The translations under genes and the position numbers were made by a program. 64,000 nt of DNA, taken from contig CAWACH010000006.1 of assembly GCA_963780625.1 (NCBI GenBank), positions 472,798 through 536,797 on the forward strand, read 5' to 3'. The stretch comes from an uncultured Methanocellaceae archaeon (GTDB lineage Archaea; Halobacteriota; Methanocellia; Methanocellales; Methanocellaceae). Below the pieces are notes generated by a model that did not search any database, was not told where the DNA came from, and saw only the letters and a program-made list of their open reading frames with translations. Numbering within the stretch: position 1 is the stretch's first letter; each line of letters starts with the position of its first letter. Positions 1 to 64,000 of the stretch are shown in pieces.

Positions 1-935
1 TATTTCAAGATACGCGGCCTATCCCGTGTATCCTTGAATTCGACCTGATCTCCTTCTTTGAGGCCAGATAGCCATTTCATGGGTACGGGAATACAGGCAT
101 CGGTCGGCGATACGGAAGGTACCTTCTGTTCGGTAGGCGTAAGCCATATGCGGGCGGGGCCGATAGTTTTCCCGAAGCCGTCGTGCTTTGGGCTCCACCT
201 TACCACAGTTGGTGCACTCATGATAGGCCCGAGGCGGAGCTTATGTCCGGCCAGGTCCATGAAAATACGGCACTTTTTATTTAGCTCTGTCCCGGCACGG
301 CGTACGTTGGCGATCATCTTCGACCATACTTTCTCATCGTCGTTGGCGCAGTTGATCCTTACGCAATCCATGCCTCTGGCGACCAGCTCTTTCACCATTT
401 TATAATCGCTGGCGGACTGATGGGGCATAGTTACCATGATGTACGTGCTCCGCTTATGGGGAGCGCTGCCGAATAGCCCTTTAGTATGAATATCAAGCAA
501 TTCGATACCGCGGGCAAGGTCGACGGGAGCTGTAGGCATGTCTGTCTCAGCGTCCCTGCATGCCAGTCTTTTAAGGACGTCCAGCACTGCGATGAGGTTA
601 GACATGACGTGTAGCTCGGACCGGCCTAAGGATGACAGGCCCAGAGAGGCTAATTCCGATTGCAGCTCCCGGATATCGTGCTGGCGCAACGCCAGGTAAT
701 GAAGAAAATTCCGGGCGCTATCCCGGTAGCAGGGATTTACCTCATTCAACTCTTTTGTAAAGCTCGCTTCCATCTTTACCATGTCATCGAGAATGGCCTC
801 AAGCTCGTCGATGAGCTTTTCAAGATGATCTATGTCCCAATTTTTAAGAATACTACTCGTGTTTTTTTCCTGCCTTGAAGAATCAGCATTATCCCGTTTG
901 CTTTTCGTCGTTTTGTTAGACCGCGATAGCTGCAT
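1..935 (-). CDS. pyk: Pyruvate kinase (long-N-terminus type), 5' part; runs off the window edge
   Basis: Manual translation from ATG at 935: ...SARNFLHYLALRQHDIRELQ...STYIMVTMP...GMDCVRINCANDD...IFMDLAGHKLRLGP. These match the PK motifs (RiNxxH-like, MDLaGpKlR). Not in the ORF track because there is no stop in the window. Confidence 0.85.
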   Translation of the reverse strand, partial: MQLSRSNKTTKSKRDNADSSRQEKNTSSILKNWDIDHLEKLIDELEAILDDMVKMEASFTKELNEVNPCYRDSARNFLHYLALRQHDIRELQSELASLGLSSLGRSELHVMSNLIAVLDVLKRLACRDAETDMPTAPVDLARGIELLDIHTKGLFGSAPHKRSTYIMVTMPHQSASDYKMVKELVARGMDCVRINCANDDEKVWSKMIANVRRAGTELNKKCRIFMDLAGHKLRLGPIMSAPTVVRWSPKHDGFGKTIGPARIWLTPTEQKVPSVSPTDACIPVPMKWLSGLKEGDQVEFKDTRDRPRILK

Positions 936-1532
936 AAAACAACCTAAAAGTTATACAATCGTTTATGGAGTTAAGCCATTCCTCCATATAATATATATTC
1001 CAGATAATGTTTAGATATTTTTTATATCATGTATTTATAATTGAGCTTTATGTACATCGATTTATCAGGAAATCGCCCTTAAAGGCAGCGATAATATTAC
1101 CTGAAAAAGGACACAAATGAGCATATAATGAAATTATTTTCTATATCAATAATACACGTCCCCTGCACGAAAGTGCAGGGAAACCATGTCATTTATCGGA
1201 GGCTAAATTTCTACAACATTATACTATCCAGATCCGGGAAATAGATTACTAACATAGAATAAGTTCGCTTGATGGACATATATATTCTATACAGTAGCTA
1301 ATGGCCATGTCCTTAGAACTCCAGTTAATGCATTGGGTCATATAAAGAAGAATCCTTTTGAATTCCGGGAATAAAAAATACCGCGCGGTTAAATACGAAT
1401 GCATTGACGTCGCCGGATAAAATCGCCAGGCATTCATCCTTGAGCTTATAAATTTTTTAATAAATATAAAATATAGTTTTACGTAGTCTATATAGGATAG
1501 GCTAATGCTGTCATTTATCGTCATATATCATC

Positions 1533-1766
1533 ATGTCAAAAAGTCCATACTGGGCAATGATAGGTGCTGTGATCGGCTTTTTCATCGGCGCAATACTGAT
1601 CATGTTGTTCACTGCGGATTTTTCAATAAGCAATATAGTCACATTTCCCGGAGATGGCTTATCGCATCCTAACATGCAGCTTCGCGTAATGTTTTTAACG
1701 ATATGCACGTTAATGGGAATTTTGATAGGCTTTTCCAGCGGCATGGTGACAAGCCAGCAAAAATAA
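1533..1766 (+). CDS. Small two-TM membrane protein, unknown function
   Basis: 77 aa ORF with two hydrophobic helices; CTATATAG box at 1488 upstream. Confidence 0.6.
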   Translation: MSKSPYWAMIGAVIGFFIGAILIMLFTADFSISNIVTFPGDGLSHPNMQLRVMFLTICTLMGILIGFSSGMVTSQQK

Positions 1767-1788
1767 TTTTGCTATATTTTAAAAAAGC

Positions 1789-2241
1789 TTAAGCGATGTG
1801 CTTCTGCCTATATTTTACGTTCATTGCTATATATGCTATAGCGCCTGCAAGGAACATGGCAAGCCCGACGAATATGCCCGGGCCGATAAATGAAGCGTTA
1901 CTAAATATGCCATAGAATATGCTGGTACCCATGAGTAATGCGCTTGCGTTATTTATCGAAACAAGTATGCCGCCAGTGGTAATGGCGATGAGCGCGCTGG
2001 TCCCTATTGCCCGGGAGCCCGGAAGTGTTGACAGCACGTACGATGGTACGGTAAGGCTCAGGGATAACAGCAGTTTTAGCGCGATAAAGCCTATTATGCC
2101 TGATGCCCCGAGGGCCGCCAGCATTGTCGGGTTAGCCTCGGCATTGATGCCGTAGCGGTAAACGCCCGCACAAGTGGTCAGCGCGTCCAGCCCGAAGTAA
2201 GTGACAAACGCCGTTAAGCCCAGGACTTTGTTATTCAGCAA
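1789..2241 (-). CDS. DUF5658-like membrane protein
   Basis: LDALTT...EANP...F..LK pattern and about 4 TM helices; paralog at 25808-26224. Confidence 0.65.
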   Translation of the reverse strand: MLNNKVLGLTAFVTYFGLDALTTCAGVYRYGINAEANPTMLAALGASGIIGFIALKLLLSLSLTVPSYVLSTLPGSRAIGTSALIAITTGGILVSINNASALLMGTSIFYGIFSNASFIGPGIFVGLAMFLAGAIAYIAMNVKYRQKHIA

Positions 2242-2449
2242 TATAAATGACCATTTTACAGGTTTTTATTTGGCCCACTTTCGATAGGTTATATAGCGTT
2301 TATATTTAGACTATATGCGCCAATATATTTTACATATAAGCGCATGTTTTTAAGTGTATTGCTCTAAAAAAGTTTTTCCCGACAATATATAGCCTATATA
2401 ATGCCATATTTTCTATTGAGCCAACTGTTTTATAACACGCAGTCAAAGC

Positions 2450-3406
2450 TTGTGCATGTGTAATAAGCCACATGCAGGAGCGATACGTCATCCGGGCCAT
2501 GTCACCATACTCGTAAATATCTGTGTACTCGCCCTTTTTCTGATCAATATCGGCCCGGCCGCTTCTGCACAATCAGTTTCGGGCGACGGCTATAATGCGT
2601 CTAACAATGTTATCATCAATCCCACGCCGACGCCGATCGTTTATCCTACCCCGTTGCCGCCTTCATCTATGCTGTCGGGATATATTTTAGATTCCCGGGG
2701 AAATAAAGTCCCTGATGCATATGTGACTTTATTTATTGACTCGACCATTGCCCCCATTGACGGTAATCCGGCATACATCGGGAACATTCAAGGAAGCGAT
2801 GTCGGCGCATATAGTTTTTCCGGCCTCATACCCGGCAATTATAGTGTTAAAGCTGAGAAAGACGATATTTGGCTGTATAACGGCACAGCCTCGATATGGA
2901 TCCTGGGCAATACGGATGCGCGACTGGATGTTACGTTAGTAAATTACGTGTTTTCACCGCGATTAAGTCCTACTCCTGAACCTTTACCGGAAGAGCAGCC
3001 GACTATATTGCCGATCCCCGTGCCATCGACAACCGGGGATACTGAAAAAAGCCTTATCGGTAGTTTCAGCCCGTTAATAATTCTGCCAGCTATATTCGGT
3101 ATAATAGTTATCATAGGAGCGATTATTTTTTATAGGGTTAATAAAAGGCCGGCGTCCGCGCAAAAGGCCGTAAAGGCATTGCCGAATAAACAGGCCCCGG
3201 TACCCGGAGTATCCTCGATCATTTTCCAGGCGGGCCCTGAATACACGAGAGACATAGAAGAGCTGGCGGCGATCAGCAGTTCAAGCGGCATGACCGACTC
3301 TGGCTTTATTAAAAAGATCAATGAAGTTGCTAAAAAGTATGGTATCGATCAGAATCGACTCTTCTATGACATTAAAAAAGTCAGAGGGAATAAAGATAAA
3401 AAATAG
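2450..3406 (+). CDS. Membrane-anchored protein: signal peptide, carboxypeptidase-regulatory-like Ig domain, Pro/Thr linker, TM helix, cytoplasmic C-terminal domain
   Basis: SGYILDSRGNKVPDAYVTL...GAYSFSGLIPGNYSVKAEK, PTP linkers, TM near residues 208-228; start codon uncertain. Confidence 0.75.
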   Translation: MCMCNKPHAGAIRHPGHVTILVNICVLALFLINIGPAASAQSVSGDGYNASNNVIINPTPTPIVYPTPLPPSSMLSGYILDSRGNKVPDAYVTLFIDSTIAPIDGNPAYIGNIQGSDVGAYSFSGLIPGNYSVKAEKDDIWLYNGTASIWILGNTDARLDVTLVNYVFSPRLSPTPEPLPEEQPTILPIPVPSTTGDTEKSLIGSFSPLIILPAIFGIIVIIGAIIFYRVNKRPASAQKAVKALPNKQAPVPGVSSIIFQAGPEYTRDIEELAAISSSSGMTDSGFIKKINEVAKKYGIDQNRLFYDIKKVRGNKDKK

Positions 3407-3638
3407 CCCTAAGATTATAAATAGCCCCGGCACATGCAGAGCAGTTATTACAATAATATATTTTTCAAAGATGTTCGAGATATTTATAGAAAATGTTTTT
3501 CTATATACATCGTGTGAAAAAGGTCATTCTATAAAATCGACATGACATATATATACTGATAAATATTGCACTGTTTTCTATACTGATTTTGCTTATATAG
3601 GTTATACGGCTAGAGCTTATTACTATTAATCGCCGCAT

Positions 3639-6600
3639 ATGGGGGTTATTGTAATAAAGCCTAAGGCCGGTATATCCAGGATATCTCTTTTAAACAGGTA
3701 TCAGCGTACACAAAAAACGAAGATCGCGTTCATATCGATGGTCCTCATAGTAACGCTTGTTTTCATCATGCCTGCAGCCATTGCCGATACGCAGACCGGC
3801 GTGAGGGTGTATGCGGATAACTTCTCCGTTAACGGGACAACGATACCGGTCAATATCGGCTATGCGATAAACGACACCGGAACAGGCGAAGTCATGCTGG
3901 AAATAATGTCGCTCGATGATACGATCATCAGACGGTTCGAATGCGGCGATAAAGGCAACGGCTCATATAATGTCTCCTGGGACGGAAAAGATAACAACGG
4001 CACTGCTGTCCCTGCAGGGAATTACACGGTCATGGCCTGTTATTATCCCGACAGCTTTACGATAAGCGGAAAATGGGGAAGCACCGGCATCGGGGACGGG
4101 CAGTTCAAACGCCCCTCCGGTATCGCAGTAGATAAGACGGGAGACGTGTATGTCGCCGATTACGACAATTGCCAGATACAAAAGTTTGACCCTTCCGGTA
4201 TGTTCTTGCTCAAATGGGGAGGCAAGGGCAACGAGAATGGCGAGTTCAACTATCCTGCGGGCATTGCAGTGGGCGAGACAGGCAACACATATGTCGTAGA
4301 CCTGGGTAACTCGAGAGTAGAGATGTTTACATCGGACGGCGAATACCTGTCACAGTGGGGCGGGGAAGGCAGCGGTCCCGGCAGGTTCGATATGCCTCAT
4401 GGAATAGCCATCGACAGTGATGGGAACGTGTATGTCGCCGATATGGGCAACAGTCGCATCCAAAAATTCACTTCAACGGGCAAATACCTCGGCGAATGGG
4501 GCGGAATAGGCAGAGATAACGGGAGTTTTATATGCCCTGTCGATGTAGCGGTCGATGACAATAACGATGTATACGTCACAGATATTGACACTAACAGAGT
4601 ACAGGAATTTACCGGGGATGGAAAATATATCGCCGGCTGGGGAAGCACGGGCAGCGGGCCGGGACAATTCAAAGGCGCCGACGGCATAGACATAGACGGA
4701 TCGGGATACGTTTTTGTATCGGACATCGACAATCACCGCATACAAAAGTTCAGCCCTGACGGTACTTCCGCAGGATCGATAGAGCTGGGCGGCATCGGCT
4801 CCGTTAAAGATATCGCGCCTGCCGGGATCGTGGTAAACGGGCCGGACAGCGTCTATGTTACCGACTTTTCTAACGATGACGTGCAAAGCCTCACCTACGA
4901 TGCGGGAAGAGAAAACACAGTCATTCAAAATGAGACGAACTTCACGCTGAATGCTGTTATGGGAATTTCAGCCTTAGACCAAATTGTCACGCAGCAAAGC
5001 ACCGGCGCGCCGGTGACTACCTTGAACTTGACCGGCACGGCTGGAAATAATAGCTGGTACAGGTCGAATGTGACAATTACGCTCGCCGCATCCGATAAGA
5101 GCGGCAGCGGTATCCGGTTTACAGATTATAGCTTCGATAACGCTACCTGGTACCAGTATAACGGCCCGCTAAACATTGGCGATGAAGGCACAACGACGGT
5201 CTATTATTATTCGGCCGATAACCAGAATAACGTAGAGCAGATAAGATCTGACAACGTCAGGGTCGACATGACACCTCCTAAAGTCAATGGCTCTGCTACA
5301 GGTAAGCCCGTGGTCAAAGACTGGTATACCGGGACAGTTACTGTACATTTCGTTGCCAACGATACTTTATCCGGAGTCATCAGCGTGACACCGGACCAAA
5401 CGATATCTACCGACGGGCCTGACCAGAGTGTTACCGGCATCGCTACTGACCTGGCGGGGAACATAGGAACGACGAACGTAAGCCTGAACATCGATAATGC
5501 CTATCCTCAGACCACATGTTTACTAAGCGGCATGCCCGGAGGTAACGGATGGTATAAGTCCGACGTACAGGTGAACTTTAGCTCTTCCGACGGCAAAGGC
5601 AGCGGCGTGAAAACGACGGAGTACAGCCTCGACGGAGGTAACTGGAATCCGGCATCGCCGTTCATCATCACTAAAGAAGGCATCACCACCGTTTACTATC
5701 GCTCGACCGATGAAGTAGGAAACGTAGAGCCGGTGAATACACAGGTCGTCATGATCGACAAGAGCCTCCCCGTTATCAGCGGGCATATTTACTCTCCAGC
5801 CCCACTCGTCAAAGGCTGGTATACGGATTACGTTACCGTCTACTTCACGGCGACGGATGCTTATTCTGGCGTCGCGGGCGTAACTTTGCCCCAAAATTTA
5901 ACGTTGGACGGCGCGTACCAGTCGGTGATCGGCGTCGCAACGGATAACGCCAGTAATACGGCCAGCACTGTGGTCGGCGGCATTAACATCGACTGCCACC
6001 CGCCTATGACTACGTGTAGCCTCGCGGGCTATGGCGGAGGCACCGGCGATAATACGTGGTATAGGGACGACGTCACAGTTACGCTGGCAGCGACAGACGC
6101 CGGCAGCGGCGTGAATTATACGCAGTATAGCTTCGACCTGGTAAATTGGACTATTTACCAGCATCCGTTCACGGTCAATGAGACTTCTAAAGTATATTTT
6201 TATTCGACCGATAACGTAGGAAACAAGGAATTCCCTGAAGAGCGGGACATAAATATCGACAGGACGCCGCCCGTGATGAGTTCGATGAACCTGACGAAGC
6301 CGAACGCGGACGGATGGTATACTGATACGGCGATAATACACTTTACCGCCACGGATGACATGTCCGGAGTAGGCAGCATAAGCCCGGACATATATCTTTC
6401 CAGCGACGGCCCGAACCAGACGGTCACAGGATACGCATCGGATATGGCGGGAAATATAGCTTCATTTACGGTTAGCGGTTTCAATATCGACATTAACGCT
6501 CCCGTGACCGCCTGCACCCTAAACAATACTCCCGAGGAGGATGGCTGGTTTAGATCAAACGTCCAGGCGACACTGTTGTCATCGGATAACAGCGGCACCG

Positions 6601-8546
6601 GGTCGAATGCGACTAACTATAGCTTCGACGGGTTAACGTGGTATCAATACACTAAGCCTCTCAATATTACTAACGAGGGCATAAATGTGCTCTATTACAA
6701 CTCGACGGACAATGTAAGACATGTCGAGCCGATCAACGCCAGGAATATTAAGATCGACAGGTCCTCGCCAAGCATCGCCTACGAAATAGAGGGCGGAACA
6801 CCCGTGAACGGATGGTATACGCAAAACGTCACCGTACACTTCATAGCATCCGACCTCGTTTCAGGGATCAAGAGCGTAACGCCGGACGTAATATTAACAA
6901 AAGACGGCGCCTCCCAGGCAGTCAACGGCAGCGCCACGGATAAAGCCGGTAACGGCGCATTCGTGCTGGCATCCGGAATAAACATAGATAAAACGACCCC
7001 GTCTACGCACATCTCGCTCGCCGGCACGTTGGGCAACAACGGGTGGTACACGACGCCGGTGACCGTGAGCCTGACAGCGACAGATGGGAACGGCACAGGC
7101 GTTAACCGGACATGGTATAGCCTGGATAATGTCACCTGGTCCAGGGGTACTTCATTCACGCTTTCAGTTAACGGCCTTTACACCGTTTACTACTATTCGA
7201 CTGATAACGTGAGTAACACGGAAGCCATTAAAGCACAAACGATAAAGATCGACCTGAACGGCCCGGAAATCCATGGCAATACACTCATCGGGCCTACGAG
7301 CAATAACTGGTATAATACTAGCGTGACCGTGCATTTCTCAGCCACTGATAACATGTCCGGCGTAGCCTTTGTAACGCCGGACCAGACCCTGTCCGATGAC
7401 GGGGCTAACCAGATGGTCACCGGATATGCGACCGATAATGCAGGAAATATCGAAAATTTCACCGCATACGGGATCAACATCGATAAGCAAACGCCCGATA
7501 CGACTTGCTATATCAATGGTACCAACGGGACGAACGGCTGGTATACTTCAGACGTAAAGATCACGCTGGCGACCTCTGACATGGACGGCGCCGCATTAAC
7601 CACAAGGCACAGCCTTGACGACAAGAGCTGGTCTATATCTAACCCGTTCTACATTACCAGCGAGGGCAATACCACTGTATTTTACTATACCATAGACGGG
7701 GCGAATAATACCGAGGCAGTTAAGTCGGTAAACTTAAACATCGATAAGACCGCCCCGACGATCACGTGTGCTGTTAACGGTACCATGGGTACGCCGGACG
7801 CATACCGCTCTAACGTCGCAGTCTCTTTCTCGGCTTCCGACAGCGGCAACTCGGGACTCCTAAAGGCAGAATATAGCATGGACGGAACAAGCTGGACGCC
7901 GATCAATAATTTTAGCCTGACGAACGACGGAAAATATAACATCCAGTACCGTGCCGGCGATAATGCCGGCAATGGCGCTTCAGGAACGCGGACTATCATA
8001 ATAGACCGGAGCACGCCGAACGTTAACTATACCGACCCGCAAAGCTATGGCGAAGGCGCGTTCGTAGACGACAGCATCATCGCAAGGTTTACCGAGCCGA
8101 TGGACCCTGCGACCATCAATAACAGCACCTTCACACTGGCCGCTGCCGATGGCACATTAGTGAACGGCAGCATACAATACACTCAAAACGGCGATCAATA
8201 CGGCAACGTATCATTTAAGCCGCTTAATGAATTGGACGCAGACACCATGTATACGGCCGCTTTGTCCTCGGGCGTGAGAGATATTGCGGGCAATACGCTT
8301 GCTGATAACTACGCCTGGATCTTTACTACGGGCGACCAGGCAAGGAATGGCGGCAATATCGTTACGATAGCAACGCCTACACCTGAGCCGACTCCCGAGA
8401 GCACGCCGTTGCCGACCGCAGCGCCTGCAGGGCTGCCCATTATAGGCCAGTTGCCCTCAAATATCCTTACGATACTACTGGCATTCCTCGCCATAGCGGT
8501 GGTGGGCGGAGCTGCGATGGTATACCTGTTCTTTATCAGGAAATAA
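3639..8546 (+). CDS. Large cell-surface protein: FlgD-type Ig domain, NHL-repeat beta-propeller, about 12 tandem Ig-like repeats, SbsA/Big_5-like Ig domain, C-terminal TM anchor
   Basis: VSWDGKDNNGTAVPAGNY (FlgD-Ig); repeated GxFxxPxGIAVDxxGxVYVAD (NHL); repeated GWY...STDNVGN; FTEPMDPATIN...GVRDIAGNTL; PT linker, TM and RK tail. Confidence 0.9.
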   Translation: MGVIVIKPKAGISRISLLNRYQRTQKTKIAFISMVLIVTLVFIMPAAIADTQTGVRVYADNFSVNGTTIPVNIGYAINDTGTGEVMLEIMSLDDTIIRRFECGDKGNGSYNVSWDGKDNNGTAVPAGNYTVMACYYPDSFTISGKWGSTGIGDGQFKRPSGIAVDKTGDVYVADYDNCQIQKFDPSGMFLLKWGGKGNENGEFNYPAGIAVGETGNTYVVDLGNSRVEMFTSDGEYLSQWGGEGSGPGRFDMPHGIAIDSDGNVYVADMGNSRIQKFTSTGKYLGEWGGIGRDNGSFICPVDVAVDDNNDVYVTDIDTNRVQEFTGDGKYIAGWGSTGSGPGQFKGADGIDIDGSGYVFVSDIDNHRIQKFSPDGTSAGSIELGGIGSVKDIAPAGIVVNGPDSVYVTDFSNDDVQSLTYDAGRENTVIQNETNFTLNAVMGISALDQIVTQQSTGAPVTTLNLTGTAGNNSWYRSNVTITLAASDKSGSGIRFTDYSFDNATWYQYNGPLNIGDEGTTTVYYYSADNQNNVEQIRSDNVRVDMTPPKVNGSATGKPVVKDWYTGTVTVHFVANDTLSGVISVTPDQTISTDGPDQSVTGIATDLAGNIGTTNVSLNIDNAYPQTTCLLSGMPGGNGWYKSDVQVNFSSSDGKGSGVKTTEYSLDGGNWNPASPFIITKEGITTVYYRSTDEVGNVEPVNTQVVMIDKSLPVISGHIYSPAPLVKGWYTDYVTVYFTATDAYSGVAGVTLPQNLTLDGAYQSVIGVATDNASNTASTVVGGINIDCHPPMTTCSLAGYGGGTGDNTWYRDDVTVTLAATDAGSGVNYTQYSFDLVNWTIYQHPFTVNETSKVYFYSTDNVGNKEFPEERDINIDRTPPVMSSMNLTKPNADGWYTDTAIIHFTATDDMSGVGSISPDIYLSSDGPNQTVTGYASDMAGNIASFTVSGFNIDINAPVTACTLNNTPEEDGWFRSNVQATLLSSDNSGTGSNATNYSFDGLTWYQYTKPLNITNEGINVLYYNSTDNVRHVEPINARNIKIDRSSPSIAYEIEGGTPVNGWYTQNVTVHFIASDLVSGIKSVTPDVILTKDGASQAVNGSATDKAGNGAFVLASGINIDKTTPSTHISLAGTLGNNGWYTTPVTVSLTATDGNGTGVNRTWYSLDNVTWSRGTSFTLSVNGLYTVYYYSTDNVSNTEAIKAQTIKIDLNGPEIHGNTLIGPTSNNWYNTSVTVHFSATDNMSGVAFVTPDQTLSDDGANQMVTGYATDNAGNIENFTAYGINIDKQTPDTTCYINGTNGTNGWYTSDVKITLATSDMDGAALTTRHSLDDKSWSISNPFYITSEGNTTVFYYTIDGANNTEAVKSVNLNIDKTAPTITCAVNGTMGTPDAYRSNVAVSFSASDSGNSGLLKAEYSMDGTSWTPINNFSLTNDGKYNIQYRAGDNAGNGASGTRTIIIDRSTPNVNYTDPQSYGEGAFVDDSIIARFTEPMDPATINNSTFTLAAADGTLVNGSIQYTQNGDQYGNVSFKPLNELDADTMYTAALSSGVRDIAGNTLADNYAWIFTTGDQARNGGNIVTIATPTPEPTPESTPLPTAAPAGLPIIGQLPSNILTILLAFLAIAVVGGAAMVYLFFIRK

Positions 8547-8638
8547 AAAAATATTTTTCTTTACTATATACAGACTATATACCCCTAAGTAATCTCAATA
8601 GTGAGTTCTTTAGTAATACTTCGTAGTAATCTTTCCAG

Positions 8639-9605
8639 GTGTCTGGTAAACGCCGTGTCAGGAAGAACTTGCTTATGGCCTGCGGGGCAGGACCGTTCAT
8701 TGCGGTATCGCTGCTAGCGATATTAAGCTTACACGCGGCAGCATCGGATTCGATCGGCCAGATCTCGACCGGCAATAATACTATTATCGTAAATTCCAGC
8801 TCGACGAGTTCCATGCCTCAGTTTAACGGCGGAATAACAGGCTATATATATGATACAAAAGGTAACGGAGTACCGCAAGCATATATTGTACTATACAAAG
8901 ATGGCGTCCGGACACATGCGGATCCGATATTTTCTGGCGATGGCGATGATGGCTTAACGGGCGAATATGGATTTTCAGGCCTGGAGCCGGGTAACTATTC
9001 GGTCATCGCAGAGATCGCGGACGGGATCCAGTTCTATAATGGCACGGCTTTCTATGTCCTGGATATCAACGAAAGCACAGAATTGAATGTAACCATTAAT
9101 GGCTATGTCTTCACGCCCTGGCTCAAGCCTACCCCGACACCTACCGTAGAAGGCGCGGCCGACTGCGATACCGACGCCACTGCCGACGATAGTTCCGAGC
9201 CCTTCCGTGAATAGCGGCCAGGGCATACCGGGCTACCTCTATGCAGCCGTGCCGTTGATGGCGGCCGGCATAGGCGCTTTCATCTGGATAGGAAGACGGC
9301 CCGATAAAAAGAATGCGGCAGTACAAAAAAGCACACATATGGTAGCTACGGGCGGAAGTGCCTGGACGGTAAATACGAGTCAGGCGAACGCCCGGGAAAA
9401 TTTGCCCATGCTGAACACTTCACGGCTCTTCCGGAATAACCCCGACTACAGGCACGACATAGAGGACCTGAACTATGATAGTATCATGAATGGCTATAGT
9501 GAGATCGCGGTCCTCAATCGGGTAGACAGGCTGGCTAAAAAATATTCCGTTGACCAGCTCACCATTTTTCAGGATATTAGAATAACAAGATATAGAAGAT
9601 ATTAG
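8639..9605 (+). CDS. Paralog of 2450-3406, split by a frameshift near 9150-9210 (ORFs 8639-9214 and 9207-9605)
   Basis: GYIYDTKGNGVPQAYIVL...YGFSGLEPGNYSV in the first ORF. TM and PDYRHDIEDL...LAKKYSVDQ in the second ORF, matching the C-terminus of 2450-3406. Confidence 0.7.
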
Positions 9606-9647
9606 CCGGCGGGATCAATTATTGTAAAAATTATTAATAAACGGAAA

Positions 9648-10646
9648 ATGTCGTTAAAAAGTAATGACGAGGCTGTATCGGTGATCATAGCAACGCTCAT
9701 GCTCATCGTAGTCGCCATCGTAGGGGCTTTGACAGTCGCGTATATTATGGGAGCTTTTTCAACGAACGTTTCAAAACAAGTAACCCTTCCCGGATCGCCA
9801 ACCGCTACACCGGGCCCGTCCGAGAATATGCTGATCGGGGATAAAGCGCTTACATATCCGATCGACCAGCAGCTATCGAGCCAATACATGGCCGGCCATA
9901 AAGGGGTCGTTATTAGCGATCAGTGCAGCGATGAGGAAGATACGAACATCGTTGCCTTAGGAAAGAACATTACGGACATTGTAGTATTGCCTCATGCGCC
10001 GTCCCAGTCGACGCTATTCATGTATCCCGACCTTAGATCATATTTTATCGGCGGCAGGGCCATCGTAGTCATTGCAAATGTTAATCTCAACATATCATCC
10101 GTAAGCCAGTCCGACCTCTCCATGGTGTATAGCCAGTCCCAAAAAAGCATTCCCTCAAACCTATCCGGGCTAACAACGATCGTCAGGAATAATGACGGAA
10201 AAGGAAGCGAGGCGATATTTGCGGGGTGGCTGACCGATGGCGAAGCCTCAAGCCTGGATGGCTATATGGCGGCACCGGCGGGAGTCAATAATTATACGGC
10301 TGTCAGCGAGGCGGATGTTCTGGCTAAAGTTTCCAGTACTCCCGGAGCTATTGGTTTCATCGACTGGAAATACGTGGCGAATAATAGCCAGGTGAAAGTA
10401 GTACCTGTTATTAATAAGAACACGCTTGTCGCCCAGACGCCCACAGACCAGAGTATCAAGGGCGAGATCGTCGGGATGAACGATGCCGATTACGATACCG
10501 GATTGATCGGGCAGCTATACTACGTGACCAATGGGTCGCCAGGCTCGATGGCCGGCGATTATATAACCTGGAGCCAGTCGCCGGAAGGCGCGGCGCAGCT
10601 CAATAATTGTTATATGTATGGGACCGCGGAGCTAGGTGTAAATTAG
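9648..10646 (+). CDS. Class III (pilin-type) signal peptide fused to a degenerate PstS/PBP substrate-binding domain
   Basis: N-terminus KSNDEA|VSVIIATLMLIVVAIV; PBP-like AIVVIAN, VSSTPGAIGFID, LYYVTNGSP, YITWSQSPEG. Confidence 0.8.
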   Translation: MSLKSNDEAVSVIIATLMLIVVAIVGALTVAYIMGAFSTNVSKQVTLPGSPTATPGPSENMLIGDKALTYPIDQQLSSQYMAGHKGVVISDQCSDEEDTNIVALGKNITDIVVLPHAPSQSTLFMYPDLRSYFIGGRAIVVIANVNLNISSVSQSDLSMVYSQSQKSIPSNLSGLTTIVRNNDGKGSEAIFAGWLTDGEASSLDGYMAAPAGVNNYTAVSEADVLAKVSSTPGAIGFIDWKYVANNSQVKVVPVINKNTLVAQTPTDQSIKGEIVGMNDADYDTGLIGQLYYVTNGSPGSMAGDYITWSQSPEGAAQLNNCYMYGTAELGVN

Positions 10647-10755
10647 GCATCACTCCCAGATCCTAATTTAAAATATATAGTGGTAAATGGAGTATGGATG
10701 TGTAAATAGAATATAAAGGTGAATTTGATAGCTATTCTCATTGACATATTGGATT

Positions 10756-10956
10756 ATGAGCGATAGTTTAAACAAGTTTAAAGTTATCGTGGAAAAGAGT
10801 TTTTGTTCTAAGTGTAAAAGAGAAGTTCTTCCGACTGAAGTATTAGCGGATCAGGCCATATTGGTCGATAATGGTTATGTCGTTGGAATACAGGATAATA
10901 ATCTTATCCATAAAAAATGCGGCGGTAAAGTCCGGCCGTTATTACTGAATTATTGA
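10756..10956 (+). CDS. Small putative zinc-ribbon protein
   Basis: CSKC ... HKKCGG; ATG at 10756 (ORF track starts at TTG 10741). Confidence 0.55.
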   Translation: MSDSLNKFKVIVEKSFCSKCKREVLPTEVLADQAILVDNGYVVGIQDNNLIHKKCGGKVRPLLLNY

Positions 10957-11203
10957 TCAACCCCTCAGACATTAATAAGTGATTTTTTTAGGTTTACAAA
11001 GTAGGCGATAGTGGACTATATAGAATATTGTAACAACCTTTATTTACTCAATTATTTGCTTAACAATAGAGCAGATCATAAGAAATAGAGAGGGCCTCTT
11101 CGCCCATAGCCTGCGTTTTACTGGAATAGCCGATGGGATAAGCCATCTAGGGAACGACAAAGGAGGAATAATCATCACTGGCCAAAAAAAATTTAATTCC
11201 AAA

Positions 11204-12526
11204 TTGATTTCTGCAGCGGCCTTATTGCTGTTGGTTTTGCTAATATTGACCGTAGCAGGTGCGAGCGCTTCAGCCACAAGCCTTCCATGGGCAAAAACGT
11301 ATGGCGGCCCAAAAGATGATGGGTTCAATCAGATCATTAACACGTCGGATGGAGGCTATGCACTTGTTGGATCCACTACATCCTATGGTAATGGCAACTT
11401 GAGCGTTTGGCTAGTAAAAACTGATGCGCAGGGGATCGAATTATGGAATAATACCTATGGAGGCTTGAATGAAAGCACCGGCAATTCGATCGTTCAAACC
11501 AGAGACGACGGCTATGCTATCGCAGGATATTCAACGTCATATGGTAACGGATCCCGTAATATGTATCTAGTGAGAACTGATCCGAGTGGCAACGAGCTTT
11601 GGAATAAAACCTATGGGAGCGGGGAGCCCGGCTATGTCATGGATATCTCCATATTACCGGATGATGATATGATCCTGGCAGGGGTGGCCTACACGGAAAG
11701 TGGAATAGCTAAAGCATGTGTGATAATGACCGATGCCAGTGGTAAGGAATTATGGGAAAAAACATATGGCGGCATGCGTAAGGATGAGGCTCATTTTGTA
11801 GCCCCGACAAATGACGGCGGATTCATTGTTGCAGGATATACTCAATCATTCGGCGACCAGAACGGAAACGTTTTTACTAACGGTACAGGCGATGCATGGC
11901 TGGTCAAGATCGACGGACAGGGTAACGAGCAATGGAATAAAACTTATGGCGGAGATGCCATGGATGACGCATATTACGTTATCCAGTCGACGGATGGCGG
12001 ATATCTTCTTGGAGGCACCACTCTATCATTCTCGAATGATACGGACAGGGCTTATATAGTGAAGACCGACTCGCTTGGAAATGAACAATGGGATCGGATA
12101 TTCGGCAATAATTCAAGTGATGCCATATATGCCATCGAAAAAGCTGCAGGTGGATATGTGCTAGCAGGCACCATGTATCCTCAAACCGGCGATATGAAGA
12201 CCTTTTTAGTTAAGATAGATGATGGCGGGAATAGGACCTGGGGATATTCATACGGTGAAAATGACTATTACAATGGATACTCAATATGTAATGCCGATGA
12301 TGGCGGATATATGATAGCCGGAACCAAATCTTCAACGACGAATAATGATGGATTTATCTTTAAAGTGAATGCAGACGGGACAGCCGTAATGGTAGATGAT
12401 AATACGACAAATGTTAGTCCGACCAACAGCTCGATATCCCCGATATCGATCTTATTAGTGTTGGTCGTCATTGCATGCATCGGCGCAGCGGTCCTTGTCA
12501 TATGGAAATGGATATTAAAAAGATAA
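11204..12526 (+). CDS. Secreted, C-terminally anchored beta-propeller repeat protein
   Basis: About 7 repeats of WxKTYGG...TxDGGYxxxG...LVKTDxxG; N-terminal signal peptide, C-terminal TM. Confidence 0.85.
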   Translation: MISAAALLLLVLLILTVAGASASATSLPWAKTYGGPKDDGFNQIINTSDGGYALVGSTTSYGNGNLSVWLVKTDAQGIELWNNTYGGLNESTGNSIVQTRDDGYAIAGYSTSYGNGSRNMYLVRTDPSGNELWNKTYGSGEPGYVMDISILPDDDMILAGVAYTESGIAKACVIMTDASGKELWEKTYGGMRKDEAHFVAPTNDGGFIVAGYTQSFGDQNGNVFTNGTGDAWLVKIDGQGNEQWNKTYGGDAMDDAYYVIQSTDGGYLLGGTTLSFSNDTDRAYIVKTDSLGNEQWDRIFGNNSSDAIYAIEKAAGGYVLAGTMYPQTGDMKTFLVKIDDGGNRTWGYSYGENDYYNGYSICNADDGGYMIAGTKSSTTNNDGFIFKVNADGTAVMVDDNTTNVSPTNSSISPISILLVLVVIACIGAAVLVIWKWILKR

Positions 12527-12945
12527 TAAAGAAGGAAATAATTTAATTTTATTTTTATATCAAATCGATTTTTAAATATAATTTTTAACAAAATTATATA
12601 ATAACATCAAATGTTTTTAAAATCAGCTTGATATATAAGCCTTTTCTATATAGTTTATAGTCCCCTAATTGTGCTATCATATTCTAAGTTGGCAAGCTAT
12701 TTCTCGTCAATGGATGAAGGAGTAGTGTACAAGAACTAATACCCAATCCTACAGCTAACGACAAAACCCAAAATGAACATAAAAAGGTAATTGTCGTAAA
12801 AAAATGAGGGAAACAATAACCTGAACGATTATTGTACAAGAATAATCGTTGGTATAGTTATAGGGTTATTCTTCTTGTGCATATAAGCTTTGCGGTCTTT
12901 GTCATGCCTATTTTTAGGCAAATGACTGCAAAATGAGGGAAACAA

Positions 12946-13975
12946 ATGAAGACAATGATGAAGTTCTTTAACAACGACGAAGGTATTTCACCCATCGTCG
13001 CAACTTTAGTGCTCATCGTCGTAGCCATCATCGGCGCGGCGGCTGTTGCCATGATCCTCGGCAACTTCTCGGGCAACGTATCGAACCAGGTAGCCGACAG
13101 CAGCAACGTCACCTCCAAGTCGCATCGCCTCACACCATAAACGTAGCCGGCTCGACCACACTGTATCCCTGCTGAAGTGCTATTAGCCAAGGACTACATG
13201 ACCCAGAACCCCCTGATCAAAGATCAATGTCGCCCAGGGCGGCAGTGACGCCGGTGTCGACAGCAGTAGGCATGAACTTAGTTGACATCGGCGCAGCAAG
13301 CAGGGCAGTCACCTCTGCAGAAACTGCCAAGTACCCGAACCTCAAGTCGACCAAGGTCAGCCGGCAGCGCAGTCATGGTCGTCTACAACAACGGCGGCAT
13401 AGCAGTTACCGGTGCGGCAGCTAACGTCAGCGGCGTGACTTAATACACGTTATGGGGAACCACGAGCGGCACTGTATGGCCAGCCTGAGCGCACTCACAA
13501 TGGCAGTCCAGAGAGCAGACGGCTGCGGCACTGAGGACACGTTCGCTAAGTGGTATCGGCTTCAGACTCCGGCAGCCTTGACGCAGCAGTCACCCCGGTA
13601 GGCGTCACGAGTGACGCAGAAGTCGGCAACGAGGGCGTTCTCTCCAAGGTAGCTCGACGACCGAATCAATCGGCTTCGTTGACTGGGGATATGTCGCAAC
13701 CGCCAAGCTCCACGAATGTCAATACATCCGGCCCATAACAGAGGGCGCAGCGTAACCTACGCACCGCGACCGGTCGACCAGCATTAAGAACGGCTTAAAG
13801 GGCGACATCACCGTTACGGGCTATGCACGCAGGCCTCATTAAGGCACTCTATATGATGACGAACGGCGCACCCTAGCGACCGAGCAGTCATTCATCACAT
13901 ACGCTGCCTCCCCCGGCGGAGCAGCAAGCTTCGATCAGCGGGCATGTTCGGTGTAACTGAGTATCGTATAGAACG
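12946..13975 (+). pseudogene. pstS: PstS phosphate-binding protein with a class III pilin signal peptide; multiply frameshifted (assembly error or pseudogene)
   Basis: FFNNDEG|ISPIVATLVLIVVAII, then in shifting frames AGSTTLYP, QGGSDAG, VDIGAASR and GTEDTF; end approximate. Confidence 0.75.
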
Positions 13976-13985
13976 AGTAACATAT

Positions 13986-14020
13986 GAAGAGGCCAATAGC
14001 GCCTCTTCTCTTTTTCTTTT
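13986..14020 (+). terminator. Hairpin plus T-tract between pstS and pstC
   Basis: GAAGAGGC-caatagc-GCCTCTTC followed by TCTTTTTCTTTT. Confidence 0.6.
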
Positions 14021-14027
14021 CACGGCC

Positions 14028-14960
14028 ATGAAAACAAAAATCGACTTACCAAAAATCTTCGTATCGGCTTGCGCCGCAATTCGTTGTTATTGTTATCATT
14101 TTCATTGTAGGATTCATATTATTTAATAGCATTCCCGACGTTCCAGAGTCAGGGACTAGGATTGGTCACCGGCCAGAGTCTGGAACTATGATACCGGCGT
14201 GTTCGGGGCCTTGCCTATATTGCCAGTACCATCGATGTTGACCGGAGTAACTCTTCTATAGCCGTGCCGACTGGGCGTATTGACGGCAGTGTTCATGGCT
14301 GAATACGCACCGCCAATATATCGCAATGTAGCCAGGCCGATGATCGAACTCCTCGTCGGGATCCCATCGGTAGTATACGGCATCTTCGGCTTATTTGTTC
14401 TCGAAGAATATTCGCTGGTGATATCAACCCGTTCATCAGTAATACACTGGGTTTTATCCCGATATTTACGAGACTACCACCCAGGGGAGCGGTAGTGGAA
14501 TACTCCTCGCTTCCACAGTATTATCGATAATGATCTTGCCGACGATCATCGCTGTATCGAAGAAGCTATCAGGAGCGTGCCAAGGGACTATGTAGACGCA
14601 TCCCTCGCACTTAGGGGCTACCCGGTGGGAGACGGTTAAACATGTCATTCTCCGGCCGCAATGAGCGGTATAGTGGCCGCCATAGTGTTGGGTATGATGC
14701 GATCGCGTAGGTGAAACTATGGCAGTAATCATGCTCATGGGTAATAATCCACATATTCCTACATCAATACTGGATAGCGGGTACACGATGACCTCGAAGA
14801 TCTACGGGGATAGTGGCACCAGGATGATCATTGACAGTAGATAAGAGCGCCATGTTCGCCATGGCTGCGCTATTATTCGGCATGGAGATGCTCCTCGTCC
14901 TCACTGCCCGCTTTGTTACCAGGAAAAAGAAGAACAAGGGGGATCACGATGAGTATAGGA
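14028..14960 (+). pseudogene. pstC: PstC phosphate ABC permease, multiply frameshifted
   Basis: Fragments IELLVGIPSVVYGIFGL, MILPTII, LALGATRWET, VGETMAV in different frames; end approximate. Confidence 0.75.
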
Positions 14961-15959
14961 CAGGGCATATCGAGGAAGCTAGCCATTCGGCAGGTAGATA
15001 TTCTTCGCCCTAACAGCCCGCATCATAAGCAGGAAAAAGAAGAACGAGGGAGAGCAAGGTGAGCGTAAGGCTCAGGCACCTTGAGGAAACGGCCATCGTA
15101 ATAGTCATGGCGTTAGTGGCTACCTTCATTTCATTAATGCTTGTGTTGATCATCGGGGAGATCTTCATACGGTCATTGCCTTCATTATCACTGGCATTTG
15201 TGTTCACCCCAGAGAATATCGCCCCGGATTTGACGGCGGAATCCTCAACGCCGTAGTAGGTACCATACTCATATCGATTTGCAGTGTGGCGCTGGCTACG
15301 CCGATATCGATCGGCACCGCAATATATCTCGCAAGATATGCTACGAACGAGAGAGCTATAACCTTGTTAAGGTTTTTCATTGATGTAATGAGTGGCACGC
15401 CCAGCATAGTCCTCGGGGGCTTTTGGCATGTTATTCCTTGCATTTTACCTGAAGCCGATCACAGGCGGATTAACGCTTGTTCTCGGGTAGCATAGCTCTT
15501 GCCATATTGATCACGCCGACTATCACGAGAAGCGTTGAAGAAGCTATCCATACCGTGCCTATATCATTAGAGGAAGCAAGCCTCGCTCTCGGCGCTAACA
15601 AATGGCAGACCATCGCCCGGATTACCGTGCCCTGTGCGGCCAGTGGCATAGTCACGGGGATCATCCTCGGAGTAGGAAGGGCCGCGGAAGAAAGCGCAGT
15701 AGTAATGCTTACGGCCGGATACACCCAGTTCCTCCCCAATTTCGGCATACAACACAGTGACAATCTCATCGGCGGAATACAGGTACTACCATTGCAGGAC
15801 ATGGTCGCTATTCTGCCGGCCACCGTGTACCACAGCTACGAATTAGGCAATCTGGTCCCGGTGTCAAACGGCTTCGCCGCCGCGATGGTACTGATAATTA
15901 TCGTTATGGCCATCAATGCCCTGGCACGCCTGATACTCTGGAGGTGGAAGGTAAACTAG
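14949..15959 (+). pseudogene. pstA: PstA phosphate ABC permease, frameshifted in the 5' half
   Basis: GTAIYLARYA, MSGTPSIVLG, EEASLALGANKWQT, GVGRAAEESA; start approximate. Confidence 0.75.
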
Positions 15960-16316
15960 GCTTCTAAAGAGTATATATAGGGAACTATTAAGCCATAAGT
16001 GCTTTCTAAGTCTATTGGAAACCCTATATAGCGATATATGGCTAAATTGGCGTCCATAAAATATAGTACCTATTATTAAAAACGATGGAGGGACATCAGT
16101 CATGGGCTTATTCAACGAGATAATTATGATCGACAAAATCTTAACACCTGACGCCATGATGAAGAGGGTCGACCGGTTACTACTGTTATTACAATACGTT
16201 GTAACTTTCTCATCTTTAACATACTCAAATTTTCAATCAACTATTAACCATGTGTATCGACCAATGTCGCCCGGCTTTACCTATGAATCGGGTTACCATT
16301 ATCATTTGACGGGGGT

Positions 16317-18332
16317 TTGAGATTGGCGAACATAATAAACCTCCCAAAAAAATCAAAAGACGCGAGTTCTCCAGGTTTAGCTACAGCTACGAACCCTAAA
16401 AAGAGCCCGTCTAATAATTTTATGGATTGGTTCCTTCATGGCAATGTACGTGCCCAACAGGTACCGAAAGAGCCGGAAATATCTGCTAATAAGCCGGTAT
16501 CATCCCCGATAATTGCTCCGACCGTAAAAGTCGAAAAGGAGCCGATAAATAACTTACCGTTAATATCAGGCGGAAATACCTCAACAGAAGCCGATACCCC
16601 GAAAAGCCCCGTTGACTTGTTACAAAATGGCGATGCGAAAGTCTTGAATGATATTGAAAAAAACATTGATAATACCATCGTTTCTGAGACTATCGCCCCA
16701 TCTGAGAAAGAGCTGAAGGAGACTTTAAAACCCTCAGGTGTTCAGGCAAAACTGGCAAACGCCCTCAAGTCGATCAACATTCAGTCAAAACGTAAAGTAA
16801 ACGTCGAGCTGATCGAATTTAATATAGGCGAGCTATCAAATCCTACGTTGGATGGCGTATACCGTGACATCAACACAACTTATCCGATAGACCCCCCGTT
16901 TCAATATGTTAACATCCGATTCGATGGCGAAGAACTGGTGTATAACGTACTCGAGCCGCCTCTTAGTGAAGCCGAGATAAAATATTTGGGGATGATCGAG
17001 AAGACCATGGAAAAGCTCATCAGTACCAAGATAATCGTTCTACGGAGCGAAGAGCGAGAAGATTTTCTCCGCGTGAGATTTTCCGAGATCATAAAAATGT
17101 ATAATTATAATCTTAACGAAGAGCATCAAGACCGCATGTTCTTCTACCTCCGTAAGCGGTATTTGGGCTATGGCAATATCGATGCCATCATGAAAGACCA
17201 CTACATCGAGGATATCAGCTGCAACGGCCCGAACAATTATTTATACGTCTACCACCGCATTTACGGCTCCGTCAGGACCAACGTCTCATTCGGAGAAGTA
17301 GAGGTCAATAAATTCGTAATGCGTATCGCACAGATATCAGGACGGCACATCTCGATCCTGCAGCCTATCAGGGATGTAACGCTACCGGACGGGAGCCGTG
17401 CCAACCTGACGCTGGGGAGCGAAGTTACCAAGAAAGGGGCTACGTTCACCATTCGTAAATTCCGGGAAAAGCCCATGTCACCCGTCGAGCTCATGGAATA
17501 CAACTCCATCGATGCGAGGGAGCTGGCCTATCTATGGATCCTCCTGGATTATAAAAAATCGGTACTGGTATCGGGAGGTACAGCTTCGGGTAAGACGACC
17601 CTGCTTAACGTTATTAGTTCATTTATAAGGCCGGAGATGAAGATCGTATCGCTGGAGGATACGGCCGAGCTGAACCTGGTCCATTCCAACTGGATCCAAT
17701 CGGTGACCCGGAGCGGGTTCGGTGCTGAAAGCGAGAGCGCATCCTCCGTTTCCGGCTTGAGCGGCGTATCGGCCAAGACTCCGGGCGATATCGGCCTCTA
17801 TGACCTGCTGGTAGCCGCCCTACGTCAGCGCCCTGAGTTCATCATCGTGGGTGAAGTGCGCGGTGCCGAGGCATTCACCATGTTCCAGGCGATCGCCGTA
17901 GGCCATGCGTGTTTGGGTACTATCCATGCAGGTACCATGCGTGAATTGATCTCAAGAATAGAGTCCAACCCGATGAACGTGCCCAGGACTTTATTTTCTT
18001 CCCTTGACGTCGTGTGCTTTAACGCCATGATTAGGAGAGGCGACCGAAATGTAAGACGCGTAATGAATATAGTAGAGATCCTGGAGATCGACCCCAATGG
18101 CGACCTGGTCACTAACCCGGTATTCCGATGGGATGCTCCGTCGGATAGGTTCATTTTCACGGGAAAAAGCCACATTTTTGAAAAGATCGAACGTCAGCTT
18201 GGCGTTAAGGAAGAGGCGCTTATATCGGAAATGGAAGCCAGGGCGAAATTTTTGAATGAGCTAAGACAGAATGGTGTCAGGGACTATGCAGAGGTAGTGG
18301 ACAGGATCCACGAGTATATCCTGCGTGATTAA
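16317..18332 (+). CDS. Archaeal type IV pilus/secretion ATPase (FlaI/VirB11/GspE family)
   Basis: Walker A GGTASGKTT, LEDTAEL, LRQRPEFIIVGEVRGAE, GH...TIHA; long low-complexity N-terminus. Confidence 0.95.
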   Translation: MRLANIINLPKKSKDASSPGLATATNPKKSPSNNFMDWFLHGNVRAQQVPKEPEISANKPVSSPIIAPTVKVEKEPINNLPLISGGNTSTEADTPKSPVDLLQNGDAKVLNDIEKNIDNTIVSETIAPSEKELKETLKPSGVQAKLANALKSINIQSKRKVNVELIEFNIGELSNPTLDGVYRDINTTYPIDPPFQYVNIRFDGEELVYNVLEPPLSEAEIKYLGMIEKTMEKLISTKIIVLRSEEREDFLRVRFSEIIKMYNYNLNEEHQDRMFFYLRKRYLGYGNIDAIMKDHYIEDISCNGPNNYLYVYHRIYGSVRTNVSFGEVEVNKFVMRIAQISGRHISILQPIRDVTLPDGSRANLTLGSEVTKKGATFTIRKFREKPMSPVELMEYNSIDARELAYLWILLDYKKSVLVSGGTASGKTTLLNVISSFIRPEMKIVSLEDTAELNLVHSNWIQSVTRSGFGAESESASSVSGLSGVSAKTPGDIGLYDLLVAALRQRPEFIIVGEVRGAEAFTMFQAIAVGHACLGTIHAGTMRELISRIESNPMNVPRTLFSSLDVVCFNAMIRRGDRNVRRVMNIVEILEIDPNGDLVTNPVFRWDAPSDRFIFTGKSHIFEKIERQLGVKEEALISEMEARAKFLNELRQNGVRDYAEVVDRIHEYILRD

Positions 18333-18359
18333 ACTGAAAAATAGCCTGGAGGGCTGAAC

Positions 18360-19211
18360 ATGGACCCCTATGTCGAATATAAAAACTTCTGCTATAACAT
18401 ACTGGGCCGGTACCTGGACGAGAAGCCCGTCTCGGAGATAGCCCTCATGCTATATCAGGCCGACATGGAACTGACCTACGGCATGTTTGTTTCGATGGCC
18501 ATTATATCGGCCTTACTTGCAGCCATCCCCATGCTTATCTTCTCTTTGATCATTTTCGGACTCTCCATATACACCTATGGCCTGGTACTGGTAGCGTTAG
18601 CGGTCGTGGGCGTCATGTTCCCCTTTACCGCATACAATACGATCTCTAATAAAAAGATAGGCATAGAAAAAGAGATCCCGTTCGCCCTCGGCTATATGTC
18701 TATACTCGCGAGCGCGGGATCGACGCCCCTTGAAATATTACGCAGGATGGCTGTGGAGAACTATGGAGAAATTTCCAAGGAATTTCGTAAAGTCGTCTAC
18801 CGCATCGACGTACTTGGGGAAGACGAAGTTTCGGCTATGAACGAGCTGGCAACCACAACTCCGTCGGAGATCTTCCGCAGCATAGTCGTAGACCTATCGA
18901 ACATCATGTATTCCGGCAGCGGCATGAAACAATACCTGGAGTCGAAATCCAAAGACCTGTTGAATATAAAAAGACAAACTCAAAAAGAGTTCGTCGATTC
19001 CCTGTCAATATACGGGGAAATGTACATGGGCGGCGTACTGATGATGTTTATCATGACAGTGATAGGCATAGTAATGAGCGGCGCTTTGAACATCAATATC
19101 GGGCCATTTAAGCCCAGCCAGCTATTCATCTTTTTCATTTATCTGATCATGCCTCTAATTAATATCATATTTTACCTGATGCTGGAAATGAAATATTCGA
19201 GGAGCCCATGA
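18360..19211 (+). CDS. TadC/FlaJ-like (T2SSF) pilus membrane platform protein
   Basis: EIPFALGYMSILASAG, YGEISKEF, TTPSEIF; directly after the ATPase. Confidence 0.9.
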   Translation: MDPYVEYKNFCYNILGRYLDEKPVSEIALMLYQADMELTYGMFVSMAIISALLAAIPMLIFSLIIFGLSIYTYGLVLVALAVVGVMFPFTAYNTISNKKIGIEKEIPFALGYMSILASAGSTPLEILRRMAVENYGEISKEFRKVVYRIDVLGEDEVSAMNELATTTPSEIFRSIVVDLSNIMYSGSGMKQYLESKSKDLLNIKRQTQKEFVDSLSIYGEMYMGGVLMMFIMTVIGIVMSGALNINIGPFKPSQLFIFFIYLIMPLINIIFYLMLEMKYSRSP

Positions 19212-20524
19212 CACCGCTGCGAGAGACTATCGACACACTTGCATTCAAGTATAACATCAGAAGGGAGTATTTTACAATAGTACTCCCGGTGCTCCTTGGC
19301 CTGGCCATTGTCATCTTAGCTTTTATGAGCGGGCACACGCTGACCCAATCCCAGGCCCAGCCGGATAACTCCCGCCAGCAGGCCCTTCAACTATTGATGA
19401 GCCAGATGAATGATAGCGAAGGTCAGCCAGTACCTATCCCGCAGGCACCTCAGAATAAGGCGGACCTCGACCAGTATATCATATACGGCTTACTCGTTGC
19501 CATGACGCCGTATTCCATCGACAGGTTCATAGAAAGGCGCCGCTACAGCCAGCGGGAAGACGATTTTACCCAATTTTTATTCAAATTGTCAGAGATGATG
19601 CGTGCCGGGATAGACCCGATCAAATCCGTTTTAGAGCTCTCGAAAACTGACCTTGGAAGTATTACGCCCTACGTTAGATCGGCTGCCTCATCCATGCTGT
19701 TGGGAAAATCATTCGAGGAAGGGATGAAAAGTATGGCATTATCCCTTAACAGCGAGATCATCATTAAATATGTCGACCTTGTGATCCAGGCATCCTATAC
19801 CGGCGGCTCGGTCCACAGCCTGATCCTGAAAGCTTCCGAGGACATGAGGACCATGATCACGATCGATAAGGAGATGAAGGGCAATCTTCAGCAATATGTC
19901 ATGATCTTATATTTAGCCCAGGCCATCATTATTTTTATCGCCTACGTCCTATCATCCCAGCTTATACCGTTTATTCAGAGTACGGCGAACGCCCAGGCCA
20001 TATTCAGCACCGCGGACCTTCAGTCTATCGATTTCGGCCAGGGATTCTTCCATATGATCATGATAAACGCGGCCATTGGTGGGCTCATCGTAGGAAAGAT
20101 AGCTGAGGGGTCGGCGAAAGACGGTATTAAACACTCGGTGATATTAATGGCCGCCGGCTATCTTATTTGCGTGTTATTGATCTTACCGATCGGAAACCAG
20201 GCCCAGGCGAATTTGATCATCGTGATGTCAGGCAATAGCCAGTCCGGATATACTACAATGCAGCTATATGACCCGATCGTGTTTAAGCTGACGGACCCTA
20301 ACGGGATAGTACTGGCTAACCAGGATGTCTCATTCAGCATTAAGCCCGGAGGTATTGTTACTCCGGCCTCAGAAAAAACAGATATAAAAGGCCTGGCTAA
20401 AGTAAATGTAACAATGGGTAATTCACCCGGTTCATATACCATCACGGCAACATCCGGTTCCGTGACTCAAACGGTTAAAATAACGGCCAGGGGCGGGGCG
20501 CGCCCTGATCAGATTCAGGAGTAA
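19208..20524 (+). CDS. Second TadC-like membrane platform protein with a C-terminal Ig-like (Big_1-like) extension
   Basis: FLFKLSEMMRAG, GLIVGKIAEGS...GIKH; C-terminal SGNSQSG...TDPNG...VSF...TDIKGLAKV...GSYTITAT. Confidence 0.85.
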   Translation: MTPLRETIDTLAFKYNIRREYFTIVLPVLLGLAIVILAFMSGHTLTQSQAQPDNSRQQALQLLMSQMNDSEGQPVPIPQAPQNKADLDQYIIYGLLVAMTPYSIDRFIERRRYSQREDDFTQFLFKLSEMMRAGIDPIKSVLELSKTDLGSITPYVRSAASSMLLGKSFEEGMKSMALSLNSEIIIKYVDLVIQASYTGGSVHSLILKASEDMRTMITIDKEMKGNLQQYVMILYLAQAIIIFIAYVLSSQLIPFIQSTANAQAIFSTADLQSIDFGQGFFHMIMINAAIGGLIVGKIAEGSAKDGIKHSVILMAAGYLICVLLILPIGNQAQANLIIVMSGNSQSGYTTMQLYDPIVFKLTDPNGIVLANQDVSFSIKPGGIVTPASEKTDIKGLAKVNVTMGNSPGSYTITATSGSVTQTVKITARGGARPDQIQE

Positions 20525-20535
20525 AAAACGAATTA

Positions 20536-21171
20536 TTATCCGAATCTTTCCCTGGTATCTATGTAAATACGCTCATCATCGAGCGCGTAAGGTATATTTT
20601 TTTCCGGTAACGGCTTTCCATTGAGCTTTGGTATGTTAATATACCTGGAAATACGGTCTTCTTCGTTAACGGTCGTGAACTGGATGATCCCATCCGCCAT
20701 AGCCCGGATGATGCGCTCATGCTGATCGGAAATAATGCCTATGTCCGATGTCATGATGATCATGCGGCTGTTTTTTCTGCTGGACTCTAAAAGAGTATTT
20801 AGTATGCCGACCAGGTCTCGGGGACCGATGTCGATGTTCATGAGAGAAAATCCTTCGACGATACAGACATTCGAGTCACATTCGTAGTGAAGTCGTGCCC
20901 TGTCATGGAAATTATCAATTATCTTTATTTTATCAAGTTCTGTCAGGCCCAGCCGGCGAACTTGTTGTTGTACGTCTTCCTTATTCCCGGTGGTTATGTA
21001 GGCGACGCTATTGCCTGCCGCTATGGCGTCCACTACTACCATCTGGGCGAATATTCTTTTAATATCCCCGAGCTCTTCCTCGACGAATAATAAGCTGTTA
21101 CGGGGAAGGTTTTCAAATCCAATACTTGCTAACGCCATAAGAACTCTTTGCCGCTGTTTTTTCAGGTGCAT
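20536..21171 (-). CDS. KaiC/RAD55/FlaH-like RecA-fold protein with a degenerate Walker A
   Basis: LPRNSLLFVEEELGDIKRIFA at the P-loop position, AYITT, IRAMADGII, DTRERFG C-terminus. Confidence 0.75.
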   Translation of the reverse strand: MHLKKQRQRVLMALASIGFENLPRNSLLFVEEELGDIKRIFAQMVVVDAIAAGNSVAYITTGNKEDVQQQVRRLGLTELDKIKIIDNFHDRARLHYECDSNVCIVEGFSLMNIDIGPRDLVGILNTLLESSRKNSRMIIMTSDIGIISDQHERIIRAMADGIIQFTTVNEEDRISRYINIPKLNGKPLPEKNIPYALDDERIYIDTRERFG

Positions 21172-21396
21172 TCTTCATATATGTTACGGTCGACAACGAA
21201 ATGCCAATAAAGGTTTTACATAATGACGCATTAAAACTTTTCGCACCGGATGAGACCATATCGTGATAAGTTCTCAATTTCATAAATTTTTTTCTTATGT
21301 TTATATTAATTCCCTTGATAAGCTATAGCTCGATATATATTAGAATATAGTCTAATGAAATGAAGCTTATAATCGATTGGTTTCAGTATAATACAT

Positions 21397-31166: not shown

Positions 31167-32025
31167 ATGAGGCTTAGTGAAAAACTAGTCGAGATGAGCC
31201 TTTTAGTCTGTGCGCTATCATCTATTTTGATAATGGCTTTAATCCTTATTTTCATTATTAACGAAGGCTTACCGATCATTTCCAACGTCGGCCTCGTCAA
31301 TTTTATTACCGGCACGACATGGAACCCGAGCTATGACATTTATGGCATCATGCCCATGATCCTGGGGACGCTGATCGTTACGGCGCTATCGCTTGTACTC
31401 GGATTACCTCTGGGACTCGGATGTGCGGTTCTTCTTTCGGAGATCGCTCCCATGTGGGTGAGAAATATAATGAAGCCCACAATAGAAACACTGGCAGGTA
31501 TACCATCAGTCGTATACGGGTTTTTCGGGCTGATCATCATAGTGCCTTTCATCGCGAATCACTTCGGCGGGCCCGGCATGAGTGTGCTGGCATGCGGTAT
31601 CGTTCTGGCTATCATGATCCTGCCTACGATCATTAGCATTTCAGAGGACGCCATACGCTCGGTGCCCCGGGAATACCGGGAAGGCTCGCTGGCCATCGGC
31701 GCCACGAAGTGGCAGATGATATACGGCATAGTGGTCCCGGCGGCAAGGTCGGGCATACTGGCAGGCGCTGTACTGGCCATGGGCCGGTCCATCGGAGAGA
31801 CGATGGCGGTCTTAATGGTCGGAGGAGGCGCGGCTCATCATACCGACATCGCTGGTGAGCCCGGTAGGGCCGATGACGGCCACGATCGCCGCGGAGTTCG
31901 GCTATGCGACGGGAGCACACAGGACGGCGCTGTTTGCCATAGGCATTGTGCTACTGTTCATAATAATGATCCTGAACCTGATCGTCTACGTCGCGAATAA
32001 GAAAAAATTATACGAGGGGATCTAG
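31167..32025 (+). CDS. pstC: PstC phosphate ABC permease (one frameshift near 31835)
   Basis: LAGIPSVVYGFFG, GRSIGETMAV; the C-terminus MTATIAAEFGYA...ALFAIGIVLL is in a shifted frame ending TAG at 32025. Confidence 0.9.
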
Positions 32026-32028
32026 GAC

Positions 32029-32940
32029 ATGAACAACACCATAAAGACCGCAAGTGAAAAGGAGAATATCATGCCGCGCATGCCCCCGATACTCAGGCAG
32101 TTAACGCGAAAACAGTTTCGAAATGACGTGTGGATGGGCCTGCTCTGGCTATGCGGGCTGATCACGCTGATCATCCTGGTCATCATCATCGGATACATAC
32201 TGATCAACGGCCTTGGCGTTATCAACTGGAATTTCCTTACCGAGTCTTCGTATCACATGGGACAGTCGGGAGGAATATACCCTATGATCGTCGCAAGCAT
32301 TGCCATCACGGCGATCGCGGTCATTGTCTGCACGCCGTTGAGCGTCGGGGCGGCCATATATCTGTCAGAATATGCCAGGCAGAGCTTGTTAACGACGTTC
32401 ATCAGGTTCGGCGCGGATTGTCTGGCAGGAGTGCCGTCAATCATGTTCGGCATGTTCGGCTACATCTTTTTTGTCTATTATATGCACATGGGCTTTTCCC
32501 TGCTCGCCGGAGGCCTTACGCTGTCGATAATGGCCCTTCCCATTATCATGCGAGTATCGGAGGAAGCGATCAAGGTCGTGCCCCAGCCATACAGGCTGGG
32601 AAGCCTGGCCATCGGCGCTACCAAGTGGCAGACAATACGTAAAGTAGTCCTGCCTACGGCAGTTCCCGGCATAGTTACCGGCATCATCCTTGGAATGGGC
32701 AGGGCAGTCGGCGAGACCGCAGCGGTCATGCTAACGGCCGGCACGGTCGCCATGGTACCATCGTCGCTCTTCTCGCCCATACGGACGATGACGCTACACG
32801 TATATTTACTCGTGACGAACGGCCTGTCTGAGCAGAATGCGTTCGGCACATCTGCTTTGCTGATCATCATGATACTGGCGATAACGATCACGAGTAATAT
32901 CATAACAAGAAGATACATCGCAAAACTAGGGGGTAAGTAA
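32029..32940 (+). CDS. pstA: PstA phosphate ABC permease
   Basis: [32 protein letters not shown]. Confidence 0.95.
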
Positions 32941-32942
32941 TA

Positions 32943-33707
32943 ATGGCAGACACCTCTACCATATTCAAAGTTGAAAATCTTAATCTGTATTATGGAAAAA
33001 ACCAGGCCTTAAAGAACATCAGCATCGATATCCCGGTGCGAAGTATTACTGCCATCATCGGCCCGTCAGGATGCGGTAAATCGACATTTTTAAAATGTTT
33101 GGACCGGATGAACGACCTGGTTCCCGGCGTTAAGGTCACCGGCACGGTCAATTTTAAAGGTAAAAATATCTACGACAAAGACGTTGACATAGTCGACCTG
33201 CGCAAGGAAGTGGGAATGGTTTTCCAGAAGCCCAACCCGTTCCCGATGTCGATATACGATAATGTCGCGTATGGCCCCAGGATACACGGCGTGAAGGATA
33301 AGGCAAAGCTGAACGAGATCGTGGAAACAAGCCTCAAGCAGTCGGCTTTATGGGATGAGCTGAAAGACCGGCTGCACGACTCAGCCATGAGCCTTTCCGG
33401 AGGCCAGCAGCAGAGATTGTGCATAGCGAGATGCCTTGCGGTAGGACCGGAAGTCATTTTAATGGACGAGCCCTGCTCGGCGCTGGACCCGATAGCGACC
33501 TCTAAGATCGAGGACCTGATGCAGAAGCTCAAGGCGAGATACACGATCATTATCGTTACGCATAATATGCAGCAGGCGGCCAGGGTCTCGGCGAAGACGG
33601 CGTTCTTCCTGATGGGCGAATTAATGGAATATGACGAGACAAAGACGATCTTCGAGACGCCTAAGAACAAGAAGACTGAAGACTATATTACCGGCAGGTT
33701 CGGGTAA
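32943..33707 (+). CDS. pstB: PstB phosphate ABC ATPase
   Basis: [41 protein letters not shown]. Confidence 0.97.
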
Positions 33708-33718
33708 GGGTAGGGAAT

Positions 33719-34372
33719 ATGACTAGAGAAAATTACGATCAGCAGATGAAAGAGCTCAATGACGGCCTGGTCTGCATGGGCGACGAGTGCATGAAGCTGT
33801 TGTCGCTGTCGCTCAAATCACTCGTTAACAAGGATAAAATACTGGCTAATACGGTAATGGACGGCTGCAAGCAAGTGGACGTCTCGGGGTCGAAGCTTGA
33901 GAATAAATGCATCGAGCTGCTGGCACTACAGCAGCCCATGGCCTCGGACCTGCGGTTCATTATTACGACGCTGCGGATATTGACTGATTTCGAGAGAATA
34001 TCCAGGTACGCGTGGGATATCTGTAAGATCACGTTGCGCATAGAGACCGAGCCCATGTTGCCTCAAATTAATGATATCATGGACATGTATAAGCTGGTCA
34101 ACGGCATGATCAAGGACAGCCTGAAGTCATTCGTCACCGGCGATGTGGAGCTGACCAGGGACATGGGCACCAGAGACGACGCTGTAGACGCGAAGTATGA
34201 CCAGATCAGACGCGCTTTGATCGATGAGATGGTGCGCCACCCGTCCTCGATCGACATGGCATCCCACCTGTCGTTCGTTGCCATGTATCTGGAGCGTACC
34301 GCCGACCATGCGTGTGTCATTGCCTCCTGGACGGTATATCGTGTTACCGGCGAGAGAGTACGTATAAAGTAG
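33719..34372 (+). CDS. phoU: PhoU phosphate signalling protein
   Basis: LALQQPMASDLR, DFERI, DDAVD, LERTADHA. Confidence 0.95.
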   Translation: MTRENYDQQMKELNDGLVCMGDECMKLLSLSLKSLVNKDKILANTVMDGCKQVDVSGSKLENKCIELLALQQPMASDLRFIITTLRILTDFERISRYAWDICKITLRIETEPMLPQINDIMDMYKLVNGMIKDSLKSFVTGDVELTRDMGTRDDAVDAKYDQIRRALIDEMVRHPSSIDMASHLSFVAMYLERTADHACVIASWTVYRVTGERVRIK

Positions 34373-34486
34373 CGTAACGGCTCTCTATTACTATTTTATT
34401 GCTTTTTTATTTGCCGTTTTGCGCCTTTAAAATCCATATATATAAAGTATATAATCGAACAACACTCTGTTAAAGTTTGACTTGAC

Positions 34487-35170
34487 ATGGAGAAGAATAT
34501 AATGAAGATAGGGCTTATTGCCGACATTCATTCTAATGCGATAGCTCTCGAGGCTGTTCTTAAAAATATGGGCGACGTTGACGCAATAGTGTGCGCCGGC
34601 GATATCGTAGGATATAACCCGTACCCGAACGAGACGGTCGATCTGTTAAAAAAATATAACGTTAAATGCGTCATGGGCGATCTCGACAAAGCGGTCATCA
34701 CAGGCGATACCGAATGGTTCAACGGCGTGACCGCGGCCACTATCAAGTGGACGGAAGAGCACCTGACCAGGGAGAATATGGAATACCTGAAGCATTTGCC
34801 GGACCATATCGAGCTTGACGGCATGACCATCCATCACGGCCATCCGGACAGCATCAAGGATTTCGTTTTCGAATATGAGCCTGAAAAGTTATGCGGCATC
34901 TTCGATGCCGTCGACCCTCACGTAGTATTCACCTTCGGTCACACCCATATCCCTATTATAAAAGAATGTGGGGGTAAAACTGTGGTGAACCCCGGAAGCG
35001 TTGGCCAGCCCCGTGACGGCAATAGTCAGGCGAGTTACGTTATCTGGGATACGGATAAGCATACTTTTGATATAAAGCGCATCGATTACGATATCAAGAA
35101 AGTGCAGGATAAGATCATTGCTGAAGGGCTGCCCGAGCTTATGGCGGAAAGGCTCAGCTACGGGAAATAG
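34487..35170 (+). CDS. Metallophosphoesterase (calcineurin-like)
   Basis: DIHSN, GDIVGY, HG, GHTH, NPGSVGQPRDG. Confidence 0.9.
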   Translation: MEKNIMKIGLIADIHSNAIALEAVLKNMGDVDAIVCAGDIVGYNPYPNETVDLLKKYNVKCVMGDLDKAVITGDTEWFNGVTAATIKWTEEHLTRENMEYLKHLPDHIELDGMTIHHGHPDSIKDFVFEYEPEKLCGIFDAVDPHVVFTFGHTHIPIIKECGGKTVVNPGSVGQPRDGNSQASYVIWDTDKHTFDIKRIDYDIKKVQDKIIAEGLPELMAERLSYGK

Positions 35171-35788
35171 CGCTCGATTGTGCCGTGTTTGGGTTTCTTT
35201 TCCTGTTATACTGCCTTTGCGACTCACGTACACTCCTCGGTTTCAGCTACCCGAAGTTCCCCTAAAACTCACAAAGACACTATTCTTTTTTAGAGACGGT
35301 CCACAAAAAATCTAAAACACCCCTGTTCCACGGCTAATAGAAATAAACCACAAAGACACGGGTAAAATTAGAAGACACCAATGCACGGATTAAAACAATT
35401 AAAGAGTGCCCCCAAAACGCTAAGTACCACCAAACTAAAACAATTAAAAGGACTATAGCGCCAACCGGCAAGCTATCTGATTAGAAAGAGACGGTCTACG
35501 CTCGACTAATCAATAGTTATTTTTCTGTTTCGTTTTTGTGGTACTTCTTGTTTTAGGGACACTTTTTCCTGTCTTAGTCCGCGCATTGGTGTATTCACTT
35601 CTTACCAGTGTTTTAGTGGTTTAATTCTATTGGCCGTGGAGCAGGGTGTTTTAGTTATTTAGTGGACCGTCTCTAAAAAAAGTAGTGTTCTAGTGACCTT
35701 TGGGACACTTAGTGTTAGCTGAAACCGAGGAGTGTACGTAAGTCACAAACCAGGGGTAAACGGTAAATAAGCAAGAAATAATTGAGCG
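35171..35788. repeat. Element D: long inverted repeat (core arms about 35216-35442 and 35526-35749), no ORF
   Basis: TTTGCGACTCACGTACACTCCTCGGTTTCAGCTA mirrored by TAGCTGAAACCGAGGAGTGTACGTAAGTCACAAA; TTTTTTAGAGACGGTCCAC mirrored by GTGGACCGTCTCTAAAAAA. Confidence 0.9.
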
Positions 35789-35955
35789 TATACAACTTAA
35801 TTTTATTATAAGACAACGGTAGTTTAATACTACCGGTTTATTCCTATTTGTATTTTGCAAGGCCCATATTCATTGTCGAAAAGCTTATGTCGGTCAAGAT
35901 ATAACTTTAGAGAGTTACTTTCGATACTTCATTTTGAAAAAAAGTAGGTCATTTT

Positions 35956-37446
35956 ATGAGGGACATAGAGCCAATCAGGGCTGAACTGGAAAAGTTCACG
36001 CAAGAAATTGAAAAAGAGCATTACGATAATTCTTCGGGGCAGAAAGAAGACCTGAACACGTCTGCGATCTATAGTAAGTATAACGGTATCTTCACCGATG
36101 AGACGCTGGTGGAGGAAGTAAAAAACCGCAGGGTATACCAGCGCGGCCCGGAAAAGATGCGGATGAGCTATCTATTTTCAATGCTGGCATCCAGCTATAT
36201 CGGCAGAAAGCTCACCGAGACGACTGATAAGATCAGCACCATGGAGACGAAGGCCGAGGTAGAGATCGACGGTAAAAAAGTGCCGTTCAGGTACTCTGCA
36301 GTCTCATTAGCCAATGAGCCGGACCATGCCAAACGTGAGATCATCGATAAAGCACGTGAGCCGGTCTTTAATGAAATTAACCCAATGAGGCTTGAAGTGC
36401 TGAACAAGTCCCATGAGCTGGCCCAATCGTTAGGCTATGATCATTATGTGGAGATGTGCCAGGATGCGAGCGGGATCGACCTGTACGGGCTGCGGAAGCA
36501 GATGCAGAACGTGCTGAACCGCACCGACAGGCTCTATACCCGTTACTTTAAGCTCGCCTGTAATAATTTATTAAAATTAAATCAGTCCGACGTGCGTAAG
36601 CACGACATTGGATTTTTATTCAGGGCGAAGGAGTTCGACCGGCTATTCCCGCAGGAGAACATGATGAAAGCCCTGAACGCTACGCTGGACGGCATGGGCC
36701 TTCCGCTGGACGCTAACAAAAATATCAACCTGGACGTCGAAGTCAGGGAAAAGAAGAGCCCCCGGGCGTTCTGCAGCACCATCAGGGTGCCGGAACAGAT
36801 CATGCTGTGCATCATGCCCAAGGGCGGCCTGGACGATTACCGGTCGCTATTCCATGAGATGGGACACTCCCAGCATTTCAGCAACGTAGACCCCCGGATG
36901 CCCTTCGAGTTCAAGTACCTGGGCGATAACTCGGTCACAGAGTCCAACGTGTTCTTATTCGAGAACCTGTTAGCCGATAAGAGCTGGCTGTTGCATACCA
37001 TGGCAATGAGCGACGAAGACGCGACTAACGTTGCGCAGTTCATCTCTTTTGAGACCTTGTACATGATCAGAAGGTATGCGGCGAAGCTGATCTACGAGCT
37101 TGAGCTGCACACGGGCGCAAAGAACCCGGAAAAGCTGTACTCCAGCATACTGGAGGGCGCGCTAAAGTTCAAGCACCCTGAAATTCACTATCTATACGAC
37201 ATGGACCCCGGATTTTATGCTGCAAACTACATCAGGGCATGGATGTTCGAGGTGCAGCTACGGACTGTGCTGGACAGTAAGTTCGGTGAAATGTGGTGGA
37301 AAGAAAAGGAATGCGGTAATTTCCTGAAAGAGATGTGGAGCTCCGGCCAGAAGTACATGGCGGACCAGCAGGCCAAAGGCCTGGGCTACTATGGCATCGA
37401 CGAGTACCCGATGGTAAAAGAGCTCGAGAGAAAGCTGAGGTATTAA
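35956..37446 (+). CDS. M3-like zinc metallopeptidase (gluzincin)
   Basis: KSPRAFC, LFHEMGH, downstream VTES. Confidence 0.8.
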   Translation: MRDIEPIRAELEKFTQEIEKEHYDNSSGQKEDLNTSAIYSKYNGIFTDETLVEEVKNRRVYQRGPEKMRMSYLFSMLASSYIGRKLTETTDKISTMETKAEVEIDGKKVPFRYSAVSLANEPDHAKREIIDKAREPVFNEINPMRLEVLNKSHELAQSLGYDHYVEMCQDASGIDLYGLRKQMQNVLNRTDRLYTRYFKLACNNLLKLNQSDVRKHDIGFLFRAKEFDRLFPQENMMKALNATLDGMGLPLDANKNINLDVEVREKKSPRAFCSTIRVPEQIMLCIMPKGGLDDYRSLFHEMGHSQHFSNVDPRMPFEFKYLGDNSVTESNVFLFENLLADKSWLLHTMAMSDEDATNVAQFISFETLYMIRRYAAKLIYELELHTGAKNPEKLYSSILEGALKFKHPEIHYLYDMDPGFYAANYIRAWMFEVQLRTVLDSKFGEMWWKEKECGNFLKEMWSSGQKYMADQQAKGLGYYGIDEYPMVKELERKLRY

Positions 37447-37447
37447 C

Positions 37448-38425
37448 ATGGAAGACATTGCAAGCAAGTTCCACGACGCGTTAAAAGAGATCATGGACAT
37501 TCATGCGGGCCAAAAAGCCCTCATCATTCACGATGAGCACGCGAAAGACGTGAGCCTTACGACTAAAAAAGCGCTTGAAATGGAAGGGGTAAAGGTCTTT
37601 ACCTATAAGCTTCCCGAGGATAAGCGTCCGTTAAGAGATACCCCGGAGGACTTGAGCGCGCTGATCGATAAGATCAAGCCGGACTTGTTCTTTAATCAGC
37701 TTAAGGGCTGGGCAGAAGAGACTCCGTTCCGCATTGCGCTACATCATGAGGAATCCCAGTTCGGCGCAAAAGTAGGGCACTCCCCGGGCGTTGAGATGGG
37801 CATGATCGAGTTCCCCATGACGGCGGACTTTAAGGAAATGAAGAAGAAGGCTGCGGCGCTGAAGCAGAAATTTAACGGTGTGAAGGCCGTACGCCTGACG
37901 ACGAAAGCCGGGACTGACCTTACGTTCAGCATCCAGGGCAGGGACTTTAACGACGATATCACCATACAGCCGGGACACATGGGTAACCTTCCGGCCGGCG
38001 AAATGTGGTGCGCCCCCGTAGAGCGTAGCATGAACGGCGTGATCGTTTGCGACGGCAGCATCGGCGACCTGGGACAGGTAAAAGAGCCGCTGACTATGAG
38101 AGTCAAGGACGGCGTTGTCGTAGATCTGGAATCTAAAGATAAGACGCTGGTAAAGCGCGTTGACGAGCTTATTCATGTAGATAAGGAAGCCAGTCTCGCG
38201 GGCGAGTTCGGCATCGGGCTGAACACCAAAGCCAGGCTGACGGGTAACTTGCTCGAAGATGAAAAAGCCGCTTTGACGTTGCACATCGCCTTTGGCAATA
38301 ATACCGACATGCCGGGGGGGCAGAATAACAGTAAGACGCATCGCGACTTCTTGTTCAAGCTGCCTAGCATCATTACCGATACCGGCGTGGTATTAATGAA
38401 AGACGGCGAGTTCCAGGGCTTATAG
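37448..38425 (+). CDS. Aminopeptidase, M29 (thermophilic metalloprotease) family
   Basis: NLPAGE, GEFGIGLN, EDEK, HIAFG, HRD. Confidence 0.85.
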   Translation: MEDIASKFHDALKEIMDIHAGQKALIIHDEHAKDVSLTTKKALEMEGVKVFTYKLPEDKRPLRDTPEDLSALIDKIKPDLFFNQLKGWAEETPFRIALHHEESQFGAKVGHSPGVEMGMIEFPMTADFKEMKKKAAALKQKFNGVKAVRLTTKAGTDLTFSIQGRDFNDDITIQPGHMGNLPAGEMWCAPVERSMNGVIVCDGSIGDLGQVKEPLTMRVKDGVVVDLESKDKTLVKRVDELIHVDKEASLAGEFGIGLNTKARLTGNLLEDEKAALTLHIAFGNNTDMPGGQNNSKTHRDFLFKLPSIITDTGVVLMKDGEFQGL

Positions 38426-38474
38426 AGCCCTTTTTCTTTTTATTAAAATAAACAAACGACTACTGAGATATGGT

Positions 38475-38684
38475 TTATTTTTGAGCCTCAAATTGTAAGT
38501 TGATAGTAATTTTACTGTATTGTATTTCAAAATAGCATTCGATTACATCCTTGATGTTATCCCAGAGCGTGTCAAGGCTATTCCCAAAAGTATAGACTCG
38601 ATCGTCGATGCTTGAAGCACATAACATTCCATCTTCATCTTTAATTATTCTAAAAGTGATCTCTTCAGGGATGAGGGTAACCAT
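38475..38684 (-). CDS. HicB-like antitoxin (no HicA adjacent)
   Basis: KDEDGMLCAS...YTFGNSLDTLWDNIKDVIECYF matches the HicB RNase H-like domain pattern. Confidence 0.6.
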   Translation of the reverse strand: MVTLIPEEITFRIIKDEDGMLCASSIDDRVYTFGNSLDTLWDNIKDVIECYFEIQYSKITINLQFEAQK

Positions 38685-38814
38685 ATTTATAAAATTATAG
38701 GTTTCAAGTAAATAAATAGTATTGGTTTAACCATAACTGATAATAAAGGGGAAGGCAATATGTGTTTATACGGATTACAAAATAAGTATTATACATTCTA
38801 TTGGAGATAGTAGA

Positions 38815-38976
38815 ATGACTAAGAAGCCGACCAGTTTATGCTTAGAGCTTAAAGGCGAAGATGCCATCCAATTTCAAAGGTATTTAGCAGACCCGGAAGA
38901 TGATACTTCCGAAGGTAAGCAATTAATGAGAAATGCGGCTGAATTAGCAAAGCTAAAGCGATTGGAAGACCTTTAA
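38815..38976 (+). CDS. 53 aa putative antitoxin, paralog of 39540-39695
   Basis: Manual translation MTKKPTSLCLELKGEDAIQFQRYLADPEDDTSEGKQLMRNAAELAKLKRLEDL; GGAGA ribosome-binding site. Confidence 0.65.
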   Translation: MTKKPTSLCLELKGEDAIQFQRYLADPEDDTSEGKQLMRNAAELAKLKRLEDL

Positions 38977-38982
38977 ACACTG

Positions 38983-39501
38983 TTACTCTTCTAATGATAG
39001 TTTATGGAAGTCCAAGTAGAGAGGGATAGTATCCCCTGTTATTTTTGCATTAGCCAGTTTGAACCCATATTTTTTATAGAAAATTAATGATCCCATTTTT
39101 GCATCTACCGTAAGGATACGGCAGCCAACATACTCGGATATGTTCAAAGCAATAATTATTATTTCAAGGAGCATTGCTGAGCCGATGCCTCGACGCTCAT
39201 AGCAATTATGAGTTGCTAAACGGGCGATTTTTAATGCCGGGTAAGAGGGGTAGGGGTATCCTTCTTCACCATCTAAGGTATCTATCCATTTCTTTTGGAT
39301 ACAATCGTTAATAAGTGTGAAATAACCGACAATGTTCCCGTGCCAATACACAAGCCTTGTTACGGATAACCTGGACTTCTGATTATCCAAAGCATCTTCT
39401 GTTAAGTATTCATTCAGATCGATATCGTTACATTGAAAAGATGCGATATCTGCCGATCCTGTAAGGTATGTGAAGGATAATTCAGAATGAGGGATTTTCA
39501 T
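38983..39501 (-). CDS. GNAT acetyltransferase, AtaT/TacT toxin-like
   Basis: FQCNDIDLNEYL, VGYFTL, PALKIARLA, RRGIGS, LTVDAK, FYKKYGF. Confidence 0.85.
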   Translation of the reverse strand: MKIPHSELSFTYLTGSADIASFQCNDIDLNEYLTEDALDNQKSRLSVTRLVYWHGNIVGYFTLINDCIQKKWIDTLDGEEGYPYPSYPALKIARLATHNCYERRGIGSAMLLEIIIIALNISEYVGCRILTVDAKMGSLIFYKKYGFKLANAKITGDTIPLYLDFHKLSLEE

Positions 39502-39539
39502 ATTGGCTCCGCCGATCGGGATAGTTAAAATAGAGAAAA

Positions 39540-39695
39540 TTATTCAGGCATACGCCTTTTCTTCGCTAGCCTGGATGCCTCTTTTAATAGCTTTTTTCCT
39601 TCCGGAGTAATGTCATCAGGGTCTGATAAGTATTTTTCGAACCTGACTGCATCTTCGCCTTCAAGTATCAGACCAAGTTTTATCGGCTTTGCCAT
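39540..39695 (-). CDS. 51 aa putative cognate antitoxin upstream of the GNAT toxin
   Basis: Manual translation MAKPIKLGLILEGEDAVRFEKYLSDPDDITPEGKKLLKEASRLAKKRRMPE; co-oriented and directly upstream of the GNAT gene. Confidence 0.65.
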   Translation of the reverse strand: MAKPIKLGLILEGEDAVRFEKYLSDPDDITPEGKKLLKEASRLAKKRRMPE

Positions 39696-39914
39696 GTTCT
39701 TTATCTCCTACCTTTAGGGCAGAGTACATGTATAATATTTCTATGTTCGGTATAAATACGTGTTGCCTCCCATAAATCAAGAATTTTTTATATGTTATTC
39801 TGCTTGTCAACGGATTCGTTGATGAAAACTTATTTGCAATATATCGCAAAATAGTACAAATAATTATCGCTCGATTGCTTATGTTAAACCCTTTTTATGC
39901 TCGTTGTGCAATGT

Positions 39915-41183
39915 TTACTTGCTTTTTTTAACTTTGTGTTGTTTTAGAGCTGCCTTTGGCGGTAACCCAAGGGCGTTGATCAGCTCGATAAGTTCTGTGA
40001 ATGCGCCCATCTCGAAGTCTATGATCTCGTTCTTTGTCATGCTGATGGTCATTTCGCCGTCTGCCGTGAGCCTGTCGGGCCCTCTGCGGACGAACCTATC
40101 GACGCCGTCTTTTGACAGTACTTCCTCGATCTCTTTGTCATGTACCAGCGCCCTGCCCGGTATGATGACGGTATCTTTTACTTCTTTTAGGTCAATGTCG
40201 ATGATGTCGCTGATGGTGATCAGACATGCAATGTCTTTTTTAGCCGGTATAACGTTCACGCTGCTGCCGAGCTTCGTGAATATTTCCTGTATTAAGGGCG
40301 CCGCCACGGAGCCGGAGATGAGCGTTGCATCCATCTTGACCTTTGGTAACTTTAATAGCTTCTTTGGCTCGTTGCGTATGGCGAATGGCGAGCCCAGCTT
40401 TGGATCTCCGAGAGGCGTGCCCGTGACCCTGAATGAATATCGTGAGGCGATCTCTTTTACGATATTCTCGAATTCCTTGACGGTATGAGCCGTTACGCCC
40501 TTGATCAGCGGAGCATTATTCAGTATCAAGCCTTGTTCTTCGGTGTTGGCGAAGCGCATCAGGATAACGCCCTTTGCGCCCCATTTTTCCAGCAGGTCGC
40601 AGGTCTTGATGAGGTCTTCTCCGTCGTTGACGCCCGGTATTAAGACAGACGCAGCATAGACGTCGCAGGATTTACAGAACCTCTTCAGGGCTTCCAGCGA
40701 TTCTTCCGGATGCTTGTCGTTCATGTATTCCTTGCGCAGCTTCGGGTTTGCGGAGAAAACTGTAAAAGTAACTTCCTTGACGCCGTTCTCGATGTAAAAG
40801 TCCGCATCGTCGGCGCTGTCAAAGCCCTTGCCGCTGGTATACCCGAGATGAATGGGAAGGCCATACTGGCTGAGGAATGCGACGAGCTCTTTCAATTCAG
40901 GATAACAGCTTACGTCGCCGCCGCCGCTGATGGTGATCTTCTCGGCGTTCCTATTAAACATCATGGCGCTCATCACGTCTGAGGTGACCATCATGAGAGG
41001 CTTGAAGCCGGGATACTGCTCCCTGATGCCGCGGGTGCAATAGTCACAGCCTTTCTGGAACGGCATGCAGTGCTTACAGCCAAAGGCCGGGACTACTTTT
41101 ACCAGCTTGAAATAACAGTACTTGCAAAAGCCCCTGCAGTCTTTACCGGGGCTGCCGCCCACGTCAGCGAGAATCTCGGCCAT
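39915..41183 (-). CDS. mmp10: Mmp10 radical SAM methyl-coenzyme M reductase arginine methyltransferase
   Basis: [23 protein letters not shown]...[35 protein letters not shown]. Confidence 0.93.
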
Positions 41184-41334
41184 AGTGATATCAACCTAAG
41201 GAGTTACGCGCTTAAGAAATAAAGCTTTTCAGATGATACTCATAACAAATCTAAATATTGGATCACAAAAAAAATTTATGGTAAAAGTAAGTGATATTGT
41301 TTTATATAATACGTTATAATATATAATTGATAAC

Positions 41335-41550
41335 ATGCCTATCGTTTCCAGCAAATATCAGATAAAGCTACCCGATGAATTGCTGGGTAAGCTCCATATA
41401 AAAGTAGGAGATGAAGTCGTATTTGTAGAAGAAGACGGTAAGTATTTTATAATAAAGATGGAAGAGTTAAGAAATGAGGTACTAAATAGCTTTGAAGACC
41501 TGGAGGAAACTGAACGAGATTTTCGTAAAGGCTTCATGCTCAGGCATTAG
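41335..41550 (+). CDS. AbrB/MazE/SpoVT-family antitoxin
   Basis: VSSKYQIKLP...IKVGDEVVF. Confidence 0.8.
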   Translation: MPIVSSKYQIKLPDELLGKLHIKVGDEVVFVEEDGKYFIIKMEELRNEVLNSFEDLEETERDFRKGFMLRH

Positions 41551-41636
41551 CATATAATAGCTTGGTTTATGAATGGTTAGTAGGTAAGCATTTATACTTT
41601 CTTGTTTTAATTATCCTTTACAAGTTGAGTATTACC

Positions 41637-41876
41637 ATGGAATCATTATCGAGTAAAGTATCCATGAAGTATCAGATAACGCTGCCAAGGCAGGTAAGGG
41701 ATACTATAAACATAAAGGCCGGGGATCGTGTCGTGTTCGTTAAGGATGGCTCGAATATATCGTTAGTAAGGCTGGACGATCTGATGGACGAAGTATTAGA
41801 TAGCTTCAGCGATCTTGAAGAGACGGAAAAGAAATTTAGAAATGGCTTTAAAATGCTAGGGCCCGATCACAATTAA
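41637..41876 (+). CDS. AbrB/MazE/SpoVT-family antitoxin (VapB-like)
   Basis: SKVSMKYQITLPRQVR...IKAGDRVVF; likely start is ATG 41637. Confidence 0.85.
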   Translation: MESLSSKVSMKYQITLPRQVRDTINIKAGDRVVFVKDGSNISLVRLDDLMDEVLDSFSDLEETEKKFRNGFKMLGPDHN

Positions 41877-41891
41877 AAATAGCTGATCAAT

Positions 41892-42284
41892 ATGGAAATT
41901 TGTCTTGACACTAACGTCTTTCGTGACCACGACAAAAAATTGTTTTTTCAATGGATACGAGATAATGGAATAAAAGCATATATTCCCGCAGTATCGTATC
42001 TTGAGCTATCTTATCATGAGGTCGTAAAGTTTGGCTCTACGTCAAAGTTCGATGCATGGCTAAATGCCGAGGGGATCGCTGTGATACCTTTTACTCAGGA
42101 TCAGGCGCGAATCGCATCGATAGGGGCAAAATTAAAAGGTGATTTTAAAGTTAATGCCAGAGATTATGCCATAGGCGCTTTAGCAGTTGAAAATCAATTT
42201 ATTATGGTTACAAATAATAAGAAGCATTTTGATTGGATTAAAGAAGTTTTTACTCCTGCAGAGATAATGAAAAAATATCCCTGA
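41892..42284 (+). CDS. VapC-like PIN-domain toxin
   Basis: LDTNV, E, RDYAIGALA, VTNNKKHF. Confidence 0.88.
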   Translation: MEICLDTNVFRDHDKKLFFQWIRDNGIKAYIPAVSYLELSYHEVVKFGSTSKFDAWLNAEGIAVIPFTQDQARIASIGAKLKGDFKVNARDYAIGALAVENQFIMVTNNKKHFDWIKEVFTPAEIMKKYP

Positions 42285-42314
42285 CAGTTTTAATTAACAG
42301 CTATTCAGATTATT

Positions 42315-42575
42315 TTATTTAAAAGTCTTAAACCATTTCTCGTATTCCTTGTGATCACTAAAACATCTTACGATATAGACCACTCCCTCTTCTATCTTGT
42401 AAGCTATCCGCCCCTGTCCGATGTCTTCGACAAAAATAGGTATCCCATGCTTTAAATGCCTTCTTTGAGGATTCTCCCGGATCTTATCAAAATACTTATA
42501 AAACCGGTCGATGATAGCGCCGTCCATTCCCTCCAGGTCGGTAAGTGCCAGTTCGGAAAAGGTTATCTTTGCCAT
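42315..42575 (-). CDS. RelE/ParE-like toxin
   Basis: ITFSELALTDL...KIRENP...GRIAYKI...VYIVR. Confidence 0.7.
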   Translation of the reverse strand: MAKITFSELALTDLEGMDGAIIDRFYKYFDKIRENPQRRHLKHGIPIFVEDIGQGRIAYKIEEGVVYIVRCFSDHKEYEKWFKTFK

Positions 42576-42599
42576 TAATAGAACACCATCAAAATGGAA

Positions 42600-42857
42600 T
42601 TATTTATTACCGTGTTTTTTTGCCAGGCTGGTTTTTACTTCGTCATATGTATAGGTCTTCATTTTGCCGCTTTTTATTTCCGACATGATGGATTCGACGC
42701 CTCTTTGGACGAGCGATGCTTCTTCTTCATCGACATTCCGCTCATACATGATCAGCGCCTGTCGTATGACTTCGGTCCGGTTCCCTGCATAGCCGCGCTT
42801 GATGAGTTTGTCTATTATGGCTTCGTATGGAGTGCCGAGATTAACGGTGTAGCCCAT
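42600..42857 (-). CDS. Ribbon-helix-helix antitoxin (ParD-like)
   Basis: IIDKLIKRGYAGNRTEVIRQAL...EIKSGK...TYDEVK; directly upstream of the RelE-like gene. Confidence 0.75.
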   Translation of the reverse strand: MGYTVNLGTPYEAIIDKLIKRGYAGNRTEVIRQALIMYERNVDEEEASLVQRGVESIMSEIKSGKMKTYTYDEVKTSLAKKHGNK

Positions 42858-42948
42858 ATTTTGTCACCATCAAGGAAAATGTATAATGAGTATATAATGA
42901 TTGCGTATTTTTGGAGGCTTATGGAAATGGCAAGTATTTTTCCAGAAT

Positions 42949-43104
42949 TTATATTAGGTTAAGGCTGTCGTCTTTCTGGAACGGCATGCAGTGCTTGCAG
43001 CCAAAGGCCGGGACTACTTTTACCAGCTTGAAATAACAGTACTTGCAAAAGCCACTGCAGTCCTTACCGGGACTGCCGCCTACGTCCGCTAAGATCTCGA
43101 CCAT
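42949..43104 (-). pseudogene. mmp10: Truncated duplicate of the mmp10 5' end (44 homologous codons)
   Basis: [44 protein letters not shown] then DDSLNLI*; direct repeat of 41051-41183. Confidence 0.9.
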
Positions 43105-43202
43105 GGATACACCGCTCTAAGGAAAGTTCATTCTCAATGAATAAAGCTTTTCAGATACTATGAGAAGAATAAGAGATATAGATTTCTAAAATGATAAAAA
43201 AG

Positions 43203-44069
43203 TTAACTTGTTATTATAACTGTCCGGTTTACCGGGTTCCCGAACCATTCCTGGTCGTGTATCATGCGGATGGACATATTATATTTTGTCAGGTATGGTG
43301 GGGCAGTTATCAGGAATTTCCATTTACAGGATTGGCCGGTAAATACAGCTGAGTCCGGGTTCATGTGTAGCCTGGCCGTTCGGGTAAATGGTGAACCGTC
43401 ATTCGGATCGTAAGTAATGCCAAGTTGTACCGAGTCATTTTCAAACCAGGTGTCTCGGCCCATATTTTCTACAATAAATGTTAGGTTAATCTGACTGTTA
43501 GTCTTCATAGAATAGGGCACATCGACTAACGTGAAGGCAACTTCATCTCCAGGTAATCCTACCTCGACATTTTTTACTAATGTATCACCAAATAATGTGG
43601 TATTATTTGTCAGCCTATACTCTAGAGAGTAATTACCATTTCCTTGAGGCGCTGTTATTGAAAATTTCCATATATATTGAGAACCGTTTTTTATGATTTT
43701 GCCCGGTTCCATAGTGGATATACTGCCAAATAATTTTGTATCACTCGAATTATTATCTATAGGAATGAGCACCGTGGTACTATTTGTCCAAGGAGCGTCT
43801 CCTGTGTTAAGCGAAATTATAGTAACATCATACTTTTGCCCATGTACCATACTAGATGGAATTGTATTATTTAGAAACGTTGAATTAAAAAATGTTGATT
43901 CTGGTTGAGGTGTGACGATATATGTGTTTGTTGGGTCAATTGGGGTAGAAGGTTTTGGACCGAAAAGTTCGAAATAAACGTATACTAATGCCCCAGTTGT
44001 AATTATTAATAAGGCTATAATAATGATCCCTAAGACGTATAATTTAGGCTTATCATGTTGTTCCATCAA
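43203..44069 (-). CDS. N-terminally anchored protein with two NBR1-type Ig-like domains
   Basis: TM, then two repeats NxGxxxW...WKFxITAP...; many NxS/T sequons. Confidence 0.7.
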   Translation of the reverse strand: MMEQHDKPKLYVLGIIIIALLIITTGALVYVYFELFGPKPSTPIDPTNTYIVTPQPESTFFNSTFLNNTIPSSMVHGQKYDVTIISLNTGDAPWTNSTTVLIPIDNNSSDTKLFGSISTMEPGKIIKNGSQYIWKFSITAPQGNGNYSLEYRLTNNTTLFGDTLVKNVEVGLPGDEVAFTLVDVPYSMKTNSQINLTFIVENMGRDTWFENDSVQLGITYDPNDGSPFTRTARLHMNPDSAVFTGQSCKWKFLITAPPYLTKYNMSIRMIHDQEWFGNPVNRTVIITS

Positions 44070-44262
44070 TTACACCGTATCCCCAAGTTATAAAGCATAT
44101 ATGGTTTGTACTTAAAAGATTAATTAAGGTTCTCCCTAAACATACAGTGATGTTGTAAATAGTGTTTTTTTAGATAAAGCTTTTTTGATGATAAAAATAA
44201 TTGGCATGAATATAATAAGATACAATTCGTTTTATTTATTAGTATATAGTCTAAATTTGCGG

Positions 44263-44661
44263 TTATACCTGTCCATCATATACAACTTTCGTAGAACCAT
44301 CTTTATATAATGCTGTTATTACAAGGTGTTGTCCTTTATTAGCTGGATATATTGAATTCGAGCCAATCATCGTGTTAATAGTACCTGAACTCGCCATTAC
44401 TATAACATGATCAATTGTAACTGTGAATGGACAAGTAACAGTAGGATCAAGTAAGTCTACTCTGCCCCCAGCATTTGTTAAGGATATAGTCGTATCGTTT
44501 ATTCTATGAACGGTTATACTTAAGGAGTCTGGTTGATTTAATCTTTGAGTTTCACCATAAACAAGCGAGGCAGCTACACCTGCAATAATTATAGTGACAG
44601 CTATAATTAATATTACACCAATAACTTCTGATACTGCCTCATTGCTTGTTATTATTGACAT
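44263..44661 (-). CDS. Archaeal type IV pilin (DUF1628-type)
   Basis: SNEA|VSEVIGVILIIAVTIIIAG. Confidence 0.85.
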   Translation of the reverse strand: MSIITSNEAVSEVIGVILIIAVTIIIAGVAASLVYGETQRLNQPDSLSITVHRINDTTISLTNAGGRVDLLDPTVTCPFTVTIDHVIVMASSGTINTMIGSNSIYPANKGQHLVITALYKDGSTKVVYDGQV

Positions 44662-44749
44662 AATACTACCAATTATTTAATATTTAATTTTACTAGTGAT
44701 TTATTGATTTAAGTACAAAATATCGATTACCAAATAAGAATTCAGATAA

Positions 44750-44788
44750 TTAAAAAAGAAAAATAAAGAGGATTTTTTATCCTCTTTA
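44750..44788 (-). terminator. Hairpin plus T-tract after the major pilin gene
   Basis: TAAAGAGGA...TCCTCTTTA, with an A-tract on the + strand (T-tract on -). Confidence 0.6.
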
Positions 44789-45262
44789 TACTGTTGTGTC
44801 GATTACGACTTGAGTCGTACCGTCGCAGCTTCCCGTTAATACAATGTGTGCAGGGGATGAGGTTATGCTTGTACCACTTATCTGATTCATACTACCTATT
44901 GTTAAGGTCGCAGAAGTTGGAGCAGTTGCAGAATAACCTAACACAGTTGACGCTGCACCTGCACCGGTTTGTGCATTCCATGCTACGCCAGAAGTCGGGC
45001 TTGTGATGGTTAACGTATTTAGAGCAGCTACTCCGCCAGCATCCTGATAGGTTACATCAATACAGGGTGTAGTAGTGCTGCCTGCAAGAATATCCCTCTT
45101 CATCGTGAATGCGGGACTCTTTTTCTGTGAAACTCCGCCTACCATACCGAATACGAATGCCGCAATAACTGCCGCTAAGATAACGGTGATTGCGACCATG
45201 AGGATAACACCGATTACGGCGGAGACACCCTCATCATTCTTTGAAAATCTGTTTGCCTTCAT
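44786..45262 (-). CDS. Archaeal type IV pilin, probably the major pilin
   Basis: KNDEG|VSAVIGVILMVAITVILAAVIAAFVFG; GGTGGAGG ribosome-binding site. Confidence 0.92.
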   Translation of the reverse strand: MKANRFSKNDEGVSAVIGVILMVAITVILAAVIAAFVFGMVGGVSQKKSPAFTMKRDILAGSTTTPCIDVTYQDAGGVAALNTLTITSPTSGVAWNAQTGAGAASTVLGYSATAPTSATLTIGSMNQISGTSITSSPAHIVLTGSCDGTTQVVIDTTV

Positions 45263-45771
45263 AGTTAATATTCCTCCACCTATTTGACGGTATGAAATCG
45301 AAAGGTTATTCCTTTTTGTTGTAAGGGATAATCCCCGCCCCCAACTATAGGACTTTAACTTATTCCATACCGCTTCTAATACCTAATTTACGGAAACCTT
45401 ATATTTATACCCTTTCCTTATCAACCCAGTTTTTTAAATAATATGTTATTTTAGGAAAAATATTTCCATGTTTGATAGATATATTGATAAATTAGGGTTT
45501 TATGCAATTAACAATAAAAAATGAGCCGACATATTTCACTTTTGATTTAATATGGAAAATATGACAATATTTTTCTTTAACTTAGACTTTCGAAGTAGTA
45601 TATTATTGTCGAAACACGAATCTAAACGAAAAATGCACGCCCCATAGAAAATATTAGCTTTTATATGGATAAAACCCGGTAAACAACCAGATACAAAGCA
45701 CAAAAATAGCCATACAATAGGTGAAAATGCATTTATTTTTTTGTTACTTATACGATTTGGAGATAAGATGT

Positions 45772-45940
45772 TAACTATGGCCAACGCTGCGGGCACGACG
45801 GCGACGATACGGTTTTATAGACTTTTTGACTATTTTTTGTGGTAAGCGATCTTTATAAAATCGCCGTGTCCACCGTGTCCTCCGTGGTTATTATAAACCG
45901 TGACCTCCGTGGTGCCTCTGTGACAGAGGTGGTTATAGCT
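45772..45940. repeat. Short decayed inverted repeat with 9-nt periodic CCGTG units
   Basis: CCGTGTCCA-CCGTGTCCT-CCGTGG at 45864; GGCACGACGG...ACGGTTTTATA (45793) loosely mirrors TATAAACCGTGACCTCCGTGGTGCC (45892). Confidence 0.5.
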
Positions 45941-46297
45941 TCAATCGTTTTTTATTATCCTACATGACGTTTTTATCATGATTTTACGTGGCGAGGTTGA
46001 TTATTCAGCGCTTTTCATGCGTAATATTCATTATACATCAGTGTTCTATCTGTCTTGTTTATACAACTTATCAAGTGAGTATAAATACCGACGAAATAAT
46101 TCAGGTTATAATCCTATGACCGAACGGATAGGCTCCTTTGAAACAAGGATAGGCTCCTGCGGTTCGTTTTTTGTAACGGGAGTAAGTCACTCGTACGTTC
46201 TACAGCCCTACATGCATGTCAAGAGCTCGGCCTTTAAAACTAAACATATAAGTAGTATACGATAGCAACGAAATACTTACCAAGGACTGATCGGCCA

Positions 46298-47332
46298 ATG
46301 AATGTGACCATCTCGACGCCTTCGCGCCTGCATTTCGGGTTGATAGACTTCAACGGTAATCTCGGCCGTATCGACGGCGGTTCCGGCGTAGCCATCTCTA
46401 ACCCGCGCAACGTGCTTTCGATCAAGAGCGGGAAACAGTTCCAGGTCAACGGCTCTGACCCGAAGACTATTTTGAACATCGCTAAGGGCATATGCGATAA
46501 GTTAGGCAAGCCCCTGCCCGATGTCGAGGTCACTGTCGAAGAAGAGATCCCGGCCCACGCCGGCTTCGGCTCCAAGACGCAAATGAGCCTGGCCATGGCG
46601 TATGCCATTTGCGATGAGTATGATATTCCATATAATGGCGTAGAAGGTCTGGCCCGGCTGGTAGGCCGCGGCGGCACCTCGGGCATCGGAGTCCGCGCTT
46701 TCGAGAAAGGCGGCTTCATATTAGATTGCGGTCACAGCTTTGGCGAAGGCAAGGAAAAAACCTCCTGCTTACCATCATCCGCCTCAAAGGCAATGCCGGC
46801 CCCAGAAATTTTAAGGTGCGACATACCGGAAGACTGGCGCTTCGTGCTGGTAACACCCCTGGATGACGAAGGTTCCCACGGGCAGTCCGAAGTCGACATT
46901 TTCAAGTCATCATTCCCGCTGGACGAAGTCGAGATCGGCAGAGTCTGCCGTGTAATATTAATGCAAATGGTACCGGGTATTTTAGAGAGGAATATCGAGA
47001 CCTTCGGCGGCGCCATCAACAAGATCCAGGAGATCGGCTTCAAGAATATAGAAGTGAAGCTGAAGTCGCCTCTGGTGCCGAATATGCTGACCATCATGAA
47101 CAATGCCGGCTCCTACGGAAGCGGCATGAGCTCATTCGGGCCGACTGTGTATGGCCTGACCAACAGCAACAAAAAAGCCTATGAGATAAAGGACGTCATC
47201 TCCGGGTATCTAGACGATATGAGCATCAAACATCAATGCTGGATCGCTGAACCTAATAATCATGGTGTTTCGGTAAAGTCCACGTTCGGGGAAAGAAAGC
47301 GAGTTTCGCCTATATCAATAATGAGCGAATAA
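46298..47332 (+). CDS. mptG: Beta-ribofuranosylaminobenzene 5'-phosphate (beta-RFAP) synthase, GHMP family
   Basis: TPSRLHFGLID, HAGFGSKTQ, GRGGTSGIGV, GMSSFGPT. Confidence 0.9.
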   Translation: MNVTISTPSRLHFGLIDFNGNLGRIDGGSGVAISNPRNVLSIKSGKQFQVNGSDPKTILNIAKGICDKLGKPLPDVEVTVEEEIPAHAGFGSKTQMSLAMAYAICDEYDIPYNGVEGLARLVGRGGTSGIGVRAFEKGGFILDCGHSFGEGKEKTSCLPSSASKAMPAPEILRCDIPEDWRFVLVTPLDDEGSHGQSEVDIFKSSFPLDEVEIGRVCRVILMQMVPGILERNIETFGGAINKIQEIGFKNIEVKLKSPLVPNMLTIMNNAGSYGSGMSSFGPTVYGLTNSNKKAYEIKDVISGYLDDMSIKHQCWIAEPNNHGVSVKSTFGERKRVSPISIMSE

Positions 47333-47348
47333 ATTCGATTTTTATAAT

Positions 47349-48453
47349 CGCACAAAACCTACTAAGCATCAGTTAGTTCGTTAGTGTTTGTGTGATGATC
47401 ATTTATTCTTGCTAGCATCTTTCGCTGGATTGTTCGGTTTCACAACACGAAGACATGAAATTCTTTTTTAGATTTACTAACACTAAAACATGAAAACACC
47501 ATGGCACAGTTAAATCATGAAAGCATGAAGGACTCTATTAAATCGAATTAAGCCACCAAAGCACGGTTATTAAGACACTAACGAACGACGTAAGCCACGA
47601 AGTGCCACAAAAACGAGACAATTAGAGTATTATTGCTCTAACTTTCCATTCGAAAACTAAAAATATGTTAACTTAGTTACATATTATTTGCATTATTATG
47701 TAATTAATGTTTGAGTGTGGTACCATTGGATGATAAGCCTAAAAAGAAGTATGAAACGATACCTTCCCAAGTTGAGGATGCCGCCAGGTATGCTGTCGAT
47801 TCGGCATATAATATTCACATGAAATTGGGACAAGGGCTGCTTGAAAGGAATTATGAAAAATTCATGGAGATCGAGTTAAAGAAAAGAGGATGCACTGTAA
47901 AAAGACAGGTAAAAGTACCCATAAAGTATGACGGTATCCTGTATGAAGATGAGTGCTACATCCTGGATATGCTCGTCGATGACTGCTTAATCCTCGAATT
48001 AAAAGCCGTTGAAAACATAAACCCAATACACAGGTACCAACTATTAACGTATCTAAATCATACCGGGCTGAGGCTTGGATTACTAATAAATTTCAATACG
48101 GCAAACATAGGAGAGGAGATCTCTAGAGTGATCAACTAACGATAACTTGTAGAAATATGCTAAGTTGGCCTAACGTTCCCTTTTTGTCTCGTTTTTGTGG
48201 CACTTCGTGCCTTACGTCGTTCGTTTGTGTCTTAATAGCCGTGTCCTGGTGGCTTATGTCGATTAATAGGGGCTTTCATGTTTTCATGATTTGACTGTGT
48301 CATAGTGTTTTTCATGCCTTAGTGTTCGTAAATCTAAAAAGGAATTTCATGTCTTCGTGTTGTGAAACCGAACAATCCAGCGAAAAGCGCTAGCAAGAAT
48401 AAACGACAACCACACAAACACAGAACTACTGGAGTTTAATAGGGCTTGGTGCG
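47349..48453. mobile_element. Element A: about 270 bp inverted repeats (47349-47621 and 48184-48453) enclosing a GxxExxY gene
   Basis: GCTGGATTGTTCGGTTTCACAACACGAAGACATGAAATT mirrored at about 48340-48382; GTGCCACAAAAACGAGACAA mirrored by TTGTCTCGTTTTTGTGGCAC. Mobility is inferred. Confidence 0.75.
47711..48139 (+). CDS. GxxExxY protein (PD-(D/E)XK nuclease-like)
   Basis: LGQGLLERNYE; LDMLVDDCLILELKAV; QLLTYL...GLLINF. Confidence 0.92.
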   Translation: MSVVPLDDKPKKKYETIPSQVEDAARYAVDSAYNIHMKLGQGLLERNYEKFMEIELKKRGCTVKRQVKVPIKYDGILYEDECYILDMLVDDCLILELKAVENINPIHRYQLLTYLNHTGLRLGLLINFNTANIGEEISRVIN

Positions 48454-48643
48454 CTTAATAACCATACAATTTCCCCGCCAATCAGTAAACGTTATATTAG
48501 AGAAGTATGTTTATTATACCGAGGTTACCCCTTCAAGTATTTGTCATATCAAGAATCAAACGTTTAACCATGACAGATGTGTAACTTCTTAAGTCATCAT
48601 CACGATAAACATTGTATAGATTTTGTAGGAGGATATAGTAGAT

Positions 48644-50710
48644 ATGGATTACACCATACTTGCGCCGATCGCGGGCATCCTCGCCCTGGTTTTCGCCGGT
48701 TACTTCGCCTATACGGTACTCAAGGAAAACGCTGGTACCCAAAAGATGAAGGACATCTCCGGCGCCGTGCAGGAAGGCGCGATGGCGTTCTTGAACAGAC
48801 AGTATAAGACCGTAGCGATATTCGCTGTCATCATAGCAGTTATTCTCGCAGTGGCCATAGGCATATGGGTCGCAATAGGCTTCCTCGTGGGAGCTATACT
48901 GTCTGCAGCTGCCGGTTATATCGGCATGAACATTTCCGTAAGGTCCAACGTGAGGACAGCCGAAGCCGCAAAAAGCGGATTAGGCAAGGCATTATCAGTC
49001 GCCTTCAGAGGCGGCTCGGTCACGGGACTTGCGGTCGTAGGATTAGGATTGTTAAGCATCAGCGGATTCTACCTGATACTAGCGAATTTATTGACGCCTG
49101 CCGGAACGGTAGTAGACCTGAAGCCATTGATCGGCTTAGGCTTCGGCGCCAGCTTGATCAGCTTATTCGCCAGGGTCGGCGGCGGTATTTTTACCAAGGC
49201 AGCCGACGTAGGTGCTGACCTCATCGGAAAGGTCGAAGTAGGCATACCCGAGGATGACCCGAGAAACCCCGCCGTCATCGCCGATAACGTGGGCGACAAC
49301 GTGGGCGACTGTGCGGGCATGGGCGCAGACCTGTTCGAGACGTACATCATTACGGCACTCGCGGCAATGCTGTTAGCCAGCATCCCGAGCATACAGACTG
49401 CGCTGACCGGCACATTCGGCCTGACAGCGGCAGGGCTGGCGAACCTCGTCACATTCCCCCTAATATTGGGCGCACTGGGCGTTGTAGCCACCATCATAGC
49501 CATCTTCTTCGTCAGGCTCGGCGCGAACAACAAGATCATGGGAGCGTTATACAAGGGACTAATAGTCGCTACCGTTCTCTCGATCGTGTTCTTCTACATA
49601 GCCGACTACGTGCTTCTTGACGGTAACATGGGCATATTCATCGCCTCGCTCGTAGGCCTCGGCGTGATGGCCGGCATATTCCTCATCACCGAGTACTACA
49701 CGGGCACTGGCCACAGGCCGGTCAACGAGGTCGCAAAGGCGTCCATCACCGGCGCAGGCACGAACATCATCACGGGCATCGCGATGGGCCTTGAGGCCAC
49801 GGCATTACCGGTACTGGTCATTGTCGTCGGCATCTTCATAGCCTACCACTTTGCGGGCCTGTATGGTATCTCGATCGCCGCCGTTGCAATGCTCTCCGTT
49901 ACGGGCATCATCGTAGCCATCGACTCCTACGGCCCCATCACGGACAACGCAGGCGGCATTGCAGAGATGGCCGACCTGGCCCCCGAGGTCAGGAAGATCA
50001 CCGATGCGCTAGACGCAGTTGGCAACACGACCAAGGCAGTGACCAAAGGTTACGCCATAGGTTCTGCCGCGCTGGCCGCGCTGGCCTTGTACGCCGCATT
50101 CAAGGCGGACATCGTCATGCCGGCAGGCACAACGCTGAACCTGTCCATCGATAACCCGATCGTCCTCATAGGCCTGTTCATCGGCGGCGCATTGCCGTTC
50201 CTGTTCAGCGCCTTCTGTATGCTGGCAGTCGGCCGTGCGGCGTTTAACATCGTCGAAGAGGTCAGGCGCCAGTTCAAGGAGATACCGGGTATCATGGAAG
50301 GCACGGCCAAGCCGGATTACGGCAAGTGCGTGGACATCGTGACCCTCGCCGCGCTGAAGCAAATGGCATTACCTGCCGCTTTAGCAGTGCTGAGTCCGCT
50401 GGTCGTTGGATTCCTGCTGGGCCCCGCCGCATTGAGCGGTCTCCTGTTAGGCGTCATCATCACCGGCTTAATGCTGGCGATACACATGACGTCGGGTGGC
50501 GCAGCATGGGATAACGCCAAGAAGTTCATCGAGATGGGCAACTACGGCGGTAAAAAGAGCGATGCGCACAAAGCCGCAGTCGTAGGCGACACTGTCGGTG
50601 ACCCGTACAAGGACACTGCCGGACCGTCTCTGAACGCTTTGATCAAGGTCATGAACACGATCTCGTTGATCTTCATCGGCCTGATCACCACGTACTACCT
50701 CATCAGATAA
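48644..50710 (+). CDS. hppA: Membrane-bound ion-pumping pyrophosphatase, K+-independent signature
   Basis: [53 protein letters not shown]. Confidence 0.95.
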
Positions 50711-50743
50711 GTTGGGATTTTATCCCAACTCTTTTTTCTTTTT
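50710..50743 (+). terminator. Hairpin plus T-tract after hppA
   Basis: AGTTGGGAT-TTT-ATCCCAACT followed by CTTTTTTCTTTTT. Confidence 0.7.
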
Positions 50744-50794
50744 AGATTCTTACCGCTTCTAGGAAGTGACGTTTACCATGGCGGTCACGTAGGC

Positions 50795-51418
50795 ACCATT
50801 GTAGCTAGCGGTCCCGCGTTTGTGTAGTGATCGTTTATTCTGGCTAGCGCTTTTCGCTGGATTGTTCGGTTTCACAACACGAAGACATGAAATTTCTTTT
50901 TAGATTTACTAACACTAAAACATGAAAAACACTATGGCACAGTTAAATCATGAAGTCATGAAGGACTCCATTAATCGAATTAAGCCACCAAGCTCACGGC
51001 TATTAAGACACTAACGAACGACGTAAATCACGAAGTGCCACAAAACCAAGACAATAGAGTACGGCTATAATAACGAGCGTCGTTATGCTATAATTGGATC
51101 GATATGTGAATACAATCGATGAGTCAAGAAACGGAAGCTGGCACAGCGTATACTTTTTGTCTCGTTTTTGTGGCACTTCGTGGCTTAAGTCGTTCGTTAG
51201 TGTCTTAATAGCCGTGCCTTGGTGGCTTAATTAATTTAATAGGGTCCTTCATGACTTAATGATTTAACTGTGTATCATAGTGGCCTTACTGTTTTAGTGT
51301 TCGTAAATCTAAAAAAGAATTTCATGTCTTCGTGTTATGAAACCGAGGGCCGTACGTGAGTCGCATAAAATAAAAAACGGCAAAAGCATAAACACGAAAC
51401 TGCTGGGCTACCGTGGTT
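50795..51418. mobile_element. Element B: empty copy of the element A family (core arms about 50866-51054 and 51157-51346, about 100 bp spacer)
   Basis: Arms closely match element A arms; no ORF inside. Confidence 0.75.
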
Positions 51419-51463
51419 AATCCCTAATGCTTTAAAAAAGTAGAATGGCCCTTGCGGGCCGGG

Positions 51464-52358
51464 TTATGCGTGGTAGTATTCGCCGCCGGCAGCTCGTTGC
51501 GCCGGTGATACGGACTTCTCATCGCCGGGAACGCCACATGCGTCCGCACGACATTGCTTACAAAGCCTGAACTGCGGCAGGTATTTTTTCTGCAGTAGCC
51601 CTGGCAGCTTCAAGTTCCGTGCAGCCCGGAGGCGTCAGGTCCTTGAACTTATACAGCGGGATCATGGGGATGATATTCATTAATATTGCCCCTCTGTCCG
51701 CCGCTTCCTTTGCGATCTTCTCGATCTGGTCCGCGTTAACGCCGGGCACCAGGACAGTGTTCACTTTAACGATGAGGCCGGCTTTTGATGCGGCTTCAAC
51801 GCTCTTGAACTGGTTATCCCTCAGGATCTTAGCGCCTTCTACGCCACGATAAGTCTGATTATGATACCTGATCCAGGAATATATCTTAGCGCCTACTTCC
51901 GGGTCAAAGGCGTTGATGGTCACGGTCACGCTGGACACGCCGACTTTCAAGATATCGTCAATGCGCTCGGCCATCATGAGGCCGTTGGAGGCGATACACT
52001 TGATCATCTCAGGGTGCCTCTCGTGCACTAGCTTCAGCGTCTCGAATGTCTCCTCGTTCGCAAGCGCCTCGCCGGGACCGGCGATGCCGACGACCTTAAG
52101 ATTGTTATACTCCTTGAGGGCCGCATCGACACGGTCGGCCGCCTGCTGCGGGGTCATGATGCCGCCGGACACGCCGGGGCGGTGCTCGCACTTATCGATC
52201 TTACGGTTACAGAAATTACATTGAATGTTACATTTAGGGGCCACGGGAAGGTGGATCCTCGCCGTTGAAAAATGGGCCTTCTCGTTAAAGCACGGGTGTG
52301 CAGAGGTCATGTGTGAAAACTTCGAATGACCGCCGTCAAATACGTTCAAATCTTCCAT
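51464..52358 (-). CDS. nifB: NifB-like radical SAM protein (no NifX domain); one extra base in a T-run near 51585
   Basis: HPCF, RIHLPVAPKCNIQCNFC, VVGIAGPGEAL; the C-terminal LPQFRLCKQCRADACG is in a shifted frame ending at 51464. Confidence 0.85.
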
Positions 52359-52639
52359 AAATCATCTCCGCCGGGTTCAGGGCCAGGTTACTACAGTTTA
52401 TTACGCTCGATTAAAACTATAGTTAGAAAACTTCATTTTAATGGTTAAATACTTTACGAGGGCACGCAGGGCCATGACAGTTTTAAAAGAGAAAGCCGTC
52501 GAAGCTTTTTACGCTAAACAATCGTTATAAATACTGAATAAATTAGTTGTTAAAAATCCAAATAAAATATATTCTGTACCGGAGAACTGTTAAATAATAT
52601 TGCTACATTATCGCTTACTAAAAGGGGTATTGTATAGGC

Positions 52640-53983
52640 ATGGTCAGAGTATCGTATGTTATATTAACTATTATTTTAGCTGCAATAATTTCTATTGGAC
52701 TGGCATCGTCCCAGTCGACAGGCACTGTCTATCTAATCAGCATGGACAACACGCTGAAGACCGCAGGCCTTGGTGGCGACCAGATGGTCGTTAACGTGGG
52801 GAATGTCACTGAGGTCACCATGACGGACCCGCTAGTTATCATCGGCTCCGGAACGGATATCGAAGAAGAACAGCTGTCAGACTCCATAACGAAGCAAAAT
52901 TTTGACGCCAACCACGTAATAAAGGACTCGGCAGGACAATTTAACGGCGCAGACCTTTCCGGATATGACCTAATCGTCATCGGCGGGCCGCTGCATAACT
53001 CATATGCGAAGATGCTCGAGGACCAAGGCTACCTCAAGTATACTGTCACCGATAAAAAAATGCCGACAGTGGTCTTTGAAACGCTCATAGGGCCGGGCGG
53101 CCACAAGGTCGTGATCATAGGCGATGCTCTGGGCTACACTTACCATAGCAAGGACCTGCCGACGAACGGCGTCATCCCTGAAGAAATGGAGCCGGCGGCC
53201 GCAGCTACGGCCGGCATCAGCCTGGCGTTAATAGGGACTCTGCTGTTTAATTCGAGGATCCTGTCTGAGCTGACGGGTAAAATAATCACTTTCTTTGCCG
53301 GCCTGGCGGGCTCGCATATCGTCGAAGAGACGAGCGAAGTGACCATGGCCAAGGCAAAGCTGGCTAAAAGAAAGACCATAGCGTTCGGGCTATCGGCCAA
53401 GGAGATCATTATCGCTTTCTTCTGTGTCTTTGCATTCGGCATAGCTTTTCTTTATGCGGATAGAAAGCCATTAACTCCCGAGTTTTTGGTCATATATATT
53501 GTAGTCGCCGGAGTATTCCTGGTCGCACACGACTTGGCGCATAAGTGGAAGGCTTTAAAGTTCCATGCGGATACCGAGTATAAGTTCTGGACGTTGGGCA
53601 CCATCCTGATCTTCCTTACCTCGTGGCTTTTCGGCATCGCGTTCGCCTATCCTGCCCGCACCCTGGTCGAAGGCGAAGAATTGACGCCTCGCCAGAAGTC
53701 GGATATCGCATTTGCAGGCCCCAGTATAAACCTCACCGTATCGCTATTATTCCTGCTGCTCATCCCGTTAAAGTTCACGACCCTGGATATACCGGGCATA
53801 GAAATACTGTCTGAGATCGGGGCGGTGGGCTTTACCGTCAACATGCTCGCGGCGGTCTATAACCTGATACCGTTCGAGCCGATGGACGGAGGAAAAATAT
53901 TCAAGCATAGCAAAATACGCTGGGCAGTGACGTTTATACCGGCGCTGGTGTTTTATCTGGCGATATTGACCTTCGTATTGTAA
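52640..53983 (+). CDS. Site-2 protease (M50)-like membrane protein with an N-terminal extracellular domain
   Basis: AHDLAH, IAFAGP, NLIPFEPMDGGK. Confidence 0.8.
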   Translation: MVRVSYVILTIILAAIISIGLASSQSTGTVYLISMDNTLKTAGLGGDQMVVNVGNVTEVTMTDPLVIIGSGTDIEEEQLSDSITKQNFDANHVIKDSAGQFNGADLSGYDLIVIGGPLHNSYAKMLEDQGYLKYTVTDKKMPTVVFETLIGPGGHKVVIIGDALGYTYHSKDLPTNGVIPEEMEPAAAATAGISLALIGTLLFNSRILSELTGKIITFFAGLAGSHIVEETSEVTMAKAKLAKRKTIAFGLSAKEIIIAFFCVFAFGIAFLYADRKPLTPEFLVIYIVVAGVFLVAHDLAHKWKALKFHADTEYKFWTLGTILIFLTSWLFGIAFAYPARTLVEGEELTPRQKSDIAFAGPSINLTVSLLFLLLIPLKFTTLDIPGIEILSEIGAVGFTVNMLAAVYNLIPFEPMDGGKIFKHSKIRWAVTFIPALVFYLAILTFVL

Positions 53984-54005
53984 ATAAAAAAGTTAACCGG
54001 GGCTT

Positions 54006-55235
54006 CTACGCCCCGAATTTTTTTGCTTTGTTTATCAGGTCGATGGCGATGGGCATTACGTCCATGCCACGTATCCTGTGTATCCCGCCCTTGTACGCTA
54101 TAAGCTCGTTATAGCGGGGCACGTCGTCCATTCGTATGCCCGGCCCATGCATGAGTATAGGCACCGGGTCGGCAGAGTGGTCTTTTAGCGATACGGGCGT
54201 GCTATGGTCTACGGTGACGATGATGATCACGTCCTTGAGCTTGAGCAGGCCTGCGAAGGCGCTATCTGTGTCTTCGAGGAATTGGGCTTTCTTCTGGAAG
54301 TTACCGTCGTGGCCCGCTTCGTCGGCGCCCTTGATATTAACTAAAACGAAATCATGGGTGTTTAGCGCTTCTATTGCTTTTGATATCTTGGCCGTTGCCG
54401 AGGAGCCTGAAGCCTCGACTTCCATGCTGCCCACCGGGATGTATTCTAAGCCGCACATCTTGCCGATGCCGATGATGAGGCCTGCGGCCGCGATGACTGC
54501 GCCCGTTAAGCCGTACTTTTCGTTGAAAGGCGGTATGTGGGGCACTTCGCCGGCGCCCCGGACGAGTATAGCATTTCCAGGCGGTAGCCCTTGTTTTTTA
54601 CGCTCCACGTTCACCGGATCGCTATCCAATAATTCAATTACCTGCTTTGAGATGCTGTTCACGATATCGGCCGTTCGCTTAGCTTCGGGCGTATCACTGG
54701 TAGGGTGGCATTCTTTGATGGGTAAGCCCTCTTTTTTAGGGTCGGTATCGGTTATGTCTGCCGATAATCCTTTACCACGTATGACAAGTGCTCCCCTGTG
54801 CCCGGTGGAACGCTTGAATATAATATCGACGCCCGGCACTTTCACATGCTCCATAATGGCTTTTGCCAGCTCGTCAGTATCCGATATGCGCCCGGCTCTG
54901 CGGTCCGTGACCAGGCCGTTCTCCACGGTAGCGAAGTTGACCCGGAAGGCGATGTCGCCGCCTTTCACGTCAATGCCTACGCCCGCTGCCTCAAAGGGTC
55001 CTCTGCCCGTGTAATATTTGTAAGGGTCGTATCCCAGGAGCGCTAAATGCGATGTATCCGAACCCGGCCTGATGCCCGGGCCCACGGTATCCATGATACC
55101 GTTGATACCGCTATATGCAAGTGTATTCAGGTTAGGCATGCTGGCTTTAGAAAGCGGCGTCTGGCCGTCCGTTGTGGGCCTGTCTGAGGCACCATCCAGC
55201 ACGATGAGTAGGATCTTATTCGCGACGTCGGACAT
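54006..55235 (-). CDS. apgM: 2,3-bisphosphoglycerate-independent phosphoglycerate mutase (archaeal)
   Basis: LDGASDRP, PGSDTSHL, GRGPFEAAG, DEAGHDG, DHSTP, HSADPVP. Confidence 0.95.
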   Translation of the reverse strand: MSDVANKILLIVLDGASDRPTTDGQTPLSKASMPNLNTLAYSGINGIMDTVGPGIRPGSDTSHLALLGYDPYKYYTGRGPFEAAGVGIDVKGGDIAFRVNFATVENGLVTDRRAGRISDTDELAKAIMEHVKVPGVDIIFKRSTGHRGALVIRGKGLSADITDTDPKKEGLPIKECHPTSDTPEAKRTADIVNSISKQVIELLDSDPVNVERKKQGLPPGNAILVRGAGEVPHIPPFNEKYGLTGAVIAAAGLIIGIGKMCGLEYIPVGSMEVEASGSSATAKISKAIEALNTHDFVLVNIKGADEAGHDGNFQKKAQFLEDTDSAFAGLLKLKDVIIIVTVDHSTPVSLKDHSADPVPILMHGPGIRMDDVPRYNELIAYKGGIHRIRGMDVMPIAIDLINKAKKFGA

Positions 55236-55299
55236 AATGATCATATATACATCTGCTCGCAACAGATAAAAATTAAGCTCTTCAACTTTCTTAATGGCT

Positions 55300-55878
55300 T
55301 TACACGCGCCGGCTTGATTCGCCGAGTATGACCCCTGTGGCTATGAGATGCGCGACCCTCACGGGCTCAGGTATGCGGCTGTGAGTGGCGCTGGACAGGA
55401 CGATATGTACTGCGGTCTTTTCATCCATGCCTTTAATTTGAATGTACACGGGCTCGCCCCGTTCCATCGGCACTTCGATGGCGTGTCCTGCCTTTAGTAT
55501 CAGGCTATAGCGATATTCTGGGTCCGTTAAATTATCCAGGGCGCTGCGGATGCTTTCCATATCGGGCAGCTTCCTCATCAGGCTGATGACCGGGATGCCC
55601 GTATTCTCGTATAAAGCATCCATGTCGACCACGTTAAAGCCGCCCATGGTCACGCCGTTGAGCATGACCACACGGATCTGGCCGAAGTGCTTGCTTTCCC
55701 GGACCATCTCAGTCAGGCGTTCGGTGGCGTCAAGCCCGTCCTTTGTAATGTAAGTACGGACGACGCCTTCCAGCCAGTCTCCGCCCCGCATGATGGCGCC
55801 GATGACCAGGATAGCGTCAGAGACAAGCGGAGAATCGTCAATGCCCAGTATCCGTATCTCTGACTTTATGTGCGTCAG
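55300..55878 (-). CDS. DUF99 (endonuclease V-like) protein
   Basis: KSEIRILGIDDSP upstream of the listed ATG, DGLDAT, GGFNVVD, IPEPVRVAHLIA; start probably non-ATG. Confidence 0.85.
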   Translation of the reverse strand: MTHIKSEIRILGIDDSPLVSDAILVIGAIMRGGDWLEGVVRTYITKDGLDATERLTEMVRESKHFGQIRVVMLNGVTMGGFNVVDMDALYENTGIPVISLMRKLPDMESIRSALDNLTDPEYRYSLILKAGHAIEVPMERGEPVYIQIKGMDEKTAVHIVLSSATHSRIPEPVRVAHLIATGVILGESSRRV

Positions 55879-56626
55879 GCACGCCTCCCGAATACTTGTT
55901 AGCTAAAACGAACATGCCCACGAGCGCGATGATGCCTAAAGCAGTGACGTAGGTTTCCGTTATGTATATGCCGCTCATGTCCCGGCCGACGAAATATTCC
56001 AGAATAGGCAATGCTCCGTCCAGGGCGGTTTTAAAGGCTACGGAAAGCCACAGCAACCGCAGATCGCTCAGCTTAACGGCATATACCACCAGAACGGTCG
56101 CGAACACGTGGCAGAATAGTGTGAAAAGCCTCTCCAGGATGGGTATCGGTATGAATGATATCGCTAATTGCTCAGGCGGTATCGATGCTGCGAGATCAGG
56201 CTGGGACATCAACGTCATCATGCCCAATAACGACGTCAGCCCGATAATAATAGCCTCAGCTCCCCCGAACCCTATTCCAAGTGCTACGGCCTCGTCGAAA
56301 TTAATGCCCGATAATTTTGTGTGCTTAACGACCAGGTACGTGAAGCCGCTCTCGAAGAGCCCGGTCCTCAAGCCCACGTACAGCGACATGATCAGGACTA
56401 CCACAATAACGGAAAACGTGTCGAAAAGCATGGCCTGGATGGGCTGCGTGATGGTAAAGTCCATGATGACCTTTGGGATAATGGCGATGGCCCAGAGTAT
56501 GGCCCCGTAGCCAAAATACCTTAGCTTTGTTCCCTTAAAAAAATACCATAGCGCCATGGCCCCAATGCCGACGGCGATCATTCCCAGCCCGGGTAAAAGG
56601 TTAACCCATGTGATAGCATCGACCAT
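55838..56626 (-). CDS. YhfC/PrsW-like intramembrane glutamic protease
   Basis: TGLFESG, LGIGFGGAEA, LERL...H, multiple TM helices. Confidence 0.75.
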   Translation of the reverse strand: MVDAITWVNLLPGLGMIAVGIGAMALWYFFKGTKLRYFGYGAILWAIAIIPKVIMDFTITQPIQAMLFDTFSVIVVVLIMSLYVGLRTGLFESGFTYLVVKHTKLSGINFDEAVALGIGFGGAEAIIIGLTSLLGMMTLMSQPDLAASIPPEQLAISFIPIPILERLFTLFCHVFATVLVVYAVKLSDLRLLWLSVAFKTALDGALPILEYFVGRDMSGIYITETYVTALGIIALVGMFVLANKYSGGVPDAHKVRDTDTGH

Positions 56627-56715
56627 AGAATATCTCCCTTTTTTGCGCCACGGCAATTATTTTTTCCCGTATACGTGGCGCTAAACTAAATACTATTTAT
56701 ACTATATTTTTATGC

Positions 56716-57156
56716 GTGTATAAGAATATCCTTATGCCGGTGGATGACCAGGAACAGAGCTTTGCCGCCGTTCGTGCCGGGGGCATGATAGCCGCATGCG
56801 ATAAAGCTGCTATTACATTATTCCATGTGCGCAAGCCTCCCGAGGAGGTCGTCACGGACATGTTCACTAAAGATAAGCTATTCGAGCTCCCGCTGATAGA
56901 GCGCGAGAGCAAAATGTTCGCCCGGTTTAAGAAGATATTATCCGAGTTCGGCATCGAGCCTGTCATTAAGGTGGTCGAGTCCCAGAACGTTGCAGCTGAG
57001 ATCATCGGCGAATGTAAGTCGGGCAAGTATGATACCATCGTCATGGGGCACCGGGGCAGAAAAGCGCTCAGGCAATTGATGCTCGGCAGCGTCGCGAACG
57101 GCGTACTTGTAGAATCTACATGCCCGGTCATCATGGTACACGTGCCTATCGAGTAA
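56716..57156 (+). CDS. Universal stress protein
   Basis: YKNILMPVD, DTIVMGHRG, LGSVANGV, CPV. Confidence 0.92.
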   Translation: MYKNILMPVDDQEQSFAAVRAGGMIAACDKAAITLFHVRKPPEEVVTDMFTKDKLFELPLIERESKMFARFKKILSEFGIEPVIKVVESQNVAAEIIGECKSGKYDTIVMGHRGRKALRQLMLGSVANGVLVESTCPVIMVHVPIE

Positions 57157-57721
57157 GCCCAGTAGTTCCGTGTTTGTGTGGTAATCGTTTATTCTTGCTT
57201 GCGCCTTTTTCGCTGGATTGTTAGGTTTCACAACACGAAGACATGAAATTTCTTTTTTAGATTTACTAACACTAAGCCATGAAAACACTATGGCACGGTC
57301 AAATCATGAAGTCATGAAGGACTCTATTAATCGAATTAAGCCACCAAGGCACGGCTATTAAGACACGAACGAACGACGTAAATCACGAAGTACCACAAAA
57401 CCAAGACAATAGAGACGGCTATGATAACGAGCGTCGCCAGATAAAAATTTGGATCGATATATGAATACGATCGATTAGTCAAGAAACGGTAGCTGGCATA
57501 GCGTATGCTTTTTGTCTTAATTTGGTGGCACTTCGTGGCTTACGTCGTTCGTTCGTGTCTTATTAGCCGTGTCTTGGTGGCTTAATTCATTTAATGGGGT
57601 CTTCATGCTTTCATGATTTAACTGTGTATCATAGTGGCCTTACTGTTTTAGTGTTAGTAAATCTAAAAAAGAATTTCATGTCTTCGTGTTGTGAAACCGA
57701 AGGGCGTACGTGAGTCGCAAA
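57157..57721. mobile_element. Element C: empty copy of the element A family (core arms about 57224-57409 and 57512-57700)
   Basis: Arms and spacer closely match element B; begins right at the USP stop codon. Confidence 0.75.
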
Positions 57722-57805
57722 GAATGGATAGGCATAAGATGTTAATATTTTAGGCGGCTCATTACCCTTTTATACCTTCAGACACTTTTTTATAGCGGCA
57801 TTTCA

Positions 57806-58384
57806 ATGGCGGCGCATGGTACTTTCCATTTAGACGTAGGCGAAGGCCTGGATATCCGGCTACTGGAAGAAAGCGATGCGGATGACATGATCGCCCTCAT
57901 AGACGGCAGCAGGGAAGAATTACGAAAGTGGCTGCCCTGGGTGGATAAGACCAGGACACGAAATGATAGCTTAGTGTTCATACAAGGAGCGCTGGACCAG
58001 CATAAGAATTGTACCGGGCTCCACGCCGGCATCCGGCTAAATGATAAGCTCGTGGGCGTTATCGGCTACGTCAACATCGACGTTAACAACCGCAGGGCGA
58101 TGATCGGCTACTGGCTCTCTACGGATCACTGGGGCAACGGCCTTGCGACCAGGGCCTGTGCGGCAATGGTCGAGACGGCTTTTAAAAGGCTTTTGTTGAA
58201 TAAGGTGGAGATCTATTGCGCAATGGACAACTATAGAAGCCGGGCGATACCCGAGCGGCTTGGCTTCAAGAGCGAGGGCGTCCTGCGGAATCATGAATGG
58301 GTGAACGACCATTTCGTCGATCTGGTCACTTATGGTATCCTCGCCGGCGAATGGCCGGAACAGCGTAAAAAGTTACAACGTTAA
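57806..58384 (+). CDS. RimJ/RimL-family GNAT N-acetyltransferase
   Basis: LRKWLPW, IGYWL, WGNGLAT, NYRSRAIPERLGF. Confidence 0.92.
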   Translation: MAAHGTFHLDVGEGLDIRLLEESDADDMIALIDGSREELRKWLPWVDKTRTRNDSLVFIQGALDQHKNCTGLHAGIRLNDKLVGVIGYVNIDVNNRRAMIGYWLSTDHWGNGLATRACAAMVETAFKRLLLNKVEIYCAMDNYRSRAIPERLGFKSEGVLRNHEWVNDHFVDLVTYGILAGEWPEQRKKLQR

Positions 58385-58426
58385 TTTTTTACCTTATACT
58401 TCTTTAAATATTATTTAGGTGATCTA

Positions 58427-58804
58427 GTGAGCGATGAAAGCGTCAAGGATTTCGTGAGAAAAAAGCTGGGCTGCGATTGCGACGAAGAGGTCTTTAATTA
58501 TATAAAAAATGAAAAAGATGTTAATGCAGGCGGCGTTAAGCTCAGGAACAGGATCAATATCGGTAACCGGCTGCTCGTTTACGTTATGGACGGCAACGCC
58601 GGCAACCTGGATAAAATAGCGGCCGTGGTGCGAACCGGTAAAGGGGACAGGGACACTAACGCCTTCAACCGGTTCAGGCTGGTCCTGGTGACCGACGATA
58701 AAGGCCTTAAAAAGACGGCCGGCGATACGTTCAAAGCCATATCGGGGCTCGATGAAAAAGTGCACTTTCATGTCATGGGAAAAAATGAGGTCTCAGGCCT
58801 CTAG
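58427..58804 (+). CDS. Conserved hypothetical protein
   Basis: KDFVRKKLGCDCDEEVF...IGNRLLVYV...FNRFRLVL; AGGTGA ribosome-binding site. Confidence 0.7.
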   Translation: MSDESVKDFVRKKLGCDCDEEVFNYIKNEKDVNAGGVKLRNRINIGNRLLVYVMDGNAGNLDKIAAVVRTGKGDRDTNAFNRFRLVLVTDDKGLKKTAGDTFKAISGLDEKVHFHVMGKNEVSGL

Positions 58805-58937
58805 GCCCACATAACAAAAAAGATTTATTTTCGTTTGTAGATGTTGTAAGGCCGATGGCTATATTACACATTATTAATATGTGCAGTGAGATAAACGATA
58901 TATCCTGATCATTTTATCGCGGTGGAGCAGTGCGTTA

Positions 58938-59828
58938 ATGAAAGATAAGTCATATGCGAGCAAAAAATGGGTAGTGCCCTACAAGAACATAGTCGCCGTC
59001 CATGACGGGGACAAGTACGTGGAGATCGTCGAGCAGACCAACTGCTTCGGCGGAGCTTGCTGGGCGGAATACCACTATAAGCGCACAAGCCCTCTCATCG
59101 TGAGCGTAAAGAATCTCGGCAATACAATGAGGTATCTGACCCGGGTCGGTAAAGAAGAGCTGAACCTGATGCCTTCCATAGCGGCCGCCGGCATCGAGGC
59201 CGTCGAGGTGGGCGATGAGACGATATCCATTACCTACGCCGGACTCGGAGGCGGCGGGGTCGGGGCGACCATCAGCAGGGCCCTGGCCGAGGACGTCATC
59301 GACTACGATCATTCGGAGACCGGCGGCAGCCGGCAAAGTAAAGGCACCATCGTCCTGCCAAAAAGAAAACGTGTCCTCATCGGCGTCGACGATACCGATA
59401 CCAAGGAAGAGGGCGCCACCTGGTCGCTCATCCACAACATCGCCGAAGAGCTGGACGGCAAGAACGCCAGGTACATATCACATTCTATCGTGCAGCTATT
59501 CCCGGTGCCCTTTAAGACGCAGAACTGTGTTTCCACGGTCGTCGAATTCGCCTGCATCGACGAGAACAAATTAACAAGGGATTTCGAGGCTTTGGTGAGG
59601 AAATATACGCTCTCGTCGGAGACGGGCATGGTAGCGCTCACAAAATTCGATGCCGAAGCGTTAAAAGACTACGGCCGGCTGACAAAGTCGAAGCAGATAA
59701 CCAGGGAGATAGCCGAGAAGGCGGCCGTAGATGCGGATGCCGATATCATGATCAACGGCCGTGGCATCATCGGCGCCCTTGCATCGCTGCCCTATTTTGC
59801 CGACCCAATGAACTCGGTGATATTGTAA
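58938..59828 (+). CDS. mmp11: Methanogenesis marker protein 11
   Basis: GGACW..YHY, YAGLGGGGVGA, IGVDDTDTKEEGATW, QLFP...KTQNC, GIIGALA. Confidence 0.85.
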   Translation: MKDKSYASKKWVVPYKNIVAVHDGDKYVEIVEQTNCFGGACWAEYHYKRTSPLIVSVKNLGNTMRYLTRVGKEELNLMPSIAAAGIEAVEVGDETISITYAGLGGGGVGATISRALAEDVIDYDHSETGGSRQSKGTIVLPKRKRVLIGVDDTDTKEEGATWSLIHNIAEELDGKNARYISHSIVQLFPVPFKTQNCVSTVVEFACIDENKLTRDFEALVRKYTLSSETGMVALTKFDAEALKDYGRLTKSKQITREIAEKAAVDADADIMINGRGIIGALASLPYFADPMNSVIL

Positions 59829-60808
59829 TGCAGATGGACGCCCGTAAAAAAGCCGAGCTACTGGAGGCGGGCGGAGTCGAGATCGACGACTCCATCGTTC
59901 CCCATCTGCGCAAGTCCACGGCTGGGCCAGGGGCTGGACTTGAATCATTTTTCTTCAGATCAGGAGGCCTCAGGGTACGGCTGGGCGTCCGTAAATCTTC
60001 TAAATTTAAGGCCATATCCGAAAAAGACGAAGTTGTCATTCTAAAGAATGGCAAAGAGTTTCTCCGCGGCAGGCTGGAAGATGCCATATCGCACTGTCCC
60101 GAACAAGTCTATGTGACCGTAAGCGAGCGCTGTGTCTTCGACTGTAAGTTCTGCCCGGTGCCAAAGCTACACGGCCACGTTAAAACTCTTGAAGAGGTCA
60201 TGCAGCTTGCCGAAAATGGCTCAAAGCACGCCTCATTCAAAGCTATATCTATTACGTCGGGCGTCTGGCAATCCCCCAAAGAGGAAGTACAGCGTGTCGC
60301 AGGAACCGTAAGAGAGCTAAAAAAGTACAATGTACCTATTGGCGTCTCTGTCTATCCTACGGAAGACTCCTCTGAAATTATGAAAGAAGCGGGCGCCGTC
60401 GAGGTCAAGTATAACGTTGAGACAATTGACCCTGTAATTTTCAAAAAGGTCTGCCCCGGGCTATCGCTTGAATATATTAAAAAAGCCCTGGAGCACGCCG
60501 TGACCGTATTCGGGCGTAACCACGTCTTCACGAATATCCTGATCGGATTAGGCGAGTCGGATCAGGCAGTCATCGAGGCTGTCGAAGAGCTTGCTGCTAA
60601 AGGCATCATCCCGGTGCTGAGAAAAGTCAACCCTCACCCGTTACGGGAAGGCGAAGTGCACACCGAAAGCGTTAACGCTGACAGGCTCCTGAAGCTGGCC
60701 GAGCTAGAGCGAAAAATTCTGGACAAAAATGGCTTAAGAGCCGACCAGGCGCTAACCGGGTGCCTCATGTGTACCGGGTGCGACATTACGCCGCACCGTG
60801 ACCTATAG
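59828..60808 (+). CDS. Radical SAM protein (biotin synthase-like)
   Basis: STAGPGAG, HCPEQ, CVFDCKFC, IGLGESD, C-terminal CLMCTGC. Confidence 0.88.
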   Translation: MQMDARKKAELLEAGGVEIDDSIVPHLRKSTAGPGAGLESFFFRSGGLRVRLGVRKSSKFKAISEKDEVVILKNGKEFLRGRLEDAISHCPEQVYVTVSERCVFDCKFCPVPKLHGHVKTLEEVMQLAENGSKHASFKAISITSGVWQSPKEEVQRVAGTVRELKKYNVPIGVSVYPTEDSSEIMKEAGAVEVKYNVETIDPVIFKKVCPGLSLEYIKKALEHAVTVFGRNHVFTNILIGLGESDQAVIEAVEELAAKGIIPVLRKVNPHPLREGEVHTESVNADRLLKLAELERKILDKNGLRADQALTGCLMCTGCDITPHRDL

Positions 60809-60811
60809 AGC

Positions 60812-61834
60812 TCAGGCAGCTCCCCGGGCAGGGGCTGCTGCCGGCTTCTTCTCTCGTATGAGCGGGAGCACGTGCCGTCCGTAGTTCTCGATGAATTCGT
60901 ACGGGTCAGGGCCGGCGGAGTGTAAATACACGCAGTTGAAGCCCGCATCGATATAACGCTGGATGAATTCTACGTGCATCTCGGGGTCCGTGGAGATACA
61001 CATGCTGTTCTTGGTGGTATCATCCCCTACCACTGCGCCGTTCGCTGCGGACATTTCGGGAGTATATATCTTCTGCAGGTACATGGCCGGTAAAATAGTG
61101 CTTGCCCAGTACTTCTTTTGTATTTTTACTGCTGCGTCAACATCATCCGTATATGCGACGTTGCAGAGAGCCATCTTTGGCATTTCGGACGGGTCCTTTC
61201 CCGCCGCTCTAGCACCTTCATCGAAGTTCGCCACGATCTGGCGCTGAATGTCCAGTGAACTCCCTGCGGAGATCAGGCCGTCGCCATACTGCCCCGCGAA
61301 AAATGCGCTATCGGGGACGAGCGACGAGATATATATCGGTATGTTTCTCCGCGGAGCCGTATACAGCCTCGCTTTTCTCAGTGTGAAGTAATTGCCGTCG
61401 AACGTGACCTCGGCACCTGTCCACAGCGCGCGTATCAGCTCGATCGCCTCGCGCATCATGTCCTGTCTCACGTAATAGTCGGGCCATTGCCCGGTGGTCG
61501 GGTATTCGTTCAACGCTTCGCCTGTGCCCACCCCAAGATAAAACGGCCCTATGCTCATCCGGTCGATGGTCGCCGCCGCCTGGGCTATGATCGCCGGATT
61601 ATAGCGTAAGATCGGGCAGGTGACGCCGGTACCGATCTCGACGCCTTTCAAATGCGCCGTTGCCGCGCCCAGCCACGACCAGGTATAACACGATTGCCCT
61701 GACGGGTCCCACGGGTGAAAGTGATCGTCCACGAGTATTGTTTCAAAGCCTGCCTTTTCCGCAGCGACCGCCTGGTTAAGTAGCTCAAGCGGGTCTAGCT
61801 GTTCCGGGCCTCCTTGCCATCCCAACATTACCAT
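60812..61834 (-). CDS. F420-dependent LLM-class oxidoreductase (G6PDH-F420-like family)
   Basis: AEKAGF, DHFHPW, WSWLGA, GTGVTCP, GVGTGEALNE. Confidence 0.9.
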   Translation of the reverse strand: MVMLGWQGGPEQLDPLELLNQAVAAEKAGFETILVDDHFHPWDPSGQSCYTWSWLGAATAHLKGVEIGTGVTCPILRYNPAIIAQAAATIDRMSIGPFYLGVGTGEALNEYPTTGQWPDYYVRQDMMREAIELIRALWTGAEVTFDGNYFTLRKARLYTAPRRNIPIYISSLVPDSAFFAGQYGDGLISAGSSLDIQRQIVANFDEGARAAGKDPSEMPKMALCNVAYTDDVDAAVKIQKKYWASTILPAMYLQKIYTPEMSAANGAVVGDDTTKNSMCISTDPEMHVEFIQRYIDAGFNCVYLHSAGPDPYEFIENYGRHVLPLIREKKPAAAPARGAA

Positions 61835-61870
61835 AGTTGCATCTCCAGATATTCAGCCAGGTCGAGCCGC

Positions 61871-62179
61871 TCATTCTTTCTTTAATTTTTTGATCATGTT
61901 ATCAGTCTCTTGATAGCCGTGCTTTAGTTTTACATCGTCATCGGGCGAGAGGTGCTCGAGTAGCCGCAGGAACTGGCCTGCATGCTTTAGCTCCTCTTCG
62001 GCGATATCTGTCAATACGGCAATCGTTATTTTGTCGTCCGTCGCCGCCATCTGCTGTACATAAAACTGTACCGCCTCATATTCTGCAGCTACGTCGAACC
62101 GTATCGTCCTGATCAATTCATCCTTGCTCAGCTTCCTGTCGAGGTTATTACCGGCAAATGGCGTCCCAAACTCTGGCAT
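61871..62179 (-). CDS. Small ferritin-like/rubrerythrin-like protein
   Basis: ELIRTIRFDVAAEYEAVQFY...DIAEEELKHAGQF. Confidence 0.85.
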   Translation of the reverse strand: MPEFGTPFAGNNLDRKLSKDELIRTIRFDVAAEYEAVQFYVQQMAATDDKITIAVLTDIAEEELKHAGQFLRLLEHLSPDDDVKLKHGYQETDNMIKKLKKE

Positions 62180-62355
62180 AAAGTCCTACCATAAAAGCCC
62201 AACATTCATCAAGGTTTTAAAGATAATTAAAATTTAATTATTTCCAGGCTTTATCCAAGGGTAAAAACATACGGATAGCGCGCCCCACGAGAGCAATATC
62301 GGAATTCTAAAATCGAGGAAGTCTTAATACATCACGAGATTTTATTATTTCACAT

Positions 62356-63882
62356 ATGATGAGAACGAAGGAAGAAGGGACGCTGTTCGACGGCATCGAG
62401 GCGGCGCACCTGGCGATTAAAGACTGCGGCGTCAAGATGATAAATGGAGTGCCGGGGTTTCCCATTAATCACTTATTTACCGCCATGCAGAACGACAAGG
62501 ACATGCGTGCACGGTGGCAGTTTAATGAAAAGATCGCCTTTGAGATGGCCATGGGAGCCTCCGTATGCGGCGAAAGGGCTGCCGTTATATGCAAGCATGT
62601 GGGCGTCAACATATTGTCGGACCCTCTCATCATATCTTCTACCCATGGCATCGGGGCAGGCATCGTGGTGATCGCAGGAGACGACGTGGGGGCCCTTTTC
62701 TCTAACGATGAGCAGGATTCCCGGTGGTACGGGAAGCTTGCCGAAATACCGGTGTTTGACCCGGCCGTTCCGCAGGATATGTATGATGCCATTACTCAAG
62801 GCTTTCAGCTTTCAGAGCGCATTAGCGCTCCCGTGATCGTAAGGGTCACCGAAGGCACTTTAGAAGAAAAGGGCACGGTCGCACGAAAGAAGATACCGTA
62901 TGAGCATAAAAAGCTGAATAGTAAGTTCTTTTCTTACACGATGCTGGGCTCCCATGAGCGATACATAAAGGATGGATGGAGCCAGGCGAGGGATGAGGCA
63001 GACCATTCAAGCATGAATAAGATCACCAAACGAGGCCGAAAAGGTATCATTTCATCGGGGCATGCTTCGGTAGTAGCATCGAAGCTGGCCGATTCTTTGG
63101 GCATATCGCATTTATCGCTCGGCCTGGTAAACCCATTTCCCAGGGCGCTGGTGGAGGATTTCATCATGGACCTGGAGTCTATACTCGTTTGCGAGGAGGT
63201 CTCCCCGTTCATCGAGGAACAAATGGGCCTCGCAAATGCCCGCGGCCGGCTCACCGGGCATCTGCCCAGGGTAGGCCCGCTGGACGGATCATCGATAAAA
63301 AACGGCCTGGAGCAGATGGACGCCGCTACGGTACAAAGGGATATCGAGCCTCATACCATGATCGCAAGAGGCTATGCGGTAGGACACTGTGCCGAATGCT
63401 CTTACCATTCAGTCTATAGTGCCATCAAATCGCTCGGGGTACCGGTCGCAGGGGACGCCGGCTGCTCGGTCATTGCAGCGAACCCGCCATATAGCATGCT
63501 CAACGTCATGTGCGGGCTCGGCTCGGCGGTCGGCTCTGCATGTGGCTTCCCGACCAAGGGCATCGCCATGATGGGCGATTTTGCGCTATTGCATACGGGC
63601 ATGCAGGCGCTATTAAATGCAAAATATAACGGCTACGATCTACTGGTAGTCATATTTGCCAACGGGGAAGCGGCTATGACGGGCGGACAGCCGTTACCTG
63701 ACGTGACAGGATTACTCAGGGATATTTTCAAGGATGATTGCACATTTTCAAATGCCAGTGAACTATCCGACGACCAGGTAAAAAGCGACCTTGAAAAGTT
63801 ACTAAAAGCGCCAGGGCTCAAAATATATGTAGTGACGTCGACGTGCCCCACGAAACATCAATTTGAAAAAAATCCTCTCTAA
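62356..63882 (+). CDS. iorA: Indolepyruvate:ferredoxin oxidoreductase alpha-subunit-like TPP enzyme
   Basis: NEKIAFE, KHVGVN, EQDSR, CAECSY, GDAGCS, GDFALLHTG, AMTGGQP. Confidence 0.85.
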   Translation: MMRTKEEGTLFDGIEAAHLAIKDCGVKMINGVPGFPINHLFTAMQNDKDMRARWQFNEKIAFEMAMGASVCGERAAVICKHVGVNILSDPLIISSTHGIGAGIVVIAGDDVGALFSNDEQDSRWYGKLAEIPVFDPAVPQDMYDAITQGFQLSERISAPVIVRVTEGTLEEKGTVARKKIPYEHKKLNSKFFSYTMLGSHERYIKDGWSQARDEADHSSMNKITKRGRKGIISSGHASVVASKLADSLGISHLSLGLVNPFPRALVEDFIMDLESILVCEEVSPFIEEQMGLANARGRLTGHLPRVGPLDGSSIKNGLEQMDAATVQRDIEPHTMIARGYAVGHCAECSYHSVYSAIKSLGVPVAGDAGCSVIAANPPYSMLNVMCGLGSAVGSACGFPTKGIAMMGDFALLHTGMQALLNAKYNGYDLLVVIFANGEAAMTGGQPLPDVTGLLRDIFKDDCTFSNASELSDDQVKSDLEKLLKAPGLKIYVVTSTCPTKHQFEKNPL

Positions 63883-64000
63883 GCCTGTTGTGAGGCTTTT
63901 TCCTTATTTTTAGCCAGAACGCGGGTGATCAGCTCTGCCAGCTCATCCCTGCGGATGGACTGCTTAACGTCGCTCATGCGCTTGATCTCGTCCAGCACCA
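63879..64000 (-). CDS. 3' end of a gene entering from beyond the window
   Basis: VLDEIKRMSDVKQSIRRDELAELITRVLAKNKEKASQQA*; too short to assign (loosely like isopropylmalate/homocitrate synthase C-termini). Confidence 0.5.
   Translation of the reverse strand, partial: VLDEIKRMSDVKQSIRRDELAELITRVLAKNKEKASQQA

Follow-up and report, generated by a model that had tools for sequence, protein, structure and literature searches.

In REP/REPIN-RAYT systems, a gene is flanked by its own palindromic repeats, and many non-autonomous palindromic copies are found in intergenic regions. The RAYT protein is an HUH (IS200/IS605-type) Y1 transposase-like enzyme, and the palindromes are short, with REP sequences of 20-40 nt and REPINs of tens of bases. 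Long inverted arms built of short sub-repeats are a feature of the eukaryotic Foldback (FB) transposons, which are mostly non-coding, with few members that contain open reading frames, and which have flanking duplications. A partnership between a small nuclease and a dispersed repeat was reported in 2025 for Ssn, whose gene is framed by inverted copies of its NTS/SRM repeats and which forms protein-repeat cognate pairs across lineages, as outlined in the abstract of that report (PMC11893778). The literature that we searched mentions GxxExxY proteins just in passing and contains no functional description of GxxExxY, PDDEXK_3/PF13366 or Methanocella repeats, and the family PF13366 is listed as "unknown" (PMC3424549).

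Here, we describe a GxxExxY gene enclosed by long palindromic arms, referred to as element A, within a 64,000-nt window of DNA (G000:C6:472798-536797) that belongs to a 2.66-Mb Methanocellaceae assembly of 6 contigs that is about 76% complete (G000). Taken together, gene and palindrome resemble a type of mobile element that is absent from the literature searched, and for which the nearest published analogues are RAYT/REP and, to the extent covered by its abstract, Ssn/NTS (PMC11893778). As with Ssn, a small nuclease gene is framed by inverted copies of a dispersed repeat, which is a likeness at the level of architecture, and proteins and repeats form cognate pairs across lineages. In contrast, Ssn has a GIY-YIG fold whereas the protein of A is a PD-(D/E)XK protein (PF13366), the arms of family 1, to which A belongs, are about 250 bp long and built of many boxes, and insertion marks in the form of duplications and empty sites are present here, with none claimed for Ssn in the abstract. 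The gene of A resembles that of a RAYT in being flanked by its own palindromic repeats and accompanied by many intergenic gene-less copies; however, Pfam gives PF13366 only, with no HUH domain in A, and family-1 elements are about 600 bp long with ~250-bp arms. Family 1 is also similar to IS/MITE pairs in its terminal inverted repeats, flanking duplications, sharp-ended dispersed gene-less copies and presence/absence polymorphism, but it lacks a DDE, HUH, serine or tyrosine recombinase, no IS in the assembly shares its ends, and its elements consist almost entirely of inverted repeats. The likeness to FB transposons is one of architecture only, as these elements are eukaryotic and their proteins and sequences are unrelated.

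Element A and its GxxExxY protein

Element A is located between a GHMP-kinase-fold gene (46298-47332), which we take to encode RFAP synthase, and an H+-pyrophosphatase gene (48644-50710). The initial annotation described a single GxxExxY gene between long inverted repeats and saw no transposase, and both observations were borne out: arms of ~250 bp, with ~90% complementarity between 47384-47621 and 48184-48421, enclose one PF13366 gene, which is the sole Pfam-matched open reading frame of the element (Table 1). The AT-rich stretch upstream of this gene, which can be aligned in the upstream arms of A and of the elements L026, L015, L027, L025 and L001, appears promoter-like, and the gene cassette that includes it stands in place of the ~95-bp loop of gene-less copies. 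Element A is ~10% diverged from the family-1 consensus and has an outer right arm unlike that of the gene-less copies, which indicates that A is not their direct parent.

Table 1. Positions within the window of the palindromic elements and of the parts of element A
Feature	Coordinates	Strand	Description and basis
Element A, gene-carrying member of palindromic family 1	47370..48432	+	1063 bp; both arms aligned end-to-end to family-1 consensus; inverted repeats
Left arm of A	47370..47635	+	Holds oriented CAYNAA boxes
AT-rich stretch 5' of gene in A	47640..47710	+	Conserved among six related elements
GxxExxY / PDDEXK_3 nuclease gene	47711..48139	+	Sole long open reading frame within A; Pfam and NCBIfam matches; conserved residues; modelled fold; dN/dS
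Right arm of A, mirror of left	48160..48432	-	Inverted repeats and consensus alignment
Element B, gene-less family-1 copy	50805..51406	+	Downstream of H+-pyrophosphatase gene
Element C, gene-less family-1 copy	57159..57761	+	Start 2 bp after stop codon
Element D, member of diverged third family	35195..35770		Inverted/direct repeats

The protein of A comprises 142 aa when read from a TTG start, with a 137-aa form on record, and matches both PF13366 PDDEXK_3 (E 3e-35, 121.4 bits, cut-off 22) and TIGR04256 GxxExxY (E 1e-35, 122.4 bits, cut-off 35). The family motif is present as G42-L-L-E45-R-N-Y48, and across 31 sequences E45 is conserved and D86, E96 and K98 vary little or not at all. The PD-(D/E)XK active site of the protein is intact, and a structure model with a pLDDT of 91.2 has the PD-(D/E)XK (restriction-endonuclease-like) fold. 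The best structural matches of this model are all PD-(D/E)XK proteins with modest scores, led by a restriction-endonuclease-like protein (Z 7.7) and Cas4 SSO0001 (Z 7.6); Hjc, with 85 residues aligned at an rmsd of 3.0 and Z 6.6, is tied with many other proteins of this fold. Archaeal Hjc and Cas4-type nucleases are like the protein of A in their small PD-(D/E)XK fold and weak structural matches, but unrelated PD-(D/E)XK proteins commonly reach such Z values, and no sequence relatives of the protein of A were found in the PDB.

Comparison of the gene of A with an 85%-identical homologue from a related genome (G001) yielded a dN/dS of 0.054, and the encoded protein is under strong purifying selection. 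The arms of these two elements are still about 80% identical though 65% of synonymous sites differ, which indicates that the arms of gene-carrying copies are constrained as well. As a single query, the protein of A retrieved 2,584 relatives at E <= 1e-20.

Family 1 and its marks of insertion

Family 1 was found by blastn at about 39 loci in the 2.66-Mb assembly, with about 32 full-length copies (~600 bp), 3 that are truncated and 4 that contain an insert. In G000, the nuclease gene is present within family 1 at A only, and the other three inserts are two IS3-type elements and one different palindrome in a concentric position. Copies share sharp ends (CAGTAGT...ACTACTG), outside which conservation collapses, and the family consensus folds as a near-perfect 599-nt hairpin (-210 kcal/mol, DNA parameters). 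The number of blastn loci and the fold of the consensus indicate that the inverted repeats first seen at A are not due to chance. Elements B and C had been proposed as closely matching gene-less relatives with a short inter-arm gap, which blastn and alignment confirmed, with about 102 nt between the arms of each. Within the consensus left arm, CAYNAA boxes occur 11 times in the forward orientation versus 0.9 times in shuffles, often as dyads 8 bp apart that repeat about every 36 bp, and the pattern is mirrored in the right arm.

Family-1 copies are positioned non-uniformly with respect to genes. According to rough ORF-based gene calls, a gene 3' end faces 29 of 31 copies and 8 copies start 1-3 bp past a stop codon, so that the initial description of elements beginning at or just past a stop codon holds. 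By the same rough calls, 14 of the 31 copies occupy convergent intergenic regions, against a background of 18%, and 2 occupy divergent ones, against a background of 25%.

Several sequences interrupt or adjoin family-1 copies. The same IS3-type element (orfA HTH_Tnp_1, orfB rve) splits two of them, at G000:C2:3245-5116 and at C2:488414-490100 (L056), with one insertion located in the left arm of its copy and the other having replaced the central part. Palindromes also nest in one another, as seen for a family-4-like palindrome (CACNGAG boxes) that is almost concentric within a family-1 copy (G000:C6:402604-403740; L057) and for a family-1-like element that lies between two CGCGAAG-type arms in the complete genome of a member of the same genus (G005, 1092918-1093931). 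We considered whether ~12 family-1 copies are nested in exact palindrome centres, but strongly palindromic flanks were found at only 2 of 32 copies (versus 0.15% of random sites); for about 10 copies, one flank or both simply start with a family-4-like end module. This module is ~40-50 bp long and ends with ...CAGTTTTTTCACCACAGAG, with examples in the flanks of G000:C4:55235-55832 and C6:742440-743041, and the terminal motif TGTGGCGTTGATGGAA that closes family 2 resembles it. The shared module may represent an outer terminus that these elements have in common, or a sequence into which they preferentially insert. Elsewhere in the window, a 152-nt direct repeat with 88% identity (41051-41202 and 42972-43123, 1.9 kb apart) is unrelated to the palindromic families.

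The statement in the initial annotation that no clear target-site duplication is visible has to be corrected, because family 1 as a whole contains a statistical signal. In a test of this one family that allowed a boundary shift of at most 1 nt, 12 of 32 copies were flanked by direct repeats of 4 bp or longer, compared with 2.8% of permuted left/right pairs (P 3e-11), and 6 copies by repeats of 5 bp or longer, compared with 0.7% of permuted pairs. Given the 10-15% decay of the copies, these repeats, which are often 4-6 bp long, fit a duplication of ~5 bp at every insertion. Flanking duplication was not evident by eye among the 8 copies of family 2, and none was seen at the two G005 gene-carrying copies of the 644-bp unit described below. 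Many copies of the CGCGAAG family in G005 have further outer layers, and their boundaries are unreliable for a duplication test.

Orthologous sites were compared between species that are ~75-78% identical in coding DNA, which indicates that the polymorphisms are old. In the sister species G003, only a 13-bp spacer separates the two genes that flank C in G000, and the site of copy C6:742440 spans 77 bp; in G000, the C insert reaches from 2 bp past the conserved stop codon up to a conserved TATA-like stretch. The C site in G005 is occupied by a gene-less palindrome of the CACNGAG type. At the site of A, G003 has a 430-bp spacer without an inverted repeat, and G005 contains a different GxxExxY unit (47% protein identity, CGCGAAG boxes) that is reversed in orientation relative to A and abuts the stop codon. 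The orthologous G000 spacer (C2:629425-629614) lacks a gene-carrying unit that G005 has at 491123-491765. Presence/absence polymorphism at orthologous sites, which had been named earlier as a point to check, is thus observed, and the empty sites in the sister species indicate that the elements are not fixed at the same sites across related species.

Entire units with gene and arms are repeated in the G005 genome. A 644-bp unit (86-bp arms and gene) is present twice, 1.46 Mb apart and with 98.6% identity, and its homology extends from the left arm terminus to 15 bp beyond the right arm. Another gene-carrying unit has three copies with 90-95% identity, and the 86-bp arm occurs without a gene at 35 or more further loci. 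This genome also contains family-1-like gene-less copies, with no family-1-type gene among its six GxxExxY genes. The 644-bp pair has 9 differences, with 0 in the 399-bp gene, 1 in the right arm and 6 within 31 bp of the left arm (6 per 86 bp of that arm), and the three-copy unit contains a 100-bp block of high divergence. The uneven distribution of differences suggests that these copies are mosaics, which fits exchange between elements through their arms.

Whether the arms match the ends of a known IS was likewise checked: within the assembly, the terminal 20-mers of families 1 and 2 are present only in the families themselves, and no IS shares these ends.

We also examined the fate of copies following insertion. 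Pairing between the arms of one copy (85.3%) is equal to that between the arms of different copies (85.4%), and compensatory double changes are not in excess (40 versus 48 +/- 6 in shuffles), which suggests that copies decay as neutral relics of a palindromic master. A maintained hairpin was rejected on the basis of this lack of within-copy covariation, and a known RNA family was rejected because positions 34000-59000 of the window have no Rfam match. The initial proposal of an autonomous/non-autonomous pair stands in part: its anatomy is strongly supported, with two arm families that each have their own paralog and gene-less copies; the suggested cutting or resolution of a cruciform by the nuclease is by association, and the lack of compensatory change does not support a maintained cruciform.

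Arm families and their GxxExxY lineages

The only other GxxExxY gene in G000 (C3:160162-160584) is 60% identical to that of A and is likewise located between inverted arms, of ~260 bp. These arms define a second family with 7 gene-less copies and 1 gene copy, which has no blastn link to family 1. Element D, initially described as a diverged relative, is indeed one and belongs to a third family, whose 4 copies in G000 are all gene-less. CACNGAG boxes mark a fourth type, which comprises at least 15 gene-less copies in G000 and has gene-carrying relatives in G005.

PF13366 was detected in 13 of 14 genomes of the same taxonomic family, with 2-7 matches each, and in 0 of 26 other genomes sampled from the phylum. 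Enrichment of flanking inverted repeats at GxxExxY genes, a check suggested by the initial annotation, is pronounced, as inverted repeats of 48-294 bp flank 23 of 30 GxxExxY loci in related genomes but only 1 of 400 random G000 sites. Mean protein identity is 0.72 for pairs of loci with alignable flanks, some of which are syntenic loci without inverted repeats rather than arms, versus 0.46 for the remaining pairs. Six elements whose proteins are 60-85% identical have the same box layout along their arms. Judged from these alignments, arms and GxxExxY proteins diverge together, with each arm family having its own GxxExxY lineage.

G003 encodes two identical GxxExxY genes 6 kb apart (L003, at G003:C1:1359236-1362586, and L020), and the 258-bp right arm of L003 matches at three registers 78 bp apart, which indicates that this arm is a tandem array. 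In a sister genus (g3), a GxxExxY clade (L007, L010, L014, L019 and L023) has no flanking inverted repeats and occupies an apparently syntenic locus, with flanks of L019 and L023 that are 88% identical over 948 bp; these genes may be domesticated copies. In a further copy without arms (L028, G002:C3:189955-193296), the glutamate of the motif and the catalytic lysine have both been lost (EIH for ExK), and the orthologous G000 site (C5:91221-91345) has no GxxExxY copy.

Candidate mechanism and alternative explanations

We consider it very probable that arms and gene form a mobile unit with non-autonomous copies. The full statement, in which the GxxExxY nuclease would also drive the movement of this unit, is by association and in our judgment an even call; it draws on the cognate pairing of arms and proteins, their conservation, the fact that the element encodes no other enzyme and the lack, in this assembly, of an IS with the same ends. 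In this mechanism, A would be the gene-carrying form of a ~600-bp foldback family, and B, C and about 35 further copies would be its gene-less derivatives. The nuclease would bind the oriented 6-7-bp boxes arrayed along both arms and would cut at the element or the target with a stagger of about 4-6 bp, which would allow the unit and its gene-less copies to be copied or moved. Joining would be performed by host repair enzymes; we know of no strand-transfer or ligation chemistry for a PD-(D/E)XK nuclease alone, and host functions must therefore be assumed. Arm-to-arm recombination would also shift the gene cassette between copies.

The cognate pairing with palindromic arms that have marks of insertion provides a testable role for the large family PF13366, and it explains about 1% of this genome, which corresponds to ~39 loci of ~600 bp and the further families. 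Should movement prove to depend on the nuclease as its enzyme, the elements would constitute a new class of transposable element with a new kind of catalytic protein. A broader and more tentative proposal, which we consider somewhat less likely than not, is that GxxExxY (PF13366) proteins could be the nucleases that mobilise an undescribed class of foldback elements widespread among bacteria and archaea, in which a PD-(D/E)XK enzyme of ~130 residues would be the sole element-encoded function and would recognise box arrays in long inverted arms, and in which the gene-less palindromes of many genomes would be non-autonomous copies.

The GxxExxY protein could instead be a sequence-specific nuclease and the arms an assembly of its recognition boxes, such that the gene sits amid copies of its own target and the palindromes, spread by other means, serve or exploit a host process such as recombination control, DNA uptake or defence. 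We regard this explanation as unlikely, although the design, with inverted copies of a dispersed repeat on either side of a small nuclease gene, is that published for Ssn/NTS, as the abstract presents it (PMC11893778), purifying selection on the protein has stayed strong well beyond the burst of copies, and the sister-genus clade occupies its syntenic locus without inverted repeats. Such a partnership leaves unexplained the flanking duplications, the sharp-ended copying of the whole unit of gene and arms, and the presence of a separate paralog for each arm family, and the free decay of copies argues against a host function that depends on a hairpin. If this explanation were correct, the family would be a source of new sequence-specific nucleases.

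It is also improbable, in our view, that a conventional transposase, whose gene falls in the missing 24% of the assembly or has since been lost, moved the palindromes in trans as ordinary MITEs, with GxxExxY as a passenger or as a selfish gene of the homing type that lodges in palindrome centres. DDE transposition typically produces duplications of 4-6 bp, and an assembly that is 76% complete may lack the transposase gene; moreover, palindrome centres accept other inserts, as in the family-1 copy with the concentric family-4-like palindrome, and the mosaic pattern of the G005 pair is as expected if arm recombination transferred the gene cassette. However, the terminal 20-mers of families 1 and 2 are confined in this assembly to the families themselves, and the only IS seen, the IS3-type element, interrupts copies without sharing their ends. 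The arms furthermore co-diverge with the protein, and a passenger would not impose a box layout that is kept across six elements with 60-85% protein identity.

Compared with the mobile unit that we favour, it is very improbable that the elements are host regulatory or structural sequences, conserved as 3'-end hairpins that act as terminators or RNA stabilisers: the strong bias toward gene 3' ends, often 1-3 bp past the stop codon, is the pattern expected of them, but arms pair no better within than between copies, compensatory changes are not in excess, orthologous sites in G003 are empty, Rfam gives no match in 34000-59000, and the position bias can arise in a compact genome if insertions at other places are selected against.
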